DNA from: an uncultured Chloroflexia bacterium
Lineage (GTDB): Bacteria; Chloroflexota; Dehalococcoidia; Dehalococcoidales; RBG-16-60-22
DNA: 64,000 nt
Assembly: GCA_963739395.1 (NCBI GenBank)
Contig: CAVUAE010000001.1
Coordinates: forward strand, 948,137-1,012,136
Direction of reading: 5' to 3'
Shown: positions 1 to 64,000 of the stretch, one piece after another
How the letters are laid out: the number at the start of each line of letters is the position of its first letter
Numbering within the stretch: position 1 is the stretch's first letter
Program-made: the position numbers and the translations under genes
Notes under the pieces: generated by a model
Databases searched by the model: none
What the model was told of the DNA's origin: nothing
Seen by the model: the letters and a program-made list of their open reading frames with translations, nothing else

Positions 1-591
1 TTTATAGAGGTTGCCTCCATTATTCGAAAAATATCTCGCGAGAAATGACTTATCAACCGATTCCGCCATCGTATAAACACCGAGATGGTGGTCATTAACA
101 TAGAGGTCGACTATCGACGCGCGGGGAGACGGAACACCCATTTCCGCAAATATTTGATAAGAGATAACATCGCGGATGAAAGTTGGGTCGCTCCAGCCAT
201 TATTGAAATGCACTTTTTTCATGCCATGGAAAGAGCGCGCTGTGTTGAAAAGGTTAAAATCAATGGCTAGTGGAAAGCGGTCGCTTTGCCAAAAAACAGT
301 CTGTTGCAGCGAGGCGTTACCCTTGGTCCTGACGGCGACATCCGGCACCAGCTCGTCGTCAAACCAGAAGTCAGCTTTATAATAGTCTTTGGTAAAAGCA
401 TTCTTTACTAAATCTTGCCAGTCGCTTTCCGGCATGACGATGCGTGCTGTAGCTACTTTATCATCGTAAAAAGGATTGATATCAGGATTGCCGCTATTAG
501 CTTCCGGAGTGACGGTGCAGCCTGATAAATAAGGGGTGAGAAATACTAATACAAGTAAAATCGCGAATAAAAATTTAGCCTTATGCCACAT
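1..591 (-). CDS. CotH kinase-family lipoprotein (partial, runs off left edge)
   Basis: Manual translation from ATG 591: MWHKAKFLFAILLVLVFLTPYLSGC (lipobox)...VAVRTKGNASL...GMKKVHFNNGWSDPTFIRDVISYQIFAEMGVPSPRAS...HLGVYTMAESVDKSFL...GGNLYK, typical CotH motifs. Absent from the ORF track because there is no stop in the window. Confidence 0.85.
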   Translation of the reverse strand, partial: MWHKAKFLFAILLVLVFLTPYLSGCTVTPEANSGNPDINPFYDDKVATARIVMPESDWQDLVKNAFTKDYYKADFWFDDELVPDVAVRTKGNASLQQTVFWQSDRFPLAIDFNLFNTARSFHGMKKVHFNNGWSDPTFIRDVISYQIFAEMGVPSPRASIVDLYVNDHHLGVYTMAESVDKSFLARYFSNNGGNLYK

Positions 592-766
592 TGTATAATT
601 CTAATACTTAATTATTAAAAACATGTGCTAGGTGCCGATAAAAAGTAGATTTTTTAGCACATGTCGCTATGAGGATATCAAAAATTTTAAATAAATGCAA
701 ATACAACATTAGGCTGGTAAAGGGTAACGCAATAAAACAATGTATGCGTCACCCTTTTTCCCTTGG

Positions 767-1549
767 TTATTTACGGCGTCCAATTACCCTTATTAAAGCG
801 AAATATCTGCCCGCATCGGCTTTTAGTACCTCCGCTTCTGAAGGGAAGATAAGCGTACCAGCCTCATTGCAGGCATTTTCGTATTGCAGCCAGTCTTTCC
901 AGCCATCCTTTAAGACGTCCGCCGTTTCTACCGTTATCGAACTCATCCTTTCCCAGTGATTACGCCACCAGGCAGAGGTATGGAAACACCAACATTCGTC
1001 TACCCAAAAAGAAGTGCTATTTTTTCGTTTTTTAGTTAAATGCTTCGGAACTACTGCACCAAAGTACTTTAACCACCCCGGTACGACAATGCCGATTTGC
1101 CCGCCAGGCTTTACAAATTTCTGGAAGTAAGACAAATAGAGGTCGTCAGTGCCATAATACTGGTAAGAGTCCAGCGACACTATCGCATCGAAGAAACCCT
1201 CGGCATAGGGCAGGTCATGCGCTTCGGCGTGAATCGGACAGATTTGGTCTTCCATTCCTGCTTCTTTAATACGCTGCCAGTTTTCCGCGGCGCTTATCCA
1301 GAGGTCGTTAGCCCAAACCTTTACCCCGAACTCTTTCGCGAGGAAGATAGAGCTTAACGCCTTACCGCATCCCATATCCAGCACGCGCATCCCCGGTTTA
1401 AGCTCCATTTTTTCACAGAGCCACTCCGCCAGCCAGAGTACGTTAGGACCCATCCATCCTTTTAAGACCCACTCGGGGTCATATTTAGCCGAGCGAGGAT
1501 AGCGGTCGTTCTTCAATAGCTCCGTCATTCTTTTTTTGGTTATTTTCAT
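767..1549 (-). CDS. Class I SAM-dependent methyltransferase
   Basis: VLDMGCGKA motif I and LPYAEGFFDAIVS. Start moved to ATG 1549 (AAGGAG RBS) because the ORF-track extension overlaps tRNA-Gly. Confidence 0.88.
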   Translation of the reverse strand: MKITKKRMTELLKNDRYPRSAKYDPEWVLKGWMGPNVLWLAEWLCEKMELKPGMRVLDMGCGKALSSIFLAKEFGVKVWANDLWISAAENWQRIKEAGMEDQICPIHAEAHDLPYAEGFFDAIVSLDSYQYYGTDDLYLSYFQKFVKPGGQIGIVVPGWLKYFGAVVPKHLTKKRKNSTSFWVDECWCFHTSAWWRNHWERMSSITVETADVLKDGWKDWLQYENACNEAGTLIFPSEAEVLKADAGRYFALIRVIGRRK

Positions 1550-1667
1550 GATTACTCCTTTGTGTATCTTAATCAGCCGCCAAAAGGGAAGATATGTTAG
1601 GTTACAGGGCAAGAGTAATGGGATAACGTTATATATTGAGATTATTTTAGGATAGTAAACTAAATAC

Positions 1668-1742
<75 letters not shown>

Positions 1743-1846
1743 CCTAAAGCTTTATAATTTTAGCCCAAAAGGCCTGTGTTGTAAAGACTTTTTACAGCTA
1801 TGTCTGCTAGAAGTATATTTTATAAATAGTGTACTTAGTGTAACAT

Positions 1847-1875
1847 TTGACTTTTTTTCTAGGCATTGATATACT
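1847..1875 (+). promoter_or_regulatory. sigma70-like promoter of the corrinoid/URO-D operon
   Basis: TTGACT-N17-TATACT about 90 nt upstream of ATG 1962. Confidence 0.65.
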
Positions 1876-1961
1876 CGCCATGAACGATTTGTATTCGGAA
1901 CATTTCCGGTCTAATTGTTTCAATTTCTAGGATATCAAAAAATATTAAGGAGGATTTAGGT

Positions 1962-2597
1962 ATGTCCGGAGATTTTGTGAATTTGTTGGCTGATTTAAAA
2001 GAGGAAGAGGTACTCAAGCTGACCAAACAGCGGCTTGATTCGAAAGAAGACCCCCTCAAAATCCTCGAAGACGCTCGGAAGGGTATGGAAATCGTCGGCA
2101 AGCGGTTTGCCGGCGGCGAATACTTCCTGCCCGAGCTCGTCTTTTCCGGCGAGCTGCTCGCGCAGATTACTGCTATCGTGAAACCCCATCTCTCGGGGTC
2201 GGGGGTCCAGGTTAAGAAAATCGGCAAGGTCGTCATCGGCACAGTCGCCGGTGATATCCATGATATCGGCTTAAACATCGTCGATTTCATGCTCGATGTC
2301 AACGGCTTCGAGGTCACCAACCTCGGCGTCGATGTCCCGGTAGCAAAATTCGTTAAAGCCATGCAGGATACCAAGGCGCCTGTTCTCGGCTTAAGCGGAT
2401 TTCTTACCCCCGCCTTCGATGCCATGAAAGAAACCGTTGAGGCATTGGATAAAGCCGGTCTGCGCAAGAATATCAAAATCATGATTGGCGGCGGCCAGAT
2501 GGACGATGAGGTCCGCAAGTACGCCAAAGCCGATGCCTTCGGTAAAGACGCCATGGCGGCAGTTACACTCACCAAACAATGGTACGGTTTGAAATAA
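1962..2597 (+). CDS. Corrinoid (cobalamin-binding) methyl-carrier protein, MtaC/MttC-like
   Basis: N-terminal cap helices plus GTVAGDIHDIG (DxHxxG) and LGLSG motifs; AGGAGG RBS. Confidence 0.93.
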   Translation: MSGDFVNLLADLKEEEVLKLTKQRLDSKEDPLKILEDARKGMEIVGKRFAGGEYFLPELVFSGELLAQITAIVKPHLSGSGVQVKKIGKVVIGTVAGDIHDIGLNIVDFMLDVNGFEVTNLGVDVPVAKFVKAMQDTKAPVLGLSGFLTPAFDAMKETVEALDKAGLRKNIKIMIGGGQMDDEVRKYAKADAFGKDAMAAVTLTKQWYGLK

Positions 2598-2598
2598 T

Positions 2599-3933
2599 AT
2601 GGAAAAGACATGGGCGGAGTTGACTCCTCAAGAAAAGCAGGAACAGCGCTTTAAGCGGTGGCTTTCTCCGCCAGGTGTCACCTTTGCCAACCCGCAGGTA
2701 GAGAAAGCCTATAAAGAAAGAGTCACCAGGTTCATGAAGGCTTTCACCCTGCAGAAACCTGATAGGGTGCCCTGTATCCTGCCTACTGGGTTTTTTGCCG
2801 CTTCATACGCCGGCACCAATCTTGGAGAAGTCATGTATGACTATGACAAGATGAAAAGCGCCTGGCGTAAAATGCTGCATGACTTCGCTGATGCGGATAC
2901 TTATGTTGCCCCCGCCCTTGTGCCGCCCGGCCGTTCATTGGAAGCGATAGATTATAAGCTGTATAAATGGCCTGGACACGGTCTTTCCAAGACTACCCTT
3001 TCATATCAGGCGGTCGAGGGCGAGTGGATGAAAGCCGACGAATACGACGCTCTTATCCGCGACCCCTCCGATTTCTGGTTGCGGACTTATCTACCGAGGG
3101 TTTTTGGGGCGTTTAAGGCTTTTAACCAATTACCGACGTGGACGAGTTTTGAAGAAATAGCCACAATGTCCTTCATACCCTTCGGCAATCCGGACGTGCA
3201 GGCTGGTTTTAACGCCATCATGAAAGCCGGCACGGAAAGTCTTAAATGGATTGCGGCTGTCGGTGAGGTCGCTGCCGAATCGTCAGCGATGGGATTCCCT
3301 GGGATTATGAGTGGGCTGGCTAAAGCCCCCTTCGATACCCTGGGCGATACCCTACGCGGGACGCAGGGCGTGATGATGGATATGTTCCAGCGCCCGCAAA
3401 AACTCCACGAAGCCATGGAAAGATTAGTCCCTATTATTGTCCACGGGGCTTTATCAACAGTGGCTAATGCCGCGGCACCTATTATCATCATGCCGCTCCA
3501 TAAAGGCGCTGATAGCTTCATGTCTATTAAACAGTACGAAACCTTCTACTGGCCTACGTTTAAAAAAGTGGTCATGGCGATGGTCAATGAAGGCGTCTAC
3601 CCCATACTCTTCGCCGAGGGGAGTTATAACAAACGACTGGATATCATCGGCGACTTCCCTAAGGGCTCGGTTGCCTGGTACTTCGACCAGACGGATATTT
3701 TCGAGGCGAAGAAAAAAATCGGCAATAAATGCTGCATCATCGGCAACGTGCCAACCTCGTTAATCATGACGGGCACGCCGCAGCAGGTAAAAGAGCATTG
3801 CCGGAAACTTATCGAGGGCTGCGGCAAGGGCGGCGGTTACGTCCTCGCTGGTGGCGCAAATGTTGATGCAGGCAATCCGGAAAACCTGCGCGCTATGATG
3901 GCGGCAGTAAAAGAATACGGCGTATACAAGTAA
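2599..3933 (+). CDS. URO-D/MtaA superfamily protein, paralog 1
   Basis: PDRVP N-terminal motif, PFD..GDTLRG, MPLHKG, IIGNVP and GGGYVL, typical of the uroporphyrinogen decarboxylase-like TIM barrel. Confidence 0.85.
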   Translation: MEKTWAELTPQEKQEQRFKRWLSPPGVTFANPQVEKAYKERVTRFMKAFTLQKPDRVPCILPTGFFAASYAGTNLGEVMYDYDKMKSAWRKMLHDFADADTYVAPALVPPGRSLEAIDYKLYKWPGHGLSKTTLSYQAVEGEWMKADEYDALIRDPSDFWLRTYLPRVFGAFKAFNQLPTWTSFEEIATMSFIPFGNPDVQAGFNAIMKAGTESLKWIAAVGEVAAESSAMGFPGIMSGLAKAPFDTLGDTLRGTQGVMMDMFQRPQKLHEAMERLVPIIVHGALSTVANAAAPIIIMPLHKGADSFMSIKQYETFYWPTFKKVVMAMVNEGVYPILFAEGSYNKRLDIIGDFPKGSVAWYFDQTDIFEAKKKIGNKCCIIGNVPTSLIMTGTPQQVKEHCRKLIEGCGKGGGYVLAGGANVDAGNPENLRAMMAAVKEYGVYK

Positions 3934-4035
3934 ATTAAAGATATTAGCTATTTGCTGAAGGCAGGCATTTTCGCACCGTTTCTATAGGTGGGGGAATGCC
4001 TGTTAGTTCAAGCGATATATTTCTGGAGGTTTAAG

Positions 4036-5364
4036 ATGGCAAAACAATGGTCGGAAATGACCTGGCAGGAAAAGCGCGAGGAAAGATTTAAAAAGTGGCT
4101 CTCTCCCCCCGGTGTAAAATTACCTAATGCGGAAATAGAGAAAAAGTATCAAGCCCGCCTCACCCGCATGATTAAAGCCATTAAGATGGAAATTCCTGAC
4201 CGCGTCCCCATTCACCTAGCCGCGAACTCCTTCGTCGCTTACAATGCCGGTCATACTTTCAAAGACGTTCTCTATGATTATTCTTTGATTAAACCCTCCT
4301 GGATAAAATTCCTCGACGAGTTCGAACAAGATTCCGCCGATGCCCCCGGCTTTTTCTCCGCCAGGGTCTATGAAATCCTCGATTATAAATTAAACAAGTG
4401 GCCCGGGCATGGTTTGCCGGATAACTCTACCCTGCCTAATTTTGTGGAAAAAGAATATATGCAGGCTGATGAGTACGACCTCTTTATGAAAGAGCCTTTC
4501 GACTTCGGCGTGCGTCGTTTTACACCCCGCACCTGGGGCGCCTTCGAGCTTCTGGCTAATATCGGTCCCTTAACCTCCTATCAAGGCCTCCCCGACCAAC
4601 TGATGATGATGTGCCAGGACCCAAGATTTTTGAAGCTCGCTAAATCCATCTATGAAGCCAGCCAGGAAAGCGTTAAACACCAAAAGGTAATGGGCGAATG
4701 CGCCCAGGAATCTCTAAACAGGGGCTTCCCTCCCTTAATGGGCGGCGTGACGCTGGCGCCTTTTGATGTTGTAGCGGATATGCTACGCGGCACGCATGGC
4801 TCGGTGATGGATATGTATCGCCAGCCGGAAAAACTCCTTGAAGCGCTGGAATATATCACCAAGAACAGCATCGAGTCAACCGTAGGTATGGTTAATATGG
4901 CGCGCAGTCCTATCGTCTTCGTGCCCATGCATAAAGGCGATAAAAGCTTCATGTCTATCAAGCAGTTTGAAAAATTTTACTGGCCTACCTTCCGTAAACT
5001 CCTCTTGGGCGTGGTTAACGAAGGCTGTGTGCCAATGATGGTCATTGACGGCGAATATGATGAAGCACGCCTGAAACTCATCAGCGAATTACCGAAATCA
5101 TCTGTCGTTTGGACAATGGAAAAAACGGATATGGCGATGGCTAAAAAAATCCTGGGCAACTCCGCCTGCATCGCCGGCAATGTAACCGCGGCAATGCTTT
5201 ACACGCAAACCCCCAAGGCGATTAAGGAATACGCCCACAAGCTCATCGAAATTTGCGGTCCTGGCGGCGGCTATATCCTGGCACTCGGTTCCGGCATCGA
5301 TAAATGCAACCCCGCTAATTTGCACGCGGTTGTTGAAGCCGGTTTAGAATACGGTAAGTATTAG
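4036..5364 (+). CDS. URO-D/MtaA superfamily protein, paralog 2
   Basis: Same motifs (PDRVP, PFD..ADMLRG, VPMHKG, IAGNV, GGGYIL). Start set at ATG 4036 after GGAGG. Confidence 0.85.
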   Translation: MAKQWSEMTWQEKREERFKKWLSPPGVKLPNAEIEKKYQARLTRMIKAIKMEIPDRVPIHLAANSFVAYNAGHTFKDVLYDYSLIKPSWIKFLDEFEQDSADAPGFFSARVYEILDYKLNKWPGHGLPDNSTLPNFVEKEYMQADEYDLFMKEPFDFGVRRFTPRTWGAFELLANIGPLTSYQGLPDQLMMMCQDPRFLKLAKSIYEASQESVKHQKVMGECAQESLNRGFPPLMGGVTLAPFDVVADMLRGTHGSVMDMYRQPEKLLEALEYITKNSIESTVGMVNMARSPIVFVPMHKGDKSFMSIKQFEKFYWPTFRKLLLGVVNEGCVPMMVIDGEYDEARLKLISELPKSSVVWTMEKTDMAMAKKILGNSACIAGNVTAAMLYTQTPKAIKEYAHKLIEICGPGGGYILALGSGIDKCNPANLHAVVEAGLEYGKY

Positions 5365-5430
5365 AGTAGATAACAAAATCCATTATCACCTACACCCGAC
5401 CCTGTAATATTTTAAGGAGGGCATTCAATC

Positions 5431-6768
5431 ATGCAGCAAACCAAGAAATGGGAAGAGATGACCTGGCAGGAAAAACGCGAGGCGCGCTTTGACCGGTGGC
5501 TTAATCCGCCGGACGTAAAATTCATCAACAAGGAAGCGGAGCAGCTTTATAAAGCGCGTGTCACCCGATTCATTAAAGCTATCAAGCTGGAAGAACCCGA
5601 CCGTGTGCCGGTGATGCTCCCCGCCGGAAACTTTCCGGCTTTCTGGGCAGGCTCTTCCTTCCATGAGATAATGTACGACTATAAAAAAGGCAACGAAATC
5701 TGGAAGAAATATATGGCAGCATTCGGGGACATGGACACTTTTAACGGTCCATCCTTTATCCCCTCCGGTAAGATATCGGAAGTCATTCGCTCCAAGCAGA
5801 CAAGGCTGCCTGGGCTTGGTCTTCCCAAAGATGCCCCGATGAATCAGTTCGTCGAAGGCGAATACATGATGGCGGACGAGTATGACAAATATATGGAGGA
5901 CCCCACTGATTATAACCTCCGGGTGATGATGCCCCGCACCACTCCCCTCTTCGAGTCTTTCAGAAAACTCCCGCCTTTGAGCAACATGATGGGTAATTTC
6001 TGGGTGATGGCTCTAAGTGACCCGGATATTCGCAAGACTTTCGAGACACTCATGTCGCTGACCGATGAACAAAAGAAACACACAGCAGCTAGTTTTGAAA
6101 TCAACCAGTATATTAAAGAACGTGGCTATCCTTCATTATGGGGCGGAGGCATTATGGCGGCGGCGCCCTTCGACCATTTTGCCGACGCTTTACGCGGCAC
6201 ACAGGGCATCGCCAAAGACATGTTCCGCCAGCCGAAGAAATTGCATCAGGCTATGGAGTGGTATGTCAAACGGACTATTGAGACCAATATCAAGAACTTC
6301 CCCATAACGTCAAGTCCCCTCTGTATGATGCCCCTGCATAAAGGCGACGATGCTTTCATGTCCGATAAGCAGTTCGCCGAGTTCTACTGGCCTACTTACC
6401 GGCAGGTACTCATGGCGATGATTAACGAGGGTCTGGTGCCCATGCCTTTTGCTGAAGGGCGCTACACCAAACGCCTCAAGCAAATCAATGATACGCCTCC
6501 GAGCGGCGTCGTCTGGTACTTCGACCAGACGGATATGAAAGAAGCTAAACGCATTCTCGGTAACATTTGCTGTATCGCCGGTAATGTGCCAACCTCGATT
6601 ATGATTAAAGGCACTACTGAATCGGTGAAAGAATACTGTCGCAAGCTTATCGCCGACTGCAAGCCGGGCGGCGGTTTCATACTTGCTGGTGGCGCCAGTG
6701 TCGATTCCGGTAAAATAGAAAACCTGAAAGCCATGATGGAAGCCGCCAAGGAATATGGGAAGTATTAG
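5431..6768 (+). CDS. URO-D/MtaA superfamily protein, paralog 3
   Basis: PDRVP, PFDHFADALRG, MPLHKG, IAGNVP, GGGFIL; AAGGAGG RBS. Confidence 0.85.
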   Translation: MQQTKKWEEMTWQEKREARFDRWLNPPDVKFINKEAEQLYKARVTRFIKAIKLEEPDRVPVMLPAGNFPAFWAGSSFHEIMYDYKKGNEIWKKYMAAFGDMDTFNGPSFIPSGKISEVIRSKQTRLPGLGLPKDAPMNQFVEGEYMMADEYDKYMEDPTDYNLRVMMPRTTPLFESFRKLPPLSNMMGNFWVMALSDPDIRKTFETLMSLTDEQKKHTAASFEINQYIKERGYPSLWGGGIMAAAPFDHFADALRGTQGIAKDMFRQPKKLHQAMEWYVKRTIETNIKNFPITSSPLCMMPLHKGDDAFMSDKQFAEFYWPTYRQVLMAMINEGLVPMPFAEGRYTKRLKQINDTPPSGVVWYFDQTDMKEAKRILGNICCIAGNVPTSIMIKGTTESVKEYCRKLIADCKPGGGFILAGGASVDSGKIENLKAMMEAAKEYGKY

Positions 6769-6780
6769 GGAAAAAGAAGA

Positions 6781-6850
6781 AGTAGACAGTTTACGGTTGA
6801 CAGTACCCTTTTCTTTTCGCTAACACTGTAAACTGTGTACTGTAAACTGT
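6781..6850. repeat. Heptamer tandem repeats arranged as an inverted pair
   Basis: AGTAGAC-AGTTTAC-GGTTGAC-AGT (6781-6804) faces ACTGTAA-ACTGTGT-ACTGTAA-ACTGT (6825-6850). Confidence 0.6.
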
Positions 6851-6877
6851 TGACATTACACTACGGAGGATGACCAG

Positions 6878-8212
6878 ATGTTTACTAGACCAGATAATTG
6901 GGCAAGTCTTACCTGGCAGCAAAAACGCGACCTGCGCCTTAACCATTGGATAAGCGCCCCAGGTATCAAGTTCGTCAATAAACAAGCAGAAAAAGATTAC
7001 AAAGCACGCGTCACTCGCCTGGCGAAAGCCGTGAAAATGGAAATCCCCGACCGCGTTCCCTGTATGATTCCCACCGGCTGGTTTCCCGCCCAGAACGCCG
7101 GCGTCCCGCTTAAGAAAGTCATGTATGACCCCGAACTGATGAAAAAGGTCTGGCTTAAGTTCGTTGATGAATACGACTCCGATTCTTTCGACGGTACGCT
7201 TTTCTTCCAGGCAAAAATCAATGAATTGATGGAAGCCAAGACAATGAAATGGCCCGGTCATGGTCTGCCGGACGAAGCTCATTCCTATCAATACGTGGAA
7301 GGCGTCTATATGCAAGCCGATGAATACGACCTTTTTATGAAAGACCCCTTCGACTTCCAGTTGCTCAAGCTTTTACCGCGTACCATGGGTGTTTTCGAGC
7401 CATTCAAGGATATGGCTTCGTTTTCGTCTTATCAAGGACTTCCCCAGCGCTTGATGATGATGTGCCTTGACCCGAAATTCCAAAAATTATTTAAAGCCAT
7501 CAAAGAATCCAGTAAGGAACTGCCAGCCTGGGGCAAAGCCAACGCCGAGACCACGGCGGGCGCCAACGCCAAGGGATTCCCTGTTTTCCGCGGCGGTCTG
7601 GCAGTCGCCCCATTTGACGTTTTTGCCGATAGCCTGCGCGGCACGCAGGGCATCGTCATGGATATGTTCCGCCAGCCGGAAAAAATACATGAGGCGATGG
7701 AGTTTGTCCTGCCCCAATTACTAACCGGATCTATTTCTATGGCGGACGGCGCTGATTGTCCGGTCATCATGATGCCCTTGCATAAAGGTGACGATACCTT
7801 TATGTCCGATAAACAGTTCGAGGTGTTTTACTGGCCAACCTTCCGCCGCCTTCTGCTAGGTATGGTTGACGAGGGACTGGTCCCCTATCCCGTGGCAGAA
7901 GGCGCTTACAATCGGCGTCTGGAATATATCTCGGATATGCCTAAATCCGCCATCGCCTGGATGTTCGACCAGACCAATATGGCTAATGCCAAGAAAACAG
8001 TCGGCAAAGTTTCCTGCATCGCCGGTAATGTACCGGTGTCCATCGCCTATACAAAGTCGGCGGCGGAGATGAAAGAGTATTGTCGTAAGCTTATTGAAAC
8101 CTGCGCCCCGGGCGGCGGTTATATCCTCACCGGCGGCTCCACTTTTGACATGGCTAAACCGGAAAACCTACGCGCTATGATGGATGCCGCTAAGGAGTAT
8201 GGGAAGTACTAG
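6878..8212 (+). CDS. URO-D/MtaA superfamily protein, paralog 4
   Basis: PDRVP, PFDVFADSLRG, MPLHKG, IAGNVP, GGGYIL; GGAGG RBS. Confidence 0.85.
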   Translation: MFTRPDNWASLTWQQKRDLRLNHWISAPGIKFVNKQAEKDYKARVTRLAKAVKMEIPDRVPCMIPTGWFPAQNAGVPLKKVMYDPELMKKVWLKFVDEYDSDSFDGTLFFQAKINELMEAKTMKWPGHGLPDEAHSYQYVEGVYMQADEYDLFMKDPFDFQLLKLLPRTMGVFEPFKDMASFSSYQGLPQRLMMMCLDPKFQKLFKAIKESSKELPAWGKANAETTAGANAKGFPVFRGGLAVAPFDVFADSLRGTQGIVMDMFRQPEKIHEAMEFVLPQLLTGSISMADGADCPVIMMPLHKGDDTFMSDKQFEVFYWPTFRRLLLGMVDEGLVPYPVAEGAYNRRLEYISDMPKSAIAWMFDQTNMANAKKTVGKVSCIAGNVPVSIAYTKSAAEMKEYCRKLIETCAPGGGYILTGGSTFDMAKPENLRAMMDAAKEYGKY

Positions 8213-8219
8213 TTTAACT

Positions 8220-8339
8220 GTCATTGCGAGCCCCGCCTTGTCGGGGCGCGGCAATCTCAAACACCGATTTTAATAATAGATAGGGATTGCCACGTCGCTT
8301 TGGTTCGACAAGCTCATCACGAGCGCTCCTCGTAATGAC
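8220..8339. repeat. REP/MITE-like palindromic element
   Basis: Terminal inverted repeat GTCATTGCG...CGTAATGAC with internal GCAATCT/GGATTGC arms and nested hairpins. Confidence 0.7.
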
Positions 8340-8363
8340 AAAGTGCGTTAACAGGAGGCTACT

Positions 8364-9707
8364 ATGGATGGCATTGCTAACTGGAAAGAATTAACTCCTG
8401 ACCAGAAAAGGCAAGCCAGATTTAAACGCTGGCTGGATGCCCCCGGCCTTAAATTTAAGAATAAAGAAGCGGAACAACTTTATAAGACTAGAGTAACCCG
8501 TTACATCAAAGCCATCAGCATGGAAGAAGCCGACCGCGTTCCCTGCAGCCTGCCTTTAGGCTGGTTCCCCGCTTATTATGCCGGTTACGACCTTAAAACG
8601 GTAATGTATGATTACGGAAAAATGAAAAAAGCCTGGCTGAAGTTTGTGCATGATTTCGGCGATATGGATAGTCACGGTGGACCCGGACTCATCCTGCCGG
8701 CGAAAGCGCTGGAAATTTTGGGACACAAAATGCATAAATGGCCGGGACATGGTCTCGCCGATAATGTGCCCTCGTACCAGTTTGTCGAAAGCGAGTACAT
8801 GAAAGCTAATGAATACGACCACCTCATCCAGGACCCCTCTGATTTCTGGCTGCGTGTTTTCATGCCCCGCCAAGCCGATGCATTCGCCCCGTTGGCAAAA
8901 TTCATGCATTTGAACCCGGTAATAGGCTTACCTATCAGTACCATACCAGCGTTCTCCACGCCGGAGATGCAGGCGATGTTTAAGAAAATCTGGGCTGCCG
9001 GTGCCGAGATGGATAAATGGATGAAAGTCATCGGTGAGGTAAACAACACGACGTTATCCGAAGGCTTACCGTCTTTTAACGGAGGCGGTTATTCCGGGGC
9101 GCCATTTGATATGCTGACTGATTTTTGCCGGGGTACGCAGGGTATTTTCATGGATGTCTTTCGTCAGCCGGGAAAAATTCATGAAGCCATGGAAAGACTG
9201 GTGCCCATTATGATTGAAGCAGCGGTAAGTTCCGCCGAGGGTTCGTTATCGCCGGTTCTTATGATGCCCCTGCACAAGGGCGAAAAAGGCTTCATGTCCC
9301 CCAAGCAGTTCGAGGAATTTTACTGGCCTACTTTTAAACGGGTCCTACTGGGGATTATTAATGAAGGTCTCGTGCCGATGCCATTTGCCGAGGGCAACTA
9401 TATACCCCGCCTGGAAATCATCCAGGATATGCCTAAAGGCTCGATAGTCTGGTACTTCGAATATATGGATATGGCGCATGCCAAACGGACAGTCGGTAAG
9501 AAAAATTGCATTATGGGCAACCTGCCGATTTCTATTATGGTTACCGGCACGGCGAAGGAAGTAAAAGAAGGCTGTCGTAAGCTTATCGAGGACTGTGCCG
9601 CCGGCGGAGGTTATGTTCTGACTGCCGCCGCCCAAATGGACCAGGGTAAGATAGAAAACCTGCATGCTATGATGGACGCGGCTAAAGAGTACGGCGTTTA
9701 TAAATAG
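8364..9707 (+). CDS. URO-D/MtaA superfamily protein, paralog 5
   Basis: ADRVP, PFDMLTDFCRG, MPLHKG, IMGNLP, GGGYVL; AGGAGG RBS. Confidence 0.85.
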   Translation: MDGIANWKELTPDQKRQARFKRWLDAPGLKFKNKEAEQLYKTRVTRYIKAISMEEADRVPCSLPLGWFPAYYAGYDLKTVMYDYGKMKKAWLKFVHDFGDMDSHGGPGLILPAKALEILGHKMHKWPGHGLADNVPSYQFVESEYMKANEYDHLIQDPSDFWLRVFMPRQADAFAPLAKFMHLNPVIGLPISTIPAFSTPEMQAMFKKIWAAGAEMDKWMKVIGEVNNTTLSEGLPSFNGGGYSGAPFDMLTDFCRGTQGIFMDVFRQPGKIHEAMERLVPIMIEAAVSSAEGSLSPVLMMPLHKGEKGFMSPKQFEEFYWPTFKRVLLGIINEGLVPMPFAEGNYIPRLEIIQDMPKGSIVWYFEYMDMAHAKRTVGKKNCIMGNLPISIMVTGTAKEVKEGCRKLIEDCAAGGGYVLTAAAQMDQGKIENLHAMMDAAKEYGVYK

Positions 9708-9747
9708 AGATTCAGCGATAAATGAAAAAGAAAAGGACTAGTCAGCC

Positions 9748-11058
9748 ATGACATGGCAGGAAAAACGGGAAGAAAGATTTAAGAAATGGCTCGAAGCTCC
9801 CGGCGTCACCTTCAACAGCCCGGAGGCGAAAAGGAAATATCAGGAGCGCGTCACCCGCTTCATTAAAGTCATCAAACTGGAAAAACCCGACCGCGTGCCG
9901 GTGATTTTACCAGCTGGTTATTATCCCGCTATTTACGCCGGTTATTCTCTCAAAGAGGTCATGTACGATTATAAAAAGCTGGCTAAAGCCTGGCTGAAGT
10001 TTAACCATGATTTCCAGCCGGATAGTTTTATTGGCCCTGGTCTGGTATATCCCGGCCGTGTTATCGAGAAAATCGGTCATAAGCTGCATAAATGGCCCGG
10101 CCATGGTCTACCGGATAATGCCCCTATGTATCAATTCGTCGAGGGCGTTTATATGCAGCCGGAGGAATACGATGACTTTATAGAAAATCCCACCGAGTAC
10201 TGGATGAGGGTTTTCTTACCCCGTACCGCCGGTGCCCTCGAGTCCTTCCAGTATCTGACGCCCTTTAACCCCGTTATGACTAATCCGCTCGGCTGGGTAA
10301 TGTCTTTCGCTAATCTTGACGTGCGAAAATCCTTTGAGTCATTAATTGACGCCGGTAAGGAAATCGCTAAATGGCGCGACGCCGTCGGCAAAGTCAACCA
10401 AGAGGCGTTGGCGGAGGGTTTCGCTTCGTTCAGCGGGGCAGCTATGGCTGGCGCGCCTTTCGACAACCTTTCCGATGTCCTCCGCGGCACTCAGGGCATC
10501 GTCATGGATATGTTCCGCCGACCGGATAAAATTAAAGAGGCTATGGAGCGGCTGGTACCCATCATCGTTAAAGGGGCGGTGAAGGGAGCCGAAAATTCTT
10601 TGAGTCCGGTGGTCATGATGCCCCTGCATAAAGGCGATAATTCCTTCATGTCCGGCAAGCAGTTCGAGGAATTTTACTGGCCTACCTTAAAGAAAGTGCT
10701 GCTTGGTATGGTCAACGAGGGACTCGTCCCCATGCCCTTTGCCGAGGGCAATTACGAGCCCCGACTCGACCTTATAAAAGATATGCCCCACTCATCGGTC
10801 GTCTGGTACTTCGAGGTCATGGACATGTCGAAGGCCAAAAAAGTATTAGGTAATGTATCCTGTATCACCGGCAATGTCCCCGCCTCGATAGTCGCCACTG
10901 GCACGCCCGAAGAAGTTAAACAAGCCTGCCGCAAGCTAATAACTATCTGCGCTCCCGGTGGCGGTTATATTCTCATGGGCGCAGCCAGCGTCAGTAAATG
11001 CAATCCGGAGAACCTGCACGCCATGATGGCAGCGGCGGAGGAATACGGCAAGTATTAA
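9748..11058 (+). CDS. URO-D/MtaA superfamily protein, paralog 6
   Basis: PDRVP, PFDNLSDVLRG, MPLHKG, ITGNVP, GGGYIL. Confidence 0.85.
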   Translation: MTWQEKREERFKKWLEAPGVTFNSPEAKRKYQERVTRFIKVIKLEKPDRVPVILPAGYYPAIYAGYSLKEVMYDYKKLAKAWLKFNHDFQPDSFIGPGLVYPGRVIEKIGHKLHKWPGHGLPDNAPMYQFVEGVYMQPEEYDDFIENPTEYWMRVFLPRTAGALESFQYLTPFNPVMTNPLGWVMSFANLDVRKSFESLIDAGKEIAKWRDAVGKVNQEALAEGFASFSGAAMAGAPFDNLSDVLRGTQGIVMDMFRRPDKIKEAMERLVPIIVKGAVKGAENSLSPVVMMPLHKGDNSFMSGKQFEEFYWPTLKKVLLGMVNEGLVPMPFAEGNYEPRLDLIKDMPHSSVVWYFEVMDMSKAKKVLGNVSCITGNVPASIVATGTPEEVKQACRKLITICAPGGGYILMGAASVSKCNPENLHAMMAAAEEYGKY

Positions 11059-11210
11059 ATACGTTTAATACGTATACCTTGCTTATCTTATTTTCTTTAT
11101 CAGCATTTTAGCGGATGCAAGAATTTTTAATTTAAGGCATAATAGATAGGATGCCCTATTGAAACCGTCTAAGAATACGGTTTAGATAAATAAAAACAGG
11201 AGAAATAATA

Positions 11211-12068
11211 ATGGAAACAAAAGTATCTACCCCGACTAGAGAAGTCATCATTTCTTACGACCGTCCTACGGTTATCATCGGCGAGCGTATAAATCCGACC
11301 GGTAAGAAGAAACTCGCTGAAGCGCTTAAAAACGGCGACCTTTCTGTCGTCAAAAAGGAAGCTTTGGAACAGGTTGCCGCCGGCGCAACTATCCTCGACT
11401 GCAACGTCAATGCCCCCGGCGTTAATGATGTGAAACTTCTCCCCGAGGCTATTAAACTCATTCAGGCAACGGTTGACGTGCCTCTCTGCATCGATAGTCC
11501 CAACTCCGATGCTCTAGAAGCCGGACTGAAAGTCTATAAAGGCAAACCGCTGGTCAACTCCGTGAGTGCAGAAAAAGCAAAACTAGAGCGCGTCCTGCCC
11601 CTAATCAAAGAGTACGGCGCCGCGGTCACCGGTTTAGTCCAGGACGAAGATGGCATTCCTAAAACCGCCGAACGCCGCGTGGCTAATGCTTATAAGATTG
11701 TCGAGGCCGCCGCGAAAATGGGTATCCCCAAGGAAGATATCATTATCGATGTCATGACTTATCCTATCGGCGTCGAGCCTAAAGCCGCTATGGACGTTCT
11801 CGCCGCCTTGCGACAGATACGTAAGGAGCTTGGCTTGAACATGACGATGGGCGCAAGCAATATATCTTTCGGCATGCCGGATCGACCGATACTGAATAGT
11901 GCCTGGATAGCGATGGTTATCGAGGCTGGCGGTACCGCTCTAATTGCCGACGCGGCTAAGGTTATGCCGGCCGTGTTATCCGCCGACCTTCTCCTGGGGC
12001 GCGATAGGTTCGCCCGGCGCTATCTGGAAGACCACCGCAAACGCGCTGCCGAACAGCCGCCGAAATAA
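11211..12068 (+). CDS. Pterin-binding methyl-THF:corrinoid methyltransferase (AcsE/MetH pterin-domain-like)
   Basis: IIGERINPTGKK, ILDCN, PLCIDS, LVNSVS, IIIDV and GASNISFGMP motifs. Confidence 0.9.
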   Translation: METKVSTPTREVIISYDRPTVIIGERINPTGKKKLAEALKNGDLSVVKKEALEQVAAGATILDCNVNAPGVNDVKLLPEAIKLIQATVDVPLCIDSPNSDALEAGLKVYKGKPLVNSVSAEKAKLERVLPLIKEYGAAVTGLVQDEDGIPKTAERRVANAYKIVEAAAKMGIPKEDIIIDVMTYPIGVEPKAAMDVLAALRQIRKELGLNMTMGASNISFGMPDRPILNSAWIAMVIEAGGTALIADAAKVMPAVLSADLLLGRDRFARRYLEDHRKRAAEQPPK

Positions 12069-12101
12069 CAAAATATCACACTGAAAGCATAGAAAAACCT
12101 C

Positions 12102-12131
12102 GGGGTGGGGATATGTAATCCTCACCCCCTT
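12102..12131 (+). terminator. Probable terminator hairpin after the methyl-transfer locus
   Basis: GGGGTGGGG...CCTCACCCC stem with a short T tail. Confidence 0.45.
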
Positions 12132-12135
12132 ATGC

Positions 12136-12165
12136 TTGACACCTATCATCGTTAACAGATATACT
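12136..12165 (+). promoter_or_regulatory. Promoter of tRNA-fMet
   Basis: TTGACA-N18-TATACT upstream of 12182. Confidence 0.55.
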
Positions 12166-12181
12166 TAAGATTGCGTCTCAA

Positions 12182-12256
<75 letters not shown>

Positions 12257-12268
12257 ACGATAATTGAT

Positions 12269-12300
12269 AAGCCCATCTCGAATGGTGGGCTTTATGTTTT
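12269..12300 (+). terminator. tRNA-fMet terminator
   Basis: AAGCCCA...TGGGCTT stem followed by TATGTTTT. Confidence 0.65.
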
Positions 12301-12394
12301 TAGATATATCGTGTATAATGTCAACATTTTGTAGTTATTGGCGCATAAAAAAGGAAAGCAAATTTTTAACATTACATAAAAAGGAGCAACAAAA

Positions 12395-12907
12395 ATGGAA
12401 AACGGTCAAAAAATGTTCTTTGATTTTATCATGGAACGCACGCAAGATGGCAAGCAGGAAGCAATGGCCGCAGCCTTGGAGGAGAGCTTCAGGCCACCAC
12501 AAGAGGGCAGATTTGACCCGGATGCTTTTAAGAGAGGCATTGAGGTCATAACATCCATGTTGAAACCGGAAGCCGTTGCAGAATTTCAAAAGATGATGAA
12601 CCCTTTCGGCGACATGGAAGAAAGCGGCGAACCGCAAGAACTAAAGAACATGCTGGAGCAGCCTAACAAGTACAAATGTAGAGATAATACTCCAAGCGTT
12701 TCAAAAGATGAGATGCGCGCGGCATTCGCATGCTCTAAAAAAGCGCACGAGATGAAATGCGACTGTTGGAACACTCATTGCGTATTTTACGGCGATTGCC
12801 GAAAATGTATTGTATTTCATTTGTGCTTGAAGCAGTTCCCAACTTGCCAAAGGGCTCTGTTGGGGGACTTAGAGGAACACTATATTGTGTTTAGCCGCGA
12901 TAAATAG
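12395..12907 (+). CDS. Hypothetical fusion: helical N-domain plus Cys-rich (DUF6485-like) domain
   Basis: C-terminal CDCWNTHCVFYGDCRKCIVFH...PTC; AAGGAG RBS. Confidence 0.7.
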   Translation: MENGQKMFFDFIMERTQDGKQEAMAAALEESFRPPQEGRFDPDAFKRGIEVITSMLKPEAVAEFQKMMNPFGDMEESGEPQELKNMLEQPNKYKCRDNTPSVSKDEMRAAFACSKKAHEMKCDCWNTHCVFYGDCRKCIVFHLCLKQFPTCQRALLGDLEEHYIVFSRDK

Positions 12908-12961
12908 TACATATTTCGCGAATCGTCAGACCAACTTATTATGATGAAAGGGTGCACTAAA

Positions 12962-13237
12962 ATGCAAGAAGAAAAAAACATACTGGAACAGCCGAACAAA
13001 TACAAATGGAGAGAAAATCCTCCAAAAGTCACCCCCGGGGAAATGCGTATGGCAATGGCGCACGCCCGTGAAGCGGACAAGCTCGAATGCGATTGTTGGA
13101 ATACCAAATGTCCAAACTTCGGCGATTGCCGGAAGTGCGTTGTGTACGAAATGTGTTTGAAACAATTACCGACTTGCGAAAGGGATCTATTGGAGGAATT
13201 GCAGCAACACTATATTGCTTTTAGCGGCGATAAATAG
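12962..13237 (+). CDS. Small Cys-rich protein, paralog of the C-domain of the preceding gene
   Basis: LEQPNKYK...CDCWNTKCPNFGDCRKCVVYE...PTC...HYIAFSGDK aligns with the end of the 12395 ORF. Confidence 0.7.
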   Translation: MQEEKNILEQPNKYKWRENPPKVTPGEMRMAMAHAREADKLECDCWNTKCPNFGDCRKCVVYEMCLKQLPTCERDLLEELQQHYIAFSGDK

Positions 13238-13307
13238 CACATATTCAAAAGCAAACCGCATACTCTAGCCACGCTTGGAGGCAAGCAGTAAGGATGCACG
13301 CCCGATT

Positions 13308-13390
13308 TTCTGGAAGAGCATCCCGATTGTATCGGGAAAGTCACGAGTTCGAATCTCGTACGCTCCACCCGAGGGGATTCGAACTGAACC
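13308..13390 (+). pseudogene. tRNA 3'-half remnant(s)
   Basis: GGAAGAGCA, TCCCGA-TTGTA-TCGGGA, ACGAG-TTCGAAT-CTCGT, ACGCTCCACC with no matching 5' acceptor strand; an opposite-strand GTTCGAATCC fragment follows. Confidence 0.5.
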
Positions 13391-13459
13391 AATTATGGTA
13401 TACTAAAGGAAAGGCAAACAGTTCTGTCTATTGTACAACCCCCGCTACCAAATAAAGAT

Positions 13460-13487
13460 AAAGCCCAGTTCGATGCTGGGCTTTTTT
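13460..13487 (+). terminator. Intrinsic terminator (displaced tRNA terminator)
   Basis: AAAGCCCAG-TTCGATG-CTGGGCTTT-TTTG. Confidence 0.75.
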
Positions 13488-13569
13488 GTTTGCCTGCTTC
13501 CCTTGACATTTCCATATCGAATGGCGCATAATAAGCGAACAAACATTCTAATATCAAGGAGAATAAATC

Positions 13570-14001
13570 ATGGTAAAAGTAAATTTTTTCTTAAGATTCC
13601 CGGGCACCTGCGAACAAGCCTTTATGTTCTATCAATCCGTCTTCGGCGGGGAACTATTCATGCTGCAGCGCTTTAAGGAGATGATACCTCACGGTTTTAA
13701 AATAGAAAAAGAGGACGAAGAGAAAATCGCCTTTGTCGCCTTGAAGCTGGGTAAAAAGATTTTATTCGGTGGCGATGATTATAACCAGACCTTCTCCAAA
13801 CCACTGGTGCAGGGAAACAACGTTCCCCTTGGTGTCAGCGCCGCGAGCAAGAAAGACGCAGGAAAGTTGTACGACGCGTTATCCGAGGGCGGCACGGAAA
13901 AAAGCCCCCTGGCTGATATGTACTGGGGTCAGTACACCGGCTCTTTTAAAGATAAATTTGGTATCTGGTGGAATGTGAGTTATTACCACCCTAAAAAATA
14001 A
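13570..14001 (+). CDS. VOC/PhnB-like glyoxalase family protein
   Basis: CEQAFMFYQSVFGG, LADMYWGQYTGSFKDKFGIWWNV. Confidence 0.88.
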   Translation: MVKVNFFLRFPGTCEQAFMFYQSVFGGELFMLQRFKEMIPHGFKIEKEDEEKIAFVALKLGKKILFGGDDYNQTFSKPLVQGNNVPLGVSAASKKDAGKLYDALSEGGTEKSPLADMYWGQYTGSFKDKFGIWWNVSYYHPKK

Positions 14002-14012
14002 ATAGTTTACGG

Positions 14013-15089
14013 TTACCTCTCCGCCAGTATTTTGTAAAGGCCGGTGCTATCCTTCGGCGGGACGGCTTCCTGCTCTTTCTTGACCAGTCTTAAAGCTTCC
14101 GACGGGCAGTTTGCTACGCAGTTGCCGCACCCGATACAGCGGTCTAAGTTGATTGTTGTATACCCATTCTGCTCGTCAATTTTAACGGCATTAATCTGGC
14201 ATTTTTCGACACATATCCCGCAGGCGGTGCACTTTTCCGTGTCGACTACAGCATAAAAGTTGTGCGCCCAATTCACTGCCGGATTGGGCGACATCTTAAG
14301 TCTGGTAAGGACGCCGCAGCAGCACCCGCAACAGGCGCAGACGAAGTCAACTTTCTGGTAGTTGGTCGGCTGCAGGACAAGTCCGTCTTCTTCATTCTGG
14401 CGCATAATTTCCAGGGCTTTTTCACGGGTTACTTCTTTTGCCAAGCCGAGTTTGATGAAATGCCTGGCCCAATCGCCGAAGGACATGCAGGTCTCTTCAC
14501 GCGTTGTTACATGACAGGGTTTCCCCCTTTGTTTCGCCCCTTCCCGACACATACAGCTGCTAGCGATGATAGGTCCGTCGGTGGTTTTGATAATTTCTCT
14601 GATTTGGTCGTAGGTGGCGATACGATGTTCCAACGGGATGCTTTTTTCCACGGGAATAGTCCGCAGCTGCGATACTTTTGTACTGGCATACGCCTTACCA
14701 AATTCTCCACTCGTATATTCACCAAAATCCGCCCAGAACTGGGGCGTCGCTTTATTTCCATGCAATTCCACGATACCGACTAATAGAGGCATAGTAAAAT
14801 AGTGTTCAGTACCGTTTTTCAACGTGCTGCAGATGGCTCCGTTTCTTTCTATCTCCTCCAGCAGACTCTTTACTTTTTCTAAAGATATGCTGTTGCTTTT
14901 AACTTGATTATAGATATCCAGAGCGGACTGTGGCGTGTAGTTTAAGTGAAGCGCTAAGCTCGCCTGTTCTGGAGTGAAAAGTTCCTTTAAAATGCGAATC
15001 TCAACTCCAGACTTCGTGGCGGGGAAGCCTACTGCTTGCTTATCCAGATGCTGCTGAAGTTCGACATAGACCTTATCTGCGTTTTGCAT
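14013..15089 (-). CDS. 4Fe-4S dicluster-binding protein
   Basis: Two CxxCxxCxxxC motifs (CTACGICVEKC, CIGCGNCVANC) plus SCMCR and CACCGCCC clusters. Confidence 0.85.
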   Translation of the reverse strand: MQNADKVYVELQQHLDKQAVGFPATKSGVEIRILKELFTPEQASLALHLNYTPQSALDIYNQVKSNSISLEKVKSLLEEIERNGAICSTLKNGTEHYFTMPLLVGIVELHGNKATPQFWADFGEYTSGEFGKAYASTKVSQLRTIPVEKSIPLEHRIATYDQIREIIKTTDGPIIASSCMCREGAKQRGKPCHVTTREETCMSFGDWARHFIKLGLAKEVTREKALEIMRQNEEDGLVLQPTNYQKVDFVCACCGCCCGVLTRLKMSPNPAVNWAHNFYAVVDTEKCTACGICVEKCQINAVKIDEQNGYTTINLDRCIGCGNCVANCPSEALRLVKKEQEAVPPKDSTGLYKILAER

Positions 15090-15141
15090 CCAAGTTAATT
15101 TCCTTTCTTATCTATATAAAACAACTAGATTATTAAAAATA

Positions 15142-16020
15142 TTAGAAGAAATCCAGGATTCTGGGGAACTTTTCCCGCGACCTGCCTTTGGTTAAGGTCT
15201 GCGGAATAGCTTCTGCCAGTTCTTCAGTGGTCCAGGCGCCTTCTTTCTCCAGCGCTTCCTGTACTGGCGGCGGGTCGGTAAATATTCCCACATGCCCCCG
15301 CCATACTTCGAAGATACAGCCGTTAATATGGTCGGCTTGCTCGCTCGCCAGGTAAACCACCAGGGCGGCGACGTCTTCCGGTTTGTTAGCTTCAACCTTG
15401 GGGTTTTTCTCCACCGCGCCGCGCCAGGCGGCAATCGGGCGGATGGCGTTACAGGTTACGCCGAATTCCGCCATGTCACGGGCAACAACGCGGGTCAAGC
15501 CGACAATGCCTTCTTTAGCGGCGGCGTAGGAAACGAAGCCTGACCAACCCAGCCCCACGTGCGAAGACGTATTGATGATGCGGCCGTACTTTTGTTTTCT
15601 CATGTAAGAACACGCCCGCCGCGTGCAGTAAAACGTGCCGTAAAGGTGGGTCTTCATGATAATGTCCCAGTCATCGGGGTTGATATCGGCGATATTTTTG
15701 GGGTCCTTGACCAAACCAGCATTGTTAATCAATATATCGATACGCCCATAATTATCCAGCGCGGTCTGGATGATGTTTTCCGCGCCTTTTTCCGACGTCA
15801 CGCTATCATAGCAGGCGATAGCAATATTGCCCGCGGCTCTGATTTCTCTGACAACATTATCCGCAGGTTCTTGCGAAATGCCCTGTCCGTAAGCGGACGT
15901 GCCGATATCATTCACCACCACCTTTGCCCCCTGTTTAGCCAGCCCGATAGCCTCTGCCCGCCCGATGCCGCTACCCGCCCCGGTAACCACCGCCACTTTA
16001 CCTTCTAAAAGTTTTCGCAT
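15142..16020 (-). CDS. SDR family NAD(P)-dependent oxidoreductase
   Basis: VTGAGSGIG, NNAG and YAAAK motifs. Start at ATG 16020. Confidence 0.92.
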   Translation of the reverse strand: MRKLLEGKVAVVTGAGSGIGRAEAIGLAKQGAKVVVNDIGTSAYGQGISQEPADNVVREIRAAGNIAIACYDSVTSEKGAENIIQTALDNYGRIDILINNAGLVKDPKNIADINPDDWDIIMKTHLYGTFYCTRRACSYMRKQKYGRIINTSSHVGLGWSGFVSYAAAKEGIVGLTRVVARDMAEFGVTCNAIRPIAAWRGAVEKNPKVEANKPEDVAALVVYLASEQADHINGCIFEVWRGHVGIFTDPPPVQEALEKEGAWTTEELAEAIPQTLTKGRSREKFPRILDFF

Positions 16021-16158
16021 GTTATACCCCCGGTTAATTAATGATGAGTTTTTATTATTATACAACTAGAAGTACTAAAGATAAAAAGAAATCCCACGAA
16101 TCTTAGGGAAACGGGGGATTTTTGTTGTTCCTTGTTTGAATCAGCTATCCAGCGGAAT

Positions 16159-17628
16159 CTAAATAGCTTTTACGATGAATGCGAAGATAGCGGCTAGTCC
16201 CAGGTAAGCCGCGCTGCTGGACAAACTGGTGAAGACGAAAGCCCTTATTGCTTTACTCTCACTGACGCCCAAGCGCCTGCCGTGAATCAGATAGAAGAAA
16301 CCGATACTGACCGTCCCGCCGATAACAAACTGGGCGATTAAAGCCGGTACAGTCGCCCCCGTTAAATTAATCAACCACAATATCACCCCAGGGAAAATGA
16401 TGAAGGCGAGGTTTATTGCGGGATATATCAGGGCAGTATACCAGTGTAATCTGACCGCCCCTGCGCCCAGGAAACGGGGCATAAGATAGAGCCAAGCCAG
16501 TACCCAGATTACTGTAGCGAATATCAACGCGAAAGGAAAGGATAAACTCAAACCCGAACCTTGTACATTGGCGAAGAATTTATCAAACCCTGATTGCTCT
16601 TTAACCGTGATGACGATGTCCTCGGTGGAGTTGCTTTGGGTATAGCTGACCCGCCACACACGCCCATAATAATCGTCCCTGGCTTCATTCACGGCGTATG
16701 AGGGTATATTAACGAATTGGTTAATGTATGCCCCTTCAATGATTTCATAGCCGGAGTGGTCGTCCCCCAATTTGGGGTAAACTACATCAAAGTCCATTCC
16801 TGCTGGAGCGACGATATAGACCCGCGTTATCTCTATCGGCTTTGACCAAGCCGCACCCGTTCCGAGGGGATAGGTATAAGTGGGTCCGGCTTCCGTTTCA
16901 ATGAGCGATGCCTGCCAGGAGAGATGTAAACCGGGCTCGCTCTGGGTTTGTTCTGTCGGCTCGGACCCGAAGGTTTCTTCGTTTTGTGGCTGGGTGTGCA
17001 ACTTGACTATCGCAATCTGTTGCCCCTTGAGACTCGCCAGTGTATCGGCGACGGAGGCTGGTAGGCCGGTAGTCAAAATCAGAGCATCGAGGTCAGTGTT
17101 GTCATCAATGCCGTAGATGCTTATCTGGGAGCTTTCGGTCTCCAGCGTCATTTCCGGCTGCTGTTGAGTAGCGCCGCAGCCGGTCAGCATCATCGGTATC
17201 CATAACGGCGCCAGTATGGAACCGTTAGTCAACAGCGACCCGGTAAAAAGCACCTGGAGGGTGAACTTCTTCTCATTGGCGCGGTTGCGGATAATATTAT
17301 CGAGGTCTCTGGTAAGTACATTATTCAGGGTAAAAAGGTCTTCTTCAACCGCGGTGAAGTATGAGGACTTTTGCCCGATGGGGACGAAGAAGACCACTTC
17401 ATGCGACTGCTCTGTCGTATCCAGGATGGAGATAAAAAGGTCAACTTTAACGGTGTCTTTATCCAAAATGGTGACAACGGCTAGCTGGTGCCCTTCTTTA
17501 AGGTCAGCCCACAGGTCGTGGGACACGATAGGTCCGCCGTCCGCGAAAGCTGGGGCAGGGATGGCGATGGCTAGCATAACAATGAACAAGGCGGCTATGG
17601 CGAAAAATCTAAATTTTCTTGCGGACAA
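16159..17628 (-). CDS. Secreted/membrane hypothetical protein (N-terminus possibly DUF2330-like)
   Basis: Signal peptide ending AFA-D, one central and several C-terminal hydrophobic helices. Confidence 0.65.
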   Translation of the reverse strand: MSARKFRFFAIAALFIVMLAIAIPAPAFADGGPIVSHDLWADLKEGHQLAVVTILDKDTVKVDLFISILDTTEQSHEVVFFVPIGQKSSYFTAVEEDLFTLNNVLTRDLDNIIRNRANEKKFTLQVLFTGSLLTNGSILAPLWIPMMLTGCGATQQQPEMTLETESSQISIYGIDDNTDLDALILTTGLPASVADTLASLKGQQIAIVKLHTQPQNEETFGSEPTEQTQSEPGLHLSWQASLIETEAGPTYTYPLGTGAAWSKPIEITRVYIVAPAGMDFDVVYPKLGDDHSGYEIIEGAYINQFVNIPSYAVNEARDDYYGRVWRVSYTQSNSTEDIVITVKEQSGFDKFFANVQGSGLSLSFPFALIFATVIWVLAWLYLMPRFLGAGAVRLHWYTALIYPAINLAFIIFPGVILWLINLTGATVPALIAQFVIGGTVSIGFFYLIHGRRLGVSESKAIRAFVFTSLSSSAAYLGLAAIFAFIVKAI

Positions 17629-17758
17629 TATTAACCCCCGGAGATTTTGTTGATTTCAGTATAGAGTTTTAGATGAAGTAAATCAATAATATGAAAAAGG
17701 AAATCTCACGTATCCTAAAAACCGTAGGATTTTTTATTGTTACTCACCGCTTTTAAAC

Positions 17759-19513
17759 TTAAATTATCGCGCTACTTATTGACATTCCATAATGCTTTGA
17801 CAAATCATCTGATAACATTCTGTAGATAAGATTTAGAAAAGGAGTATTTTGAAAAAGGAAGGCACAAAAACCATAAGATATTGAATATGCTTTATAGGTT
17901 TTACTTTCATAATCAACTGTATAATATCTTCCCCCTTTATTGGTATCAACAGGAAGATGAGGAGATGCTTTATCTTTGGGATAAACGATTAGTTTAGGAA
18001 GAGTATGAGAAGAATTATCTATGAAGTATTCGTTTAGACTGGGACCATCTTCATATTTATCACCTTTACTAGGTTCATATTCATAAATTATTGTGGTGCT
18101 AGAGTCAAGATAGTGACTATTCGGAAACTTTAGTTTATTACCATTAACAAAAAGTTTGTATTCATTAAGAGAATTGTTAAGAATATGAGTAACGTTTTTT
18201 ATTTCACGTTCTAGTGAGTAACCCGACCAAACCCAATGTGCTCCTTGTTCTAAAGGTAAATCCGGCAATCCAAAAACTCGATTGACTTCTTTTATCCCAT
18301 TAGCTATTAGATATTTAAGTGAATCATAAACGGCGCGTATTGGGAAATTATCTGTCCCAATAGAAAAACTAACGGGTTTACCGAAAATACCTTTTGGAGT
18401 AGAATGTTTAATATCAATATATGAATTTAATTTGTCTAAATCAACACTATATTTTCTACTACTAACAGGTATTTTTTCTACCAAAGCAGATTCAGAAATT
18501 TCATATAAATGGTGATTAAGTGCAATAGATAAGTCCTGAACTGAATATTGGTTTAAACATGGTTCTATTCCAAGTATTAAGTGATATCGGTCAACAAAAT
18601 TAAATAGAATATCTGATGATATTTCGTGACCATAGATAGGTAACAATTTTGATGTACAAACCGCAACAATTCTTTCTTCTACAAATTTTTTACCAGCTTG
18701 TTGAGGGTCTAATAGAGCATCTTTGGATGTTTGAGTCTCACTAATTGCATTCTTATCCCACTTATTAGTAAATAGTAAACCTTTACTGAGTTTACACACT
18801 AAAGGTGCTGGTTCTTTATAGGGTATTGAGTATATTTGATATTGAATATGATGTTCACTTGATGATATGATACCAACACCTAGTTTCCAAACACCGGGGA
18901 ATACAATTTCTTTGAAAACCGGGAAATCGTTATCAAGCAAATTGTTGATGGTATCGATAAATTTTTGAAAAAACTCGAGTTCTACCGGATCAATTGTTTC
19001 AGGACTTAATTTTTGAATATTTCCAACACTTAAAGAAGGATACTTTTCTATACATATCTGATAATTATTGGCAATATCTAGCCATTTCTTTATGTAAATA
19101 CCAGACTGGTCAATGTTATCAGCACCATTTGAAAAATAAACAGTAAAGCTTTGCTGTTTTTCTTTACCCTTAAGTTCCGGCATGTACGGATTAATATGTT
19201 TCCAGTATGCACATTTATTCACAGTATCAACACATACTAACAAAACAGGCAAGGTTGATACTTTACCATATGCAGCTAAAGATACTTCACAATTATATGA
19301 TGTATGTCCTTTAGGTATCGAACGAAGTTGTATATCTAATTTACCTATTGGAACACTTTTTTCATTAACTAATTCGATAGTACCATCTACATTGGGAACT
19401 TTGTCTCTTGTTCTAATGTCTAACTTAACAAAATGACTATCCACAAGACTTTCAAGGACAGTCTTGGCATCTTGCTCGGATGAATCATTTGCAGGGTATT
19501 GTTTTGGTTCCAT
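17759..19513 (-). CDS. DUF4365 (restriction-endonuclease-like) domain protein, AT-rich
   Basis: N-terminal DKVPNVDGTIEL...DIQLRS...PVLLVCVD...CAYW pattern; visibly AT-rich. Confidence 0.65.
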   Translation of the reverse strand: MEPKQYPANDSSEQDAKTVLESLVDSHFVKLDIRTRDKVPNVDGTIELVNEKSVPIGKLDIQLRSIPKGHTSYNCEVSLAAYGKVSTLPVLLVCVDTVNKCAYWKHINPYMPELKGKEKQQSFTVYFSNGADNIDQSGIYIKKWLDIANNYQICIEKYPSLSVGNIQKLSPETIDPVELEFFQKFIDTINNLLDNDFPVFKEIVFPGVWKLGVGIISSSEHHIQYQIYSIPYKEPAPLVCKLSKGLLFTNKWDKNAISETQTSKDALLDPQQAGKKFVEERIVAVCTSKLLPIYGHEISSDILFNFVDRYHLILGIEPCLNQYSVQDLSIALNHHLYEISESALVEKIPVSSRKYSVDLDKLNSYIDIKHSTPKGIFGKPVSFSIGTDNFPIRAVYDSLKYLIANGIKEVNRVFGLPDLPLEQGAHWVWSGYSLEREIKNVTHILNNSLNEYKLFVNGNKLKFPNSHYLDSSTTIIYEYEPSKGDKYEDGPSLNEYFIDNSSHTLPKLIVYPKDKASPHLPVDTNKGGRYYTVDYESKTYKAYSISYGFCAFLFQNTPFLNLIYRMLSDDLSKHYGMSISSAII

Positions 19514-19558
19514 TAAGATAACCCATTCCGCCTTGTTATTTTCACACTTTATGCTTGA

Positions 19559-20005
19559 TTACCCCCCGTACTTCTTCCCCATGCCCGCGGTAAAGTGGAA
19601 CATCGGTTTTTCAATTCGGCGGATGTTTATGGGTCCGTGCTCTATCCCTGCGGGGACGAACGCGACAAAGCTCCTATCAATAATGTTCTGTTTGCCGTCT
19701 ATCCAGATTTCTATTTCTCCATTAAGGTTATAGGGGTCTTTGGGGTCGGAGCCTACCCAGGCAATCGTCTCATCGAAGTCATGCTTATGCGCCCCGATGG
19801 TGCGGTCCTTACGCGAGCCTGTTTTATCCGGCCAGTCGCCGGGCAAGAACCAGGCCGTTTCCATGTAAAACGCGCCCTTTAAAACATCGCTGTCCAGAGA
19901 AAGCAGACGCCTTGCCTCGTTATCGGCAAACACCGGCGACCATGGCGCAGCGCCTACTACGTCTTTTAACTCCGTCACGAAGTATTTTTTATCCCATTTA
20001 GCCAT
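19559..20005 (-). CDS. Cupin-fold protein, paralog 3
   Basis: HKHDFDE...GEIEIWIDG...VPAGIEHGP. Confidence 0.75.
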   Translation of the reverse strand: MAKWDKKYFVTELKDVVGAAPWSPVFADNEARRLLSLDSDVLKGAFYMETAWFLPGDWPDKTGSRKDRTIGAHKHDFDETIAWVGSDPKDPYNLNGEIEIWIDGKQNIIDRSFVAFVPAGIEHGPINIRRIEKPMFHFTAGMGKKYGG

Positions 20006-20463
20006 TATTTCTTCCTCCTTTTTTCATATCCGCCCGGGTCAGCCTGGGCTAAAGTCCCGGCGCCAACCATAATCGTCAGCTCCAGGTGCGGCCTTTTATA
20101 TTTCTTCCAGGTCAGCGGCCCATGCTTAACGCCCTTGGGCACATATACCGCCGACGTTTTGTTTATAATTAACGGCTGCCCGCCCACCATGAATTCGATT
20201 TCACCACCAAGTTCCTCCTGATTATCCGGGTCGGTGCCGATGTGAATAACAATTTCGTCATAATCGTGCTTATGCTCGATGATATGCGGGTTAGGGTCGG
20301 GCATCCCGAACACCCAGCCTGTTTCGATATACATATTGGTGTTCGGCACCAGATTATTGCTCATTAGCGTCATTGCTCCACGCCTCCCCTTAACCTCCGT
20401 CAGCGGGATGACCTCATAGGCGGGCTTACTCACAAAGTATTTTTTGTAGTTCTTCTTCGCCAT
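20005..20463 (-). CDS. Cupin-fold protein, paralog 2
   Basis: HKHDYDE...GGEIEFMVGG...VPKGVKHGP. Start at ATG 20463 after GAGGAGG. Confidence 0.75.
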   Translation of the reverse strand: MAKKNYKKYFVSKPAYEVIPLTEVKGRRGAMTLMSNNLVPNTNMYIETGWVFGMPDPNPHIIEHKHDYDEIVIHIGTDPDNQEELGGEIEFMVGGQPLIINKTSAVYVPKGVKHGPLTWKKYKRPHLELTIMVGAGTLAQADPGGYEKRRKK

Positions 20464-20476
20464 CTCTAGCCTCCTC

Positions 20477-20944
20477 TTATTGCGACTTAATTTTTTCGTA
20501 AGCGGTATTATTGCCGGATTCAAACATAAAAATTGGTGTGTCTATTCTCTTGAGTACGACGGGACAGTGCTTAACGCCTTTGGGGATGAAGATGAGACAG
20601 GTTTTGGTGAGAGTGTAAGGCTCATCGTCCATCCAGAATTCGATTTCGCCGCCAAGGTCGCGCGGATGACTTCTGTTGGAACCGGCGAACCCGATAATCT
20701 CATCGAAGTCGTGGGTATGCGGCGTCTCAATGGCGACCGGCCCGTTACCCGTAAGTTGCCACAGCCACTCACACCCAGCAAAGAACGCCCCCTTGACTAT
20801 CGAGTCCTGTATCCCCAGCAGCAGCGTTCTATCCAGTGTTCTCCCCACCTTTGCCTGCTCCTCCATGCTTTTGGTATCTCGTTCGGGCGGCGGGGGCATA
20901 CGGTCTTCCGTGAGGATATTTTTTAAGTATTTTTGTTTAGGCAT
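20477..20944 (-). CDS. Cupin-fold protein, paralog 1
   Basis: HTHDFDE...GGEIEFWMDD...IPKGVKHCP. Confidence 0.75.
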   Translation of the reverse strand: MPKQKYLKNILTEDRMPPPPERDTKSMEEQAKVGRTLDRTLLLGIQDSIVKGAFFAGCEWLWQLTGNGPVAIETPHTHDFDEIIGFAGSNRSHPRDLGGEIEFWMDDEPYTLTKTCLIFIPKGVKHCPVVLKRIDTPIFMFESGNNTAYEKIKSQ

Positions 20945-20963
20945 ATCTCTATCTCCCTTAAGA

Positions 20964-23054
20964 CTAAATTAAGCGAGCGGTTTCCATGCCCTTGCTGATA
21001 GCATCGGCAATCAATAAAGGCTCCTGGCAGTCACCGACTGCGTAAACTTCTGCTACTTTACCTTTAAGACTTTCGAAAAGTTTCATATCGGGCATTAGCG
21101 GCAAGGCGGGGATAATCGTATCGGCTTCCAGTGTCTCTTCCTTGCCATCTTTATCAATAATTGTCAGTCCCTTTTTCGTAATCTCTTTATACTCTTTAAC
21201 GCCGCTTATCAGGGTAACGCCTTTTTTCTTGAACCACTGGAAGAGGTAAGCTTGAATCACGTCCACCATACCCTGTCCTAGCCTATCTGATTTTTCGACG
21301 ATAGTTACCTGCCGACCTCGTTTTACTAAAAACTCCCCCAACTCGCAGCCATGTAAGCTCCCCCCAATAATCACCACCCTTTTACCGATGGGCAGGTAGA
21401 ATTTGGTCAGCCATCTTAAAAGATTAGGTGGAATGAACCTTAAATAAGTCTTAAGACTCTTATGCAGTTTAGCTCCGCCGATGACGTTGGGCAGGTTAAT
21501 CCCTTTAATATCGGGCATGGTCGGCGTCCCGCCCATAGCGATGATAACCGCGTCCGGTTTTACTTTCTCTAGTGTTATTGCATCAAATTTTTTCCCGAGA
21601 TTCATCTTAACGTCGAGTTTTTTCAGTTGGCAATTAAAATACTTGATTATCAACGGCAGGTCTTCTAACTCCATACCTTTAACCACCGCCGCGACCGGTA
21701 ACAAACCTCCCAGCTTACTGCTTGAGTCGTAAAGGGTTACGTCATGTCCCCTTAGCGCCGCTACCCTGGCGGTTTCCATGCCTGCTGGCCCCGAGCCCAC
21801 CACCACAACTTTTTTCTTTTTCGTCGCTTTTTCGATAGTGTTGTATTCCTTGCCCATAAAGGCATTGATGCGGCAGCGCCGGCTGCCCAAACAGTTCTCG
21901 CAAGCGGTGCAGGGCGCGATATCTTCCAGTCTCCCTATCGCTACTTTGTTAGGCAGTTCCGGGTCGGCTTGCAAGCGACGTGTCATGGCGATAAAGTCGA
22001 CCTTGCCTTCTCGCAGTGCTTTCTCACCTAACTCCGGGTCGAGCTTACCCACCACCATTACCGGTATGGATACAACCGCTTTAATCCCCGCCGCCAGGTT
22101 TACATTCCATGCCTTGCCTTTTAATTTAGCCACATATTCTTTGGGGATAGATTTTATGGGGACGGGAGGAGCCGGATAGAAAAGCAGGTCTGGTAAATAA
22201 CCCCCCACGTGATAGCCCAACCAATGACTACGCACATGGATGGCGTCGGCGCCAGCTGCTTCTAAGAGTTGAGCCGTCTTTTTAGCGTTTTCAAGTGTAA
22301 TACATTTTTCGTCCGGGACGTCTGCCGCACGACCGACTTCAATGCTGTTAATACAAACAGACACCGGGAAGTCTTTACCCAATCGTTTTTTAATCTCTTT
22401 TATAATGTTAGTTACAATACGTGCCCTGTTTTCGGGACTTCCCCCATAAATATCTTGCCGTCGGTTCCAGAACGGCGAGAGGAAGTTATGCAACAAATGG
22501 CTACTGGCGGCATTGATTTCCACCCCGTCGAAGCCAGCTTTTTGAGCGCGTACAGCGGCGCTAGCGAACTTATCGATAATCACCTCGATTTCCGGTATCG
22601 TCAGCTCATGCGGCGGCTCATTATGAAAATCGTTTTCGCTTTTTAATATAGTAGGAGATGAACCAATCGGCGGTCCCTTGAAAGGCGAGTCCCCACCGAG
22701 GATATTTGCCTGCCAGGGTCCATCATGGTTCATCTGCATAAAGGTGGGGCAGTTGTATTTGTGGATAACCTCGGTAAGCTCGCTTAAACCGTTAATATAT
22801 TTATCATCATCGAGACGATAACGCGCCCGCCACCGCGCCCCCGCCGGATAATCGATGGTCGGACTTTCTACAATTAACAATCCAACTCCGCCCCGTGCCA
22901 GACTCTCATAAAAAGCCAGGATGGCTTTATTCATGCGGGTTTCATTCTCGTTCCACATAAAAGTTCCCGCCCCTGTTTTCACTATCCGGTTCCTGGTCCT
23001 GACCTTGCCGATGTAACCTGGCTCGAGCAGCTTCTCGAATCTCCTGGATGCCAT
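20964..23054 (-). CDS. NADH:flavin oxidoreductase (Old Yellow Enzyme family, Fe-S/FAD C-domain)
   Basis: OYE barrel (RAQKAGFDGVEI, NRRQDIYGGSPENR, ADPELPNK), CTACENC Fe-S motif, GSGPAG FAD motif. Confidence 0.9.
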   Translation of the reverse strand: MASRRFEKLLEPGYIGKVRTRNRIVKTGAGTFMWNENETRMNKAILAFYESLARGGVGLLIVESPTIDYPAGARWRARYRLDDDKYINGLSELTEVIHKYNCPTFMQMNHDGPWQANILGGDSPFKGPPIGSSPTILKSENDFHNEPPHELTIPEIEVIIDKFASAAVRAQKAGFDGVEINAASSHLLHNFLSPFWNRRQDIYGGSPENRARIVTNIIKEIKKRLGKDFPVSVCINSIEVGRAADVPDEKCITLENAKKTAQLLEAAGADAIHVRSHWLGYHVGGYLPDLLFYPAPPVPIKSIPKEYVAKLKGKAWNVNLAAGIKAVVSIPVMVVGKLDPELGEKALREGKVDFIAMTRRLQADPELPNKVAIGRLEDIAPCTACENCLGSRRCRINAFMGKEYNTIEKATKKKKVVVVGSGPAGMETARVAALRGHDVTLYDSSSKLGGLLPVAAVVKGMELEDLPLIIKYFNCQLKKLDVKMNLGKKFDAITLEKVKPDAVIIAMGGTPTMPDIKGINLPNVIGGAKLHKSLKTYLRFIPPNLLRWLTKFYLPIGKRVVIIGGSLHGCELGEFLVKRGRQVTIVEKSDRLGQGMVDVIQAYLFQWFKKKGVTLISGVKEYKEITKKGLTIIDKDGKEETLEADTIIPALPLMPDMKLFESLKGKVAEVYAVGDCQEPLLIADAISKGMETARLI

Positions 23055-23155
23055 GAAATGCCTCCGACTTGCCCTTTACTTGGTTCTTCGCTATATAGTA
23101 ACATTTTTTTAGTCATTTGCCTAAACACAGGCGGCAGTAATAAAATCTATTATTC

Positions 23156-25183
23156 TTGCCTGAAAGGAATCGCGATGCAAAAAGAATTGAATCACTCATA
23201 AAGCAAATGACGCTGGAGGAAAAGGTCTCGCTGCTGGCGGGCAAGGATTTCTTTCACACGCAAGCGGTTGAACGACTCGGTATTCCCTCCCTTAAGTTTA
23301 CTGACGGACCCCACGGCGCCCGGACGCTTGATGACGCCGACCCCAAACGCACTATCCCCGCCACCTGTTTCCCCACCGCCGTTGCCATGGCGGCAACCTG
23401 GAATCCCGACCTCATTTACCGGGTGGGTGTCGCCATCGGGGAGGAGACGCGGGCGCGGGGCTGCGCCATTTTATTAGGTCCCTGCGTCAACATCCACCGT
23501 TCACCGATTGGCGGCAGGAATTTTGAAAGTTACTCTGAAGACCCCTATCTATCATCGCAAATGACCGTCGCTATCATTAAAGGAATTCAAAGCACCAAGA
23601 CAGGCGCCTGCGTGAAACACTTCGCCCTCAACAATTCCGAATATCAGCGTATGACTATCAGCTCGGAGGCGGACGAAAGAACCATACGTGAAATCTACTT
23701 CCCCTCTTTTGAAAAAGCGGTCAAAGAAGCCGATACCTGGTCAGTGATGTGCTCTTATAACAAAGTCAACGGCACTCATGCCTCGGAAAATCACTGGCTT
23801 TTAACCGAGATTTTAAAGGATGAGTGGGGTTTTGAGGGACTCGTCATGTCCGACTGGTATGCTACGCATAGCACGGTGCCCGCCGCTAATGCCGGCCTTG
23901 ACCTGGAGATGCCTGGACCAGTTAAATACTTTGGCGAGGCTTTAGTCAAAGCCGTAAAAGAAGGCAGAGTTGATGAAAAGTTAATTGATGATAAAGTGCG
24001 CCGTATTTTAGGCGTAATGATAAAAACCGGCGCTCTTGACGGTAAAATCTCCACCGCCAATCAAGAAAAAGAATTCCCCGCCCACGGTAAACTCGCCCGC
24101 GAGGTCGCCGAGGAAGCGATTGTCCTGTTGAAAAACGATAATCATCTCCTGCCGCTGGATAAAAAGAAACTCAAGACTCTCACGGTTATTGGACCTAATG
24201 CGGCATCAGCCAGCATCGAGGGTGGAGGAAGCGCTTATGTTCAGCCTTACTATAAGGTTGCCCCACTTGAGGGGATAAAAGATTTATGTGGCGATGCGGT
24301 GCAAATAACCTACGAACCCGGCTGTGGTGAATCGCCATCCGCCGATCTTTTAGAGAGAGCCATTAAAGCCGCCGCTAATGCCGACGTTGCTATCGTTTTC
24401 GCTGGGACGACCAATAAGCACGAAAGCGAGGGGTTTGATAAGAAAGATATGGACTTGCCGCCGGGGCAAAACGAACTTATCAGCCAAATCGCCAAAGTTA
24501 ATCCTAATACTGTCGTTGTTCTAAATAATGGCTCGCCTTTAGCTATGCCCTGGTTGGATAAAGTTCCCGCCGTCGTAGAAGCCCTTTTCCCCGGACAGGA
24601 ATGCGGTAATGCCATCGCGTCTGTCCTCTTTGGCTTAGTGAATCCCTCCGGCAAACTGCCCGATACCTTCCCGCGTCGCCTTGAGGATAACCCCGCCTTC
24701 CCCAACTACCCCGGCGCTAACGATAAAGTTGTTTACGGCGAGGGCATCTTTGTCGGCTACCGCCACTACGACGCGAAAAATGTTGAGCCTTTATTCCCCT
24801 TCGGGTACGGACTTTCTTACACCAGTTTTGAATACAGTAATTTTAAGGTCAGCCCCACTAAAGCCAAGGCAGGAGATGAAATAAAAGTCAGTATCGACAT
24901 TAAAAACACCGGTAAAGTGGCGGGTAAAGAGGTGGTGCAGGTGTATGTCTCTGATGTCACCTCTAGCGTGCCGCGTCCGCCTAAAGAGCTAAAAGCCTTT
25001 AAGAAAGTTGCTTTAAATCCCGGACAAAAGAAAAAGGTGGAATTTAAACTGACGGAAGAAGCCTTTGCTTTTTACGACGTAAAACAAAAGGACTGGGTGG
25101 TGGAACCAGGAGAGTTTGAAATATTAGTGGGCAGTTCATCAAGGGATATAAGGGCGAAGGGGAAGTTAAATCTGATAAAATAA
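23156..25183 (+). CDS. Glycoside hydrolase family 3 beta-glucosidase with Fn3-like domain
   Basis: MTLEEKVSLLAG, GRNFESYSEDP, KHFALN, VMSDW, EGIFVGYRHYD, FPFGYGLSYT. Start uncertain (TTG). Confidence 0.92.
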   Translation: MPERNRDAKRIESLIKQMTLEEKVSLLAGKDFFHTQAVERLGIPSLKFTDGPHGARTLDDADPKRTIPATCFPTAVAMAATWNPDLIYRVGVAIGEETRARGCAILLGPCVNIHRSPIGGRNFESYSEDPYLSSQMTVAIIKGIQSTKTGACVKHFALNNSEYQRMTISSEADERTIREIYFPSFEKAVKEADTWSVMCSYNKVNGTHASENHWLLTEILKDEWGFEGLVMSDWYATHSTVPAANAGLDLEMPGPVKYFGEALVKAVKEGRVDEKLIDDKVRRILGVMIKTGALDGKISTANQEKEFPAHGKLAREVAEEAIVLLKNDNHLLPLDKKKLKTLTVIGPNAASASIEGGGSAYVQPYYKVAPLEGIKDLCGDAVQITYEPGCGESPSADLLERAIKAAANADVAIVFAGTTNKHESEGFDKKDMDLPPGQNELISQIAKVNPNTVVVLNNGSPLAMPWLDKVPAVVEALFPGQECGNAIASVLFGLVNPSGKLPDTFPRRLEDNPAFPNYPGANDKVVYGEGIFVGYRHYDAKNVEPLFPFGYGLSYTSFEYSNFKVSPTKAKAGDEIKVSIDIKNTGKVAGKEVVQVYVSDVTSSVPRPPKELKAFKKVALNPGQKKKVEFKLTEEAFAFYDVKQKDWVVEPGEFEILVGSSSRDIRAKGKLNLIK

Positions 25184-25421
25184 AAAGTATTAGGTTTTTA
25201 AAGCTTCTCCATCTTCAGTTGACCTTCTAATATATACACGCGCATAACCTCCCAATGGCAACTCGCTGAATGGTGAACATAAACTAAATTTCGCTCTTTG
25301 ATTTTCCACTCCCGTTCAACACTGTGGCAATCTGGGAAGGTTGATGTGTCAAGTTTCTCAATGTGCTTTAAATACTTAAAGGGTGTCTCGATATTGAATG
25401 AAGGATTTATTGGTGGTAATG

Positions 25422-25679
25422 TCATTCGTTTATAATTTGATAGATGTTAATATCATTGTTGGATGATTTCCATAGGACCATATTAGCATCTAAATAGGTG
25501 AAGTTGTAGATTTTTTCGACTTCCAGTTGTCCGGAGTTGATATCCAGATGATCACCTTCAACTGTTATAGGCTTGACAGATGTTGATAAGATACTGTCTA
25601 CTTCAAAGGAATAAGCCTTAGTATCTTGTTCCTGCGTTCTCTTTTCTAATAGTGTTATTGTCATAGTAAATCCCCCCAA
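25422..25679 (-). CDS. Small hypothetical protein, AT-rich
   Basis: ORF coupled to the upstream AT-rich gene (probable ATG 25664 after GGGGGA). Confidence 0.5.
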   Translation of the reverse strand: MGGFTMTITLLEKRTQEQDTKAYSFEVDSILSTSVKPITVEGDHLDINSGQLEVEKIYNFTYLDANMVLWKSSNNDINIYQIINE

Positions 25680-26350
25680 ATACTTTGAAAGGTATTACTG
25701 TGCTTTTCAGCGATTTCAGTAGCTTTCAAAACATGGTGTTTAATATTATTCTCATTATATTCTACTACGTTACTGCAAGTGATTCTAGTAAAAAGGAATA
25801 TAAAAGCTCCTGGGAAGTCCCTGTTATGCTTGAAACTTAAGTATACTTGTGTCAACTGAGAAGGTTCCATCGGACCGCTTTGGTGTCTTAACTGACAGTC
25901 GCCTATTTTCGCATCGAACAATACACTATAGTCAAATGTTCCTACGAAAAGTTCTTTAAAACTTGAATGTGCAATAAGGGTATCCTTATATTTTCGTGCA
26001 AGAGTTGGGAAATTATAATTTGGTGTTGGTAATATCCAACATGTTTGTAACTCTGTGTTAAAAATAGTGTTTATAGGAGCTATATTATTAATACGTGTTA
26101 ATGTATTTAGCATGTTTTCAATGCACTTTATTTGGTTTGGCTGACCTTCCATTTTAAACCGGATTATAGTACGATTCCAAGTAATCCTTGTTTTGTCTTT
26201 TGACGATACGATGTTCACATCGGGTTCAGGTTTTGTATTAACTATTGTTTCAGTTGTGCCTGTAAGTGCTGCGCGTATCTTTGTGGTTATAGGCTCGTTT
26301 TTTTCTTTTCCAAGGTAATATAAGGTAGTAAAAAAACTAATTAATTCCAT
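25661..26350 (-). CDS. Hypothetical protein, AT-rich
   Basis: 229-aa open frame in an AT-rich segment; no recognisable motif. Confidence 0.6.
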   Translation of the reverse strand: MELISFFTTLYYLGKEKNEPITTKIRAALTGTTETIVNTKPEPDVNIVSSKDKTRITWNRTIIRFKMEGQPNQIKCIENMLNTLTRINNIAPINTIFNTELQTCWILPTPNYNFPTLARKYKDTLIAHSSFKELFVGTFDYSVLFDAKIGDCQLRHQSGPMEPSQLTQVYLSFKHNRDFPGAFIFLFTRITCSNVVEYNENNIKHHVLKATEIAEKHSNTFQSIWGDLL

Positions 26351-26451
26351 ATTACATCAAGTATTTTTTAATATCATGCGCTTTAGAGGAAGTGATGTCA
26401 AGTCTCATTACACTAATTGCATTATAAATTGATAGTTACAGAAATACCAAG

Positions 26452-26802
26452 CTATATTCTTTCCCCTATCCCCTCTCTACACTCCGCCCTATCCATACTC
26501 GCCTGCCATTTAGCGCAACAGGCAGGTTTAACGGCGTGAATCTGGCAAGTAGCCAACCCCTTATTTATCTTAAGAAAAGCGCAGGCGCCGTTGATGTGGC
26601 GTATCAGGCGGTATTGTATAAACCACCAGTGGGGGTCGTCGTAGAGCCTATTCCAGTCGTCGAGAGTTATTCCCAGAAATTTTATTATCCTATCGGTATC
26701 TTCGGAGTTAACGAAAGCCTGGTGCTTGGTACAGCAGACGCCGCATCGCCGGCACTCCATGATTGCCGATTTTTTACTGGCCTTAGTTTTAGCGACCGAC
26801 AT
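26452..26802 (-). CDS. YkgJ/FliB-type cysteine-cluster protein
   Basis: CRRCGVCC...CAFL...CQIHAVKPACC. Confidence 0.85.
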   Translation of the reverse strand: MSVAKTKASKKSAIMECRRCGVCCTKHQAFVNSEDTDRIIKFLGITLDDWNRLYDDPHWWFIQYRLIRHINGACAFLKINKGLATCQIHAVKPACCAKWQASMDRAECREGIGERI

Positions 26803-27855
26803 TTAAAACTTCTTCCGCAACCCCTGTGCCATGGTTTCTGGCGGCAGGATACAGATATTTTCATCCTGCATTATCTGGTAGTAAAACTGGTCGCTGGTTT
26901 CGATGGGTGAATAAAGCAGCATGCCGCGCGGTGTGATACGGGCGTGCGCCCAGAACCGGTCCTTATCGAAGCCCGAATAGGTGCTCATATTAAAGCTAAT
27001 CAGATTCAACTTATCGATATAGTCGAAAACCTTAATCATCCCTTCGGCGAAGTCCTCTAAATCTCGCTTATTGAGTTCCGCAATCGAAGCCTTACCCGGA
27101 AAAACCGCTACTACGTCGGAAAGTCTTCCCTTAGGCACGAAACTGGTCAGCCACTCGGTATGTCCAACTTGCCCGATGTATCTCTGCTTATTCTTTTTTT
27201 CTTCTTCCAGCAGGTCGCTCCAGTAATTCGTCCCCTTCTCCTGGTAATATTTTTCGGAAGCTTCGAGTATTTGCGCCTGATAATCGGTGGGGTAATAACC
27301 GGCGTTGCTCTGCAAATGCGGATGAATGAGGCTACCTCCGGAAGGCGGCATATAATTCCAGGCGATAAAGTGATAAATCGCCCGGCGGTCGAATTCCTGA
27401 ACATGCTTGATATATTCCTGCGCCGCCAGCAGGGCATTATGTATCGTCTCTACGTCGAAACCCTTAAGCGGGACGAAATGACGGTTGGTTATCACTACCA
27501 CCACGCCGTAAACATCGTACGGTCCCGAATTCGGGAAGGCTACGGCTTTGCCTTTGCGGATTAAACCCTCGGGAACAAGGTCGGGCAGCAAACGGGGTGT
27601 GTTTTTCTCGACATACGGCTTACAGAACGGACAGTTTAGTCTCTTGGATTTTCTTTGTAGGGCTACTAAATTCGGACGTATTATTCTCTCCGTTGAATAC
27701 TGCACGATACGACAAGTTCGACCGGTAAGCGGGTCGAAACGGAACTCCAGCGGAATAGCCGCTTCGCTGAACTCGCCCGAGCCGTTGCGGGTCATCATCC
27801 GCGAAGACAGCACCTCGCGCCTGAATTCAATAGGACTGCTCTTTTTAAATTTCAT
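26803..27855 (-). CDS. Galactose-1-phosphate uridylyltransferase-like protein
   Basis: EFRFDPLTG, CPFC, FPN.GPY and GGSLIHPHLQ (HPHxQ) motifs. Confidence 0.82.
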   Translation of the reverse strand: MKFKKSSPIEFRREVLSSRMMTRNGSGEFSEAAIPLEFRFDPLTGRTCRIVQYSTERIIRPNLVALQRKSKRLNCPFCKPYVEKNTPRLLPDLVPEGLIRKGKAVAFPNSGPYDVYGVVVVITNRHFVPLKGFDVETIHNALLAAQEYIKHVQEFDRRAIYHFIAWNYMPPSGGSLIHPHLQSNAGYYPTDYQAQILEASEKYYQEKGTNYWSDLLEEEKKNKQRYIGQVGHTEWLTSFVPKGRLSDVVAVFPGKASIAELNKRDLEDFAEGMIKVFDYIDKLNLISFNMSTYSGFDKDRFWAHARITPRGMLLYSPIETSDQFYYQIMQDENICILPPETMAQGLRKKF

Positions 27856-27870
27856 ACGCCCTAACTAAAC

Positions 27871-27920
27871 GTCATTCCCGCCCCGTATCAGGTTACGGGG
27901 TAAACTCCAGCGGGAATCCA
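27871..27920. repeat. REP-like palindrome (GTCATTCCCG...CGGGAATCC family) with nested hairpin
   Basis: GTCATTCCCGC...GCGGGAATCC enclosing CCCCGTA..TACGGGG; relatives at 51921-51945 and 54749-54771. Confidence 0.7.
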
Positions 27921-27954
27921 GCCACATTTACTCCTTGTTTCTTAGTTATTTCTC

Positions 27955-28509
27955 TTATTTAACGATATTGCTTATCTGCTTGAATTTATCCCCTTGCGCC
28001 ACCTTGAGCAGCTCGAACAACGCCATTTCCATAGTTGTTGGACTTATGCCTATGGACCCCAATTTAAAAAGCGTCGCTTTTTTATTTTCCGGGTCGCGGG
28101 AAGCAACACAGTCGCTAACGACCTGAACCTGATGGCCGGAACGAGCTAAAGCCATGGTTGTCTGGTAAACGCAAATGTGCGCCTCAATGCCAGCGATTAG
28201 CACCTGTTTACGCTTAAACGATTTCAGCGCCTGGTTAAACGCCACTTCGTCCGTGCAACTAAAACAGACTTTTTCTACCGGCTTAACTTCCGGTATTAAC
28301 TCTTTAATCTCCGGGATGGTTGGACCCAAGCCTTTGGGGTACTGTTCGGTAAGAACTATTGGTATCTCCAGCGCTTTCGCCCCTTTAATGAGTTTGGTAA
28401 CGTTTTGCAGGAGCTTGTCTTTATCGTGCATCACGGGGAAAAGCCGCTCCTGAAAATCAATGAGCAAAAGAACAGTATTAGCTACATCGAGCGCTGGTGG
28501 AATGGCCAT
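27955..28509 (-). CDS. Isochorismatase-family hydrolase
   Basis: LLLIDFQERL, TEQYPKGLGPT, EKVCFSC, GIEAHICVYQT. Confidence 0.9.
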   Translation of the reverse strand: MAIPPALDVANTVLLLIDFQERLFPVMHDKDKLLQNVTKLIKGAKALEIPIVLTEQYPKGLGPTIPEIKELIPEVKPVEKVCFSCTDEVAFNQALKSFKRKQVLIAGIEAHICVYQTTMALARSGHQVQVVSDCVASRDPENKKATLFKLGSIGISPTTMEMALFELLKVAQGDKFKQISNIVK

Positions 28510-28620
28510 AAATCGTTACCTCTTCAATCTAGGAATCTGAAAGTCAACCTTATAAGTATAAAAGCTGCCTTTCCGTCTGTCAAAAACAGACCGTAACAGC
28601 GACTAATCATGTAAGTCGTG

Positions 28621-29394
28621 TTAAACCGGCCTTAATGTCCCCGCAAAAACCTGCCAGGCTAAAGCCGACTTCGCGAAAAGGCTAAGCAGGATATATACCC
28701 GTTCGCCGAATAGGTATTCTCGCCAGGGTCCTACTTTCTTGTATTGCAGTGCCATATTAACGGCAAAGCAGAAAAAGAACACGAATAGTATCGGCAGGAT
28801 GGCGTAGACAAACTTTGGTGCGCCGCCGCTGGATTGAGCCAGCGACCCGAAGAAGTAAATGGCGATGGCTATCCACGGCGCTATGCCCGCGATGCATCCC
28901 ACTAAGAAAGAAGTCCAGTTAGTCTTTTGCGTTGTCTGGTTATGTACTTCCATCACCAGCCCGCACAGGTTCATCACGCCCGTCAGTGCGAAAGCCATGA
29001 TTAAAGCGCCCAGGTCATACAAGCCACATAACATGGCGATGAGCACGACCATTAATGAGGCGCTGAAAGCGTATTCATACCAGCGGGCGTAATTAATGCC
29101 CCTCTTAAGGTTATTAACGTACCACCCGAATACCCCGGGGGAAGAAATGGTGAAATGAGCAACGGCGGAGATAAATAGGAATACCGCTACCATTACCCCG
29201 AAGGGCAGGTTCACCAGGGTGTTAGTCTCCGGCCAGAGCTTGCCCATTGACTGATTGAAGGTTAAGAACGATGTGGTAATCGGCAGTGTGAAGTCATTAG
29301 ACAGGAGAATGATAAGCAGTCCCTGGACGAGATGCAGGAAACCCATGAAAATGTTCCAGATACGCAGCTTCTCATATTGCGGCTCGTAGACCAT
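28621..29394 (-). CDS. heR: Heliorhodopsin
   Basis: Seven hydrophobic helices with FLHLVQG, AVAHF, RWYEYAFSASLM and LSLFAKSALAWQVF (retinal-binding Lys). Confidence 0.93.
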   Translation of the reverse strand: MVYEPQYEKLRIWNIFMGFLHLVQGLLIILLSNDFTLPITTSFLTFNQSMGKLWPETNTLVNLPFGVMVAVFLFISAVAHFTISSPGVFGWYVNNLKRGINYARWYEYAFSASLMVVLIAMLCGLYDLGALIMAFALTGVMNLCGLVMEVHNQTTQKTNWTSFLVGCIAGIAPWIAIAIYFFGSLAQSSGGAPKFVYAILPILFVFFFCFAVNMALQYKKVGPWREYLFGERVYILLSLFAKSALAWQVFAGTLRPV

Positions 29395-29435
29395 CTTTAC
29401 CCTCCTTTTTTCACGACACTATTACCTTAACCCCA

Positions 29436-29465
29436 TAGTATATACTAAAAATTGACTTAGTCAAT
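29436..29465 (-). promoter_or_regulatory. Heliorhodopsin promoter with palindromic operator candidates
   Basis: ATTGACT-T-AGTCAAT (29451-29465) and TAGTATATACTA (29436-29447) overlap a TTGACT/TATACT promoter on the minus strand. Confidence 0.5.
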
Positions 29466-29553
29466 GCAAACAATCATGAATAATAGCTGAATTACCAAAA
29501 CTGAAGTGCAATTTATAGCTTGACTAAACATAAAAATATTTCTTTCAAAGCTA

Positions 29554-29582
29554 TTGCCAAACCTATGTGTTCGTTATATAAT
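29554..29582 (+). promoter_or_regulatory. sigma70-like promoter of zinc-ribbon gene
   Basis: TTGCCA-N17-TATAAT, about 110 nt upstream of the GTG start. Confidence 0.65.
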
Positions 29583-29644
29583 AGCGTCTAGTGGTTTTCT
29601 GTCTAGGTCGGATGCAATTGAATTTACTCTATCTTGACACAGTT

Positions 29645-29694
29645 ACGGATGGCCTTAGCTCTAACCAACTAACTTAAGAAAGGAGGTCATCCGT
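29645..29694 (+). promoter_or_regulatory. RBS/start-occluding leader hairpin (copy 1)
   Basis: ACGGATGGCC pairs with GGTCATCCGT; homologous structure at 61843-61889. Confidence 0.65.
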
Positions 29695-29986
29695 GGCTTT
29701 CGAGGATAAAACACTCACGTGTGCCGATTGCGGTGCCTCATTCACCTTTACTGCGGCTGAGCAGGAGTTTTTCCAGGGCAAGGGTTACACCAACGAACCT
29801 AAACGCTGCCCTGCCTGCCGTCAGAACAGGAAAGCCGAACGCATGGGTGGCGGTAAACCCCGCCAGATGTACCCAGCCGTTTGCGCCGAATGTCATAAAG
29901 AAACAGAAGTACCTTTTGAGCCCCGCGAAGGCAGACCGGTTTATTGTAGCGATTGTTTCAGTAAAATAAGAAATAATCGCAACTAA
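29693..29986 (+). CDS. Zinc-ribbon / CxxC-x17-CxxC domain protein
   Basis: CADCG..FTFTAAEQEFF..KG..NEPKRCPAC and CAEC...PFEP...RPVYCSDC. Confidence 0.9.
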   Translation: MAFEDKTLTCADCGASFTFTAAEQEFFQGKGYTNEPKRCPACRQNRKAERMGGGKPRQMYPAVCAECHKETEVPFEPREGRPVYCSDCFSKIRNNRN

Positions 29987-30004
29987 ACGTTCCTTTAACG
30001 GAAC

Positions 30005-30048
30005 AAAAACAGGCTGGTGAGGTTAATTTTCGCCAGCCTGTTTGTTTA
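30005..30048. terminator. Bidirectional terminator
   Basis: AAACAGGCTGGTGA...TCGCCAGCCTGTTT between convergent genes. Confidence 0.75.
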
Positions 30049-30063
30049 TTCCTCAACGACAGA

Positions 30064-30942
30064 TTACGGCGCTTGTTTCTTAATTTCTATCTTCACGCCA
30101 GTTTTTAAGTTATATTTCGAAGCGAAGGACGCCGAGTTTAGGGACAACTGTAAAGAATCCAGGCTGTTAATAAAAACCACCCCTTCGCCCACGGCGACGC
30201 TGCTATAAGTGGTGCCGAATTTCATCGTGACTTTATTATCATTAACTGTCACCTGTAGTGTATCTCCGACCGCGATTCCGGCTTTAGCACAATCGGCACT
30301 GGAGATATTGGTCAAGCAGCTGCCGAAATGATCGATAAAAGCCACCGAACCCTTTAATATATCACCAATAACTTCAGATTTTTGGATATCCAGCATGATT
30401 GGGTTACTCACTTCAGGTCCCACATCCTCAAGCGAACGTCCGGAAGCAATTAAAGCACCCACCCGCCCCAGGATATAGTGCGAAGACAGCATACTTTCCG
30501 GTCTATCATATAGTTCTTTGTTAGTAATAGAATAGACTTTTTTGATGCCCATATCGTTAATAACATTGGTAAGAAGCCCGTTATTAGCCGCCACGAATAT
30601 CTGGTCTTTATTAGTTAGCAGCACCAGATATTGGACATCCTGGCTAGCCGGAGAACCGACGCCCGCAACAAAGACCACATCGGACGAGAATTCCTTGGCG
30701 GTTAAGTCCAAAATATACGCCCCGGTGGCAACATCCATACCGGTTATACCATGAGTAGCGTCAATTATCTCAACATCCGGATAAGTGTTATAGATAATAC
30801 CTTTCAACCGCGGGACGCGATAATCATCATTACCGTAATCCGTCAGCAGCACCACCGGCATATTAGCTTTGGCTGATGGGGCACAACCGATGAAAGATAT
30901 AAATAACGCTACGATGAGAATCACCAATGCCAGCTTTTTCAT
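30064..30942 (-). CDS. SAM hydrolase/halogenase (DUF62) family protein with lipoprotein signal
   Basis: LLTDYG..D..V..LKG, IDATH, VAANNGLL, FIDHFGSCLTNI; N-terminal MKKLALVILIVALFISFIGC lipobox. Confidence 0.8.
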   Translation of the reverse strand: MKKLALVILIVALFISFIGCAPSAKANMPVVLLTDYGNDDYRVPRLKGIIYNTYPDVEIIDATHGITGMDVATGAYILDLTAKEFSSDVVFVAGVGSPASQDVQYLVLLTNKDQIFVAANNGLLTNVINDMGIKKVYSITNKELYDRPESMLSSHYILGRVGALIASGRSLEDVGPEVSNPIMLDIQKSEVIGDILKGSVAFIDHFGSCLTNISSADCAKAGIAVGDTLQVTVNDNKVTMKFGTTYSSVAVGEGVVFINSLDSLQLSLNSASFASKYNLKTGVKIEIKKQAP

Positions 30943-31001
30943 GATAGCCTCCTCTTTGAACGACCAAAAAACGATGAATATATAATCTAAGTTAAGGATG
31001 T

Positions 31002-31922
31002 TTAACTCTTATATAAATACAACGGCTTCTTATCGGTAATGACCCTGGTTTGCTTTTCCATCGCCTCGCGGATGTATTTGGGTAAAGCGAACATGCCGCG
31101 GTGGGTCTCGCCATCATAAAACTTCAAACTCTTTAGCGACATTGCTTTAATCCGCTTATCTACTTCAGCCGCTGTCAATGTAGCCGGATTATATTGAGAA
31201 GACGCCACACAAAATCCCCAAGGTCCACCGAAACAGGGTACGTAAGCGGTGCACTGCACTACTATTGGAAAAACGCTTTGTAAAGTTTTATTTACAGCGC
31301 TAAAATTCAAAAGTTCGGTTGGGTTAGCCGAACCAGCTTGGATGGAAATTAGTCCGCCATCGGTTAGTTTATCGCGAACTGTTCGATAAAATTCCTGCGT
31401 AAAAAGCATGGCGGCCGGACCCTTCTCTATCGGGTCGGGTAAATCTATAATAATAACATCAAATTTATCTTTTGATTTTTCTAAATACTTACGGGCGTCG
31501 ACATGATAAACCTCTGCCCGCTTATCTTCAAATGCTTTACCGGCATGACCCGGCAGGTATTTTTTACAAAGGGCAGTTACTTCGTCATCAATATCCACCA
31601 TTATCGCTTTTTTCACGGATTTGTGACGCAGCACTTCCCGCAAAGTCACTCCCTCCCCTCCCCCGGCGATAAATACCCTCTCCGGCTTTGGATGCGTGAC
31701 CATTGCCGGCTGCACCAGCGCCTCGTGATAGATAAATTCATCCCGCTCGCTGGACTGTATCTTGTTGTCCAGAATTAGGCATATCCCCAGCCTGCTGCTG
31801 CGTACTACCTGGACACTTTGATATTTCGTCCGCCCCTGATAAAGTACCTCTTCAAGGTGATGCAGCTGTAAAAAGTCCTCGTTGATTTTATCTTTAAACC
31901 ATTTATCTGGGTCTGTATCCAT
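31002..31922 (-). CDS. speE: Spermidine synthase
   Basis: LILDNKIQSSERDEFIYHE, AGGGEG, MVDID, FDVIIIDLPDP. Confidence 0.92.
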   Translation of the reverse strand: MDTDPDKWFKDKINEDFLQLHHLEEVLYQGRTKYQSVQVVRSSRLGICLILDNKIQSSERDEFIYHEALVQPAMVTHPKPERVFIAGGGEGVTLREVLRHKSVKKAIMVDIDDEVTALCKKYLPGHAGKAFEDKRAEVYHVDARKYLEKSKDKFDVIIIDLPDPIEKGPAAMLFTQEFYRTVRDKLTDGGLISIQAGSANPTELLNFSAVNKTLQSVFPIVVQCTAYVPCFGGPWGFCVASSQYNPATLTAAEVDKRIKAMSLKSLKFYDGETHRGMFALPKYIREAMEKQTRVITDKKPLYLYKS

Positions 31923-31935
31923 AAAAATCAATATT

Positions 31936-32292
31936 CTATACTGTTACCAGAATCCCCCTTTTTATCTCCGTCGACGTGTGATTCTTAGAACCCAGTTCCT
32001 CGATGAGTACATTGGCGGCAATTTCAGGATTAACGGTTGTACCGCAGGTAAAGACGTCTGCTGCGGCGTAACCATGTTCCGGCCAGGTATGGATGGAGAT
32101 GTGGCTCTCGGCGATGACTACCACCCCACTCACCCCTTGCGGACTGAACCGATGAAAAGACTCCCCCAGCACCGTTGCCCCGCAATCTACCGCCGCTTTC
32201 AGCATTATCTCCCGGATAAGGTCGACGCTGTTTAAAATCTCCTTATCACATCTATACAGTTCAACCAGTATGTGCCTTCCTAACGCATTCAA
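31936..32292 (-). CDS. speD: S-adenosylmethionine decarboxylase proenzyme
   Basis: GVSGVVVIAESHISIHTWPE self-cleavage motif. Confidence 0.95.
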   Translation of the reverse strand: MNALGRHILVELYRCDKEILNSVDLIREIMLKAAVDCGATVLGESFHRFSPQGVSGVVVIAESHISIHTWPEHGYAAADVFTCGTTVNPEIAANVLIEELGSKNHTSTEIKRGILVTV

Positions 32293-32518
32293 TCACCTGC
32301 CCCCCTTTAAGTACTTATTCCCGTATTTCCAAACGGCACGGGTTGCCGTGATAACACCAATTGTCTATTCCCAAACAAGACTTCACCAAATAAAAATTCC
32401 CAAGGTAATATATTACCACCCCAGGAACCCTCCCCTGCTTCTCTTTAGTAAGAAACCGGGGAACACCATTTAATACCGATGATGCCTAAGCCGGTATATT
32501 TATAAAGCCCCTTTCGTT

Positions 32519-33424
32519 TTAACCGAATACTTTTAAATCCAGGTTTTGTTTTATTGTATCGGCCAGTTTTGCCAGCTTGCCTACCTGATTTAACCTGTTT
32601 TTAGCTAATGCGTTATCGATTTTCGTCGCGATGTCGTTTATAGCAGTATTAGTTGTGATAATTGGTATGCCGCGGTTTTCTGCTCTTTGGCGGACTTGAT
32701 ATTCCGGTGTAGCATCGCCGCCGCTTAAAACGAGGCAAGTCATCGACGTTTCCAGCGCCGCCAGCTGCATGTCCAGTCGCTCCTGACGGATAATCGCGGC
32801 TTTGTTTTTCTTCCGCCCGAAATAGTCTAATCCCGAGTCCACCACCATCGCCCCCAGCATATAGTTTTCCACCAGTTCTCCGGACTTTTCGGTGTGGTTT
32901 AAAATCTTGCCACCGATGAAATCTGCTAGTTCGCCAACGGTAATGGCGAGGAGTATCCTGTTTTCGGGGATTATTCCCAATACCTTTATCTTTGCCGTCC
33001 CGTAAATTTTCGCCGCTTCTTCTTTAACGCGTTTTAATTGACTCTGCGGCACTTTATTGATAATTACACCGAGGAATTTATTACCGAATTTCTTATAGGT
33101 GTCGCCGTATTTCAGAATTTTCCCGCTATAATTCTCTACGGCAATAACTTTAGCCTTCATCGCGCGGATGGCATACTTGGTTTTGTTATTTAACATTGCT
33201 TCGACGAAAACGACACCCTTGCCTCTTTTAATATCAGCTTTCTCTTTGACAACATTAAGGTTAGATATCTTCTTCATGAAAGCGATGTCGTTATCGTTTT
33301 CGGTCGCCTGTGGTTTAAAGTAACTTACATTTTTCCCGCTGTTCAATAAGTTAATCGCCAGACCAGCGCTAATGGCGGTCTTACCGGCTTCTCTTTCCGC
33401 AGCGACGATATAAATGATTGCCAA
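32519..33424 (-). CDS. DRTGG-domain / BioD-like P-loop protein (Pta N-terminal-like)
   Basis: AGKTAISAGL, YFKPQ, GVIINKV, DRTGG-like C-terminal region. Confidence 0.78.
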   Translation of the reverse strand: MAIIYIVAAEREAGKTAISAGLAINLLNSGKNVSYFKPQATENDNDIAFMKKISNLNVVKEKADIKRGKGVVFVEAMLNNKTKYAIRAMKAKVIAVENYSGKILKYGDTYKKFGNKFLGVIINKVPQSQLKRVKEEAAKIYGTAKIKVLGIIPENRILLAITVGELADFIGGKILNHTEKSGELVENYMLGAMVVDSGLDYFGRKKNKAAIIRQERLDMQLAALETSMTCLVLSGGDATPEYQVRQRAENRGIPIITTNTAINDIATKIDNALAKNRLNQVGKLAKLADTIKQNLDLKVFG

Positions 33425-33517
33425 AATTTTTCTCCCGGCTATTTTAGATTTAAATAAACCAATATATTATAATCTTTTACGCAGTCTACGTAAAGAGGTA
33501 TAATTAGAAGATTTTAT

Positions 33518-34591
33518 ATGAAAGACATGATTTCCGTTATTATCCCGACTTATAACGAAAGGGATAATATCACGCCTCTTGTTGAAAGAATTCACAAAGC
33601 TCTTTCTGGTCATGACTATGAGATAGTTATCGTGGACGATAACAGCCGGGATGGCACCATTGAAATCGCCAAGGGTCTAGCGTCGCGTTATCCGGTTAAG
33701 CTATACATCCGCACCAAAGAAAGAGGACTTGCCACTGCCGTCATTCACGGCATTAAACAGGCATCCGGGAATATCATCGGCGTTATGGACGCGGATTTAC
33801 AGCACCCCCCGGAAGTCCTCCCTAATCTATATAAAGCTATTGAGAACGGAGCAGACATCGCAATTGCCAGCCGCTATGTTAAAGGCGGTGGCTGCCCCAA
33901 CTGGGGACTATCCCGCAGGATGATTTCCAAGGTTGCCTTAATGGTATCGCACATCCTTCTCCCCTCCTCCCGTCGGATCAAGGACACGATGTCTGGCTTT
34001 TTCATGTTTCGGCGGGAAAATGTCAACCCTGATAAATTAAAACCTATCGGTTATAAAATAGCCCTGGAAATTATGCTGGTGGGTTCTTTTAAAAACGTTG
34101 CTGAAGTTCCCTTTATCTTTGCAGAAAGAAGCGCCGGGCAGAGTAAACTTAATGCCCGCCAGCAGATTGATTACCTCAAGCATATTTTCAGTCTAATGTC
34201 ACGCACCGGTGAATTTATGAGGTTCGTTAAGTTCATCGGCGTCGGTATCAGCGGTACGCTGGTCAACCTCGGCGTCTTAAAGCTGGTTACCGTGTTCACG
34301 ACCTGGAATGATAAAGTGCAGCTGCTCCCGGGTATCGAAGTCGCCGTAATCACCAATTTTCTTTTAAATGATTTCTTTACTTTTGCTGACCGCCGTACCG
34401 GCAAAACAGCGTCCTTCTTCACGCGGATGTTGAAATATAACGTGCTCTCCCTCGTGGGGGCATTCATTAACTGGGGCATCGGCGCATTAATGGTCAATGC
34501 CGGCGTCAATATCTTCCTCGCAGACTTTGTCGGTATCCTTGTCGCTTTTCTGTGGAACTACTTTTTAAGTACGATATGGGCATGGAAATAA
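33518..34591 (+). CDS. Polyprenol-phosphate mannose synthase-like GT2 with GtrA domain
   Basis: IIPTYNE, IVDDNSRDGT, VMDADLQHPP, IAIASRY; C-terminal GtrA-like helices. Confidence 0.88.
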   Translation: MKDMISVIIPTYNERDNITPLVERIHKALSGHDYEIVIVDDNSRDGTIEIAKGLASRYPVKLYIRTKERGLATAVIHGIKQASGNIIGVMDADLQHPPEVLPNLYKAIENGADIAIASRYVKGGGCPNWGLSRRMISKVALMVSHILLPSSRRIKDTMSGFFMFRRENVNPDKLKPIGYKIALEIMLVGSFKNVAEVPFIFAERSAGQSKLNARQQIDYLKHIFSLMSRTGEFMRFVKFIGVGISGTLVNLGVLKLVTVFTTWNDKVQLLPGIEVAVITNFLLNDFFTFADRRTGKTASFFTRMLKYNVLSLVGAFINWGIGALMVNAGVNIFLADFVGILVAFLWNYFLSTIWAWK

Positions 34592-35790
34592 AAAGCAAAC
34601 TCAAACAGTTTTATAAGTGGGAATACTTCTGGCTTTGCTTAATTGTATTAGCCACTTTGATTATGCACTTCTGCATTATCACCAATCCTTCACAGGTTAT
34701 TTTTGATGAAGCCCATTATGTTAACGATGCCAGGAGTATCTCGACTAATGCGACCGATTTGCGACCGGAACACCCGCCGTTAGGCAAACTGATTATTACT
34801 GCCGGCACGCAGATTTTCGGCGATAACCCGTGGGGTTGGCGTGTCTTTCCCATTCTCTTCGGCACGGCTACCATCGTGCTTTTTTATTTCCTTTGCCGTC
34901 GCCTCGGTATGTCGCAAAACGCGTCTAATATCGCTACTTTCCTTCTCGCTTTCGAGAATATGACTTTTGTGCAAAATCACCTCGCTATGCTGGACGTCTT
35001 TTATCTTACTTTTATGATGGCGGCGTTCCTGCTTTATGCCTGTCGCAGATACATTAGCTCCGGCGTCTCTATCGGGCTAGCTGCCTTAGCCAAGCTCAAC
35101 GGCTTACTGGCTTTGCCGACACTGGTAATTCACTGGATTTTTACTCGCGAGCGCCGTTCCTATTGGTTTATGCTTACCATCATCTTCGCGATTATTTCCT
35201 TCTTAGAATTAATGATTTTATGTGATTATGCTATTACTCGCAATTTTTCTAACCTGGTAGACCCGATTCATCGAGTGATGGACATGTCACAATTAACCGG
35301 CGGCCTAACCTTTGCCACCGTCACCCACCCCGCCGCCACTCCTCCCTGGCAATGGATAATCGGCTATAAACCCATCGCTTACTGGTGGACGCCGCACTAT
35401 TACGGAGCCATCAGTTTTACTATCTGGGCGTTGACTATCCCCACCTTCGGTTACATGATATGGCAGGCAGTCAGGAAAAACGAAGCGGCGCTCTTCGGTG
35501 TTGCCTGGTACACCAGCACTTATATACTGTGGATACCTGCTACTCTCATCACCGACAGGGTCACCTATCCGTTTTACTATTATCCAGCTATTGGCGCCAC
35601 CTGCCTTGGTTTGGGTCTGGCACTCAATCAGGCGTTAGAATATTTCCGCAACGGCAGGATAACGTGGTTGAGAAGGACTTTACTGGTGCTTTTTATTGTT
35701 TTCCTTGTCGCCCACCTTTTATCTTTCATAATCCTCTCGCCCGTCGTGGGTGTAGATTTCGCCAAGCTAGTAGGCATTAACTTATATTAA
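34582..35790 (+). CDS. Protein O-mannosyltransferase-like (PMT/GT39) membrane glycosyltransferase
   Basis: IFDEAHYV, EHPPLGKLII, WGWR, AMLD and HP..TPPWQW motifs. Confidence 0.82.
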   Translation: MEIKSKLKQFYKWEYFWLCLIVLATLIMHFCIITNPSQVIFDEAHYVNDARSISTNATDLRPEHPPLGKLIITAGTQIFGDNPWGWRVFPILFGTATIVLFYFLCRRLGMSQNASNIATFLLAFENMTFVQNHLAMLDVFYLTFMMAAFLLYACRRYISSGVSIGLAALAKLNGLLALPTLVIHWIFTRERRSYWFMLTIIFAIISFLELMILCDYAITRNFSNLVDPIHRVMDMSQLTGGLTFATVTHPAATPPWQWIIGYKPIAYWWTPHYYGAISFTIWALTIPTFGYMIWQAVRKNEAALFGVAWYTSTYILWIPATLITDRVTYPFYYYPAIGATCLGLGLALNQALEYFRNGRITWLRRTLLVLFIVFLVAHLLSFIILSPVVGVDFAKLVGINLY

Positions 35791-35867
35791 TACCTAAGCG
35801 CTCTTGTATAATTCACTTTTCTTCGGTGCTATAATAATAATTACCTTAAGCTGGGAGAAACTGGATT

Positions 35868-36899
35868 ATGCATGAGGCTATGCTCTACGAAAAACTGCCG
35901 GACTCCAGAGTTAGGTGCAACACCTGTCAGTGGCGCTGCCAGATTAACCCTGGGAAGCACGGCGTCTGCGGCATGTATCAAAATAAAGGCGGCACCCTCT
36001 ACAACCTGAATTATGCCCTGGTTTCTTCCGCTGCTGCCGACCCCATCGAAAAAAAGCCCCTCTTCCACTTTTACCCCGGCACGTTGTGTTTCTCGCTCGG
36101 CACGCTGGGGTGCAACTTCCACTGCAAGCATTGTCAAAACTGGGAGATATCCACCGCCAACAGCACTTCGCTTAAACATACCTGCCGCGAAATTACCCCG
36201 GAAGTTGCGATTCAAGTTGCGCAACAGAGCGGCTGTAAAGGCATCGCCTGGACTTATAACGAGCCCACTATCTGGTTTGAATATACTCTGGATTCTGCCA
36301 AACTGGCAAAAAAGAATGGACTCTATACCGTTTATGTCACCAACGGCTACGCCACTCCGGAAACACTTGATACCATAGGACCCTACCTCGATGCCTGGCG
36401 CGTCGATATTAAAGGTTTCTCCGATGAGTTTTATAAAGAGTTATCCGGCATCCCGCACTGGCGCGAGATTCTCGAGGTTACTAAACGCGCGAAAGATAAA
36501 TGGAAGATGCATGTTGAGGTTATCACCAACATCGTCCCGACAATGAACGATGATGATAAACAGCTGGAGGAATTAGCGCGCTGGATATGCCGTGAATTGG
36601 GAGAGTTGACTCCCTGGCACGTGACCCGCTTTTACCCGCATCACCATTTGAGCCATCTGTCGTCGACGCCGCTGGAGACGATTGAACGCGCCGCGGAAAT
36701 CGGTAAAAAAGCCGGACTTAAGTTCGTCTATGCCGGTAATGTGCCCGGCCATGAAAGCGAAAACACCCATTGTTATAACTGCGGTAAGCTTATCGTTAAA
36801 AGGGTCGGCTATCAAACGGAAATATTAGGATTATCTGGTTCTAAATGTCGTTACTGCGGGGCAGACCTGAATTTCCGCCCCATCGATTCTCCTCCCTAA
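35868..36899 (+). CDS. amrS: AmmeMemoRadiSam system radical SAM enzyme
   Basis: DPIEKKPLFHFYPG, GCNFHCKHCQNWEIS, AWTYNEP. Confidence 0.93.
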   Translation: MHEAMLYEKLPDSRVRCNTCQWRCQINPGKHGVCGMYQNKGGTLYNLNYALVSSAAADPIEKKPLFHFYPGTLCFSLGTLGCNFHCKHCQNWEISTANSTSLKHTCREITPEVAIQVAQQSGCKGIAWTYNEPTIWFEYTLDSAKLAKKNGLYTVYVTNGYATPETLDTIGPYLDAWRVDIKGFSDEFYKELSGIPHWREILEVTKRAKDKWKMHVEVITNIVPTMNDDDKQLEELARWICRELGELTPWHVTRFYPHHHLSHLSSTPLETIERAAEIGKKAGLKFVYAGNVPGHESENTHCYNCGKLIVKRVGYQTEILGLSGSKCRYCGADLNFRPIDSPP

Positions 36900-36917
36900 C
36901 TTCAGAGGAGGTGCAAT

Positions 36918-37733
36918 ATGATAAGAAATCCAACTGTCGCCGGTTATTTCTATCCCGACTCGCCGGCGGAACTAAACGCCATGCTGGCGAAATTCATCGA
37001 CAAAACCGCACCCAAAGAAGAAGTAATCGGTTTGCTGATGCCTCATGCCGGTTATATCTACTCCGGTGCAGTAGCCGGGGCGGCCATCTCCAGGGTTAAG
37101 TTTAAGGATACCTTTATCATTATCGGACCCTCCCATTCCGGCATGGGCAAACCCTTTAGCGTCATGCCGGAAGGCACCTGGAAGACGCCGCTGGGAGAGG
37201 TCGAGGTTAATAAGGAATTAGCTTATAAGATTATCGGATTTTCCAAGTTCGCTGAAGAAGACTATCTCGCCCACGAGAACGAACACGCCGTGGAGGTGCA
37301 AATCCCGTTCCTGCAATACATCAAACCGGACGTTAAGATAGTACCTATTATCCTCACTGGAGACGCGGACGAAATTTATAAAGAAATCGGTCATGCCATC
37401 GCCCGGGCAATTAAGAGCCTAAGGCAGAAAGTGGTCATCCTTGCCAGCGGCGATATGACACATTATCAGCCTGCGGAAGTAGCACGGGAGAAGGACATGA
37501 AAGCGGTGGAAGCGATGCTTGCCCTCGATGAAGATGAGCTGACACAACGATATAATAATCTGCACATAACGATGTGCGCTTACGGCCCTTTAGTTACCCT
37601 CATGGCCGCCGCAAAAGAGCTAGGGGCTAACAGCGCAGAACTGGTGAAATACCAGAATAGCGGCGATGCCTCCGGCGATTATAATTCGGTGGTGGCTTAT
37701 GCGGGGGTTATCTTTAAGAAGGGAGGGGCATAG
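36918..37733 (+). CDS. amrB: AmmeMemoRadiSam system protein B (MEMO1 family)
   Basis: IRNPTVAGYFYP, PHAGYIYSG, GPSH, EHAVEVQIPFLQ, SGDMTHY. Confidence 0.92.
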   Translation: MIRNPTVAGYFYPDSPAELNAMLAKFIDKTAPKEEVIGLLMPHAGYIYSGAVAGAAISRVKFKDTFIIIGPSHSGMGKPFSVMPEGTWKTPLGEVEVNKELAYKIIGFSKFAEEDYLAHENEHAVEVQIPFLQYIKPDVKIVPIILTGDADEIYKEIGHAIARAIKSLRQKVVILASGDMTHYQPAEVAREKDMKAVEAMLALDEDELTQRYNNLHITMCAYGPLVTLMAAAKELGANSAELVKYQNSGDASGDYNSVVAYAGVIFKKGGA

Positions 37734-38240
37734 ATGCACCCGATTACGACCTTGGCTCAAGAAACTGTAGAAACCTACGTCAAGACAGGTAAGAGGCTTG
37801 CCGCGCCCAAAAACCTCACCCCGGAAATGAAGGAACAGGCAGGCGTCTTTGTTTCCATCCACAAGTTGGACGATTTACGCGGCTGCATCGGCACCTTCGA
37901 GCCGCAGGAAAAGAACGTAGCCGAAGAGGTCATCACTAATGCGATTAGCTCGGCTACCCGCGACCCGCGTTTCGAGCCCATCACCGAGGATGAATTAAAA
38001 GACCTCGACTACTCCGTGGATGTGCTGACCGAGCCGGAACCGGTGCCGGATAAAAAACAACTCGACCCCAAAAAATACGGCGTAATTGTACAGGCGGGGT
38101 GGCGAAGGGGCTTATTATTACCGGACCTGGAGGGCGTGGACTCGGCGGATTACCAGATAGACATCTGTCGTCAGAAGGGCGGCATCGGACCCAATGAGCC
38201 GGTGCAGCTTTATAGGTTTGAGGTAAAGAGGTATAAGTGA
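37734..38240 (+). CDS. amrA: AmmeMemoRadiSam system protein A (AMMECR1 family)
   Basis: GVFVSI...[26 protein letters not shown]. Confidence 0.92.
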
Positions 38241-38372
38241 GGGGAAAAATTAAGTTTAAATAATATATTTTAGGTAAGGAGGAATTTTAAGTAACAGGGA
38301 GGTGAAGGGGTATAGTCATGAAGCAAATAACTATTAACAAATATAAATGAAAAAATTGAAGGAGAATTTTAT

Positions 38373-39158
38373 ATGTATAAAACAAAGGTATTGCTTCTTG
38401 GCTTGTTAATAATATCCTCTATCACAGGGTTATTTTTTAGTGGGTGCGATTCTATTTCAGTCGATAATAAACCGGACGGCACTACTCCGGCAGGTTTCTG
38501 GATTACTTCATACCCAGAAGGGGCATCAGTTTACTTAGCTCCAGGCACAATCGCCACCTATGATAATTTCGAATTGATAGACACTAAATATCTCATTGGT
38601 AAAACACCGTTGTATGTCAACATTACGCCTGGGGCGTACTTAATTGCGACAAGTTTATCGTCTAATAAACTCGAGGAGATGGGGTACGAAGTATCCTATC
38701 CATATTCTTCAAGCGGTCCAAATGCTAACGATTACTTTATCAACGATGGTAACTTTGTTAAACGGGTAAATTATGATCAGGAAAAACCCGATCGAATTTC
38801 AAGTATAGCCAAGGTTTACAGCATCTCAGATCAGGACAAATCAATTATCAGTATTTTAATACCTATAGATAAAGAGGATTATCCACTATCACGTCCTTAT
38901 TTCTATCCTTCTTTTGACATGGTATCGTCGATTGGTGTTAGTTACCCTGTTGTAGAATCAGATATAGTTTCCGGAGTCATAAGAAATATCAACGACTATA
39001 ATATAGGAACTGGCATCAATGATAGGATAGTAGAAGATATGGCGAAAGTTGTGTCACGGGTGGGAAAAGTGATTCTGTATTGTGTTGGTAAATATCAAGT
39101 AGTGGTGCAGGCATCGAGTCAGGAAAGTAAAAATTTCATGATACAAATCCGATACTAA
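38373..39158 (+). CDS. Hypothetical lipoprotein (PEGA-like), AT-rich
   Basis: Lipobox FFSGC; ITSYPEGASVYL and IGKTPL resemble PEGA motifs. Confidence 0.65.
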   Translation: MYKTKVLLLGLLIISSITGLFFSGCDSISVDNKPDGTTPAGFWITSYPEGASVYLAPGTIATYDNFELIDTKYLIGKTPLYVNITPGAYLIATSLSSNKLEEMGYEVSYPYSSSGPNANDYFINDGNFVKRVNYDQEKPDRISSIAKVYSISDQDKSIISILIPIDKEDYPLSRPYFYPSFDMVSSIGVSYPVVESDIVSGVIRNINDYNIGTGINDRIVEDMAKVVSRVGKVILYCVGKYQVVVQASSQESKNFMIQIRY

Positions 39159-39303
39159 CGAATGTAAATTGAGAATGGGGAGGAGAGCATATAAGAAAAT
39201 GCCACTCTCCTTCCCTACCTATAAGTCAAGGGGGTATAGGGGCGGGGTGGATAAAAAAACTAAATTGGAGTAAATTATAAAAACCAATGCGAAAAGGTCT
39301 GCT

Positions 39304-40668
39304 ATGAACATGGATATGTTCGAAAAACAAGCGGAACAGCAGAAGTTGCAGCAAGCGCCGCTGGCGACACGCATGAGACCCAAAAACCTTAATGGCTTCG
39401 TCGGTCAGGAGCATCTTTTAGGCAAAGGACGAGTACTGCGGCGGGCTATCGAGGGCGACCGTATTCCTTCGATGATATTTTGGGGTCCGCCGGGCAGCGG
39501 CAAGACCACCCTGGCGAATATTATCGCCAATAGCACGGGGGCACACTTTTCGGCGGTCAGCGCCGTCAGCGCCAGCGTCGCCGACCTGCGGAAAATCGTC
39601 GAGCAGGCGAAAGAGCGGCGCCAGATAAATGCGCAAAGAACAATTCTTTTTATCGATGAAATCCACCGCTTTAATAAAACCCAGCAGGATGCAGTGCTGC
39701 CCTACGTCGAAGACGGCACGGTCATTCTTATCGGGGCGACGACAGAAAATCCATCTTTTGAGGTAACGTCACCGTTGCTTTCGCGAACACGCGTTATACC
39801 ACTTAAGCCACTGACCGATGGCGAAATTAAAATATTAATTCTACGGGCGGCGACAGATAAACTGCAAGGCTTAGGCGAACTCAACATCGAGCTGCTAAAC
39901 GATACACTAGACCATCTGGTAAAAATGTCTAACCACGACGCACGGATGGCGCTTAATACCCTGGAAATTGCTGCCTTAAGCACACCGGTCGATGCCACAG
40001 GACAAAGAGTTATCAAGTTAGAGACTATCGAAGATGCTTTCCAAAAACGTGCAATACAATATGATCGGGTAGGCGAGCAGCATTACAACCTCATCTCAGC
40101 GCTGCATAAATCCATGCGGGATTCCGACCCCGACGCCTCGATTTACTGGCTGGCGATGATGCTGGAGGCTGGGGAAGACCCGTTATATATCGCCCGACGT
40201 ATGGTGCGCTTCGCCTCGGAAGATATCGGCATGGCTGACCCGCAGGCATTAGTTGTCGCCATGGCGGCACAGCAAGCTGTGCACTTTATCGGCATGCCGG
40301 AGGGCAATTTGGCTTTGACCGAGGCAGCGGTTTACTTGGCGACGGCCCCAAAGAGTAACTCGCTTTATGCGGCATATTCCAAAGTGCAGGACCTAATCAA
40401 AGAAGGCTCCAGCGAGAATGTGCCCATGAACATCCGCAACGCACCGACGTCGCTGATGAAAGAAATGGGCTACGGCAAGGACTATAAATACGCCCATGAT
40501 TATCCTGACCATGTCGTCGACCAGCAGCACTTACCGGATTCCGTCAAGGATAAGAAATTCTACGAGCCGGGGACGCTGGGGTACGAAAAGCAGATACTCG
40601 AGCGTCAAAACGACCAGGAAGAGAAGAAGCGGAAGATGGCGGAGGGGGGTAAAGGGGCGGAAAGCTAG
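39304..40668 (+). CDS. rarA: Replication-associated recombination protein A
   Basis: PLATRMRP, GPPGSGKT, FIDEIHRFNK, ATTENPSF, SALHKS, ASEDIG. Confidence 0.95.
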   Translation: MNMDMFEKQAEQQKLQQAPLATRMRPKNLNGFVGQEHLLGKGRVLRRAIEGDRIPSMIFWGPPGSGKTTLANIIANSTGAHFSAVSAVSASVADLRKIVEQAKERRQINAQRTILFIDEIHRFNKTQQDAVLPYVEDGTVILIGATTENPSFEVTSPLLSRTRVIPLKPLTDGEIKILILRAATDKLQGLGELNIELLNDTLDHLVKMSNHDARMALNTLEIAALSTPVDATGQRVIKLETIEDAFQKRAIQYDRVGEQHYNLISALHKSMRDSDPDASIYWLAMMLEAGEDPLYIARRMVRFASEDIGMADPQALVVAMAAQQAVHFIGMPEGNLALTEAAVYLATAPKSNSLYAAYSKVQDLIKEGSSENVPMNIRNAPTSLMKEMGYGKDYKYAHDYPDHVVDQQHLPDSVKDKKFYEPGTLGYEKQILERQNDQEEKKRKMAEGGKGAES

Positions 40669-40769
40669 ACCCTTTTCTTGACAATCAATAGGTTTCTCCA
40701 ATAAAATCATCTTGGTCAAAACACGTTTCCTTACTGTAATTACTCGCCGTTCAAGATAAAGGAGGAACG

Positions 40770-41399
40770 ATGCCAAGATTTCCCTTTATGCCCCGAGAAG
40801 AAAAATTCTTCGACCTGTTTGAGCAGAGTGCCACAAATATCATTAAAGCTGCCAAATCGCTGAAAGAGATGCTCGATACCTGGCAGTTTCTTGATAGTCA
40901 CGTGGCGGAAATAACCGAACTGGAACATGACGGTGACACGATAACCCACCAGATAATTTCTCTGTTGCACCGCACTTTTGTAACGCCATTCGACCGCGAG
41001 GATATCGCCTTGCTGGCGCATACGATGGACGACGTAATTGATTTTATACACTCCGCCGCCGACGCTATGTTTATCTATAAGATATCTAATCCCTCTAATA
41101 GAGCTAAAGAACTGGCTGATGTCATCGTGCTGGCAGCGGCGGAGCTGGAAAAAGCCATATTAGGATTACGACATAAAAAAGAATTTAAAAATATGCTGGA
41201 GAGGTGCGTTGAGATAAACCGACTGGAAAACGCCGCCGACCGGATATACCGCGCCGCCATCGGTGAACTTTTTGATAACACAAAAGATATGGCGCATGTA
41301 ATCAAATGGCGCGAGATTTATGAACATATGGAAACCGCTACCGACAGGTGTGAGGATGTGGCTGATGTTATTGAAGGGGTAGCCCTGAAGAATGCCTGA
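40770..41399 (+). CDS. DUF47 family phosphate-transport regulator
   Basis: LEHDGD, TFVTPFDREDI, LENAAD, DRCEDVA; coupled to pit. Confidence 0.92.
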   Translation: MPRFPFMPREEKFFDLFEQSATNIIKAAKSLKEMLDTWQFLDSHVAEITELEHDGDTITHQIISLLHRTFVTPFDREDIALLAHTMDDVIDFIHSAADAMFIYKISNPSNRAKELADVIVLAAAELEKAILGLRHKKEFKNMLERCVEINRLENAADRIYRAAIGELFDNTKDMAHVIKWREIYEHMETATDRCEDVADVIEGVALKNA

Positions 41400-42387
41400 T
41401 ATAAGTCTGGCATTAATAATAACTCTAATCCTGATATTAGGCGCTGAATTCGTCAACGGGTGGACGGATGCGCCTAACGCCATCGCCACAGTAGTTTCCA
41501 CACGAGTGCTTTCTCCTGGTTATGCCGTAATTATGGCTGCTGTGCTTAATATCGTTGGTGCATTGGCTACCGGCACCGCGGTGGCGGCGACCATCGGCGA
41601 AGGCATTGTCAAGCAAAATTTCATTTCGCTTCCAGTAGTCGCCGCCGCCATGTTAACCATTCTGGTCTGGAGTTGCGTTACCTGGTACTTTGCTATTCCC
41701 ACCAGCAAAAGCCACGAGCTTATCGCCGGGCTTACGGGCGCCAGTTTGGCGGCGGCAGGACAGTCCGTGCTGCTATGGGAAGGATGGGAAAAGGTGCTCA
41801 TCGGACTGGGGTTTTCCACCATCCTGGGATTCGTCTTCGGTATTGTAATAATGAGTATTATCTATTGGATGTTGCAGCACGCCGCGCTTACAAAGATACG
41901 CAATACGTTCAGCCGACTTCAGATATTATCGGCGGCATTTATGGCTTTCAGCCACGGCAGTAATGACGGACAAAAGTTTATGGGCGTCTTTTCCTTAGCG
42001 CTGGTGCTGGGCGGGGTGATACCCAGTTTCCACGTGTCCTGGTGGGTGATGTTAATCTGCGGGGCGGTGATGGGGCTGGGAACAATAATAGGCGGGTGGC
42101 GTATTATCAGGACGCTGGGATTCAGGCTTACCAGGCTGGAACCAGTCAACGGCTTTGCGGCAGAGACATCAGGTAGTATAGTGATTCTGCTTGGTTCGCG
42201 CTTCGGCATACCTTTAAGCACCACCCACTGTATCACGACAGCCATCATGGGGGTGGGTGCCAGCCGGCGTTTTTCAGCAGTGCGGTGGGGTATGGCGCGG
42301 AGTATTATCCTGACATGGGTTGTTACGTTCCCGGTATGCGGTATTTTGGGATACCTTTTTTCGCTGCTGTTGAACTGGATATTCTAA
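41392..42387 (+). CDS. pit: Inorganic phosphate transporter (PiT family)
   Basis: NGWTDAPNAIAT and HGSNDGQK signatures, PLSTTH. Confidence 0.92.
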   Translation: MPDISLALIITLILILGAEFVNGWTDAPNAIATVVSTRVLSPGYAVIMAAVLNIVGALATGTAVAATIGEGIVKQNFISLPVVAAAMLTILVWSCVTWYFAIPTSKSHELIAGLTGASLAAAGQSVLLWEGWEKVLIGLGFSTILGFVFGIVIMSIIYWMLQHAALTKIRNTFSRLQILSAAFMAFSHGSNDGQKFMGVFSLALVLGGVIPSFHVSWWVMLICGAVMGLGTIIGGWRIIRTLGFRLTRLEPVNGFAAETSGSIVILLGSRFGIPLSTTHCITTAIMGVGASRRFSAVRWGMARSIILTWVVTFPVCGILGYLFSLLLNWIF

Positions 42388-42392
42388 AGATT

Positions 42393-43019
42393 TTAGATTT
42401 CACAAACGCGTTGGACGGCGCGGCATTTTTCTGCGGTGATAATTGCTTTAATATTCTCGATAGCGTGCTTGATTTTACCTTCGCGGTTAACGACAACATA
42501 ATCGAACATGGGGATGCTATCTAATTCTTTCTCGGCGGTTTTCAAACGAAGTTCCAATTCTGCCGACGTTTCGGTGCGACGTTTTTTCAAACGCTGTTCT
42601 AGCTCATCCAGAGTTAATGTTATCAGAAAGACTAGTAATGCCTGCGGCACTTTTTTCTTAATCGTTGCGGCGCCCTGAACATCTATTTTTACTATAACGT
42701 CCTGCCCACGCTTTAAGGCTTGCCGAACCGGGTCGGCGGGGATGCCGTAGCGGTTGCCATAGACATTTGCCCATTCCAATAGTTGATTAGAATCAATCAT
42801 TGTTTGGAATTTTTGAGGAGTAATAAAATAATAATCGACGCCATCTTTTTCACTGGGACGACGTGTCCGCGTGGTAGCCGAGACGCTGATAAAAGCGTTG
42901 AGTCCTGATTTCCTTAGTCCAGCCAAGACAGTGTCCTTGCCGACGCCAGAAAGACCGGAGAGGACGATTAAGAGGGGTTTAGCAGGTGGGATGAGGGATG
43001 AGCTTTTTTCACCCTTCAT
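42393..43019 (-). CDS. gmk: Guanylate kinase
   Basis: [38 protein letters not shown]. Start at ATG 43019. Confidence 0.93.
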
Positions 43020-43299
43020 TATCGCTTTCACTTTGCTCTTGCTTTGACAGGACAGGTGTGCGTGACGTAAAGCGGCTGGCGATAGTTTCCGGGGCGAGCG
43101 CTGCCAAGACAATATGTCCGCTATCGGTAAAAATAACGGCTTTAGTTCTTCTGCCGCTGGTCATATCAATTACTTTGCCGTTACTTCTGCCGTCGTGAAT
43201 AATGCGTTTTGTGGGGGCGGAGTTGGGGGAGGCTATAGCGATGGTCCGACTCATTGCCAGAATGTTGCCAAAACCGATGTGAACCAGTTCAATGCTCAT
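43009..43299 (-). CDS. remA: RemA/DUF370 family protein
   Basis: [27 protein letters not shown]; typical position upstream of gmk. Confidence 0.9.
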
Positions 43300-43634
43300 A
43301 ATCTCACCTCGTAAAAATCATAGGGCTAAACACATGACAATGCGCCAGTATCCGCTTAAATAATTCTATAGGGAAAAGCCCTTCAATAAACTATCACTTG
43401 TATGCTAGCTTGTCAAGGTTTTATCTGGAAAAATTGTTCGATGTGTAAAAATAATATCAAAGGTATTTTTATCTATGACGAAAGAGCGGGGGAATAAGTA
43501 CTGGCTTGTGTCCTCAAATAAATAGAACCTTATCCATCAACCCCCTTTCCTTACAGCCAATAATATGCTAGAATATATGCTGGAATCTGAAAGCAGCCTT
43601 AAAAACTGAATAAATTAAACCAGAGAACGAGTCT

Positions 43635-43751
43635 CTTGGTGGTTAGAGCGAGGTGGTCCCACCCGTTCCCATCCCGAACACGGAAGTGAAACGCCCCAGC
43701 GCAGACGATACTGAGGGGACAACCCTTTGTGGAAAATATGCCACTGCCAGG
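43635..43751 (+). rRNA. rrf: 5S rRNA (stand-alone)
   Basis: CTTGGTGG...CCACCCGTTCCCATCCCGAACACGGAAGTGAA...GACGATACT...CTGCCAGG, with helix I pairing. Confidence 0.95.
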
Positions 43752-43926
43752 AGACTTTTCTTTTTTCATGCATAAAAAGGTCACTTCGACAAGCTCAGGA
43801 CAAGCTATTTCTACGTAAATACAGCCATTTATTGCAAGGGTTACCCCTCTTGCTTTACCAGTGGTGATATTATAAGATTAGAAATAGAGAGTCACTCACC
43901 ACACAAATTTACACCAAAGAATCTAT

Positions 43927-46722
43927 ATGGCAAGCAGATTTGAAAAATTTTCCGAGAGAGCCCGTCGTGTCCTTACGATAGCCCAGGAAGAGGCACGCGC
44001 CCTAAATCACAGCTACATCGGCACGGAGCATATTTTGCTCGGCCTGGTACGCGAAGAAGAGGGCGTGGCTGCCAAGGTACTCACCAACCTGGGAATCGGC
44101 TTAAGCAAAGTACGCTCGGCGGTGGAGTTTATCATCGGGCGGGGAGAAAAACCCGGCACCGGCGAGACTGGACTTACCCCCCGAGCCAAGAAAGTCATTG
44201 AATTAGCTATCGATGAAGCCCGCCAAATGGGGCATAACTATATCGGCACCGAACATTTATTACTGGGACTGCTGCGTGAGGGTGAAGGAGTGGCATCCAG
44301 CGTGCTGGATAGCTTCGGGATTACCCTGGAGCGAGCCCGTACCGAAGTAACTCATATTCTGACTCAGGGCGTGCCTAAAGCCAGATTGACTCGCAGCGCC
44401 AGCAAGACTCCAGCTTTAGACCAGCTGGGCACCGACCTTACGGAAGCCGCCCGCAAAAAGAAACTCGACCCCATTATCGGACGGCATAAAGAGATAGAGC
44501 GCGTCATCCAGATTCTAAGTCGCCGCACCAAGAACAATCCCGCGCTTATCGGTGAGCCGGGCGTGGGCAAGACCGCTATCGTCGAAGGACTAGCACAACA
44601 AATTGTCTCGGGCACCGTCCCCGAAATGTTAGAAGATAGAAGACTCATCTCCCTAGACATGGGGTCGCTGGTAGCGGGCACGAAATACCGCGGCGAGTTT
44701 GAAGAGCGACTGAAGAAGATAATCGACGAAATAAAAACTGCGGGCAATTGCATTATCTTTATCGATGAATTTCACACCATGGTTGGCGCCGGCGCTGCCG
44801 AAGGGGCCGTCGACGCGGCTAATATTTTAAAACCCTCACTAGCGCGGGGTGAGTTGCAGTGCATCGGCGCAACAACCCTGGACGATTACCGCAAATATGT
44901 CGAGCGAGACGCGGGACTGGAACGACGCTTCCAGCCTGTTCTTGTTGAGGAACCATCCGTCGAAGAGACCCTGCGGATATTACGCGGCATCAAGGAACGA
45001 TACGAGCAGCATCATCACCTGAAAATCAACGAAGAGGCTTTAGCAGCGGCCGCCAGCATGGCAGCACGATATATTCCCGACCGCTTTTTACCGGATAAAG
45101 CCATCGACCTGGTGGACGAAGCGGCATCCAGAGTACGCATACGCCACAGCACGATGCCAGTCTCCTTAAAACAAGCCAAGGAACAGCAGGATATCATCCG
45201 TAAGGATAAAGATAACGCCCTCGCCACGCAGCAATATGACGACGCCGCAGAATTGCGGGAACGCGAACTGCAAACCGAAGAAAAGATAAAAGAACTAGAG
45301 AGCGAGTGGCGGACAGAGCAAGAGAAAGAGGACGTGGTAGTGAAGAAGGAGGACATCGCCGAAGTGGTAAGCATGTGGACGGGTGTACCGATGGTACAGC
45401 TTGCCGACGACGAGGCGAGCCGTCTCCTGAATATGGAAGAGTCCTTACACAAGCGTATCGCCGGACAGGAAGAAGCCGTAAAAGCCATATCCAAAGCAGT
45501 ACGGCGAGCGCGGTCCGGTATCAAAGATCTTAAACGACCGATGGGCGTTTTCCTATTCCTGGGTCCCACGGGCGTAGGCAAGACAGAGATGGCGAAAACG
45601 CTGGCTGAATACATGTTCGGCAGCGAAGATGCGCTCATCCGCATCGATATGTCCGAGTTCATGGAAAAATTCGCTGTTTCCAGACTGGTTGGGGCGCCGC
45701 CGGGATACATTGGGTATGAAGAAGGCGGTCAGCTAACCGAAGCAGTGCGGCGCAAGTCATATAGCTGCATCCTGCTGGATGAAATCGAAAAAGCCCACCC
45801 GGATGTCTTCAACCTGCTTCTCCAGATTTTCGATGACGGGCATTTGACCGACGCTAAGGGTCGTCGAGTAGATTTCCGCAACAGTATTATAATAATGACC
45901 AGCAACTTCGGCGCAATAGAAATCAAGCGAGGTTCGGTCGGTTTTGCCTCACGCAGTGATGAAGCGAAAACGCGGGAACGCTCTTACGAAAAAATGAAGG
46001 ATGACCTGCTGACCAAATTAAGGGACAGCCGCGAAAGCAACTTCCGTCCTGAGTTCCTGAACCGTATCGACGATATCATCGTCTTCCATACCCTCACCGA
46101 GGAGCAAATACGGGCAATCGTGGACATGATGCTGGCTGCCGTCGGTCGGCAACTCGCCGAAAAGGAAATTAAATTACAGGTAACCGACACCGCCAAGAAC
46201 CAACTCGGTAAAGAAGGGTATAAAGAGGAATACGGGGCGCGCCAGCTGCGTCGCGTCATACAGAACCGTGTTGAAGATAGACTTTCGGAAGCGGTGCTGC
46301 GAGGCGGCTTTAAAACCTTCGACCGGATATATGAAACTAAGGCAACTATCAAGATGCCAGGCGTAATGGATAGTATCGTCAAGGAAACTAAAGAAATCCC
46401 CGATAAGCGCGCCGTGCAGAAGAGCTCGGATAAATTCCGCGTTGTCCCAGAGATTAAAGGTATTGAAGTCAAAGGCGATAATCTCACCGTTTACGCTTCT
46501 GAAAGCATAAAATACGAACTAGAGAAAATTATTAAAGAAACGATGGACGAGAAGGCGAAAAGCAAGGCGGCGAAAAAGGTCAGGCTTATCGAGGAAGTTA
46601 AGGTAATAGAGAACTCTTACATTTCCGAAGTGGTAGTTGATATAGAGGACGAGGAGTATACTATCGACTCCAACGATGAATTTTCTCTGCCGAATGCTCC
46701 GGTAAGCGCCAAAGCGAGATAG
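43927..46722 (+). CDS. clpC: ATP-dependent Clp protease ATPase subunit with C-terminal insertion
   Basis: Double Clp-[12 protein letters not shown] coiled coil, [27 protein letters not shown]. Confidence 0.96.
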
Positions 46723-46836
46723 CCAACAAAAGATGTGACATCTATAACCGGCTTTAGTATAATAGGACGGTGGCAGTTTAAGTAACTCCACCGCCTTTTT
46801 GTTTAGTAAAAGATATTCAGGAAAGGAGCCAGATAA

Positions 46837-47058
46837 TTGGCGAGAGAAACAGTTGAAGTTCCTATCACTGGAAAAATCATCAGCGTCGAAGTGAAGGTTG
46901 GCGATATCGTGAATGAGGGCGACGTCATCTGCGTTTTAGAGTCTATGAAAATGGAAAACCCGATACTGGCGGCGGTGGGCGGTAAAGTGGTAGCAATCGG
47001 GGTAAAAAAGGAGCAGGTGGTTAAGCCCGGCGAGATGATTGCCGTGATTGAATATTAA
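46837..47058 (+). CDS. Stand-alone biotin carboxyl carrier domain protein
   Basis: LESMKMEN biotinylation motif; TTG start after AAGGAG. Confidence 0.88.
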   Translation: MARETVEVPITGKIISVEVKVGDIVNEGDVICVLESMKMENPILAAVGGKVVAIGVKKEQVVKPGEMIAVIEY

Positions 47059-47082
47059 ACTGGACTAAACAGTCATAAATTT

Positions 47083-47112
47083 TAAAGAGGGGTATTGAAC
47101 CCCTCTTTTTTA
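47083..47112. terminator. Terminator hairpin
   Basis: AAAGAGGGG...CCCCTCTTTTTT. Confidence 0.65.
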
Positions 47113-47200
47113 TTTCGGCGATGATATTGGCGATTATGAGCGGACTACACATTGGGCCGCTGGGAGGATAGTTTAAATCCTAAGCACGAAATTCTAAATT

Positions 47201-47974
47201 CTAAACGGATTTCTGATTTCCCTTTTTCTTTTCAAGTTCTAGTCTCTTTGCCTGGGTTTCACGAACATATTTTAAAGTATTATCAACATATATTCTAGGT
47301 TTGCCGGATACTATGTTGTATAAATTTGATACATCATTTATGGGGTCCTTTTCTTCATTCATAGGTATCCTATCAGTTTCATATAAAGAAACCCAATTCA
47401 CTAAATAGTGACTAATTTTCCCTGACTTCATAGGAACAAGATAGTTAGTGATATCTATATCACTTAGTCTTTTTACGCTACTTTTTTTTATAAAATCAGG
47501 ATCATTTAAATATTTCTCACAAGTATGATGTAAAACAATACCATATAATTGAAGTTCATTCTGTAATTCATGTGCATCTATTAGTGGTCGTCCAAAATGT
47601 AAAGACTTCGTGAAATCTGCGGTTTGCATGCCAAATGCTATGGCTCCTTTAATAGGTATACTTTGGATTATAGCGTTGTAGATAATCAATTTTGTATCAA
47701 ATATTATCCAATTAAATGCTTGTTGTGATTTATCATTGGAGACAACAATAATTGAATCTGAAAATATTATATGTTTTATTGCTGGCCCAGCTTTGTTAGT
47801 AGACGCATATTTTGCCATCGTTTCAACATAGTCAATAGTTGGAAGTAGAGACTCAAGCATTTTTTTTACTTTATCATCACCGTCTCTTTGTAGTCTTTCC
47901 TTAAATCCCATTATATCCAAAAAAGCTACAAAGCGGTCATTTTTATCTTCCCAACCATCCATTTTCTCTGCCAT
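47201..47974 (-). CDS. Class III nucleotidyl-cyclase-like hypothetical protein, AT-rich
   Basis: RFVAFLDIMGF, IFSDSII, PIKGAIAFG and FGRPLIDAHEL resemble the two-Asp cyclase palm pattern. Confidence 0.55.
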   Translation of the reverse strand: MAEKMDGWEDKNDRFVAFLDIMGFKERLQRDGDDKVKKMLESLLPTIDYVETMAKYASTNKAGPAIKHIIFSDSIIVVSNDKSQQAFNWIIFDTKLIIYNAIIQSIPIKGAIAFGMQTADFTKSLHFGRPLIDAHELQNELQLYGIVLHHTCEKYLNDPDFIKKSSVKRLSDIDITNYLVPMKSGKISHYLVNWVSLYETDRIPMNEEKDPINDVSNLYNIVSGKPRIYVDNTLKYVRETQAKRLELEKKKGNQKSV

Positions 47975-48044
47975 TTTAATTTACCTCCCCCTCAATAGTA
48001 GGCTAATTATATAACGGGCGAGGGGGAGGGGCAAGGGGGTTGAC

Positions 48045-48170
48045 CTCTCCTCTTAAATTCCCCTCTCCGCTGGCACTTCGTGGTGACTCAGTGGAACCAG
48101 AGAGGGGAAAACGGGGAGGGGGTAATTAAAATCCCCCTTGGTCCCCCTTTTTCTTTCTAAAAGAGGGCTT
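48045..48170. repeat. REP-like C/G-rich palindrome cluster
   Basis: TTCCCCTCTC...GAGAGGGGAA inverted pair; AAATCCCCCTTGGTCCCCCTTTT identical to 51950-51972. Confidence 0.65.
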
Positions 48171-48326
48171 TTTTACTCCTTTTTCGGTTATTTCTAAAAT
48201 TTATTTCAAAAACCCCTTGACATCTAGGCAATTATATGTTTAAATAATAAATAGAGAATTAAATTAAAAATTAAATCAATAATTATAACGATAAATTAAA
48301 CAAAGGGTTACGGAGGTATAAAGACA

Positions 48327-48968
48327 ATGAAAAAACAGGATTTCAATTTAAAGAACTTTACCAGAGTCGATATCGGCAGTACCTTCGATTTCGAAATAGT
48401 CCGTGCGGATTCGTACAGTATCGTCGTTGAAGCCAATGAAGGACTATTTAATAATCTCCATGTCGAAACCGAGGGCGAAACACTTCGGGTATTCCATAGT
48501 AAACATATCGGCTGGGTATTCCGTCTTGATCGACCAAGAGTAAAAATTTCAATGCCCGTCATTAAAGAATTAGAACTTTCCGGGGCGGTGATAGGAAAAA
48601 TGAGTGGCTTCAAGTCAGGGGAGAATTTTAAGTTGACTATGGATGGAGCTAGTAAGGTTGATGCCGATATGGAATTCGGTTACTGTGAGTTTCACCTGCG
48701 CGGGGCATGTAACGTAAATGCAAAAGGCAAGGCTGAAAGCATCATCATTGATGTAAACGGAGCTTGCTATCTGGGGATGGAGGACTTTGCGGTTAAAAAC
48801 GCAGCTATCCGACTAAACGGAGCCAGTACCTGTTCGATAAAAGTCAATGGTAAGCTGGATGCCAGGCTGGCAGGTGTTTCCAACCTTAACCTAGCCGGCG
48901 AGCCCACCCTTGGTGATATAAGGACTACCGGACTGGCAAAAATCAACAACATTTCCCGAATGAAATAA
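48327..48968 (+). CDS. DUF2807 (head GIN) domain protein
   Basis: NFTRVDIGS, VETEGETLRV and repeated L.L.GAS..-type beta-helix units. Confidence 0.85.
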   Translation: MKKQDFNLKNFTRVDIGSTFDFEIVRADSYSIVVEANEGLFNNLHVETEGETLRVFHSKHIGWVFRLDRPRVKISMPVIKELELSGAVIGKMSGFKSGENFKLTMDGASKVDADMEFGYCEFHLRGACNVNAKGKAESIIIDVNGACYLGMEDFAVKNAAIRLNGASTCSIKVNGKLDARLAGVSNLNLAGEPTLGDIRTTGLAKINNISRMK

Positions 48969-49016
48969 ATCTAAAAAGTATAATAGCGCCGATGAGGCGA
49001 CGAGGAGATTACGAAA

Positions 49017-49163
49017 ATGAAACATGAACAGAAGACAACGAAAATGAAGATTTACCACAACGAGAGCGAAACTGTAATGATGCCGGAGCTGGTCGGTATG
49101 AACTGGGTGTTCTTAAATAACCGAACGACATCCCGGATAAAATTGCAGCGGGGAAGCTACTAA
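49017..49163 (+). CDS. Small ORF, 48 aa, repeat copy 1
   Basis: GAGGAG RBS then MKHEQKTTKMKIYHNESETVMMPELVGMNWVFLNNRTTSRIKLQRGSY. Confidence 0.5.
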   Translation: MKHEQKTTKMKIYHNESETVMMPELVGMNWVFLNNRTTSRIKLQRGSY

Positions 49164-49193
49164 ACTGAAGTGGTTACCGAGGAGGTAATGAAA

Positions 49194-49340
49194 ATGAAAC
49201 ATGAACAGAAGACAACGAAAATGAAGATTTACCACAACGAGAGCGAAACTGTAATGATGCCGGAGCTGGTCGGTATGAACTGGGTGTTCTTAAATAACCG
49301 AACGACATCCCGGATAAAATTGCAGCGGGGAAATTACTAA
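49194..49340 (+). CDS. Small ORF, 48 aa, repeat copy 2
   Basis: GAGGAGG RBS; same protein as copy 1 except terminal GNY for GSY. Confidence 0.5.
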   Translation: MKHEQKTTKMKIYHNESETVMMPELVGMNWVFLNNRTTSRIKLQRGNY

Positions 49341-49368
49341 AGTGAAGTGGGTGCCGAGGATAATACAC

Positions 49369-49503
49369 ATGAGGATTAACCACATAGAAAACAGCGCTGG
49401 GCTGTTCACCGGTACTAATTATCAACGTCAGTCACTTAATACACGCGAAATTGTAGACCTAGGTGATATCATGACCGAAGAACCAATAAGAAGGTTTTGG
49501 TAA
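49369..49503 (+). CDS. Small ORF, 44 aa
   Basis: GAGGA RBS from a partial third repeat; MRINHIENSAGLFTGTNYQRQSLNTREIVDLGDIMTEEPIRRFW. Confidence 0.3.
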   Translation: MRINHIENSAGLFTGTNYQRQSLNTREIVDLGDIMTEEPIRRFW

Positions 49504-49564
49504 TGGAACTGTATATATTCGCGGTAATATTACACAGGGAAAATATCAATGGGCGCTAATTCTT

Positions 49565-49699
49565 TTATAGTTGTCTCGTTTTTTGACTGTTATTTCTTTC
49601 GTAACTTTCTCTAAATACTCTATCTCTGAAACCCATAATATTTAAGAAAGATACATATCTTTCACATGTATTTCTCCACCATTTTATTTCCTTTGTCAT
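49565..49699 (-). pseudogene. Truncated paralog of the 47201-47974 cyclase-like gene
   Basis: MTKEIKWWRNTCERYVSFLNIMGFRDRVFR aligns with MAEKMDGWEDKNDRFVAFLDIMGFKERLQR and shares a ~40-bp leader; stops after 44 aa. Confidence 0.7.
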
Positions 49700-49756
49700 C
49701 TTATTTACCTCACCCTTAAATAGTTGGCTAATTATATAACGGGGTGGGGTGAATTA

Positions 49757-49835
49757 AAACTCCCTTAATCCCTCTTTACGAAAGAGGGACAATCCATCGT
49801 CTCCCTTTCATAAAGGGAGAGTGAGAGGGTTTTTT
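49757..49835. repeat. Bipartite REP-like element
   Basis: CCCTCTTT..AAAGAGGG plus CTCCCTTT..AAAGGGAG hairpins, homologous to 51950-52062. Confidence 0.7.
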
Positions 49836-49871
49836 CTTGCCTTCTTTTCCTAAATCTAGTAAAGTCATGCT

Positions 49872-51275
49872 ATGAGTAAATCCTCGGCTAAAGTGGTTTA
49901 CGTATGCAAAGAGTGCGGCAAGGAGAGTCTTAAGTGGCTCGGTAAGTGCCCGGACTGCAACCAGTGGAACACCTTTAGCGAGATGACGATTAAGGCGGAG
50001 GTCGCCTCCTTAAGACCGATGGGTCAGGCGGCTTTTCCGCAGGAGCTTTCGCAGGTAGAGCTAGAGGCTAAAGACCGCTCCCCTTTACCCCTCGCCGAAT
50101 TCAACCGCGTACTGGGGGGAGGCATCGTGGCGGGGTCGCTTGTACTTGTTAGCGGCGACCCTGGCATCGGCAAGTCCACCCTTTTATTACAGGCGGCGGC
50201 GTCCATCGCTAACCAGCGTCAGCGCGTGGTCTACGTCACCGGCGAAGAGACGGCGCAGCAGATAAAGCTTAGGGCGAAGCGACTGGGACTTAAAGGAGAG
50301 GGACTTTTCATTCTGGCGGATACCGACGTGGACGCGATTATCGAGCAGGCGGAACAGGTCCTTCCTAAGGAAGGATTATTGATTGTAGACTCCATCCAGA
50401 CGGTTTACATACCGGGTGGGGATTCGGCGGCGGGGAGTGTATCGCAGGTACGGGACTGCACGATGCGTCTTATGCAGTGGGCGAAAATTCACGGCGTGCC
50501 CGTCTTCATCTCGGGACATGTCACCAAAGAGGGCGCCATCGCTGGCCCACGCGTTTTAGAGCATATCGTAGACGTCGTCCTCTATCTTGAGGGCGAGCCT
50601 TTCAGCGCTTACAGATTACTTCGCTGCGTTAAAAACCGCTTCGGCTCGACCAATGAGGTGGGCGTTTTTGAGATGAAAGAGGAGGGGATGGTCGAGGTGG
50701 CGAACCCATCGCTAGCATTTCTATCACAGCGGGGGACGGAAACGGTAGGGTCGGCCGTCGTGCCAGTCATCGAGGGGAGTCGTCCTCTATTAGTCGAGAT
50801 ACAGGCGCTAACGACCCTCAATACTTTCGGGCAGCCGCGACGTACAGCCAATGGCGTGGACTTTAATCGACTTCTTTTAGTGACGGCGGTGTTATCGCGG
50901 CGGGTGGGGTTAAAATTGGGCAACCAGGACGTGATGGTGAACGTGACGGGCGGCTTAAAGGTAGGCGAGCCGGCAGCGGACCTGGGGATGGCTCTGGCAA
51001 TTGCCTCCAGTTATCGGGACGCGGAAGTGATGCCTCAAACAGCGGCGGTGGGGGAGGTGGGCTTAAGCGGAGAATTACGCCCCGCCCCGCAGATGGATAG
51101 GAGACTAAATGAAGTGCTTAGACTGGGTTTTACACGTTGCATTATTCCTAAGACGGGGGCGAAGATAAACCCTCCTAAAGATATGGAAATCATTATTGCG
51201 GGGACTTTAAGGGAGGCGGTTTTTAAGGGGTTAAAGGGAGGGAAGGAGGATAAAAATGAGTCTGACACAAAATGA
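49872..51275 (+). CDS. radA: DNA repair protein RadA/Sms
   Basis: CKECG...GKCPDC zinc finger, GDPGIGKST, KNRFG, Lon-like C-domain. Confidence 0.96.
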   Translation: MSKSSAKVVYVCKECGKESLKWLGKCPDCNQWNTFSEMTIKAEVASLRPMGQAAFPQELSQVELEAKDRSPLPLAEFNRVLGGGIVAGSLVLVSGDPGIGKSTLLLQAAASIANQRQRVVYVTGEETAQQIKLRAKRLGLKGEGLFILADTDVDAIIEQAEQVLPKEGLLIVDSIQTVYIPGGDSAAGSVSQVRDCTMRLMQWAKIHGVPVFISGHVTKEGAIAGPRVLEHIVDVVLYLEGEPFSAYRLLRCVKNRFGSTNEVGVFEMKEEGMVEVANPSLAFLSQRGTETVGSAVVPVIEGSRPLLVEIQALTTLNTFGQPRRTANGVDFNRLLLVTAVLSRRVGLKLGNQDVMVNVTGGLKVGEPAADLGMALAIASSYRDAEVMPQTAAVGEVGLSGELRPAPQMDRRLNEVLRLGFTRCIIPKTGAKINPPKDMEIIIAGTLREAVFKGLKGGKEDKNESDTK

Positions 51276-51918
51276 AAAAAAAGAACGTTTAAAACATTAT
51301 TTAAAACGTGAGGAAATAAGAATCCCGCTTCTACAAGAAGCCATGGAAGCCGTTAAAAAATATTACCAAGATTCTAAGAAAAGCAACTTAGAACATTTTG
51401 AAAAAATTGATAATGTTATTTTATTCCTTTTAATAATGGAACGGGATATGTCAGTATTGATACTTAACTATTTAAAAATTTTTACTAACAATTGGGAACA
51501 GAAATATATCGCCAGACAAATAGCATTATTAGTATATGAAATGTCTCAAGATATTCCCCAACTTTTAAATGGAAATTTTCGTATTAGTTTAAGAACAATT
51601 CCCTTATGGGATGGAGCTGAAGAGGAGCTTAATAAAATCACTAAATCTCTTCACAAATTTAATGAAGTTAATAGAATAATGCTTGAAGACATTCGGCATT
51701 TTGTCATTGCACATAGGGATCAGGATGCATTTAAACAAATAGAAATTATTGAGAAGCTAGATCCTGATGAAATTTATAAAATCGTTGAAAAACTTTATGA
51801 AATTATACGTCCTCTTGTCGATTTCTTGTTAAGAGTATTAGATATCATGGGTAATCCACATGTTATAGTGCATCATCTTTCAGAAGCGATAGAGAAAAAG
51901 AAAAAAGGGACAGCCTAG
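51256..51918 (+). CDS. Hypothetical all-helical protein, AT-rich
   Basis: 220-aa open frame overlapping the radA stop; IRHFVIAH resembles an RxxxxH (HEPN-like) motif, weak. Confidence 0.6.
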   Translation: MSLTQNEKKERLKHYLKREEIRIPLLQEAMEAVKKYYQDSKKSNLEHFEKIDNVILFLLIMERDMSVLILNYLKIFTNNWEQKYIARQIALLVYEMSQDIPQLLNGNFRISLRTIPLWDGAEEELNKITKSLHKFNEVNRIMLEDIRHFVIAHRDQDAFKQIEIIEKLDPDEIYKIVEKLYEIIRPLVDFLLRVLDIMGNPHVIVHHLSEAIEKKKKGTA

Positions 51919-51920
51919 CT

Positions 51921-52062
51921 GGATTCCCGTTTTCACGGGAATGACGGGGAAATCCCCCTTGGTCCCCCTTTTACAAAGGGGGAAAGAAAAAATTTAACCA
52001 ACGATATATGGTTTGTACAATCATCCTCTCCCTTTGTAAAAGGGAGAGTTAGAGAGGGATTT
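51921..52062. repeat. Composite REP-like elements
   Basis: GGATTCCCGTTTTCACGGGAATGAC followed by the bipartite CCCTTT..AAAGGG element. Confidence 0.72.
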
Positions 52063-52064
52063 GA

Positions 52065-52742
52065 ATGAAAAAAGTCTCCGCTATTATCGCCGCTGCTGGT
52101 GACAGTCAAAGGATGGGGGGCGTCGATAAAATGTTCGCCCCCATTAACGGTCGTCCTGCCCTGGCGCGTGTTTTGGATACCTTTCAGAACTGTAAAAAAA
52201 TCAACCAAATAATTGTCGTGATGAACCAACAAAATATTGACGCATGCCGGCGGCTGGTAAAGGCCGAGGGGTGGACTAAAGTCAAGGATATCATCCTTGG
52301 CGGTAAAAGGCGGCAGGACTCGGTGGCGGAGGGACTTAAGTATGTTAGGGACGCAGATTGGGTAGTCATCCATGACGGGGCGCGTCCTCTTGTGACCATT
52401 GACCTTATCGAGCTGGGGCTAGAAGCGGCTCAAGAGACCGGTGCAGCATCAGCCGCGGTGCCAGTGACGGATACTATTAAAACAGTAAAAGATAATGAAA
52501 TTGTAGATAAAACGCTGCCGCGCCAAAACTTAAGAGCCATCCAGACTCCGCAGGTTTTTCGTTTTGACATCATCAAAAAAGCCTATAAATCCGTCTATGG
52601 CGATGTCACTGACGACGCGGCGCTGGTAGAGAAAGCCGGCTATAAAGTTAAACTCTATATGGGCTCTTATGCTAATATAAAAATAACCACACTAGACGAC
52701 CTCGCGGTCGCGGAGGCTTTAGCGAAACGAAATGAGCACTAA
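52065..52742 (+). CDS. ispD: 2-C-methyl-D-erythritol 4-phosphate cytidylyltransferase
   Basis: AAGDSQRMGGVDK, RQDSV, IHDGARP, QTPQ, KIT. Confidence 0.95.
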   Translation: MKKVSAIIAAAGDSQRMGGVDKMFAPINGRPALARVLDTFQNCKKINQIIVVMNQQNIDACRRLVKAEGWTKVKDIILGGKRRQDSVAEGLKYVRDADWVVIHDGARPLVTIDLIELGLEAAQETGAASAAVPVTDTIKTVKDNEIVDKTLPRQNLRAIQTPQVFRFDIIKKAYKSVYGDVTDDAALVEKAGYKVKLYMGSYANIKITTLDDLAVAEALAKRNEH

Positions 52743-53220
52743 TTTACGCATCGGCATCGGCTATGACGCGCATCCCCTGGTAAAAAAGCGGAAGTTGGTA
52801 TTGGGTGGGGTAGAGATACCTTACGCTAAAGGACTGGATGGCTGGAGTGACGCCGATGTACTCACCCATGCGGTGATGGATGCCTTGCTAGGAGCGGCGG
52901 CTTTAGGCGACATCGGGCAGCATTTCCCGCCGGGGCAAGCGGAATATAAAGACATATCGAGTTTGGTCCTGCTATCCGAAGTGGCAGTAACTTTAAAGGA
53001 AGCAGGATTTGAAGCAGTGAATATCGACGCTACGGTGGTAGCCGAAGAACCGCGACTTCAACAACATTTAAATGAAATGCGGCAGAATTTTAGTCATGTA
53101 TTAGGCATCGATATTAAAAAGGTAAGCGTGAAAGCCAGCACGAATAATGGGCTGGGGGATATTGGGCGGGGGAAAGGCATCGCCGCATATGCCGTTGTTT
53201 TGGTAGAAGAGGGAAAATAA
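52732..53220 (+). CDS. ispF: 2-C-methyl-D-erythritol 2,4-cyclodiphosphate synthase
   Basis: RIGIGYDAH, SDADVLTHA.MDALLGA, GDIGQHFP. Confidence 0.95.
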   Translation: MSTNLRIGIGYDAHPLVKKRKLVLGGVEIPYAKGLDGWSDADVLTHAVMDALLGAAALGDIGQHFPPGQAEYKDISSLVLLSEVAVTLKEAGFEAVNIDATVVAEEPRLQQHLNEMRQNFSHVLGIDIKKVSVKASTNNGLGDIGRGKGIAAYAVVLVEEGK

Positions 53221-54872
53221 TGAAAATATCCGACACTTTAACCGGTAAAAAAACGGAGTTCAAGCCGCGCGGTGATACCGTAACCATGTATGTCTGCGGC
53301 ATCACGCCGTATGACGATTCCCATCTCGGTCACGCCATGAGTGCCATTGTTTTTGATGTTGTTCGCCGCTACCTGCGGTTCAGGGGATATAAGCTTAAAA
53401 CCGTCCAAAATATTACCGATGTTGATGATAAGATTATCAACCGCGCTAATCGGCTCGGTATCAACGCCGCCGAGCTAGCCGGTAAGTATGCTAATAGTTA
53501 TCACGAAGAGATGGAGCTTCTTAATGTATCCCCGCCGGATATTAATCCAAAAGCCACCGAAGAAATACAAGAGATGCGAAAGGTTATCACAGGACTAATC
53601 GATAAGGGTTTTGCTTACGAGGCTAACGGGAGTGTCTACTTCCGCGTAAAAAACAAGCCGGACTATGGGAAGTTATCAAAACGTAAATTTGATACTATGA
53701 TTGTTGGCGCCAGCATTGAACCTGGCGAAGAAAAGGAAGACCCACTGGACTTCGTCCTCTGGAAAGCCGCCAAACCGAACGAGCCGCATTGGCCAAGCCC
53801 ATGGGGTGAGGGTAGACCGGGGTGGCATATCGAGTGCAGCGCTATGTCCACAAAATACCTGGGCGAGCAGATAGACATTCATGGCGGGGGTTCGGACCTG
53901 GTCTTCCCCCACCACGAGAACGAAATAGCGCAAACAGAAAGCTATACCGGCAAGGTTCCTTTTGTTAAGTACTGGATGCATAATGGCTCACTTCAGTTGG
54001 GCGCGGAGAAAATGAGTAAAAGCCTGGGCAACCTTATAACGATAAGAGACTTCCTGAAAAAATATAGTGCGGACGCGCTGCGGATATTCGTATTAAGTTC
54101 TTATTACCGTAGTCCACTGACCTATACCGACGAAGCCATCGAGGCGGCGCAGGCAGGGGCGGAAAGATTACAACGCACTGTATCAAGGTATGAAGCTAAC
54201 GCAACAGTGGTTCCATTTGATATCGAATCTTATAAACAGAAATTTATAGAAGCAATGGATGATGACTTTAATACGCCAAAAGCACTAGCTGTATTATTTG
54301 ATTTAGCAAGAGATATTAACTTAGCTATAGACAAGGGAAATATCCCTGAGAATGCGCAAGATAAACTTAGGTCTTTAGCTCAGGATATACTAGGTCTTAA
54401 ATTAAGAAAAGAGGTTGAGGTAAAAGCCTCGGTATCATTTGGTATCACAGTAACTGCAGAAGCTGATTTCATACCTAGTGAAGTAACAACTTTAGTAAAT
54501 CGTCTTATAGAACAGAGAATAAAACTTAGGAAAGAAAAGAATTACCAACAAGCCGACGAGATAAGGAATAAATTAGCTACTATCGGAGTCATTTTGGAAG
54601 ATACAAAGGAAAAACCAAACGCAGTATTTAAACGAATTCCTTCTGAAAAAGAACTGTTAGAATCTAGTAAAGGAATTGAATTTAAATTTTTGAATTTTGT
54701 AAAAACTATCCCGACGCAAGTCGGGAACCAGCTAATATCATTCTCGCTAGATTCCGGCTTTCGCCGGAATGGTTTACGAATTAGCCTCAAAACAAAAACA
54801 AATAAGGCACTGTTGTTACAATGCCTTATCTTTTATAACTTATATCCGATTATTCTAGATAAGTTGTGTTAA
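53220..54872 (+). CDS. cysS: Cysteine--tRNA ligase with C-terminal extension
   Basis: YVCGITPYD..HLGH, GRPGWHIECS, HGGGSDLVFPHHENE, KMSKS. Confidence 0.95.
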   Translation: MKISDTLTGKKTEFKPRGDTVTMYVCGITPYDDSHLGHAMSAIVFDVVRRYLRFRGYKLKTVQNITDVDDKIINRANRLGINAAELAGKYANSYHEEMELLNVSPPDINPKATEEIQEMRKVITGLIDKGFAYEANGSVYFRVKNKPDYGKLSKRKFDTMIVGASIEPGEEKEDPLDFVLWKAAKPNEPHWPSPWGEGRPGWHIECSAMSTKYLGEQIDIHGGGSDLVFPHHENEIAQTESYTGKVPFVKYWMHNGSLQLGAEKMSKSLGNLITIRDFLKKYSADALRIFVLSSYYRSPLTYTDEAIEAAQAGAERLQRTVSRYEANATVVPFDIESYKQKFIEAMDDDFNTPKALAVLFDLARDINLAIDKGNIPENAQDKLRSLAQDILGLKLRKEVEVKASVSFGITVTAEADFIPSEVTTLVNRLIEQRIKLRKEKNYQQADEIRNKLATIGVILEDTKEKPNAVFKRIPSEKELLESSKGIEFKFLNFVKTIPTQVGNQLISFSLDSGFRRNGLRISLKTKTNKALLLQCLIFYNLYPIILDKLC

Positions 54873-55005
54873 ATATACTGTTTTCTTATCTAGCAAGCTT
54901 TATCAGCTCTACGCCGATATATAACCAACCTATAAAAAATTGGTCGTATTATTTAATTTAGGTAAACGAACCAGGACTAACAAAAAAGTAGAGGGTGAGT
55001 CGGAA

Positions 55006-55146
55006 TTAGCCCTTGCCGATGCGGAATATTTTGGTCCCGCACTTTGGGCAGGTGCCTTGGGTGGCTGGTCGTTTATTCTTCAGAGTGACCGCCTTGGGAT
55101 TACTCATTTCAACCTTCTTCCGGCATTTCATACAATAGGCTTGCAT
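55006..55146 (-). CDS. DUF5679-type small zinc-finger protein (46 aa)
   Basis: Manual translation MQAYCMKCRKKVEMSNPKAVTLKNKRPATQGTCPKCGTKIFRIGKG with GGAGGT RBS; not in the ORF track. Confidence 0.85.
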   Translation of the reverse strand: MQAYCMKCRKKVEMSNPKAVTLKNKRPATQGTCPKCGTKIFRIGKG

Positions 55147-55357
55147 TGTGCACCTCCCAGACTAAATATCGTTTGCCTGAAAGCGTAACAAAATCAAGCG
55201 TATTTGTCAATAGTTTCAGACATAAAATAGCTATATTTTTGTACTATTTTTAGCAAACAGGTAAAATTGTGATTTTTAACGACCAAATAAATGATGCAAA
55301 CGCGTAAAATGCCTGATTTGCTTCATCAAAAAATGTATTGAAAAACTGCCTTAAAAA

Positions 55358-56206
55358 TTAGTCCTCCCGCCAGTCCCAATCCCTCCCGCCCTTAAAGACA
55401 GCCGAGTTCATTTCATTGCTCAAGAAAATGAGGTTGGCATCCGGGAAACGCATCGCCATATTGTAGAAAAACGTGCCGGTGTCCTTTGTCTTTTTGAGTT
55501 CTTCTTCAGTGGCGGTTAAATATTCTTTCATAAATTTAAATGAAGAGTTATCGAAGGGCATGCCTGGCTTCTGGTGTCCTGGAATGACGACCTCAGCGCC
55601 CATTTTCTCCAAACGCTCGATGTCCTTATACCACTGCTTACGCTCTTCCGCCGTTATCTCGCAGGTAAATGGGTGCGCCTGGTTAAAGAGAACATCGCTG
55701 CAGTAGAGGGTTTTTATCGAGGGAATCCAGACGACGGTATTGTATTTCAAGTCGCCCATGATTTCCGGGATTATCTCGATGCGCTTGCCTTCTAACTCAA
55801 AGTAATTTTTCGTGAGAGGCTCGATATTAACCGCTTTAGTGGGCACGTTGGTCGGCCCGATGACAGGTGTCCAGTGCTCGATTTTGCCGAACATCTGCTT
55901 ATTAATGGTGTGGGCGACTGAGGGCAGGGCGATGACCTTCGCCTTAGGGAAGGCTTCGGTAATTGGTCCTAAACCGAAGTAATGGTCGGGGTGGGCGTGA
56001 GTAACATAGATGTATTTCAAGTGCTTGCCTGTTTCCAGTATTTCCGCAGCGACACGGTGTCCGTTGGACAAACTCCACTGCGCATCGAGTAAAGCGGCAT
56101 CGGTTTTGCCTATAACGATGACCGAAGCAACGGAGAAACCGCTTTCATCGGAGAAAAAGACTTTAGTAGTCAGTCCATTTTCGTGTTTATTAATTCTAAC
56201 TTCCAT
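55358..56206 (-). CDS. MBL-fold metallo-hydrolase
   Basis: THAHPDHYFG (HxHxDH), SDV, IPGH. Confidence 0.9.
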   Translation of the reverse strand: MEVRINKHENGLTTKVFFSDESGFSVASVIVIGKTDAALLDAQWSLSNGHRVAAEILETGKHLKYIYVTHAHPDHYFGLGPITEAFPKAKVIALPSVAHTINKQMFGKIEHWTPVIGPTNVPTKAVNIEPLTKNYFELEGKRIEIIPEIMGDLKYNTVVWIPSIKTLYCSDVLFNQAHPFTCEITAEERKQWYKDIERLEKMGAEVVIPGHQKPGMPFDNSSFKFMKEYLTATEEELKKTKDTGTFFYNMAMRFPDANLIFLSNEMNSAVFKGGRDWDWRED

Positions 56207-56234
56207 CGTTCAACCCTCCAAGTGGGATAATCCT

Positions 56235-57494
56235 TTAATATTTACCGTACTCTTTCGTAAACTCAATCATAGCTTTGAGGTTTTCCGGCTTGACCTCGTC
56301 GGTAGAGGAGCGGGGGGATAGTATATAGCCGCCGCCCTTGCCGCAGATATCAATGAGTTTCTTGCAGTGGGCGATGACGTCTTCCTTACTCCCCACCTGT
56401 AAAAGTGAAGACGGCACATTCCCCTCAATGCAGATATGGCCCTTCAGGACATCTTTAGCTCTAAAGATATCCGTGGTATCAAAACGCGCCAGTATCGAGC
56501 CTTTGGGGAACTCCAACAGGTATTCTAGTCTTGAAGTAAAGTTGCCCTCGAAGAAGATGCAGGGTGTTAAACCTTTTTGAACCAGCCCCATGACCAGCTT
56601 TTTAAATGTCGGCCAGTAGAACCGTTTAAACTGCGCCATGGACATGAATTCATCGGAGCCGCGGGTATTGGTCATGAAAATGCGGGTATAGCCGTTCTCG
56701 GTCGGTTCGGGGTTTGTCCTCTCCAGCGACTTCTTTAAGATGAACTCACACATTTCCTCGATTTTCTCCGGTTGGCGGAACATATCCATCATCGTGCCGC
56801 TCATGCCGCGTAAAGAGTGAGAAATAACGTCGAAGGGAGGCATCGCCGCCCCCTGGAAATATTCCGGAAAGCCCATATCCAGTATCATCTGGCTAAATTT
56901 CCTCATCTTCGGCAGCCACTTGCGCATTTCACGTCCTGCTTTTTGTAGAGTACTAATAGCTTTAGCAGTTCTAGGTTCTGAGAAAGCCAGTGCTAGCGCC
57001 TGCGCACCCATCTGGCCAGCAATATCGGAGAGCTTGGGGATATCAGCCATACCCATCAGATTATCGCTGGTGCGGGAGATGAAAATGCGGAACATAAAAT
57101 CGGAGGGGTCGCGCATATAAGCGTCATACTCATCTGCCTTCAGGTTATCTATCTCGATAGCCTGGTGTCCTTGGTGCGGGTCGACGCCATGCCCGGGCCA
57201 ACGCATCGTCTTGGGAGCGATGATTTCCAGGGCTTTCCCCGGCGTAAACCCCTGGGGGAAAATCATATCCGCCGGGAAGTCCTGCAGAGTCTTTTTATAA
57301 GCGTTGTACCAGGCATCGAAATCATAATAAGCCGCGGAACAAAGTATCCCGGTATATTTAGCGGGGAAGTAGCCGATGGCGCTGATAACCGGCACTCTAT
57401 CCGTCGGCTTAAGCTGGATGGTATTCATGATTCTAGTTTCGCGTTCTTTCCGCAGCTGCTTGCCCGATTTACCATCATTAGGTTGACGAACCAT
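56235..57494 (-). CDS. URO-D/MtaA superfamily protein, paralog 7
   Basis: TDRVP, MRWPGHG, PFD...SLRG, FYWPTFKK, IEGNVP, GGGYIL; NTRG replaces the HKG motif. Confidence 0.85.
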   Translation of the reverse strand: MVRQPNDGKSGKQLRKERETRIMNTIQLKPTDRVPVISAIGYFPAKYTGILCSAAYYDFDAWYNAYKKTLQDFPADMIFPQGFTPGKALEIIAPKTMRWPGHGVDPHQGHQAIEIDNLKADEYDAYMRDPSDFMFRIFISRTSDNLMGMADIPKLSDIAGQMGAQALALAFSEPRTAKAISTLQKAGREMRKWLPKMRKFSQMILDMGFPEYFQGAAMPPFDVISHSLRGMSGTMMDMFRQPEKIEEMCEFILKKSLERTNPEPTENGYTRIFMTNTRGSDEFMSMAQFKRFYWPTFKKLVMGLVQKGLTPCIFFEGNFTSRLEYLLEFPKGSILARFDTTDIFRAKDVLKGHICIEGNVPSSLLQVGSKEDVIAHCKKLIDICGKGGGYILSPRSSTDEVKPENLKAMIEFTKEYGKY

Positions 57495-57675
57495 AACATT
57501 TTCCTCCGGACTAAAAGTTTATTTGGATAAAGAAAAACTGCTTTTTTAGCAGAGTTTTTACTATGTAAACAGCTTAATAGTTTGCTGGCGGAATTATAAC
57601 ACATATGCTACAATACTGTCATTAATCGGGACGCAAAAACACACGATAAATACCAGGCAGAAAGGAATCAGTCAA

Positions 57676-58641
57676 ATGGCAGAATCGAGCTACGAAAAAT
57701 ACGCAGTCAGAAAACCTGTTTATGAGGTGTGTTCCGGCATAAAGAACCGACAAAGTCCCACGATGACTTTAATGAGCGAAAAGCAGACGGGCGCGCCTTA
57801 CTATATTACGCTGGGGTGGATATACGATATACCGAAACCGAATCCACATATCATGGAACATGTGCATGATTATGATGAAATCCTCCTCTTTTATGGCGGC
57901 GATTATAAGCAGCCGCAGGTGCTCGGTGCCGAAGTAGAGTTTTATATCGGCGGTCAGCCCATCACCTTTAATACGACCACCAGCATGTACATCCCGAAAG
58001 GCACGCCCCATGGCCCCGTCACCTGGAAGAAGTTCTATTACCCCCATGTCCAGATGGCGTTCATGCTGGGCACCGGAGACCCGGATAAAGCCTGGGGCAA
58101 GAGCGGCATCATAGATGGCAGTAAAAAACCTTCCAAGAAGACTAAGAACTTCGATTATGAGCAGTATGTCATCCGTAGTCCTATGCGTGAGGCGGGTCCC
58201 GGACAAATAGGACGTCAAAGTCCGACCATGACCTACATGAGCCGCACGCAAATTAATGTCGCCAACACCTATATTGAGTGGGGCTGGATTTGGGACGTTG
58301 TGAAGGTGCCATTACCCAAGATGATACACGATACTCTCGACGAAATTGTGCTGCATGTCGGCGGCGACTATAAAAACCCAGAAGACCTGGGGGCGGACCT
58401 GGAGTTCGACATGGGCGACGAGAAACTAGTGTTCGACACGAGCTTCGGCATGTGGATTCCCAAAGGCACATTACACGGCCCGCTAATCTGGCATAAAGTC
58501 CGCCATCCGCATATCGAAATGGCTATCATGCTGGGCGCGGGGACGGTAATGGAAGGGTGGAACGGCAGCTTCTTTGGACCGAACGGCAAGCGCTTGACTT
58601 TCGGGGAGAGACCGCCCGTACCGCCGCCACCTGATAAATAA
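57676..58641 (+). CDS. Bicupin, same family as the 19559-20944 cupins
   Basis: Two repeats: HVHDYDE...PKGTPHGP and MIHDTLDE...PKGTLHGP. Confidence 0.75.
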   Translation: MAESSYEKYAVRKPVYEVCSGIKNRQSPTMTLMSEKQTGAPYYITLGWIYDIPKPNPHIMEHVHDYDEILLFYGGDYKQPQVLGAEVEFYIGGQPITFNTTTSMYIPKGTPHGPVTWKKFYYPHVQMAFMLGTGDPDKAWGKSGIIDGSKKPSKKTKNFDYEQYVIRSPMREAGPGQIGRQSPTMTYMSRTQINVANTYIEWGWIWDVVKVPLPKMIHDTLDEIVLHVGGDYKNPEDLGADLEFDMGDEKLVFDTSFGMWIPKGTLHGPLIWHKVRHPHIEMAIMLGAGTVMEGWNGSFFGPNGKRLTFGERPPVPPPPDK

Positions 58642-58735
58642 TATAATCGAGACTAAATCGGATACTTGATGTCCTAACGGTATTAACCAAAGTCAAGCAT
58701 GATTTACTCGAATAAACTTAAGGAGGAAGTAGGAA

Positions 58736-59179
58736 GTGCATGCCAACTTGGGATACCAGGAGTCAATATATCAACTAGAGATAGCTAATTCTCATGATTT
58801 CTTCACCAATATTACAAGGTATACCAACAAAGGTATTATTAGTGTAATAGCGATACCGTTATTCCCAATTCAGTTGGTTACTACATTTGTTCTGGGATTA
58901 TTAGCTAAAATAACTTTTGGCATATTTCTCTGGATAGGTTCTGTTATATGGATGCCATTTTTTGCATTGTTAATAGCTACTAGCTGGTTATGGTTGAGAG
59001 TACCGTTATTGAGAATATTGTTGTTCTTTCCCGGTATCATATTGGCAGTTGTCTCAAATATCTACGCAACTTTAATGCCATGCATGGGAGAATGGGATGC
59101 TAGAAAAATCAAAATAGACCTTTGTTATATATGGCCTCTATCTTGGAATCTGTATCGAAAATATGTGCATGGACAATAA
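58736..59179 (+). CDS. Hypothetical membrane protein, AT-rich
   Basis: Long hydrophobic stretches; GTG start after AAGGAGG. Confidence 0.55.
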   Translation: MHANLGYQESIYQLEIANSHDFFTNITRYTNKGIISVIAIPLFPIQLVTTFVLGLLAKITFGIFLWIGSVIWMPFFALLIATSWLWLRVPLLRILLFFPGIILAVVSNIYATLMPCMGEWDARKIKIDLCYIWPLSWNLYRKYVHGQ

Positions 59180-59193
59180 AGATACATTGATAT

Positions 59194-59769
59194 TTAGTAT
59201 AAGTTTAAGCGGCTATCTAGTTGGCTGATTATCTTCTTTGCCAGGCGCTTTAAACGCCTTTCAAGGCCGGGGATATGGGAGGCGTCGGTGGGGTTTTTGG
59301 CCAGGACGCTAACACTGCCCGTCCAGCGCATTTTACAGAGTTTAGCGTAGCCTTTTAAGTTTTGTATCGTCTGGCCGATGCCTTCCTCGGCAACCGCCAG
59401 ACCGGCTATGCGTTTGCTTTCCAGCCGCGGCCAGACGGCGCAGGTGCGGTCGAGGAAGTTTTTCAGCAGGCCGGAAAGCATTTCCATATAACCGGGCGTG
59501 GCTAAAATAATAGCATCTGTGGTTATCAACTTGGGGTAGACAGTCGCCATGTCGTCCTTAATCACACAGTCGCCTTGACGCTTTTTGCCGCCCTTTTCAC
59601 AGACAAGACAGCCGCGACACATTTTCACGTCCATCTTACGTAAAAGTAGAATTTCCACATCAGCGCCAAGCCTAGAAAGTTCCGAGCATAATGTGGTAAG
59701 CATCCACTCGGAATTGCCTTTACGCGGCGAACCACAGACACTAAGGATTTTCATGGTAGCTTTCATCAT
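59194..59769 (-). CDS. Flavodoxin-like / iron-sulfur flavoprotein (NADPH-dependent FMN reductase family)
   Basis: GSPRKGNS, CRGCLVC...C, ILATPGY, LKNFLDR. Start may be ATG 59754. Confidence 0.88.
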   Translation of the reverse strand: MMKATMKILSVCGSPRKGNSEWMLTTLCSELSRLGADVEILLLRKMDVKMCRGCLVCEKGGKKRQGDCVIKDDMATVYPKLITTDAIILATPGYMEMLSGLLKNFLDRTCAVWPRLESKRIAGLAVAEEGIGQTIQNLKGYAKLCKMRWTGSVSVLAKNPTDASHIPGLERRLKRLAKKIISQLDSRLNLY

Positions 59770-59827
59770 CAGCTAGAGTATATAATACATCAAGCCTGAT
59801 TGACTAATACGATTTAAGGAGAATTCC

Positions 59828-60622
59828 ATGGACTTGAAACTGAAAGATAAAGTGGCGATTGTGACCGGTACTGGCAGCCAGATTGGCTTCGGCAGGGGCA
59901 TCGCCTTAATGCTGGCGAAGGAAGGCTGCCACGTCGTAAGCGTGGATATGGACTTAGCAGGGGCGAAAAAAACGGCGGAGGATGTTCAGAAGCTGAATCG
60001 TAAAGCCCTCGCCTTTAAAGCGGATATCACCAATCGAAAGGAAATTGACTCCGTCGTCAAAAAAGCTTTAGCGGAGTTTGGCAAGATAGACATACTGGTG
60101 AACTGTGCCGGTCGGGCTAGCGGCTTGCGACCTTTCGTGACTATGACTAAAGAGCAATGGGACATGGATATAGATACTAACCTTAAAGGGACGATGAATT
60201 TTACCCAGGCGGTGCTTCCGCATATGCTGAAAAGACAGTATGGTAAAATCGTGAACTTCTCCACCCATGCCGCCCACCAGCCTGGTGGTTTAGCCGGTTC
60301 AACCGCTTACGTGGCGGCTAAAGCGGGAACGGTAATGTTTAGCAAGACACTGGCTAGTGAGGTAGGGGCTTCCGGGATAAATATCAATATCATCGCCCCG
60401 GGACCCGGTAATACCAATTTCCACCGTGCTAGCGGCGGCGACCCGCAAATGTCAAAAGTTGTGGAAATGTTGGCTAAAGCTGGTAAAACTACCACGCCGG
60501 AAGATATCGCTAACGCGGTGGCTTTTTTGGTATCGGATGTTTCCAACAAGCTTTCCGGGCAGGTGCTGGAGGTTTCCGCACCAACAATTTCTTCGGGGAC
60601 GGGTCAAAGAAACGCTAAATAA
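59828..60622 (+). CDS. SDR family oxidoreductase
   Basis: TGTGSQIGFG, VNCAG and YVAAK motifs. Confidence 0.9.
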   Translation: MDLKLKDKVAIVTGTGSQIGFGRGIALMLAKEGCHVVSVDMDLAGAKKTAEDVQKLNRKALAFKADITNRKEIDSVVKKALAEFGKIDILVNCAGRASGLRPFVTMTKEQWDMDIDTNLKGTMNFTQAVLPHMLKRQYGKIVNFSTHAAHQPGGLAGSTAYVAAKAGTVMFSKTLASEVGASGININIIAPGPGNTNFHRASGGDPQMSKVVEMLAKAGKTTTPEDIANAVAFLVSDVSNKLSGQVLEVSAPTISSGTGQRNAK

Positions 60623-60640
60623 CACTCGCCAGGAGAAGGT

Positions 60641-60973
60641 TTAATTACTCTGGTAATACCTTTGCCGACTGCGGCTGGGACGATTACCATTTTTTGATGC
60701 CGAAGGCCGCTGCATGTTCCTTTCGGAAAGAGGCAGTGCTTCAATAATGTTGACAAGCTGGTCTCTGACTATTTTGCCTTCTAATCCGGCGATGGCGGCC
60801 ATACCTGCCGATTTTGATGTCATTTCTACGAAGCCATAACCGTTGGTTTTACCGCTGCCGATGTACTTATCATTCATAATGATTACCGAGGTCACTTCAC
60901 CGAAAGCCGCAAATGCTTGACGAAGCTCGTCCTCGGTGGTTTCAAACGATAGATTACCTATGTAGATATTCAT
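60641..60973 (-). CDS. RRM RNA-binding protein (second copy)
   Basis: MNIYIGNLSF (RNP2) and GYGFVEM (RNP1). Confidence 0.85.
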   Translation of the reverse strand: MNIYIGNLSFETTEDELRQAFAAFGEVTSVIIMNDKYIGSGKTNGYGFVEMTSKSAGMAAIAGLEGKIVRDQLVNIIEALPLSERNMQRPSASKNGNRPSRSRQRYYQSN

Positions 60974-61062
60974 ATCGCCGCCTTTCAACAAGTCGTGCTA
61001 GCGTTACCGATTGGCACTGCTGCGTTGGCAATAATGCGCGCAGCTACCGGCACCCGAACTGA

Positions 61063-61434
61063 CTAATATCTTCGGTCTCTGCCGCCGCCCGACCTGCCGC
61101 CTCTGCCGCCGCCCGACCTGCCGCCGCCATAGCCACGATTGTTGTAGCCGCCGCCCCTTCTATCTCCAAAGGAACCGCCGCCGCGGTTATCGGGACGTGG
61201 ACGTGATTCATTAACCACAATCGTGCGTTCTTTCAATGACTTGCCGTTTAGTCCGGCGATAGCAGCTTCGGCTTCAGCCTTGGAGCTCATCTCCACGAAA
61301 GCGAAGCCTCGGGGCCGCCCGCTGATTTTATCGGAGGGAACAGCTACGGAATCCACCTTGCCGTAGGTGCCGAATTCCGCCGCCAGTTCGTCCTCGGTGA
61401 CTTCGTAAGAAAGATTGCCCACATAGATTTTCAT
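61063..61434 (-). CDS. RRM RNA-binding protein with Gly/Arg-rich tail
   Basis: MKIYVGNLSY, RGFAFVEM, RGG repeats. Start reset to ATG 61434 after GGAGG. Confidence 0.92.
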   Translation of the reverse strand: MKIYVGNLSYEVTEDELAAEFGTYGKVDSVAVPSDKISGRPRGFAFVEMSSKAEAEAAIAGLNGKSLKERTIVVNESRPRPDNRGGGSFGDRRGGGYNNRGYGGGRSGGGRGGRSGGGRDRRY

Positions 61435-61555
61435 GATTGCCCTCCTGAAACAGGCATTAATATTACGGGACTTAAAAAGTATAGAGATAAAGTGTAGCCG
61501 GGTCACATCCGGATGGATTGCCCTAAAACCAGACGTGACCCGGGATTTGATCAGT

Positions 61556-61843
61556 TTATCTAGCTGATCGCATTTGTCGGAAACAATCGCTGCAGTAAAC
61601 TGGTTTGTCGCCACGGGGCTGGAAAGGAACTTCAGTGGCTTTGCCACACTGGGCGCAAGTGGCGGGGAACATTTGCTTTGTGCCACCACCATACCGCTCG
61701 GTCTTCCGTGACTGACGGCATTCGGGACACCGTTTGGGTTCGTTAGTGTAGCCTTTGGTCTGGAAGAATTCCTGGTCCTCGGCGCTGTGGACGAAAGTAT
61801 TACCACAATCGACGCATGTGAGGGTTTTGTCCTGAAAACTCAT
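61556..61843 (-). CDS. Zinc-ribbon / CxxC-x17-CxxC domain protein (paralog of 29693)
   Basis: CVDCG...QEFF..KG..NEPKRCPEC; CAQC...PFQP...KPVYCSDC. Confidence 0.9.
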   Translation of the reverse strand: MSFQDKTLTCVDCGNTFVHSAEDQEFFQTKGYTNEPKRCPECRQSRKTERYGGGTKQMFPATCAQCGKATEVPFQPRGDKPVYCSDCFRQMRSAR

Positions 61844-61889
61844 GGATGACCTCCTCTCTTCAATTATTAGTTAGAGTTTTGGTCATCCA
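61843..61889 (-). promoter_or_regulatory. RBS/start-occluding leader hairpin (copy 2)
   Basis: TGGATGACC pairs with GGTCATCCA on the minus strand. Confidence 0.65.
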
Positions 61890-62003
61890 ACACTTAGAAA
61901 TCCGTTTTTGAGGCTTCTTAGAAGCGTGCAATAACCTAAACCTGAACTTATACTATATTATAACACAGCATGCAAGTGGTTGTATATAAAGGGTGTTCAC
62001 TGC

Positions 62004-62032
62004 TTGACATAATTATATTTCAATGGTATAAT
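62004..62032 (+). promoter_or_regulatory. Consensus sigma70 promoter with no downstream ORF
   Basis: TTGACA-N17-TATAAT, an exact consensus match. Confidence 0.85.
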
Positions 62033-62044
62033 AAGAATAATTAA

Positions 62045-62147
62045 GTCGCTACCCTGACTGGTGACGGCAGCATCTTTTTCCCTACGCTGGTTGCGTAGGG
62101 TGGGTTGGATGCCCGTAGGTTCTAATGACCTGCCAGAGTAGCGACCA
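62045..62147 (+). ncRNA. Candidate structured small RNA (unassigned family)
   Basis: 12-bp closing stem with one mismatch, GCATC/GATGC stem, 8-bp hairpin, T-arm-like hairpin, 3' CCA then T-run, directly behind a perfect promoter. Confidence 0.65.
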
Positions 62148-62177
62148 TTTTATTTACATTCAATCTCTCGTTATTTT

Positions 62178-62870
62178 TTAAGTCTTTCCATATTCATTAA
62201 ATTGGTCAATCAGTTTAAATAACCATTCTCTATCTTCTGGGGATAAAGATATAAGGTCAACATCTACGGATAAAAATAAAGTTCCGCCACTTTTTAATTG
62301 GATAGACTGAATATTACCTTTCGATTTGTTACCCTTAACGTTTGGGGGTGTTGTCTCATCGCTGCCGGAACTTGGAGATTCATCTTTCTTACTACGCCTC
62401 ATGGTTTTTTTTGCTTTTGCCCAGTGTACAGAACATTTCAATCCCGTATATTCACAGACCTCAAGGAAAAAACGAGTTACCCTCTCCAAAGTCCCACTCT
62501 CAACACCATACTGACGGAATAAGTCCTGAAGTTGTTGAAAAGTGGAATTACTTACACCCAGTTTAATAGCATCTTTGTAGCGTTCTTCTATAATTTCCCT
62601 TAAAACTGCCTTCCTGCTTTCACCTTTAGCATCGACTAAACGATGAAGACTTGGTTGGACTTTTCCCTTTTCGTCAATCAATCCTAGAAACTTAAAAGCA
62701 CCCAGTGTTTGACTCTGTGTACCGCCAGACCATGATGGCCATACAGACCGGTCAAGTGGGTCTGGTAGCCCCTGTTCTAATATCTCAACGGCACTGAGAA
62801 AAGTTTTAAAAGGAATATAGACAGGTGCTCTGGTTTGTTCTGCGTTGTTCCCATTTGTTTCCATTTCCAC
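62178..62870 (-). CDS. DUF5343 domain protein
   Basis: YIPFKTF...LPDPLDRSVW...SQTLGAFKFLGLIDEKG pattern. Confidence 0.7.
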   Translation of the reverse strand: MEMETNGNNAEQTRAPVYIPFKTFLSAVEILEQGLPDPLDRSVWPSWSGGTQSQTLGAFKFLGLIDEKGKVQPSLHRLVDAKGESRKAVLREIIEERYKDAIKLGVSNSTFQQLQDLFRQYGVESGTLERVTRFFLEVCEYTGLKCSVHWAKAKKTMRRSKKDESPSSGSDETTPPNVKGNKSKGNIQSIQLKSGGTLFLSVDVDLISLSPEDREWLFKLIDQFNEYGKT

Positions 62871-62900
62871 GTTCTCCTTTATTCTGGTTATTCTGGATAT

Positions 62901-62988
62901 ATTTTAAACTAGATTCTGGGAATTGTCAATAGATTTCCTAGTTGTTCCGCAGATTTATTTTGACACTACCCATGGGAACAACTAGAAT
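62901..62988. promoter_or_regulatory. Divergent promoter pair with 11-bp inverted repeat
   Basis: Minus: TTGACA(62929-62924)-N17-TAAAAT. Plus: TTGACA(62960-62965)-N17-TAGAAT. CTAGTTGTTCC-N26-GGAACAACTAG lies across the plus promoter. Confidence 0.7.
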
Positions 62989-63021
62989 TATATTATAAAT
63001 AGTAATGAATGAGGTGCAGAA

Positions 63022-63204
63022 ATGAAAGCTGGACAGATGATTAAAGTAAAGACATACGATGGAGAAGCTGTTGTAATACTAGTTGAAATGAATGATACTC
63101 ACGTAAATGTATGCAAAAAAGAGGAATTTGAAGCAGCAAAAAAAGAACGTCGCCCACCTATAATAGTCGGTTTTAGAAAAACTGAAGTAATCGGAGAGGT
63201 ATAA
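63022..63204 (+). CDS. Small hypothetical protein (60 aa)
   Basis: GAGGTG RBS, its own promoter, AT-rich. Confidence 0.6.
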   Translation: MKAGQMIKVKTYDGEAVVILVEMNDTHVNVCKKEEFEAAKKERRPPIIVGFRKTEVIGEV

Positions 63205-63423
63205 TTAGCTGGTACTAGCTTTTAGGTGATTTTCTCAATTTAGCTTCGCTCGTTGATTCTTGGACTACTCGAAAAGCTATCTGGTTTACATCATCGCCCA
63301 GCTTTCAATGCCGGATGAATTCAAACTGTACCACTACCGTTTTTTCTCCAAATCTTGCCTCCTTCACCCCTATATATTATAATTGTCTTGCCTCTATAAC
63401 ACGTACTTTCTAAAGAGTTATGT

Positions 63424-64000
63424 TTGGAAACCATCAAGCTTAATATCGATGGGCGCGATATCGAGACGCCAAAGGGCAAAAGCGTCCTCGAGGCTTCTCT
63501 CGAAGCGGGCATCTATATCCCCTATCTCTGTTATCATCCCGATTTAGGCACGACCGGCGAATGCGGCTTGTGCGTGGTGGAGGTGGTGGGGCGGGAGGAT
63601 TTAGTCCTCGCCTGCACGGAACCGATTGCCGCCGGCATGAATATCCTCACGAAGACACAAAAAGTCGTCGACGCGCGCCGCCAGGCGATGGAAAAGATAC
63701 TCAAAGGCCATCCCACCGACTGCGGTACCTGTAATAAATACCTCAACTGCGAGTTACAGTCCCTCAAGCAATACGTCAGCGAAGAAGAGTACAAACCTTT
63801 AGGTCCGGCGCGGCTTTTCGCTGTTGATGACAGTAATCCTCTTTTCACCATTAACCCCAATAAATGCGTCATGTGCACACGCTGCATCAGAGCCTGCAAG
63901 GACTTAAGGGGGGTGGGAATTCTCGTTGAAAAAACTAAAGGCGAGGAAAAATACATCGGGACAGAAAATGATTTAACGCTGGTAGAAGCGGGCTGCCGTT
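63424..64000 (+). CDS. Fe-S oxidoreductase large subunit, NuoG/FdhA/HydA-type N-terminal module (partial)
   Basis: Manual translation from TTG 63424: IKLNIDG...IPYLCYHPDL...CGLCVVEV...AC (2Fe-2S), HPTDCGTC...C, CVMCTRCIRAC (4Fe-4S); runs off the right edge. Confidence 0.88.
   Translation, partial: METIKLNIDGRDIETPKGKSVLEASLEAGIYIPYLCYHPDLGTTGECGLCVVEVVGREDLVLACTEPIAAGMNILTKTQKVVDARRQAMEKILKGHPTDCGTCNKYLNCELQSLKQYVSEEEYKPLGPARLFAVDDSNPLFTINPNKCVMCTRCIRACKDLRGVGILVEKTKGEEKYIGTENDLTLVEAGCR

Follow-up and report, generated by a model that had tools for sequence, protein, structure and literature searches.

Among the described systems for cobamide-dependent methyl transfer, MtvABC, the vanillate O-demethylase of Moorella thermoacetica, consists of a URO-D-fold methyltransferase-I (MT-I) enzyme (MtvB, WP_011391929.1), a corrinoid protein (CP), and a tetrahydrofolate (THF) methyltransferase, as does the locus described here. 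The system logic is alike in the O-demethylases of Acetobacterium dehalogenans and Desulfitobacterium hafniense, whose MT-I enzymes are OdmB and VdmB; some enzymes of this type have been reported to be zinc enzymes. MtoABCD serves methoxydotrophy in Methermicoccus shengliensis and Archaeoglobus fulgidus, and its MT-I, MtoB, is represented by two paralogs per organism in the reference set. Equal MT-I/CP/MT2 logic is followed by CdmBCA, the chloromethane dehalogenase/methyltransferase of A. dehalogenans (9rui), whose MT-I, CdmB, does not convert methoxy-aromatics (PMC13222342). No published description of such a system in the Dehalococcoidales lineage was found in the literature.

The window, that is, the whole stretch of 64,000 nucleotides that was analysed, belongs to a small-genome uncultured sediment bacterium of the Dehalococcoidales. 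Between positions 1962 and 12068, its plus strand carries eight co-directional genes, namely, a CP, six URO-D-fold paralogs of 436-447 aa, and an MT2. An earlier note on this DNA had described this set, and ORF positions and domain matches confirm it. The features are as follows.

1668..1742, minus strand: tRNA-Gly(CCC) (ARAGORN and Rfam), conserved left border of the locus
1847..1875, plus strand: predicted sigma-70-type promoter, TTGACT-17 nt (with TG)-TATACT (consensus scan, 10/12 matches)
1962..2597, plus strand: CP, 211 aa; PF02607 (B12-binding_2) and PF02310 (B12-binding)
2599..3933, plus strand: MT-I slot a, 444 aa; PF01208, 99 bits; clade of 13 rows, SH-aLRT 100; dN/dS 0.07
4036..5364, plus strand: MT-I slot b; clade of 12 rows, support 100; dN/dS 0.08
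5431..6768, plus strand: MT-I slot c, 445 aa; PF01208; clade of 12 rows, support 100; dN/dS 0.08
6878..8212, plus strand: MT-I slot d, 444 aa; PF01208; clade of 10 rows, support 100; dN/dS 0.05
8364..9707, plus strand: MT-I slot e, 447 aa; PF01208; clade of 7 rows, support 100; dN/dS 0.11
9748..11058, plus strand: MT-I slot f, 436 aa; PF01208; clade of 6 rows, support 100; dN/dS 0.07
11059..11210, plus strand: remnant of a seventh MT-I slot, "g", lost by deletion, as read from alignment with the relatives G154 and G158
11211..12068, plus strand: MT2, methyl-corrinoid:THF methyltransferase, 285 aa; PF00809 (Pterin_bind), 101 bits
12102..12128, plus strand: putative terminator-like hairpin 3′ of MT2, 11 pairs, weak T tail (consensus scan)
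12182..12256, plus strand: tRNA-Met(CAT) (ARAGORN and Rfam), conserved right border of the locus
56235..57494, minus strand: solitary seventh URO-D paralog of the window, 419 aa; PF01208, 69.5 bits

The gene set is predicted to form a single operon. The promoter that had been predicted upstream of the array is near-invariant across ten related arrays, although the flanking DNA has diverged. The tRNA-Met gene adjoins MT2 in all ten relatives scanned and the tRNA-Gly gene stands beside the array in nine; in the tenth (L035) the contig starts within the CP gene. Slot b probably starts at ATG 4036, which has GGAGG ahead of it, rather than at GTG 3988, where the ORF opens. No transporter or aromatic-ring pathway gene adjoins the cluster, and no RNA runs containing the array sequence were found. 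Intergenic gaps of 102-152 nt within the array leave space for internal promoters.

The CP carries GDIHDIG, which corresponds to the DxHxxG motif, and its nearest PDB entry is 4jgi, the CP of the D. hafniense O-demethylase (E 1e-40). MT2 exceeds the cut-off of NF005719 (292 bits against 259), and its PDB matches (2yci, 1e-46; 2e7f, 1e-40; 4o0q, 1e-37) place it nearest to MeTr structures, together with the D. hafniense O-demethylase MT2 (4o0q). Its dN/dS is 0.08.

The six paralogs match PF01208 with 67-99 bits, restricted to the C-terminal half, and slots b-f are 45-54% identical to slot a. The alignment consensus agrees with the N-terminal motif that the earlier note had read as common to them (W..LT.QEK.E.RF..WL..PG..F.N...Y..RVTR), with the N-terminus of slot f about 8 residues shorter. 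Their divergence in the middle, also claimed there, corresponds to the least conserved stretch of the alignment, at residues ~181-240. The AF2 model of slot a (pLDDT 94) has the URO-D barrel fold, and CdmB (9rui) is the sole solved structure that matches the paralogs at sequence level (profile E 5e-60). By blastp, slot a is 36% identical to MtvB over 413 aa (E 2e-72) and slot d 30%; MtoB reaches 24-28% and CdmB 26-28%, whereas OdmB, VdmB, CmuA, MecE, and UroD give fragmentary matches only. In a phylogeny of the kind that the earlier note had proposed, the array family forms a clade of 33 rows (SH-aLRT 99), and a group with support 100 unites it with MtvB, MtoB, and CdmB; UroD, OdmB, VdmB, CmuA, and Mec lie outside this group. 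By model scores, blastp, and the tree together, the paralogs are placed as an uncharacterised clade within the MtvB/MtoB/CdmB group of MT-I enzymes, far from HemE, MtaA, and CmuA, and MtvB, at 30-36% identity, is the nearest characterised enzyme.

The cluster is probably a three-component cobamide-dependent methyl-transfer operon in a hub form, in which six substrate-specific MT-I enzymes, likely acting on methyl-ether donors, deliver methyl groups to THF. The modular demethylation reading of the earlier note is upheld in that CP, MT-I, and MT2 each match such a three-component corrinoid methyltransferase system. Each MT-I, presumably a URO-D-fold TIM barrel with N-terminal and inter-strand extensions, would pass the methyl group of its own substrate to the shared CP in the Co(I) state. 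The sole MT2 would then move it from the methyl-Co(III) CP onto THF, and an ATP-dependent reductive activator of the RACo type would re-reduce CP that has been oxidised to Co(II).

The substrate class is suggested by two residues. His301 is kept in all six paralogs and Glu340 in five, slot b having Asp; MtvB and MtoB retain both, whereas CdmB has Trp and Gln there. The H-[KR]-G-[AD] insertion of the array family is common to MtvB only. Given these conserved residues and MtvB as nearest characterised relative, methyl ethers, for example lignin-derived methoxy-aromatics, are favoured over halomethanes as predicted substrates. Since identity to MtvB is 30-36% and the clade is without a characterised member, the substrate class is an extrapolation. 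Alternatively, the same machinery may serve substrates other than aryl methyl ethers, such as halomethanes, methyl-thio compounds (DMS, methylmercaptopropionate), O-methylated sugars, or other methylated metabolites, and the slots could span several of these. This is unlikely but deserves serious weight: in the tree, the clade is a neighbour of the MtvB group rather than a part of it, CdmB is a close O-demethylase relative that has switched to haloalkanes (PMC13222342), and a solitary paralog elsewhere in the genome (C1:1245869-1247182) has, like CdmB, Trp at the His301 position. Against it stand the two residues, both replaced in CdmB, and the flanks of the array, where no sugar-, sulfur-, or halide-related genes were found in the window or in the relatives.

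The history of the slots bears on whether they differ in substrate. The order CP-a-b-c-d-e-f-(g)-MT2 was found again in 12 related genomes. Each slot is a separate orthologue clade with support 100, its orthologues being 70-92% identical as against 45-54% between paralogs, and dN/dS values of 0.05-0.11 indicate purifying selection on all six. From these comparisons, the slots are ancient orthologue groups retained across one Dehalococcoidales family, with duplications older than the family radiation. The 152-nt gap before MT2 reads as the remnant of a deletion of slot g, which is intact in 8 relatives: its 5′ portion can be aligned to the spacer between f and g plus the opening bases of slot g in G154, and its 3′ portion, in both G154 and G158, to the final slot g codons and the junction of slot g with MT2. 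Because six MT-I enzymes are kept slot by slot across the family, they most likely differ in substrate, and the different specificities proposed earlier appear plausible. It is improbable that they are redundant isozymes for one substrate, maintained for dosage or differing conditions. All six share the invariant catalytic-face motifs, and the arrays of relatives have between four and about ten slots, fragments counted, so that single slots are dispensable. However, 31 positions are fixed within slots and differ between them, clustering beside the invariant motifs APFD..RG, HKG, AEG, and FDQ, and both the age of the duplications and the selection on every slot disagree with redundancy.

URO-D-fold enzymes also operate in the opposite direction, as when MtaA-type enzymes methylate a thiol at the expense of methyl-cobamide, and MeTr-type MT2 reactions run both ways, as established for AcsE. 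MT2 might therefore charge the CP from methyl-THF, with six MtaA-type enzymes methylating six acceptors (thiols, metalloids, or metabolites). MtaA, MtbA, and MtsA are members of this fold (weak NCBIfam matches; MtaA 4ay7 by fold), and methyl-sulfur or selenium compounds have been suggested as the substrates of a widespread MtaA-homologue cluster (PMC10418091). This direction of flow is nevertheless very improbable, as the paralogs score 27-51 bits against MtaA/CmuA models with cut-offs of at least 235, have H-K-G and lack the MtaA-type H-x-C zinc motif, and group with enzymes that move methyl from substrate to Co(I). Moreover, we know of no precedent for six conserved acceptor-specific methylases on one common carrier. 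That the paralogs are true HemE proteins, or decarboxylases of some other kind with no connection to the neighbouring CP, can practically be dismissed. Pfam URO-D is their sole family match and the top fold matches in the PDB library searched are HemE structures, but these share 13-17% identity, and TIGR01464 (hemE) scores do not exceed 34.5 bits, with the cut-off at 303. In the tree, UroD stands farther away than any other sequence, and the grouping with HemE that the earlier note had named as contrary to its view does not occur. The paralogs also remain linked to CP and MT2 in different genera.

The demethylation hub would draw on partners elsewhere in the genome. As the earlier note had observed, the window holds no activator; the one RACo-type gene lies ~865 kb from the array. 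The genome has 11 MT-I genes but just two CPs, and two methyltransferases of the pterin-binding type, to serve them. The paralog at 56235..57494 is 40% identical to slot a, is of the short-N-terminus type without His301 (NTRG replaces HKG), and groups with a 414-aa type that occurs across the class. The THF methyl branch, whose absence was to count against the earlier reading, is present (Fhs, FchA, FolD, and MetF). The Wood-Ljungdahl end point proposed there is not supported, as neither acetyl-CoA synthase (ACS) nor CODH was found in the genome. Of 18 genomes of the same genus, 11, including the one from which the window comes, gave no ACS (PF03598) match, with a model that picks up AcsB in relatives. 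Because the assembly is 95% complete, these absence calls are not absolute. With the methyl branch present and ACS and CODH absent, methyl groups most likely enter C1 anabolism or an oxidation towards formate that yields ATP at Fhs, rather than acetogenesis. No formate dehydrogenase was identified in a limited motif screen of the genome, which leaves a gap in the predicted oxidative route. The retention of AcsC, AcsD, and an AcsE-like gene in a genome without ACS is unexplained by the hub model.

Compared with the described systems, the locus would represent a known type of anaerobic demethylation system that is unusually expanded as a hub. OdmB and VdmB are only remotely related to the array MT-I enzymes (21-24% in fragmentary matches, outside the clade), although the D. 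hafniense CP and MT2 are close to those of the array. MtoB belongs to the same MT-I superclade, but the archaeal methyl acceptor of MtoABCD is tetrahydromethanopterin, whereas the array MT2 is a THF-type MeTr. CdmB resembles the paralogs in its TIM barrel and in the extensions between the first strands but is without the K-G insertion. MtvB shares with the array family KAPFDTLGDTLRG, the L-H-[KR]-G-A insertion, and FAEG; the family nonetheless forms a separate clade with ~30 extra N-terminal residues (W..LT.QEK.E.RF..WL) that are missing from MtvB, MtoB, and CdmB. Among cultured organisms, the nearest homologue found is that of Neomoorella stamsii DSM 26217 (locus L070), where a CP-MT-I-MT2 triplet has the gene order of the array and an uncharacterised, single MT-I of the long-N-terminus subclade (50% identity over residues 2-443). 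The array differs from MtvABC in its Dehalococcoidales host without ACS/CODH and in a predicted operon that combines six MT-I enzymes with a single CP and a single MT2.

The ORF list bears out the eight co-directional genes claimed by the earlier note at 1962-12068, and every one of them has a GGAGG-like ribosome-binding site and an ATG. They are a corrinoid protein (CP), six predicted methyl-stripping enzymes (MT-I) designated slots a to f, and a THF methyltransferase (MT2), in the following setting.

1668-1742: tRNA-Gly(CCC), left bracket of the cluster
1847-1875: promoter-like site, TTGACT, 17 nt with TG, TATACT
1962-2597: CP, with B12-binding_2 (PF02607) and B12-binding (PF02310) domains (Pfam)
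2599-3933, 4036-5364, 5431-6768, 6878-8212, 8364-9707 and 9748-11058: slots a to f, six MT-I paralogs of 436-447 aa, URO-D PF01208 at 67-99 bits (Pfam)
11211-12068: MT2, pterin-binding methyltransferase (Pfam, NCBIfam)
12102-12128: terminator-like hairpin, 3′ of MT2
12182-12256: tRNA-Met(CAT), right bracket of the cluster

The CP contains GDIHDIG, an instance of the DxHxxG cobalamin-ligand motif, and its nearest PDB match is 4jgi (1e-40), the CP of an O-demethylase from D. hafniense. MT2 scores 292 bits with NF005719 (methyl-THF:corrinoid/iron-sulfur protein methyltransferase), above the curated cut-off of 259, and its closest structures are MeTr 2yci and 2e7f, together with 4o0q, the MT2 of a D. 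hafniense O-demethylase. In the MT-I paralogs, the PF01208 match spans model positions ~112-346 only, that is, the C-terminal half of each protein; the other paralogs are 45-54% identical to slot a, and the alignment confirms that the N-terminal consensus quoted in the earlier note is common to all six. The start of slot b is most likely ATG 4036 rather than GTG 3988. Spacers within the cluster reach 102-152 nt, and the in-frame TAG 5′ of slot f was rejected as coding read-through, as it sits in the spacer/RBS region. Also set aside were a 250-aa ORF at 1859-2611 (minus strand), antisense to the CP gene and probably spurious, and the idea that the cluster had inserted into a CotH gene, since the two CotH-like pieces lie on opposite strands. 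On the left border, the 5′ end of a SAM-methyltransferase ORF (767-1720, minus strand, 317 aa) overlaps the tRNA-Gly, and its real start is therefore further downstream.

Promoter-like sites are about as frequent across the window as chance predicts, 19 being found against 16.3 expected, so that the window alone does not set the site at 1847-1875 apart from chance. Upstream of ten related arrays this site is nearly invariant, in contrast to the diverged flanks, and for this reason it is taken as the predicted operon promoter. Just 5′ of its −35 hexamer, a direct repeat AGTATA(T/C)...AGTATAC at 1790-1846, within AAGTATATTTTATAAATAGT(G/A)TACT, is kept in same-genus arrays and may represent a putative operator. 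The 5′ leader carries a short hairpin at 1895-1909, fixed in position and variable in sequence. A structured leader was dropped as a candidate, given a z of 0.25 in single-sequence folding and a consensus fold of just −0.8 kcal/mol for ten leaders. No cobalamin or other riboswitch was found 5′ of CP by Rfam, whose matches in the window are tRNAs and one 5S rRNA gene only; the latter (43635-43752, 82 bits) stands alone, with no adjoining 23S/16S match in the window.

The array occupies the same site in its relatives. The tRNA-Met lies beside it in all ten relatives scanned, another genus among them, and the tRNA-Gly in nine of them, the contig of the tenth starting within the CP gene. The gene order CP-a-b-c-d-e-f-(g)-MT2, where g denotes a seventh slot, is kept in the twelve arrays compared. 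Orthologues are 70-92% identical to the slot of the window, as against 45-54% between paralogs, and in a tree of 91 sequences each slot forms its own clade with a support of 100, the clades of slots a-d and g taking in members of other genera. Since each slot is its own clade and several of these extend across genera, the slot duplications predate the radiation of the family. Purifying selection acts on MT2 and on each of the six slots, with dN/dS of 0.05-0.11 against the related genome G158.

Slot g, adjoining MT2, is intact in eight relatives. Here its place is taken by the 152-nt spacer 11059-11210, whose 5′ end aligns to the f-to-g spacer and the first bases of g and whose 3′ end matches the final codons of g plus its junction with MT2; judged by these alignments, the spacer is the clean deletion scar of a seventh MT-I gene. 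In other arrays slot e, f or g is missing, or extra ones are present; slots come and go inside one fixed chromosomal site.

At E <= 1e-40, the MT-I family occurs in 12 of 151 genomes spread evenly over the class (the present one included) and is absent from the complete genomes of the same order within that sample. Of 24 other genomes from the genus and taxonomic family of the present one, 23 have it, in tandem arrays and with 7-28 copies each, and at least 593 relatives were recorded in a scan of one genome per species. Full-length homologues with 48-56% identity are present in MAGs labelled Acidobacteriota, Bathyarchaeia, Promethearchaeota, Thermodesulfobacteriota, Spirochaetes, and Anaerolineales, and the cultured Neomoorella stamsii DSM 26217 has one within a CP-MT-I-MT2 triplet. 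In the tree, the homologues from three loci (in MAGs labelled Thermodesulfobacteriota, L051; Acidobacteriota, L067; and Spirochaetes, L080) are interspersed with the array slots, which suggests that single slots were exchanged horizontally; mis-binned contigs would look no different.

The placement of the paralogs was examined against the reference sequences of Supplementary Data 3 of PMC13222342. By blastp, the nearest characterised enzyme is MtvB, the vanillate O-demethylase MT-I of Moorella thermoacetica, with 36% identity to slot a over 413 residues (E 2e-72) and 30% to slot d. MtoB and CdmB are 24-28% and 26-28% identical to the paralogs, respectively, and OdmB, VdmB, CmuA, MecE, and UroD give fragmentary matches only. 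In a maximum-likelihood tree, a group of 43 rows (SH-aLRT 100) holds the paralogs with MtvB, MtoB, and CdmB, and leaves outside OdmB/VdmB, CmuA, MecE/MecC, and UroD. The group comprises three subclades, whose branching order is left unresolved by the "quick" IQ-TREE search used: CdmB with MtoB; MtvB with several A. dehalogenans paralogs; and the array's own family, a separate clade of 33 rows with support 99 that does not fall inside the MtvB clade. From the tree and blastp together, the paralogs therefore constitute a clade of the MtvB/MtoB/CdmB type without a characterised member.

Structural comparison was carried out on slot a. Its AlphaFold2 model (pLDDT 94, pTM 0.91) is a URO-D-type barrel, with TM of 0.64-0.72 to HemE and MtaA when normalised to the target, and it has extra helices between the first strands that resemble the description of CdmB. 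A Foldseek search of the model against the PDB (to April 2026, in a set without 9rui) returned HemE and MtaA barrels only. The sole solved structure matched by sequence is 9rui (profile E 5e-60), which is CdmB, the chloromethane methyltransferase I of Acetobacterium dehalogenans (PMC13222342). The N-terminal motif W..LT.QEK.E.RF..WL, of ~30 residues, is shared by the array slots and some solitary paralogs encoded outside the array; it is kept just partly in the N. stamsii homologue, and is missing from MtvB, MtoB, CdmB, and the class-wide 414-aa type.

Other identities were considered for the paralogs, that of a CdmB-type haloalkane MT-I among them. The threshold for CdmB-like proteins in PMC13222342 is at least 40% identity to CdmB; the paralogs reach 26-28%, still possess the His and Glu described below, and were not assigned to this type. 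The MtaA and CmuA models score 27-51 bits against cut-offs of at least 235 (TIGR01463: 235), and the MtaA/CmuA-type H-x-C...C zinc motif is missing from the paralogs, which have H-K-G there instead. Grouping with HemE, which the earlier note had named as evidence against its own reading, is not seen: UroD is the most distant sequence in the tree, and the TIGR01464 score does not exceed 34.5 bits, the cut-off being 303.

Alignment with the references places His301 at the close of strand 295-300. This residue is present in all six slots, three solitary paralogs, the Neomoorella and Bathyarchaeia homologues, MtvB, and MtoB. Glu340, in the motif F-A-E-G, is found in five slots (slot b has Asp), MtvB, and MtoB. 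CdmB has Trp and Gln at the two positions, and its authors see it as a hydrophobic scaffold with a passive role, the halomethane being intrinsically reactive (PMC13222342). A two-residue insertion, H-[KR]-G-[AD], is common to the paralogs and MtvB only. The retention of His and Glu would be compatible with substrates that need activation, such as ethers, rather than prove them. Two solitary paralogs depart from this pattern: one outside the window (C1:1245869-1247182, C1 being the contig CAVUAE010000001.1) has PLWRG, with Trp at the His301 position as in CdmB, and one within it (56235-57494, minus strand) has NTRG in place of the His301 motif. The latter is followed by a Vmh-family MBL-fold metallo-hydrolase gene (55358-56206; 178 bits, below cut-off).

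When 68 orthologues of the seven slots are aligned, 82 columns are invariant, and 31 are fixed within slots and different among at least four of them. The latter group at residues 85-125, 160-200, 241-259, 305-315, and 342-364, in the extension region and right beside the invariant APFD..RG, HKG, AEG, and FDQ motifs, which sit at the C-terminal ends of the barrel strands. Such a pattern would be expected for a common catalytic scaffold with diverged substrate sites, and on these alignments it argues against simple redundancy of the slots.

The genome (1.79 Mb, two contigs, 95% complete) contains further parts of such a system. The earlier note saw no activator in the window, which holds, and the search of the genome for RACE revealed exactly one gene of the RACo type, unlinked and ~865 kb from the cluster.

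C1:83459-85405: RACo-type reductive activator, PF14574 at 310 bits, with an N-terminal 2Fe-2S domain
C1:781450-788110: Fhs, FchA, FolD-like, AcsD, AcsC, and AcsE-like genes, then NuoE/F-like genes (the coordinates cover the first six)

A tblastn search of the genome yields 11 MT-I paralogs, alongside two CPs and two methyltransferases of the pterin-binding type. The second methyltransferase is the AcsE-like one, and the second CP directly precedes the MT-I gene at C1:919620-920960. In this region outside the window (C1:916745-920960), two Cys-rich DUF6144 proteins, one with a fused Cass2/GyrI-like effector-binding domain, precede the CP and MT-I pair and may act as sensors or accessory proteins of the methyltransferase system. 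The only other B12-binding match in the genome is a glutamate-mutase-like small subunit.

The modular demethylation toolkit proposed in the earlier note was to deliver its methyl groups to the Wood-Ljungdahl pathway, and its reading depended on a THF methyl branch. The branch is present, with Fhs (688 bits), FchA, a FolD-like protein, and MetF (146 bits); MetF and a MetV-like gene adjoin NiFe hydrogenase genes. The end point is not borne out, as neither acetyl-CoA synthase (ACS, PF03598) nor CODH (PF03063) has a match in the 95%-complete genome, and the Wood-Ljungdahl end point therefore fails here. PF03598 is valid for the order, since AcsB was detected in 25 of 41 relatives. Within the genus, ACS is undetected in 11 of 18 genomes, the present one included, some of these assemblies being 88-94% complete, and in one relative (G162) it lies in two pieces. 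AcsD and AcsC (CFeSP subunits) and the AcsE-like gene, at C1:784916-788110, are kept although ACS and CODH are undetected.

By gene content, methyl-THF could thus enter the methyl branch, with the ACS route to acetate apparently not encoded in the 95%-complete genome. The most economical fate is oxidation towards formate, or C1 anabolism, by a route that is incomplete. Crude motif scans of the genome identified no formate dehydrogenase among three molybdopterin enzymes. Two cytoplasmic molybdopterin/tungsten enzymes, of 710 aa (C1:30834-32966; matching acetylene hydratase 2e7z, E 3e-107) and 741 aa (C1:724453-726678), are closely alike and have their N-terminal sequence in common; neither looks like a formate dehydrogenase. 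A MetH-type methionine module as methyl sink was rejected, there being no homocysteine or MetH-like gene in the genome. Crude motif screens of the genome found no rdhA-like ORF.

Lignin methoxy groups are among the largest methyl-carbon pools of anoxic sediments, and their removal is credited mainly to acetogens and lately also to some methanogens, Archaeoglobus, and Bathyarchaeia. Few uncultured bacteria of sediments are as abundant as Dehalococcoidia. Stimulation by lignin has been reported for uncultured members of this class, with no mechanism given (PMC10116835). The sequencing runs that hold the present sequence are DNA only and come from freshwater sediment and wetland metagenomes. A joint reading, offered tentatively and with more doubt than confidence, is that a small-genome, apparently non-organohalide-respiring Dehalococcoidales family of freshwater sediments, wetlands, and peat might live largely by demethylating many methoxylated compounds (lignin monomers and others) via a vertically inherited, tRNA-bracketed MT-I array (4 to ~10 slots; 7-28 MT-I genes per genome), and that members without ACS/CODH might oxidise the methyl via a reversed THF methyl branch, electrons leaving as H2 or formate to partners.

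If true, it would amount to a syntrophic "methoxydotrophy" that is neither acetogenic nor methanogenic, and would explain the stimulation of uncultured sediment Dehalococcoidia by lignin. One carrier joined in a conserved operon to six to eight ancient predicted MT-I specificities provides a concrete, testable mechanism, and the 11 MT-I genes take up ~0.8% of the DNA in a ~1.8 Mb genome. With 31 candidate specificity positions, the diverged enzymes of the array also form a natural panel for the study of substrate selection in this MT-I clade, on which Neomoorella stamsii gives a cultured handle. The absence of ACS/CODH poses the question of methyl use and bears on sediment fluxes of H2, formate, and methane.

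The route from MT-I through CP and MT-II to THF, with RACE, is established for the O-demethylases of acetogens and Desulfitobacterium, for Mto, and for Cdm, and 26 such systems are reported in A. dehalogenans alone (PMC13222342). A literature search found no published link of Dehalococcoidia or of the host family to MT-I systems of this type. In comparison with the known O-demethylase, Mto, and Cdm systems, the host here is a small-genome Dehalococcoidales family, with no ACS/CODH in this genome, and the MT-I clade is one without a characterised member. Unlike them, the array is one promoter-to-terminator unit at a fixed, tRNA-bracketed site, and it would act as a hub, in which six to eight ancient MT-I slots share a single CP and a single MT2.

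Follow-up and report, generated by a model that had tools for sequence, protein, structure and literature searches.

A conserved leader RNA of zinc-ribbon, RRM, and helicase genes in Dehalococcoidia as a candidate two-state translational switch

We found that two paralogous zinc-ribbon genes are preceded by members of a real, conserved, and covarying cis-regulatory RNA family, which is absent from Rfam and for which we found no description in the literature. Both genes lie in the window, by which we mean the whole stretch of 64,000 nucleotides that was analysed. While the family is new, the mechanistic kind to which it belongs is already known. With a probability of roughly 0.6, the leader would act as a two-state cis-acting translational switch akin to the thermoswitches of csp genes, with temperature or RNA-folding status as its most likely input.

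The initial annotation of this DNA had singled out a hairpin over the ribosome-binding site of both paralogs (copy 1 and copy 2) as a cis-regulatory RNA. The hairpin stood up as a conserved and covarying structure, yet the element proved to be more than a lone hairpin, namely a whole leader of ~105 nt with an alternative open fold. Four points lie beyond that annotation: the whole leader, the alternative open fold, the extra genomic copies, and the stability of copy 1. On the plus strand, the copy 1 locus comprises the following features:

29554..29582, plus strand: predicted sigma-70 promoter of copy 1, TTGCCA-17-TATAAT (11/12 matches)
29587..29701, plus strand: copy 1 leader, matching covariance model R1 over its full length (model positions 1-122) with 80.0 bits and E 1e-14
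29589..29610, plus strand: 5' element UAGUGGUUUUCUGUCUAGGUCG, a candidate anti-anti-SD, conserved in orthologs
29641..29656, plus strand: anti-SD arm, the 5' arm of the closed hairpin
29657..29682, plus strand: 'loop', conserved CUCUAACCAACUAA..AAGAAAG
29683..29698, plus strand: 3' arm, with the SD GAGG, the spacer, the GTG start (29693-29695), and 3 more nt
29693..29986, plus strand: copy 1 gene, encoding a 97-aa zinc-ribbon protein with zf_Tbcl and zf_Tbcl_2 (from ORF and Pfam)
30007-30043, plus strand: terminator-like hairpin with a T tract, 3' of the copy 1 gene

Across orthologs, the -35 and -10 boxes keep a constant spacing to the conserved 5' element; as read from this promoter, transcription would start near 29589, and the gene is probably monocistronic. 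The copy 1 stem is 16 bp long (29641-29656 with 29683-29698) and spans the SD GAGG and the entire start codon. Within it, ACGGATGGCC (29645-29654) pairs with GGTCATCCGT (29685-29694) on the plus strand, with GGAGG at 29682-29686 and the GTG start at 29693. Copy 2 lies on the opposite strand, with these features:

61957..61986, minus strand: predicted promoter of copy 2, TATACA-18-TGtTATAAT, with an extended -10
61835..61955, minus strand: copy 2 leader, a full-length R1 match (100.9 bits, E 5e-19)
61930..61952, minus strand: 5' element UAUAAGUUCAGGUUUAGGUUAUU
61891..61927, minus strand: middle hairpin P2, varying in sequence and length among homologs
61843..61889, minus strand: closed hairpin, with the anti-SD arm (61889-61881), the loop, and the 3' arm (61851-61843)
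61556..61843, minus strand: copy 2 gene, the first of its cluster, encoding a 95-aa protein with zf_Tbcl and zf_Tbcl_2
61498..61543, minus strand: intergenic hairpin of 15 bp that lacks a U tract, located after the zinc-ribbon gene and before the first RRM gene, as read from the sequence
60644..61437, minus strand: two genes for RRM_1 RNA-binding proteins 3' of copy 2 (61437-61063 and 60973-60644)

Here, TGGATGACC (61889-61881) pairs with GGTCATCCA (61851-61843) on the minus strand, the 3' arm ending on the A of the ATG (61843). The promoter would place the transcription start near 61950, and no terminator was predicted in the interval that separates the zinc-ribbon gene from the RRM genes. 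Both local hairpins folded far better than their dinucleotide shuffles, with -25.9 kcal/mol (z -5.1) at copy 1 and -17.4 kcal/mol (z -3.0) at copy 2, and 0 of 200 shuffles equalled either of them. The differences between the copies that the initial annotation had pointed out are indeed present, that is, a C-to-T change matched by G-to-A where GTG becomes ATG and a G-U pair that becomes A-U, and the loop words CTCTAAC..TAA..AAGA are common to both. Likewise, its estimate of leaders of ~100 nt agrees with the ~103-107 nt obtained from the predicted promoters of copies 1 and 2, and copy 2 does head an RRM gene cluster, the next two genes encoding RRM_1 proteins.

The proteins of both copies contain the two Pfam domains zf_Tbcl (PF13451) and zf_Tbcl_2 (PF23477) above the gathering score and carry four CxxC motifs. 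The Pfam scores of the two window proteins were 77.8 and 71.0 bits, and 72.7 and 71.1 bits, and their matches to TIGR04272 (CxxC-x17-CxxC) reached 71 and 69.8 bits; the Cys residues are invariant in the alignment of zf_Tbcl proteins. Small archaeal proteins of the CxxC-x17-CxxC type are zinc binders (PMC12704099). An AlphaFold model of the zinc-ribbon protein (pLDDT 84) consists of two small beta-hairpin/helix modules, for which comparison with solved structures, by sequence and by Foldseek against the PDB, yielded no informative match and none with E<=0.001. That the protein binds RNA is a guess.

The leader is not confined to the window. A protein search identified a third intact paralog elsewhere in the source genome (copy 3; G000:C1:484672, locus L003), which shares the upstream region, and R1 found four sites in this genome, three of them at the zf_Tbcl genes and the fourth on contig 2, where the downstream ORF is a decayed zinc-ribbon pseudogene with its ATG changed to ACT and its Cys codons lost. 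A comparison with named genomes placed the source lineage among uncultured Dehalococcoidales, with the MAG 'Dehalococcoidales bacterium SPRUCE 195' as the closest relative that bears a name. Forty relatives of the same order contain one to six zinc-ribbon paralogs per genome. Upon collecting ~150 distinct leaders from upstream of homologous zf_Tbcl genes, 150 of which served to build R1, we observed a common layout: at a fixed distance from a promoter comes the conserved 5' element, next a middle hairpin that varies, and then the anti-SD arm, the 'loop' with its conserved sequence, and the SD arm. Orthologs of copy 1 have GGUGGUUUUCAGUCUAGGUUAUC as their 5' element, those of copies 2 and 3 have AGUUCAGGUUUAGGUUAUU, and the loop consensus across leaders is ..CUCUAACYAA....AAGAGAGGAGG. 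As ~150 distinct homologous genes are preceded by the same leader with a covarying stem, the hairpin is beyond chance.

R1 matched 101 of 301 Dehalococcoidia genomes and 77 of 192 genera, including complete genomes of 1.4-1.5 Mb that exact protein matches assign to Dehalococcoides mccartyi. When 201 genomes from across the phylum were searched, all 17 positives were Dehalococcoidia, and the other Chloroflexota classes gave no match. In line with the initial annotation, which had called the RNA undescribed, the leaders matched none of the 4227 Rfam families (including the cspA thermoregulator, ROSE, fourU, and the riboswitches). At Rfam gathering thresholds, the window contained 5S rRNA and two tRNAs only, and at E<=10 the two leaders gave only chance-level matches to snoRNAs and sRNAs, far under the cut-offs. 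A literature search on the zf_Tbcl family, as well as on cold shock, helicases, and RNA thermometers in Dehalococcoides, retrieved no description of the leader.

The RNAalifold consensus fold was the closed hairpin, in which SD and start codon are sequestered, and its covariation across homologs, which the initial annotation had anticipated from two copies, is clear. In a MAFFT alignment of 150 leaders, 94.0% of the cells in its 12 pairs were paired compared to 88.4 +/- 0.3% in shuffles, 9 of the 12 pairs had changed on both sides (87 such cells), and each of five measures was reached by 0 of 500 shuffles; slid controls, with the partner moved by 1-3 columns, were 29-54% paired. The pair at the first base of the start codon is U-A in 99 leaders, C-G in 23, and U-G in 6, and the next pair is U-A in 84, A-U in 21, and C-G in 11. 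Distant members show multiple compensatory changes (CGACGACC/GGTCGTCG, GAATGACC/GGTCATTC, and GGCC/GGCC), and in distant members one A-U pair is missing from both arms together. RBS and start codon are hence held by an anti-RBS in a conserved, covarying helix, as is expected of a csp-type thermoswitch. The independent compensatory events could not be counted, as the tree of the ~100-aa protein is poorly resolved. We do not claim the inner CUCU/AGAG helix of the hairpin, which was 82% paired, but for which slid registers did equally well owing to a repeating purine run.

A second fold of the same leader, which we call open, is likely as judged from folding models. In copy 2, the MFE structure is this open fold and not the closed hairpin: the 5' element pairs with 61887-61865, that is, with the anti-SD arm and the loop, by GGUUAUU with GGAUGACC, GGUUU with AAACU, and AGUU with AACU. 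It leaves the SD and the AUG free, the start codon being ~77% unpaired at 37 C by prediction. The 5'-end word AGGUUAUY is a one-base variant of the SD-arm word AGGUCAUC (in copy 2, AGGUUAU resembles AGGUCAU), as expected of an anti-anti-SD. Upon blocking the 3' arm, all three intact copies of the source genome adopted the open architecture in prediction, and 88% of 155 leaders paired at least 10 of their first 40 nt with the stretch made up of anti-SD arm and loop, with a mean of 16 pairs vs 4.6 when the 5' part was shuffled. Copy 1, whose 5' element has a 3-nt deletion relative to its orthologs, is predicted to pair this element with 29650-29671 once its 3' arm is blocked, the 5' half of the 'loop' serving as partner; the duplex of the copy 1 5' element with the anti-SD region was by itself not better than shuffles (z -0.5).

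The open fold covaries far less strongly than the closed hairpin. In the MAFFT alignment, its 16 pairs were 83% paired (slid controls 31-45%), covariation was weak except at one outer pair, and only the cells paired (4/500) and the cells changed on both sides (7/500) beat nearly all shuffles. An alignment fitted to the open fold, which leans towards that fold, gave 85.5% paired cells, 11 of 16 pairs changed on both sides (2/500 shuffles), and a covariation score reached by 0/500 shuffles; across both alignments, slid controls were 28-47% paired. Anchored on the motifs, the outer helix pair was A-U in 63 leaders, G-C in 45, G-U in 13, and A.C in 1, and parsimony on an unsupported protein tree counted 18 and 14 changes for this A-U/G-C pair. 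A divergent subfamily has replaced GGUUAUC by GUUUG...AUCC, which still pairs with its GGAU...CAAAC. The open fold also explains the sequence conservation of the 'loop' and of the 5' end. When held-out leaders were scored with closed-fold, open-fold, and sequence-only models, R1 and R2 came out about equal and 10-27 bits above the sequence-only model; as the models differ in entropy weighting, this comparison does not decide the matter. The middle hairpin P2a was 59% paired with weak covariation in the MAFFT alignment, which is too poor there to judge it. Two further analyses were set aside: duplex energies of own versus swapped partners between subfamilies were uninformative as a covariation test, because the cores are too similar, and phylogenetically independent contrasts for the A-U/G-C pair yielded one supported contrast only in the tree of the ~100-aa protein.

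We compared the energies of the two folds in 84 leaders by enforcing the pairs of each fold in turn. At 37 C, the folds lay within 5 kcal/mol of each other in 46 of the 84, and the closed fold led by at least 8 kcal/mol at every temperature modelled in 26, copy 1 among them. The paralogs of the source genome span this range. For copy 2, the difference (open minus closed, enforced pairs, 37 C) was -1.2 kcal/mol, favouring the open fold, which is also its MFE structure (-31.5); for copy 3, it was +4.9 kcal/mol, with a closed MFE structure of -26.7 vs -20.0 for the best alternative with the 3' arm blocked; for copy 1, it was +18 kcal/mol, with -34.4 vs -20.8. The advantage of the closed fold in copy 1 thus amounts to 18-24 kcal/mol by enforced pairs and 13.6 kcal/mol by the blocked-arm MFE. 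Cooling shifted just 61% of the balanced leaders towards the open fold, and it favoured the closed fold in the strongly closed class (26/84, including copy 1). These mixed trends and the existence of a strongly closed class indicate that a pure equilibrium thermometer is insufficient, and we rejected it as a sufficient explanation for copy 1, where the closed hairpin is ~14-18 kcal/mol ahead. Of the thermometer reading in the initial annotation, the cold-shock flavour is retained, backed by a helicase and RRM gene context, whereas equilibrium melting fails for copy 1. On these modelled energies, leaders like copy 1 would need either a helper protein or a kinetic route through an open fold that precedes the closed one while the RNA is being transcribed.

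The genes under the leader encode zf_Tbcl, RRM, and RhlE-like DEAD-box helicase proteins. Among 20 inspected hits of a motif-first search, 18 lay upstream of zf_Tbcl genes and 2 upstream of an RhlE-like DEAD-box helicase, and a search from the helicase side located the leader no more than 1.3 kb upstream of 24 of the 30 closest orthologs in the class. In seven of these, the leader is fused directly to the helicase start, and in four it lies 40-122 nt upstream; the remaining cases are clusters of leader/zinc-ribbon/helicase or leader/zinc-ribbon/RRM/(RRM)/helicase. Some of the short gaps contain zinc-ribbon remnants (with ATA in place of the ATG start, a stop within the gene, or a stub that is still in frame), which suggests that the direct fusions probably arose through loss of the zinc-ribbon gene. 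Zinc-ribbon and helicase genes both start with MSF(E/Q), a microhomology that may have been available for the deletion. Copy 2 in the window represents the leader/zinc-ribbon/RRM/RRM version, to which relatives add a DEAD-box helicase in the same order; a helicase ortholog was not found in the source genome. Genes for DEAD-box helicases and RRM proteins are well-known examples of cold induction in other organisms, and the set of genes that it precedes suggests a link of the leader to cold or RNA-folding stress. The source genome has one CSD gene, and 18 of 41 relatives have none, including a complete Dehalococcoides genome; as context for a cold role, the absence of Csp lends weak support.

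In the mechanism that we propose for the two-state switch, the partner of the anti-SD arm (consensus UUGGAUGACC) in the closed fold would be GGUCAUCCAAUG, a stretch that runs from the 3' end of the SD through the spacer to the start codon, and this pairing would block binding of the 30S subunit. In the open fold, both the anti-SD arm and the 'loop', in its 5' half, would instead be bound by the ~25 nt with which the transcript begins (AGGUUAUY with GAUGACC, GGUUU with AAACU, and RGUU with AACY); the variable middle hairpin would be enclosed, and the A/G-rich stretch, the SD, and the start codon would be left single-stranded. As the 5' partner is made first, the open fold should form during transcription, and a later conversion from open to closed would turn translation off. 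Cold would slow or disfavour this conversion, as in the csp-gene thermoswitches. Predicted energies suggest that the paralogs are tuned differently, with copy 2 poised open, copy 3 moderately closed, and copy 1 strongly closed, and the encoded RNA-binding proteins or helicase may contribute feedback. A bolder version, which we regard as rather unlikely, is that the leader defines a Dehalococcoidia-wide RNA-folding-stress regulon of zf_Tbcl, RRM, and RhlE-like helicase genes, with zf_Tbcl as a new class of RNA chaperone standing in for Csp and the open fold as a kinetic trap. The lifetime of this trap would be set by temperature together with the helicase and chaperone capacity of the cell, which would make the leader something other than a plain thermometer, and the products would feed back on their own synthesis through paralogous leaders with different thresholds.

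A protein might operate the leader in place of temperature. A zinc-ribbon or RRM protein could bind words of its own leader that are conserved and single-stranded (the AGGUUAU/AGGUCAU repeat and the CUCUAAC loop) and stabilise the closed hairpin, with temperature not being the primary input, in a negative feedback like that of ribosomal-protein leaders or of CspA on cspB/cspC. Such autoregulation is compatible with the two-state fold, and we regard it as rather unlikely to be the main mode of control. The nucleotide conservation of the loop and the 5' end exceeds the needs of pairing, and the near-repeat AGGUUAUC / AGGUCAUC could provide two sites for one protein, although the complementarity between 5' end and loop, along with the covarying A-U/G-C pair, can be explained by RNA-RNA pairing alone. 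Every regulated product is RNA-related or plausibly so, and several differently tuned paralog leaders occur within one genome; CspA of Staphylococcus aureus does move csp leaders to the closed form (PMC8034633). Yet comparison of zf_Tbcl with solved structures gave nothing informative, be it by sequence or by fold, and the leader remains intact at helicase genes where the zinc-ribbon gene was lost or decayed.

If the hairpin did not switch at all, it might be a static damper or stabiliser that keeps translation of abundant small proteins low or protects the mRNA, the 5' end then being a promoter-proximal or stability element. The 26 of 84 leaders, copy 1 included, in which the closed hairpin is at least 8 kcal/mol ahead at every modelled temperature would suit this notion, as would the restriction of strong covariation to the closed hairpin. 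We nevertheless consider it improbable, since it leaves unexplained that over half of the leaders have folds within 5 kcal/mol, that the open fold is the MFE structure of copy 2, that three 5'-end segments are complementary to the anti-SD arm and loop throughout the class, and that the outer pair switches between A-U and G-C with almost no A.C. A riboswitch for a metabolite or ion, with the leader as aptamer and the SD hairpin as expression platform, appears very improbable. Translational riboswitches typically have mutually exclusive folds and a platform that sequesters the SD, and a metal signal is conceivable given that the proteins of archaeal relatives bind zinc (PMC12704099). However, we found no conserved multi-helix junction or pocket in the leader; its sole enclosed element, P2, varies in length and sequence, is dispensable, and is nearly absent in Dehalococcoides. 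Moreover, no Rfam riboswitch matched, and a helicase/RRM gene set is not metabolic.

A class-wide cis-regulatory RNA family would enrich a phylum in which hardly any RNA regulators have been characterised, and a single control unit would link RRM proteins and a DEAD-box helicase to a zinc-ribbon family that is itself uncharacterised. For the PF13451/PF23477 proteins, this would be a first functional lead, pointing to RNA metabolism and to cold or RNA-folding stress. Paralog leaders tuned from open to tightly closed would furthermore offer a natural series for studying how two-state leaders are set. The Dehalococcoidia include the bioremediation organisms Dehalococcoides and Dehalogenimonas, and as field dechlorination by these organisms is limited by temperature, a cold-response regulon would be of practical interest.

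Among known systems, the ROSE and fourU thermometers of heat-shock or virulence genes have short, imperfect stems that melt on warming. The leader resembles them in that a hairpin occludes the SD and the start codon, and it differs in its stems of 9-16 near-perfect pairs (-17 to -26 kcal/mol) and in the competing partner upstream. Whereas a heat-melting thermometer of this type calls for a short, imperfect SD hairpin of low stability and a U-rich anti-SD, the anti-SD arm here is GGAUGACC, and we rejected this class; on their modelled energies, the closed stems would not melt at physiological temperature. Cyanobacteria have cold-induced rbp (RRM) genes with conserved 5'UTRs and an autoregulated DEAD-box helicase, crhR, and Csp proteins are not main players there. 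The leader resembles that system in its RRM and DEAD-box helicase genes, which are the cold-responsive set in cyanobacteria, and in its putative control through the 5'UTR, but the sequences and the phylum are different, and the cyanobacterial genes have no zinc-ribbon partner.

In E. coli, the cspA mRNA was reportedly described as a thermosensor by Giuliodori et al. in 2010. As in cspA-type leaders, alternative folds of the whole leader would set the accessibility of SD and start codon, and the cold form presumably arises while the RNA is transcribed; the cspA leader is, however, longer and lacks a single long SD/AUG hairpin, and the Rfam cspA model found no match here. [quoted passage not shown] 2021, PMC8034633). 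The Dehalococcoidia leaders bear no sequence or Rfam relationship to these switches, belong to Chloroflexota, precede zf_Tbcl, RRM, and helicase genes instead of csp genes, and have predicted energies that are not uniformly cold-ON. Nevertheless, both consist of ~100 nt, occur in paralogous copies per genome, combine an anti-RBS/RBS closed form with an open form (predicted here) in which the anti-RBS is sequestered by upstream sequence, and precede genes for small nucleic-acid-binding proteins (putative here) with possible protein feedback.

The leader motif, the conserved ~105-nt mRNA 5' region whose closed hairpin hides the SD and start codon, was absent at more distant zf_Tbcl paralogs sharing ~50-56% identity (L075, L064, L081, L124, L128 and L172, a set that includes a second Dehalococcoides zf_Tbcl copy), and it therefore marks one subfamily and not all zf_Tbcl genes. 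Short paralogs of 52-68 aa (L087, L089, L091, L180, L181 and L182) were found behind the same leader, retaining the N-terminal zf_Tbcl domain alone together with a Ser/Tyr/Asn-rich tail.

At four helicase loci of relatives (L221, L223, L224 and L225), the stretch from the leader to the start of the DEAD-box helicase gene still holds pieces of the zinc-ribbon ORF, which have ATA in place of the start codon, contain an internal stop, or amount to an in-frame stub of 16 codons. These remnants are snapshots of the loss of the zinc-ribbon gene, by which the helicase was left under the leader. At another locus, L212 (G135:C3 129145-129510), the helicase and zinc-ribbon genes are transcribed divergently, each with a separate leader copy, ~110 nt apart. 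The window's own genome (G000) also carries a decayed zinc-ribbon gene behind a leader that still scores well against the covariance model:

G000 contig 2, 271518-271637 (locus L173, 319-438), outside the window: fourth leader copy, 92 bits

3' of this copy lies the zinc-ribbon pseudogene, in which the start ATG has become ACT, the Cys codons are gone and the frame reads ACTTATTTCCAGGATAAC..., with a radical-SAM/B12-type gene 150 nt beyond it.

Around copy 2, two further features were located:

61498-61543, minus strand: 15-bp hairpin, arms CCGGGUCACGUCUGG ... CCGGAUGUGACCCGG, U tract absent
62004-62032, plus strand: predicted perfect TTGACA-17-TATAAT promoter

The hairpin separates the zinc-ribbon gene from the first RRM gene and is a possible site of processing or stabilisation; its 3' arm GGAUGUGACC is similar to the anti-SD arm GGAUGACC. 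The predicted promoter adjoins the copy 2 promoter on its upstream side and is directed away from copy 2; it is not part of the copy 2 leader.

In copy 1, the 5' element has lost 3 nt, at 29606-29610, relative to orthologs (GG---TCGG versus GGGTATCAC), and the anti-SD arm carries an A-to-G change at 29651, giving GGATGGCC. Because of these two changes, a shifted pairing CUAGGUC/GGCCUUAG can be drawn for copy 1, which may represent a local re-tuning of the proposed switch.

Follow-up and report, generated by a model that had tools for sequence, protein, structure and literature searches.

Our results show that a small structured RNA gene, lying in the window (the whole 64,000-nt stretch of DNA that was analysed, from an uncultured Chloroflexia bacterium), is carried by a subgroup of cargo-carrying transposons, probably of the IS1 family. 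Its structure, conservation, promoter signal, mobile context and overlap with neighbouring cargo genes are established by the comparisons described below. As to its function, we give an even chance to the proposal that it is a promoter-driven cis-antisense small RNA (sRNA) in a two-way terminator of these transposons. We propose to regard it as a transposon-borne regulatory RNA with a new fold, a new position and a new family, standing outside 6S, tRNA-like and SRP RNA, probably also outside Y RNA, and outside any Rfam family.

The gene has most of the elements that an earlier note had read from this DNA (Table 1). The promoter is indeed TTGACA-N17-TATAAT, with the full score and, in addition, a TG extension, and the structure begins 7 nt past the -10, runs for about 105 nt and closes on a U-run. 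The closing stem with its one mismatch (C.A), the GCATC/GATGC pairing, the 8-bp hairpin with the UGGUU loop and the T-run are likewise all there. Both strands fold better than their shuffles (z -3.8 for the + strand and z -6.0 for the - strand), and no ORF of at least 30 aa was found within the RNA element. A micro-ORF of 10 codons (62109-62141, MPVGSNDLPE*, with its AUG 62109 at the conserved GGAUGCCC) was judged to be an accident of the conservation of the RNA sequence, since its AUG is buried in helix P2a, a consistent Shine-Dalgarno sequence is lacking and its length differs among homologues. The description of an ORF-less structured RNA gene with a strong promoter of its own therefore stands, promoter and structure being both conserved, and, judging from this promoter, the RNA would be abundant.

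Table 1. Features of the RNA gene and of the insert that carries it (window coordinates, unless a locus is named).
Feature	Position	Strand	Remarks
Insert of ~1.35 kb: RNA gene, DUF5343, 60-aa ORF	61994..63338		Missing in sister genomes
Sigma-70 promoter of the RNA: TTGACA (62004-62009), 17 nt, TGgTATAAT (62027-62032)	62004..62032	+	Score 12/12, TG-extended -10
Predicted sRNA transcript	62040..62155	+	Start ~62039-62040, end in U-run 62148-62155; ends inferred from promoter and U-run
P1 5' strand	62045..62055	+	Partner 62135-62145; single C.A mismatch at 62053/62137
Core GGUGACGG	62060..62067	+	(Near-)invariant in 14 sequences; GGUG with 62131-62134 = P1b; ACGG with CCGU 62113-62116 = P2a'
Long arm	62071..62111	+	P2a, CAUCU (62071-75) with GGAUG (62107-11); P2b, 62080-87 with 62093-100
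UGGUU loop of the P2b hairpin (8-bp)	62088-92	+	
CCGUA (invariant), P3 hairpin (GGUU 62118-21, loop, GACC 62127-30), UGCC (P1b 3' strand)	62113..62134	+	
P1 3' strand	62135..62145	+	Then CA and UUUUAUUU
DUF5343 gene	62178..62870	-	Pfam PF17278, E 2.5e-6; stop codon 32 nt from P1 end
Back-to-back promoters, DUF5343 (-) and 60-aa ORF (+)	62901..62988		11/12 each
60-aa ORF divergent from DUF5343	63022..63204	+	
IS1-family terminal inverted repeat GGTAGTGGTACAGTTTGA	63321..63338	-	Sole one in window; 0 mismatches to consensus; 0.03 chance matches expected
Operator-like motif sites in other loci	L193 166/1198/1265; L194 585/602/1587/1642; L150 642/708/2273; L191 ~3590, ~4600		

Homologues were collected with BLAST and covariance models, by a gapped pattern scan of metagenomes and by fetching contigs via their neighbouring proteins. 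This gave 14 distinct full-length homologues, at 14 distinct loci with covariance-model scores of 79-132 bits, plus two truncated copies, and the homologues and covariation for which the earlier note had called were thus at hand. A 14-mer scan of genome contigs returned chance matches only, and no homologue was found in viral contigs (two pattern scans) or in plasmid and phage collections (BLAST). When the three-way-junction structure was scored on the 14-sequence alignment, 96% of cells were paired, and double-sided changes were seen in 18 of the 36 pairs, as against 7.2 +/- 1.7 in shuffles (0/500) and at most 5 in slid-partner controls. The RNA structure is far beyond chance. The P1 sequence is wholly different between copies (for example CACCAUCGGCAUGG/CCAUGCCGAUGGUG in L139), with compensatory changes in 10 of its 12 pairs; in the long arm, six of the seven P2b pairs and one P2a pair covary, and P3 covaries too, reading GGUCG/CGACC in L139 and GGCCC/GGGCC in L141. 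The helices at the junction, UGGUG/CGCC, ACGG/CCGU and GGU/ACC, are invariant in sequence over the 14 copies, and the U.G at 62062/62132 is retained in 12 copies and is C-G in one. The transposase genes that adjoin the RNA share a DNA identity of only 65-75%.

The promoter is conserved together with the structure. In nine loci a sigma-70 promoter scoring 11-12/12 stands at a constant distance from the RNA, the end of the -10 being 6-8 nt before it, and the spacer sequences differ. This fixed distance despite differing spacers is our chief reason for taking the + strand to be transcribed, into an RNA that would consist of the structure alone. In the high-G+C copy L139 (~940-1048) the consensus promoter is missing; the ~110 nt upstream of the RNA hold GGTGGAACTCGAATCCCCAC, which resembles a fragment of a tRNA T-arm, and an IS1595-like transposase fragment is found further upstream.

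Is this a housekeeping RNA of the host? The earlier note had taken it for a tRNA mimic (Y-RNA-like) or a minimal 6S RNA, with an island integrated beside it, and such a reading draws on the strong promoter and the compact fold, on the T-loop-like UUCUAAU and the 3' CCA of this copy, and on a genome without any RF00013 6S match. We now consider it extremely improbable, given the patchy distribution, the lack of matches to tRNA, 6S and Y RNA models, the failure of the tRNA-like details to be conserved and the position of the RNA inside an insert. Among 110 genomes from the same family, BLAST and covariance models detected the RNA in 3, and covariance models detected it in 1 of 401 genomes of a class sample and 1 of 401 of a phylum sample, the sole match being the window's own copy; with such a distribution, the RNA is not a housekeeping one. 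UUCUAAU and CCA are present as described, although in this copy only: the P3 loop is variable (CUAAU, UUAUU, UAAG, UUGC and others), and the bases after P1 are CA, UC, UU or UA. In place of the T-arm-like GTAGG/CCTGC pairing that had been drawn, the homologues back ACGG/CCGU and a short covarying hairpin, GGU(U)-loop-(G)ACC.

The searches with models of known RNAs agree with this. On the window, ARAGORN and RF00005 returned only two ordinary tRNAs, both elsewhere, and no cloverleaf at the RNA. The claim that the RNA is undescribed is sustained by Rfam 15, of which no model, RF00013 and its clan included, matched 61850-62350 at gathering score or at E<=10. RF00013 also had no match genome-wide (1.79-Mb genome G000, E<=1), in a comparison where the same model failed in 9 of 14 control genomes, so that this absence carries little weight. 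In its architecture 6S RNA is a rod of ~150-200 nt with a large central bubble, whereas the present RNA has ~105 nt and a three-way junction with one unpaired junction base. RF00169 did not match at the RNA locus, and the SRP RNA of this genome is encoded elsewhere (contig 2, 83117-83216, 71.5 bits). Similarly, Y RNA and YrlA had no Rfam match at the locus, and no Ro-like gene was found among the neighbouring genes. The present RNA has in common with 6S, tRNA-like RNAs and YrlA that it is small, abundant-looking, highly structured and noncoding; it differs in being accessory and mobile rather than housekeeping, and in having no model match.

The island had also been supposed to start past the 3' end of the RNA, as islands do at tRNA genes. 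In the sister genomes G008, G003 and G004, window position ~61993 is joined straight to ~63354, and the onset of the insert is at ~61994, 10 nt upstream of the -35. The promoter of the RNA thus lies within the insert, which starts before the RNA and not past it, and integration beside the RNA gives way to an RNA that is itself part of the inserted DNA. At its other end the insert finishes on the IS1-family terminal inverted repeat (Table 1). No transposase of this IS1 type was found in the window's genome, nor in G008. This single exact repeat, together with a genome that has no such transposase, makes the window copy a one-ended, transposase-less relic of an IS1-family cargo transposon. The relic is without transposase, basic protein and one end, and keeps the RNA with an intact consensus promoter, DUF5343 and the 60-aa ORF; its deletion endpoint lies ~10 nt upstream of the RNA's -35, with loss of the operator palindrome described below. 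For the G008 copy, no flanking inverted repeat could be identified. For this genome, a supposed housekeeping RNA becomes the marker of a decayed mobile element.

The gene next to the RNA is convergent, as had been stated, and codes for a DUF5343 protein, an arrangement shared with G008, L145, L150 and L167. Beside DUF5343, most of the loci fetched have a divergent ORF of 57-100 aa (L150, L164, L166, L167), and sequence likeness to the 60-aa ORF of the window was seen only for the L150 copy. A HicB/UPF0150-like gene occupies the place of the divergent ORF in G008 and L145. Directly upstream of the insert, at 60641-61843, are two RRM-domain genes and a treble-clef zinc-ribbon gene (zf_Tbcl plus zf_Tbcl_2), a context that is conserved in the sister genomes.

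Intact elements have the order inverted repeat, basic protein of ~90 aa (GRxGG...EIAKKAAxxRW), cargo of one or two genes, RNA on the opposite strand, transposase, optional further cargo and inverted repeat. Terminal repeats of 17-21 bp, GGTAGTG(G/T)(T/A)TCA(G/T)TTTGA, bound five elements of 2.0-4.8 kb (L145, L191, L192, L193 and L195), each with one perfect 8-bp target duplication (GTATCCCC, CTCAATCC, AAATTGTC, CACCTTTC and CGATAACG). In the longer contigs the RNA lies ~147 nt from the divergent gene of a transposase of 278-283 aa, whose best model is NF033558 IS1 (E 1e-14, with 54 bits, below the 100-bit cut-off), matches to PF03400 being weak; close relatives of this transposase bear the NCBI name 'IS1 family transposase'. 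Two close IS1 relatives with other cargo, sampled via their transposases (85% and 77% identical), do not have the RNA.

These elements also share an operator-like motif. The half-site ATGCTT(G)AGCG lies within the promoter spacers of the transposase and basic-protein genes, and a palindrome (CTTGA-N4-TCAAG or GCTTA-N4-TAAGC) directly precedes the RNA's -35, so that in intact elements the motif is common to the RNA, transposase and basic-protein promoters. The half-site variant (GCTTGAGC or GCTTAGC) changes jointly at all three sites within an element, the palindrome varying along with it. As the motif is also present in RNA-less relatives, it is probably bound by the basic protein or by the HTH of the transposase. 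Restriction-modification cargo stands right after the transposase gene, at times overlapping it (L193 128-4903; L199 1080-5966; L002/L167; L194), with examples such as an N6_N4 methylase with MvaI/BcnI and a SocA/Panacea-domain gene, a methylase with ThaI, and an MmeI-like type IIG enzyme; L194 has a NYN nuclease as cargo.

Without exception, the RNA faces the last cargo gene in convergent orientation, and the cargo proteins concerned are of two kinds. Loci with a winged-helix protein of ~160 aa have the RNA in 9 of 9 cases, one of them truncated. The AF2 model of this protein (pLDDT 73.5) shows a long N-terminal helix and a winged helix, the nearest PDB folds being MarR/PadR regulators, and the last ~10 codons of its gene (TT(V/M)AGx*) are encoded opposite P1/P3, with an overlap of ~30 nt in 8 loci. 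Among loci with DUF5343, the RNA is present in 5 of 8 and missing from three, and in this type the sRNA overlap would be with the 3' UTR. The DUF5343 model (pLDDT 78) had no significant PDB neighbour, and homology between the winged-helix cargo protein and DUF5343 was not found. Two copies of the RNA are truncated (L195 ~1700-1797 and L136 ~170-300), with the 3' half gone, including the 3' strand of P1; the genes beside them look intact, the winged-helix gene of L195 being still open with a changed C-terminus. Absence from three DUF5343 loci and from the two IS1 relatives means that the RNA is not obligatory beside DUF5343 and does not belong to the core of every element of the clade. The RNA is dispensable. 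A toxin-antitoxin role was considered and is unlikely, with a MarR/PadR-type winged helix as the constant partner and an RNA that is missing or truncated beside intact partner genes.

The two strands of the element seem to be under different constraints. On the + strand, the imperfect cells of P1 are A.C or C.A in 8 cases (20 with the three-pair extension) and U.U in one, with no G.U, a pattern that goes back to only about 5 independent substitution events; P1 is wobble-clean only as read on the - (cargo-sense) strand. The inner helices, by contrast, have 26 G.U and 5 A.C cells on the + strand. This wobble pattern of outer and inner helices implies selection on both strands, in which the outer stem would serve as the terminator of the cargo operon and the inner fold would belong to a + strand sRNA. 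P1 has 11-17 bp, with leaders such as AUAAAG, GUAAAG and AAGAAG pairing in register with CUUU-type tails, and the RNA is flanked by A-rich sequence 5' and U-rich sequence 3', the pattern of two-way terminators, with U-rich tails past P1 on both strands in most loci. In the equivalent place of an RNA-less relative, where a simple terminator was expected, the hairpin is weak (-6.9 kcal/mol, z -0.4). Bidirectional intrinsic terminators have the same A-rich tract, G+C-rich stem and U-rich tract on both strands between convergent units; here, however, the 'loop' is a conserved, covarying structure of 75 nt, and one strand has a dedicated promoter whose transcript would be the structure alone.

Could the - (cargo-sense) strand be the only functional one? 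The element would then be a 3'-UTR terminator, stabiliser or insulator, with a promoter acting through transcriptional interference and yielding a functionless product. The element does occupy precisely the gap that separates the cargo operon from the transposase promoter, mismatches are absent from P1 just on the - strand, and this strand folds better (z -6.0 as compared with -3.8). We nevertheless regard this possibility as unlikely, as the 26 G.U cells of the inner helices would turn into A.C mismatches on the - strand, the distance between promoter and structure is fixed, with a transcript that is exactly the structure, and a terminator has no need of an invariant core of 35 nt.

The same features bear on two readings that we consider less probable still. 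In the first, the RNA would be a riboswitch-like leader, sensing a ligand or signal, in which formation of P1 decides between termination and read-through of a long antisense transcript over the cargo. The three-way junction with its invariant junction-proximal nucleotides, and a P1 that doubles as terminator stem, would be in keeping with this, as would the 3' GCCA segment, which has two mutually exclusive registers, UGGUG or RRC. However, use of the opposite strand explains the alternative register equally well, a separate expression platform is absent and no Rfam aptamer matched. In the second reading, to which we assign a similarly small likelihood, the element acts as DNA and not as RNA, for example by forming a cruciform, by serving as a recombination site or by binding a protein as a palindrome in the transposon. 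It is an imperfect palindrome of ~100 bp within a mobile element, and its core sequence is conserved. Against this, the helices are nested with different centres, the local, one-sided hairpin P3 covaries, the wobble tolerance is strand-specific, and a conserved promoter and U-runs frame the element; in addition, the transposase is probably a DDE enzyme, a class acting on double-stranded ends.

We favour the cis-antisense proposal, which may work as follows. On the cargo- and transposase-sense strand, the long outer stem and its U-run would be the intrinsic terminator of the cargo operon, and the same terminator may also shield the transposase gene from read-through. On the opposite strand, the strong promoter would yield an sRNA that spans exactly the same structure. 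This sRNA would have full complementarity to the cargo mRNA at its 3' end and would most likely be a cis-antisense regulator of that mRNA, while the invariant core of the three-way junction and the CUGG-containing loops could serve for fast pairing or for binding of a protein partner. We infer transcription, termination, pairing and the regulatory effect from these sequence features. Pairing of the sRNA with the leaders of the transposase or basic-protein mRNAs gave no signal, duplex energies being no better than those of shuffled sequences; one start codon seemed to have a 9-bp match, which is not conserved.

As functional analogues, RNA-OUT of IS10 and the antisense RNAs with 3' overlap at type I toxin-antitoxin loci come nearest. 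Like the present RNA, RNA-OUT (IS10/Tn10) lies within an insertion sequence, has a strong promoter and is a stable stem-loop RNA antisense to a transcript of the same element. RNA-OUT, however, overlaps the 5' end of the transposase mRNA, whereas the RNA described here diverges from the transposase gene, its overlap being with the cargo operon at the 3' end; it also has a three-way junction with an invariant core, shares no sequence or model similarity with RNA-OUT and belongs to the IS1 family, not to IS4. In type I toxin-antitoxin loci, convergent antisense RNAs that overlap at the 3' end are known from RatA/txpA and SR4/bsrG of Bacillus subtilis. In both cases sRNA and mRNA are convergent, their 3' ends overlap and a two-way terminator region is shared. 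The partner here is a MarR/PadR-like winged-helix protein or DUF5343 and not a small hydrophobic toxin, and the RNA can be lost or truncated with the partner gene intact.

Structured non-coding RNAs beside a transposase gene inside an insertion sequence are also seen as IS110 bridge RNA, IS1111 seekRNA and TnpB/IscB omega RNA, the seekRNA being one example of a transposon-encoded guide RNA (PMC11187229). The enzyme here is probably an IS1-type DDE transposase, in contrast to the DEDD recombinases or RNA-guided nucleases of those systems. A guide role was considered and is unlikely, as the five 8-bp target duplications are unrelated and the variable loops match neither targets nor ends. No RNA component is described for this IS1 family in Rfam 15 or in the literature searched, and literature searches on DUF5343, ISMhu11 and IS1 with non-coding RNA found nothing relevant.

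A cis-antisense role leaves ~35 invariant nucleotides of the core unexplained, since a cis-antisense pair stays complementary under any mutation. For this reason a protein-binding role remains the main rival: the RNA may be a trans-acting subunit of a small RNP that controls transposition or a cargo function, for example defence, the antisense overlap being incidental. Candidate partners are the winged-helix cargo protein, the ~90-aa basic protein, the transposase or a host factor. We hold this to be possible, at clearly less than an even chance. It would account for junction helices that are invariant in 14 copies next to transposase genes of such low identity and for the presence of the RNA with the winged-helix protein in 9 of 9 loci, and nearby cargo is often of defence type (restriction-modification, NYN, Panacea), with a weak match of DUF5343 to PADLOC PDC-M34A. 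On the other hand, the RNA is intact without transposase (in the window and in G008) and without basic protein (in the window), its partners are unrelated, the winged-helix protein and DUF5343 having no homology, and an RNA-binding domain was not detected in any partner. In a bolder form, which we find rather doubtful, IS1-type cargo transposons would carry an undescribed RNA-protein module that has this RNA as a subunit; an element-encoded protein would read the invariant junction of the RNA, and the module would license or limit transposition or provide an RNA-dependent defence or addiction function. If this were true, it would mean that a family of DDE transposons took a dedicated structured RNA into its service, one acting neither as a guide nor simply as an antisense RNA.

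What does this RNA mean for the elements that carry it? Cargo-carrying IS1-type elements are very common in uncultured bacteria, often with restriction-modification and other defence-type genes aboard, and more than 8000 clusters of IS1-type transposases pass E<=1e-20. With its strong covariation, a consensus promoter tied to the operator of the element, and opposite strand constraints on the outer and inner helices, the RNA is a clean, small test case of the ways in which a DNA transposon uses RNA to insulate its genes and to tune them, and of how one stretch of DNA can undergo selection as RNA on both strands.
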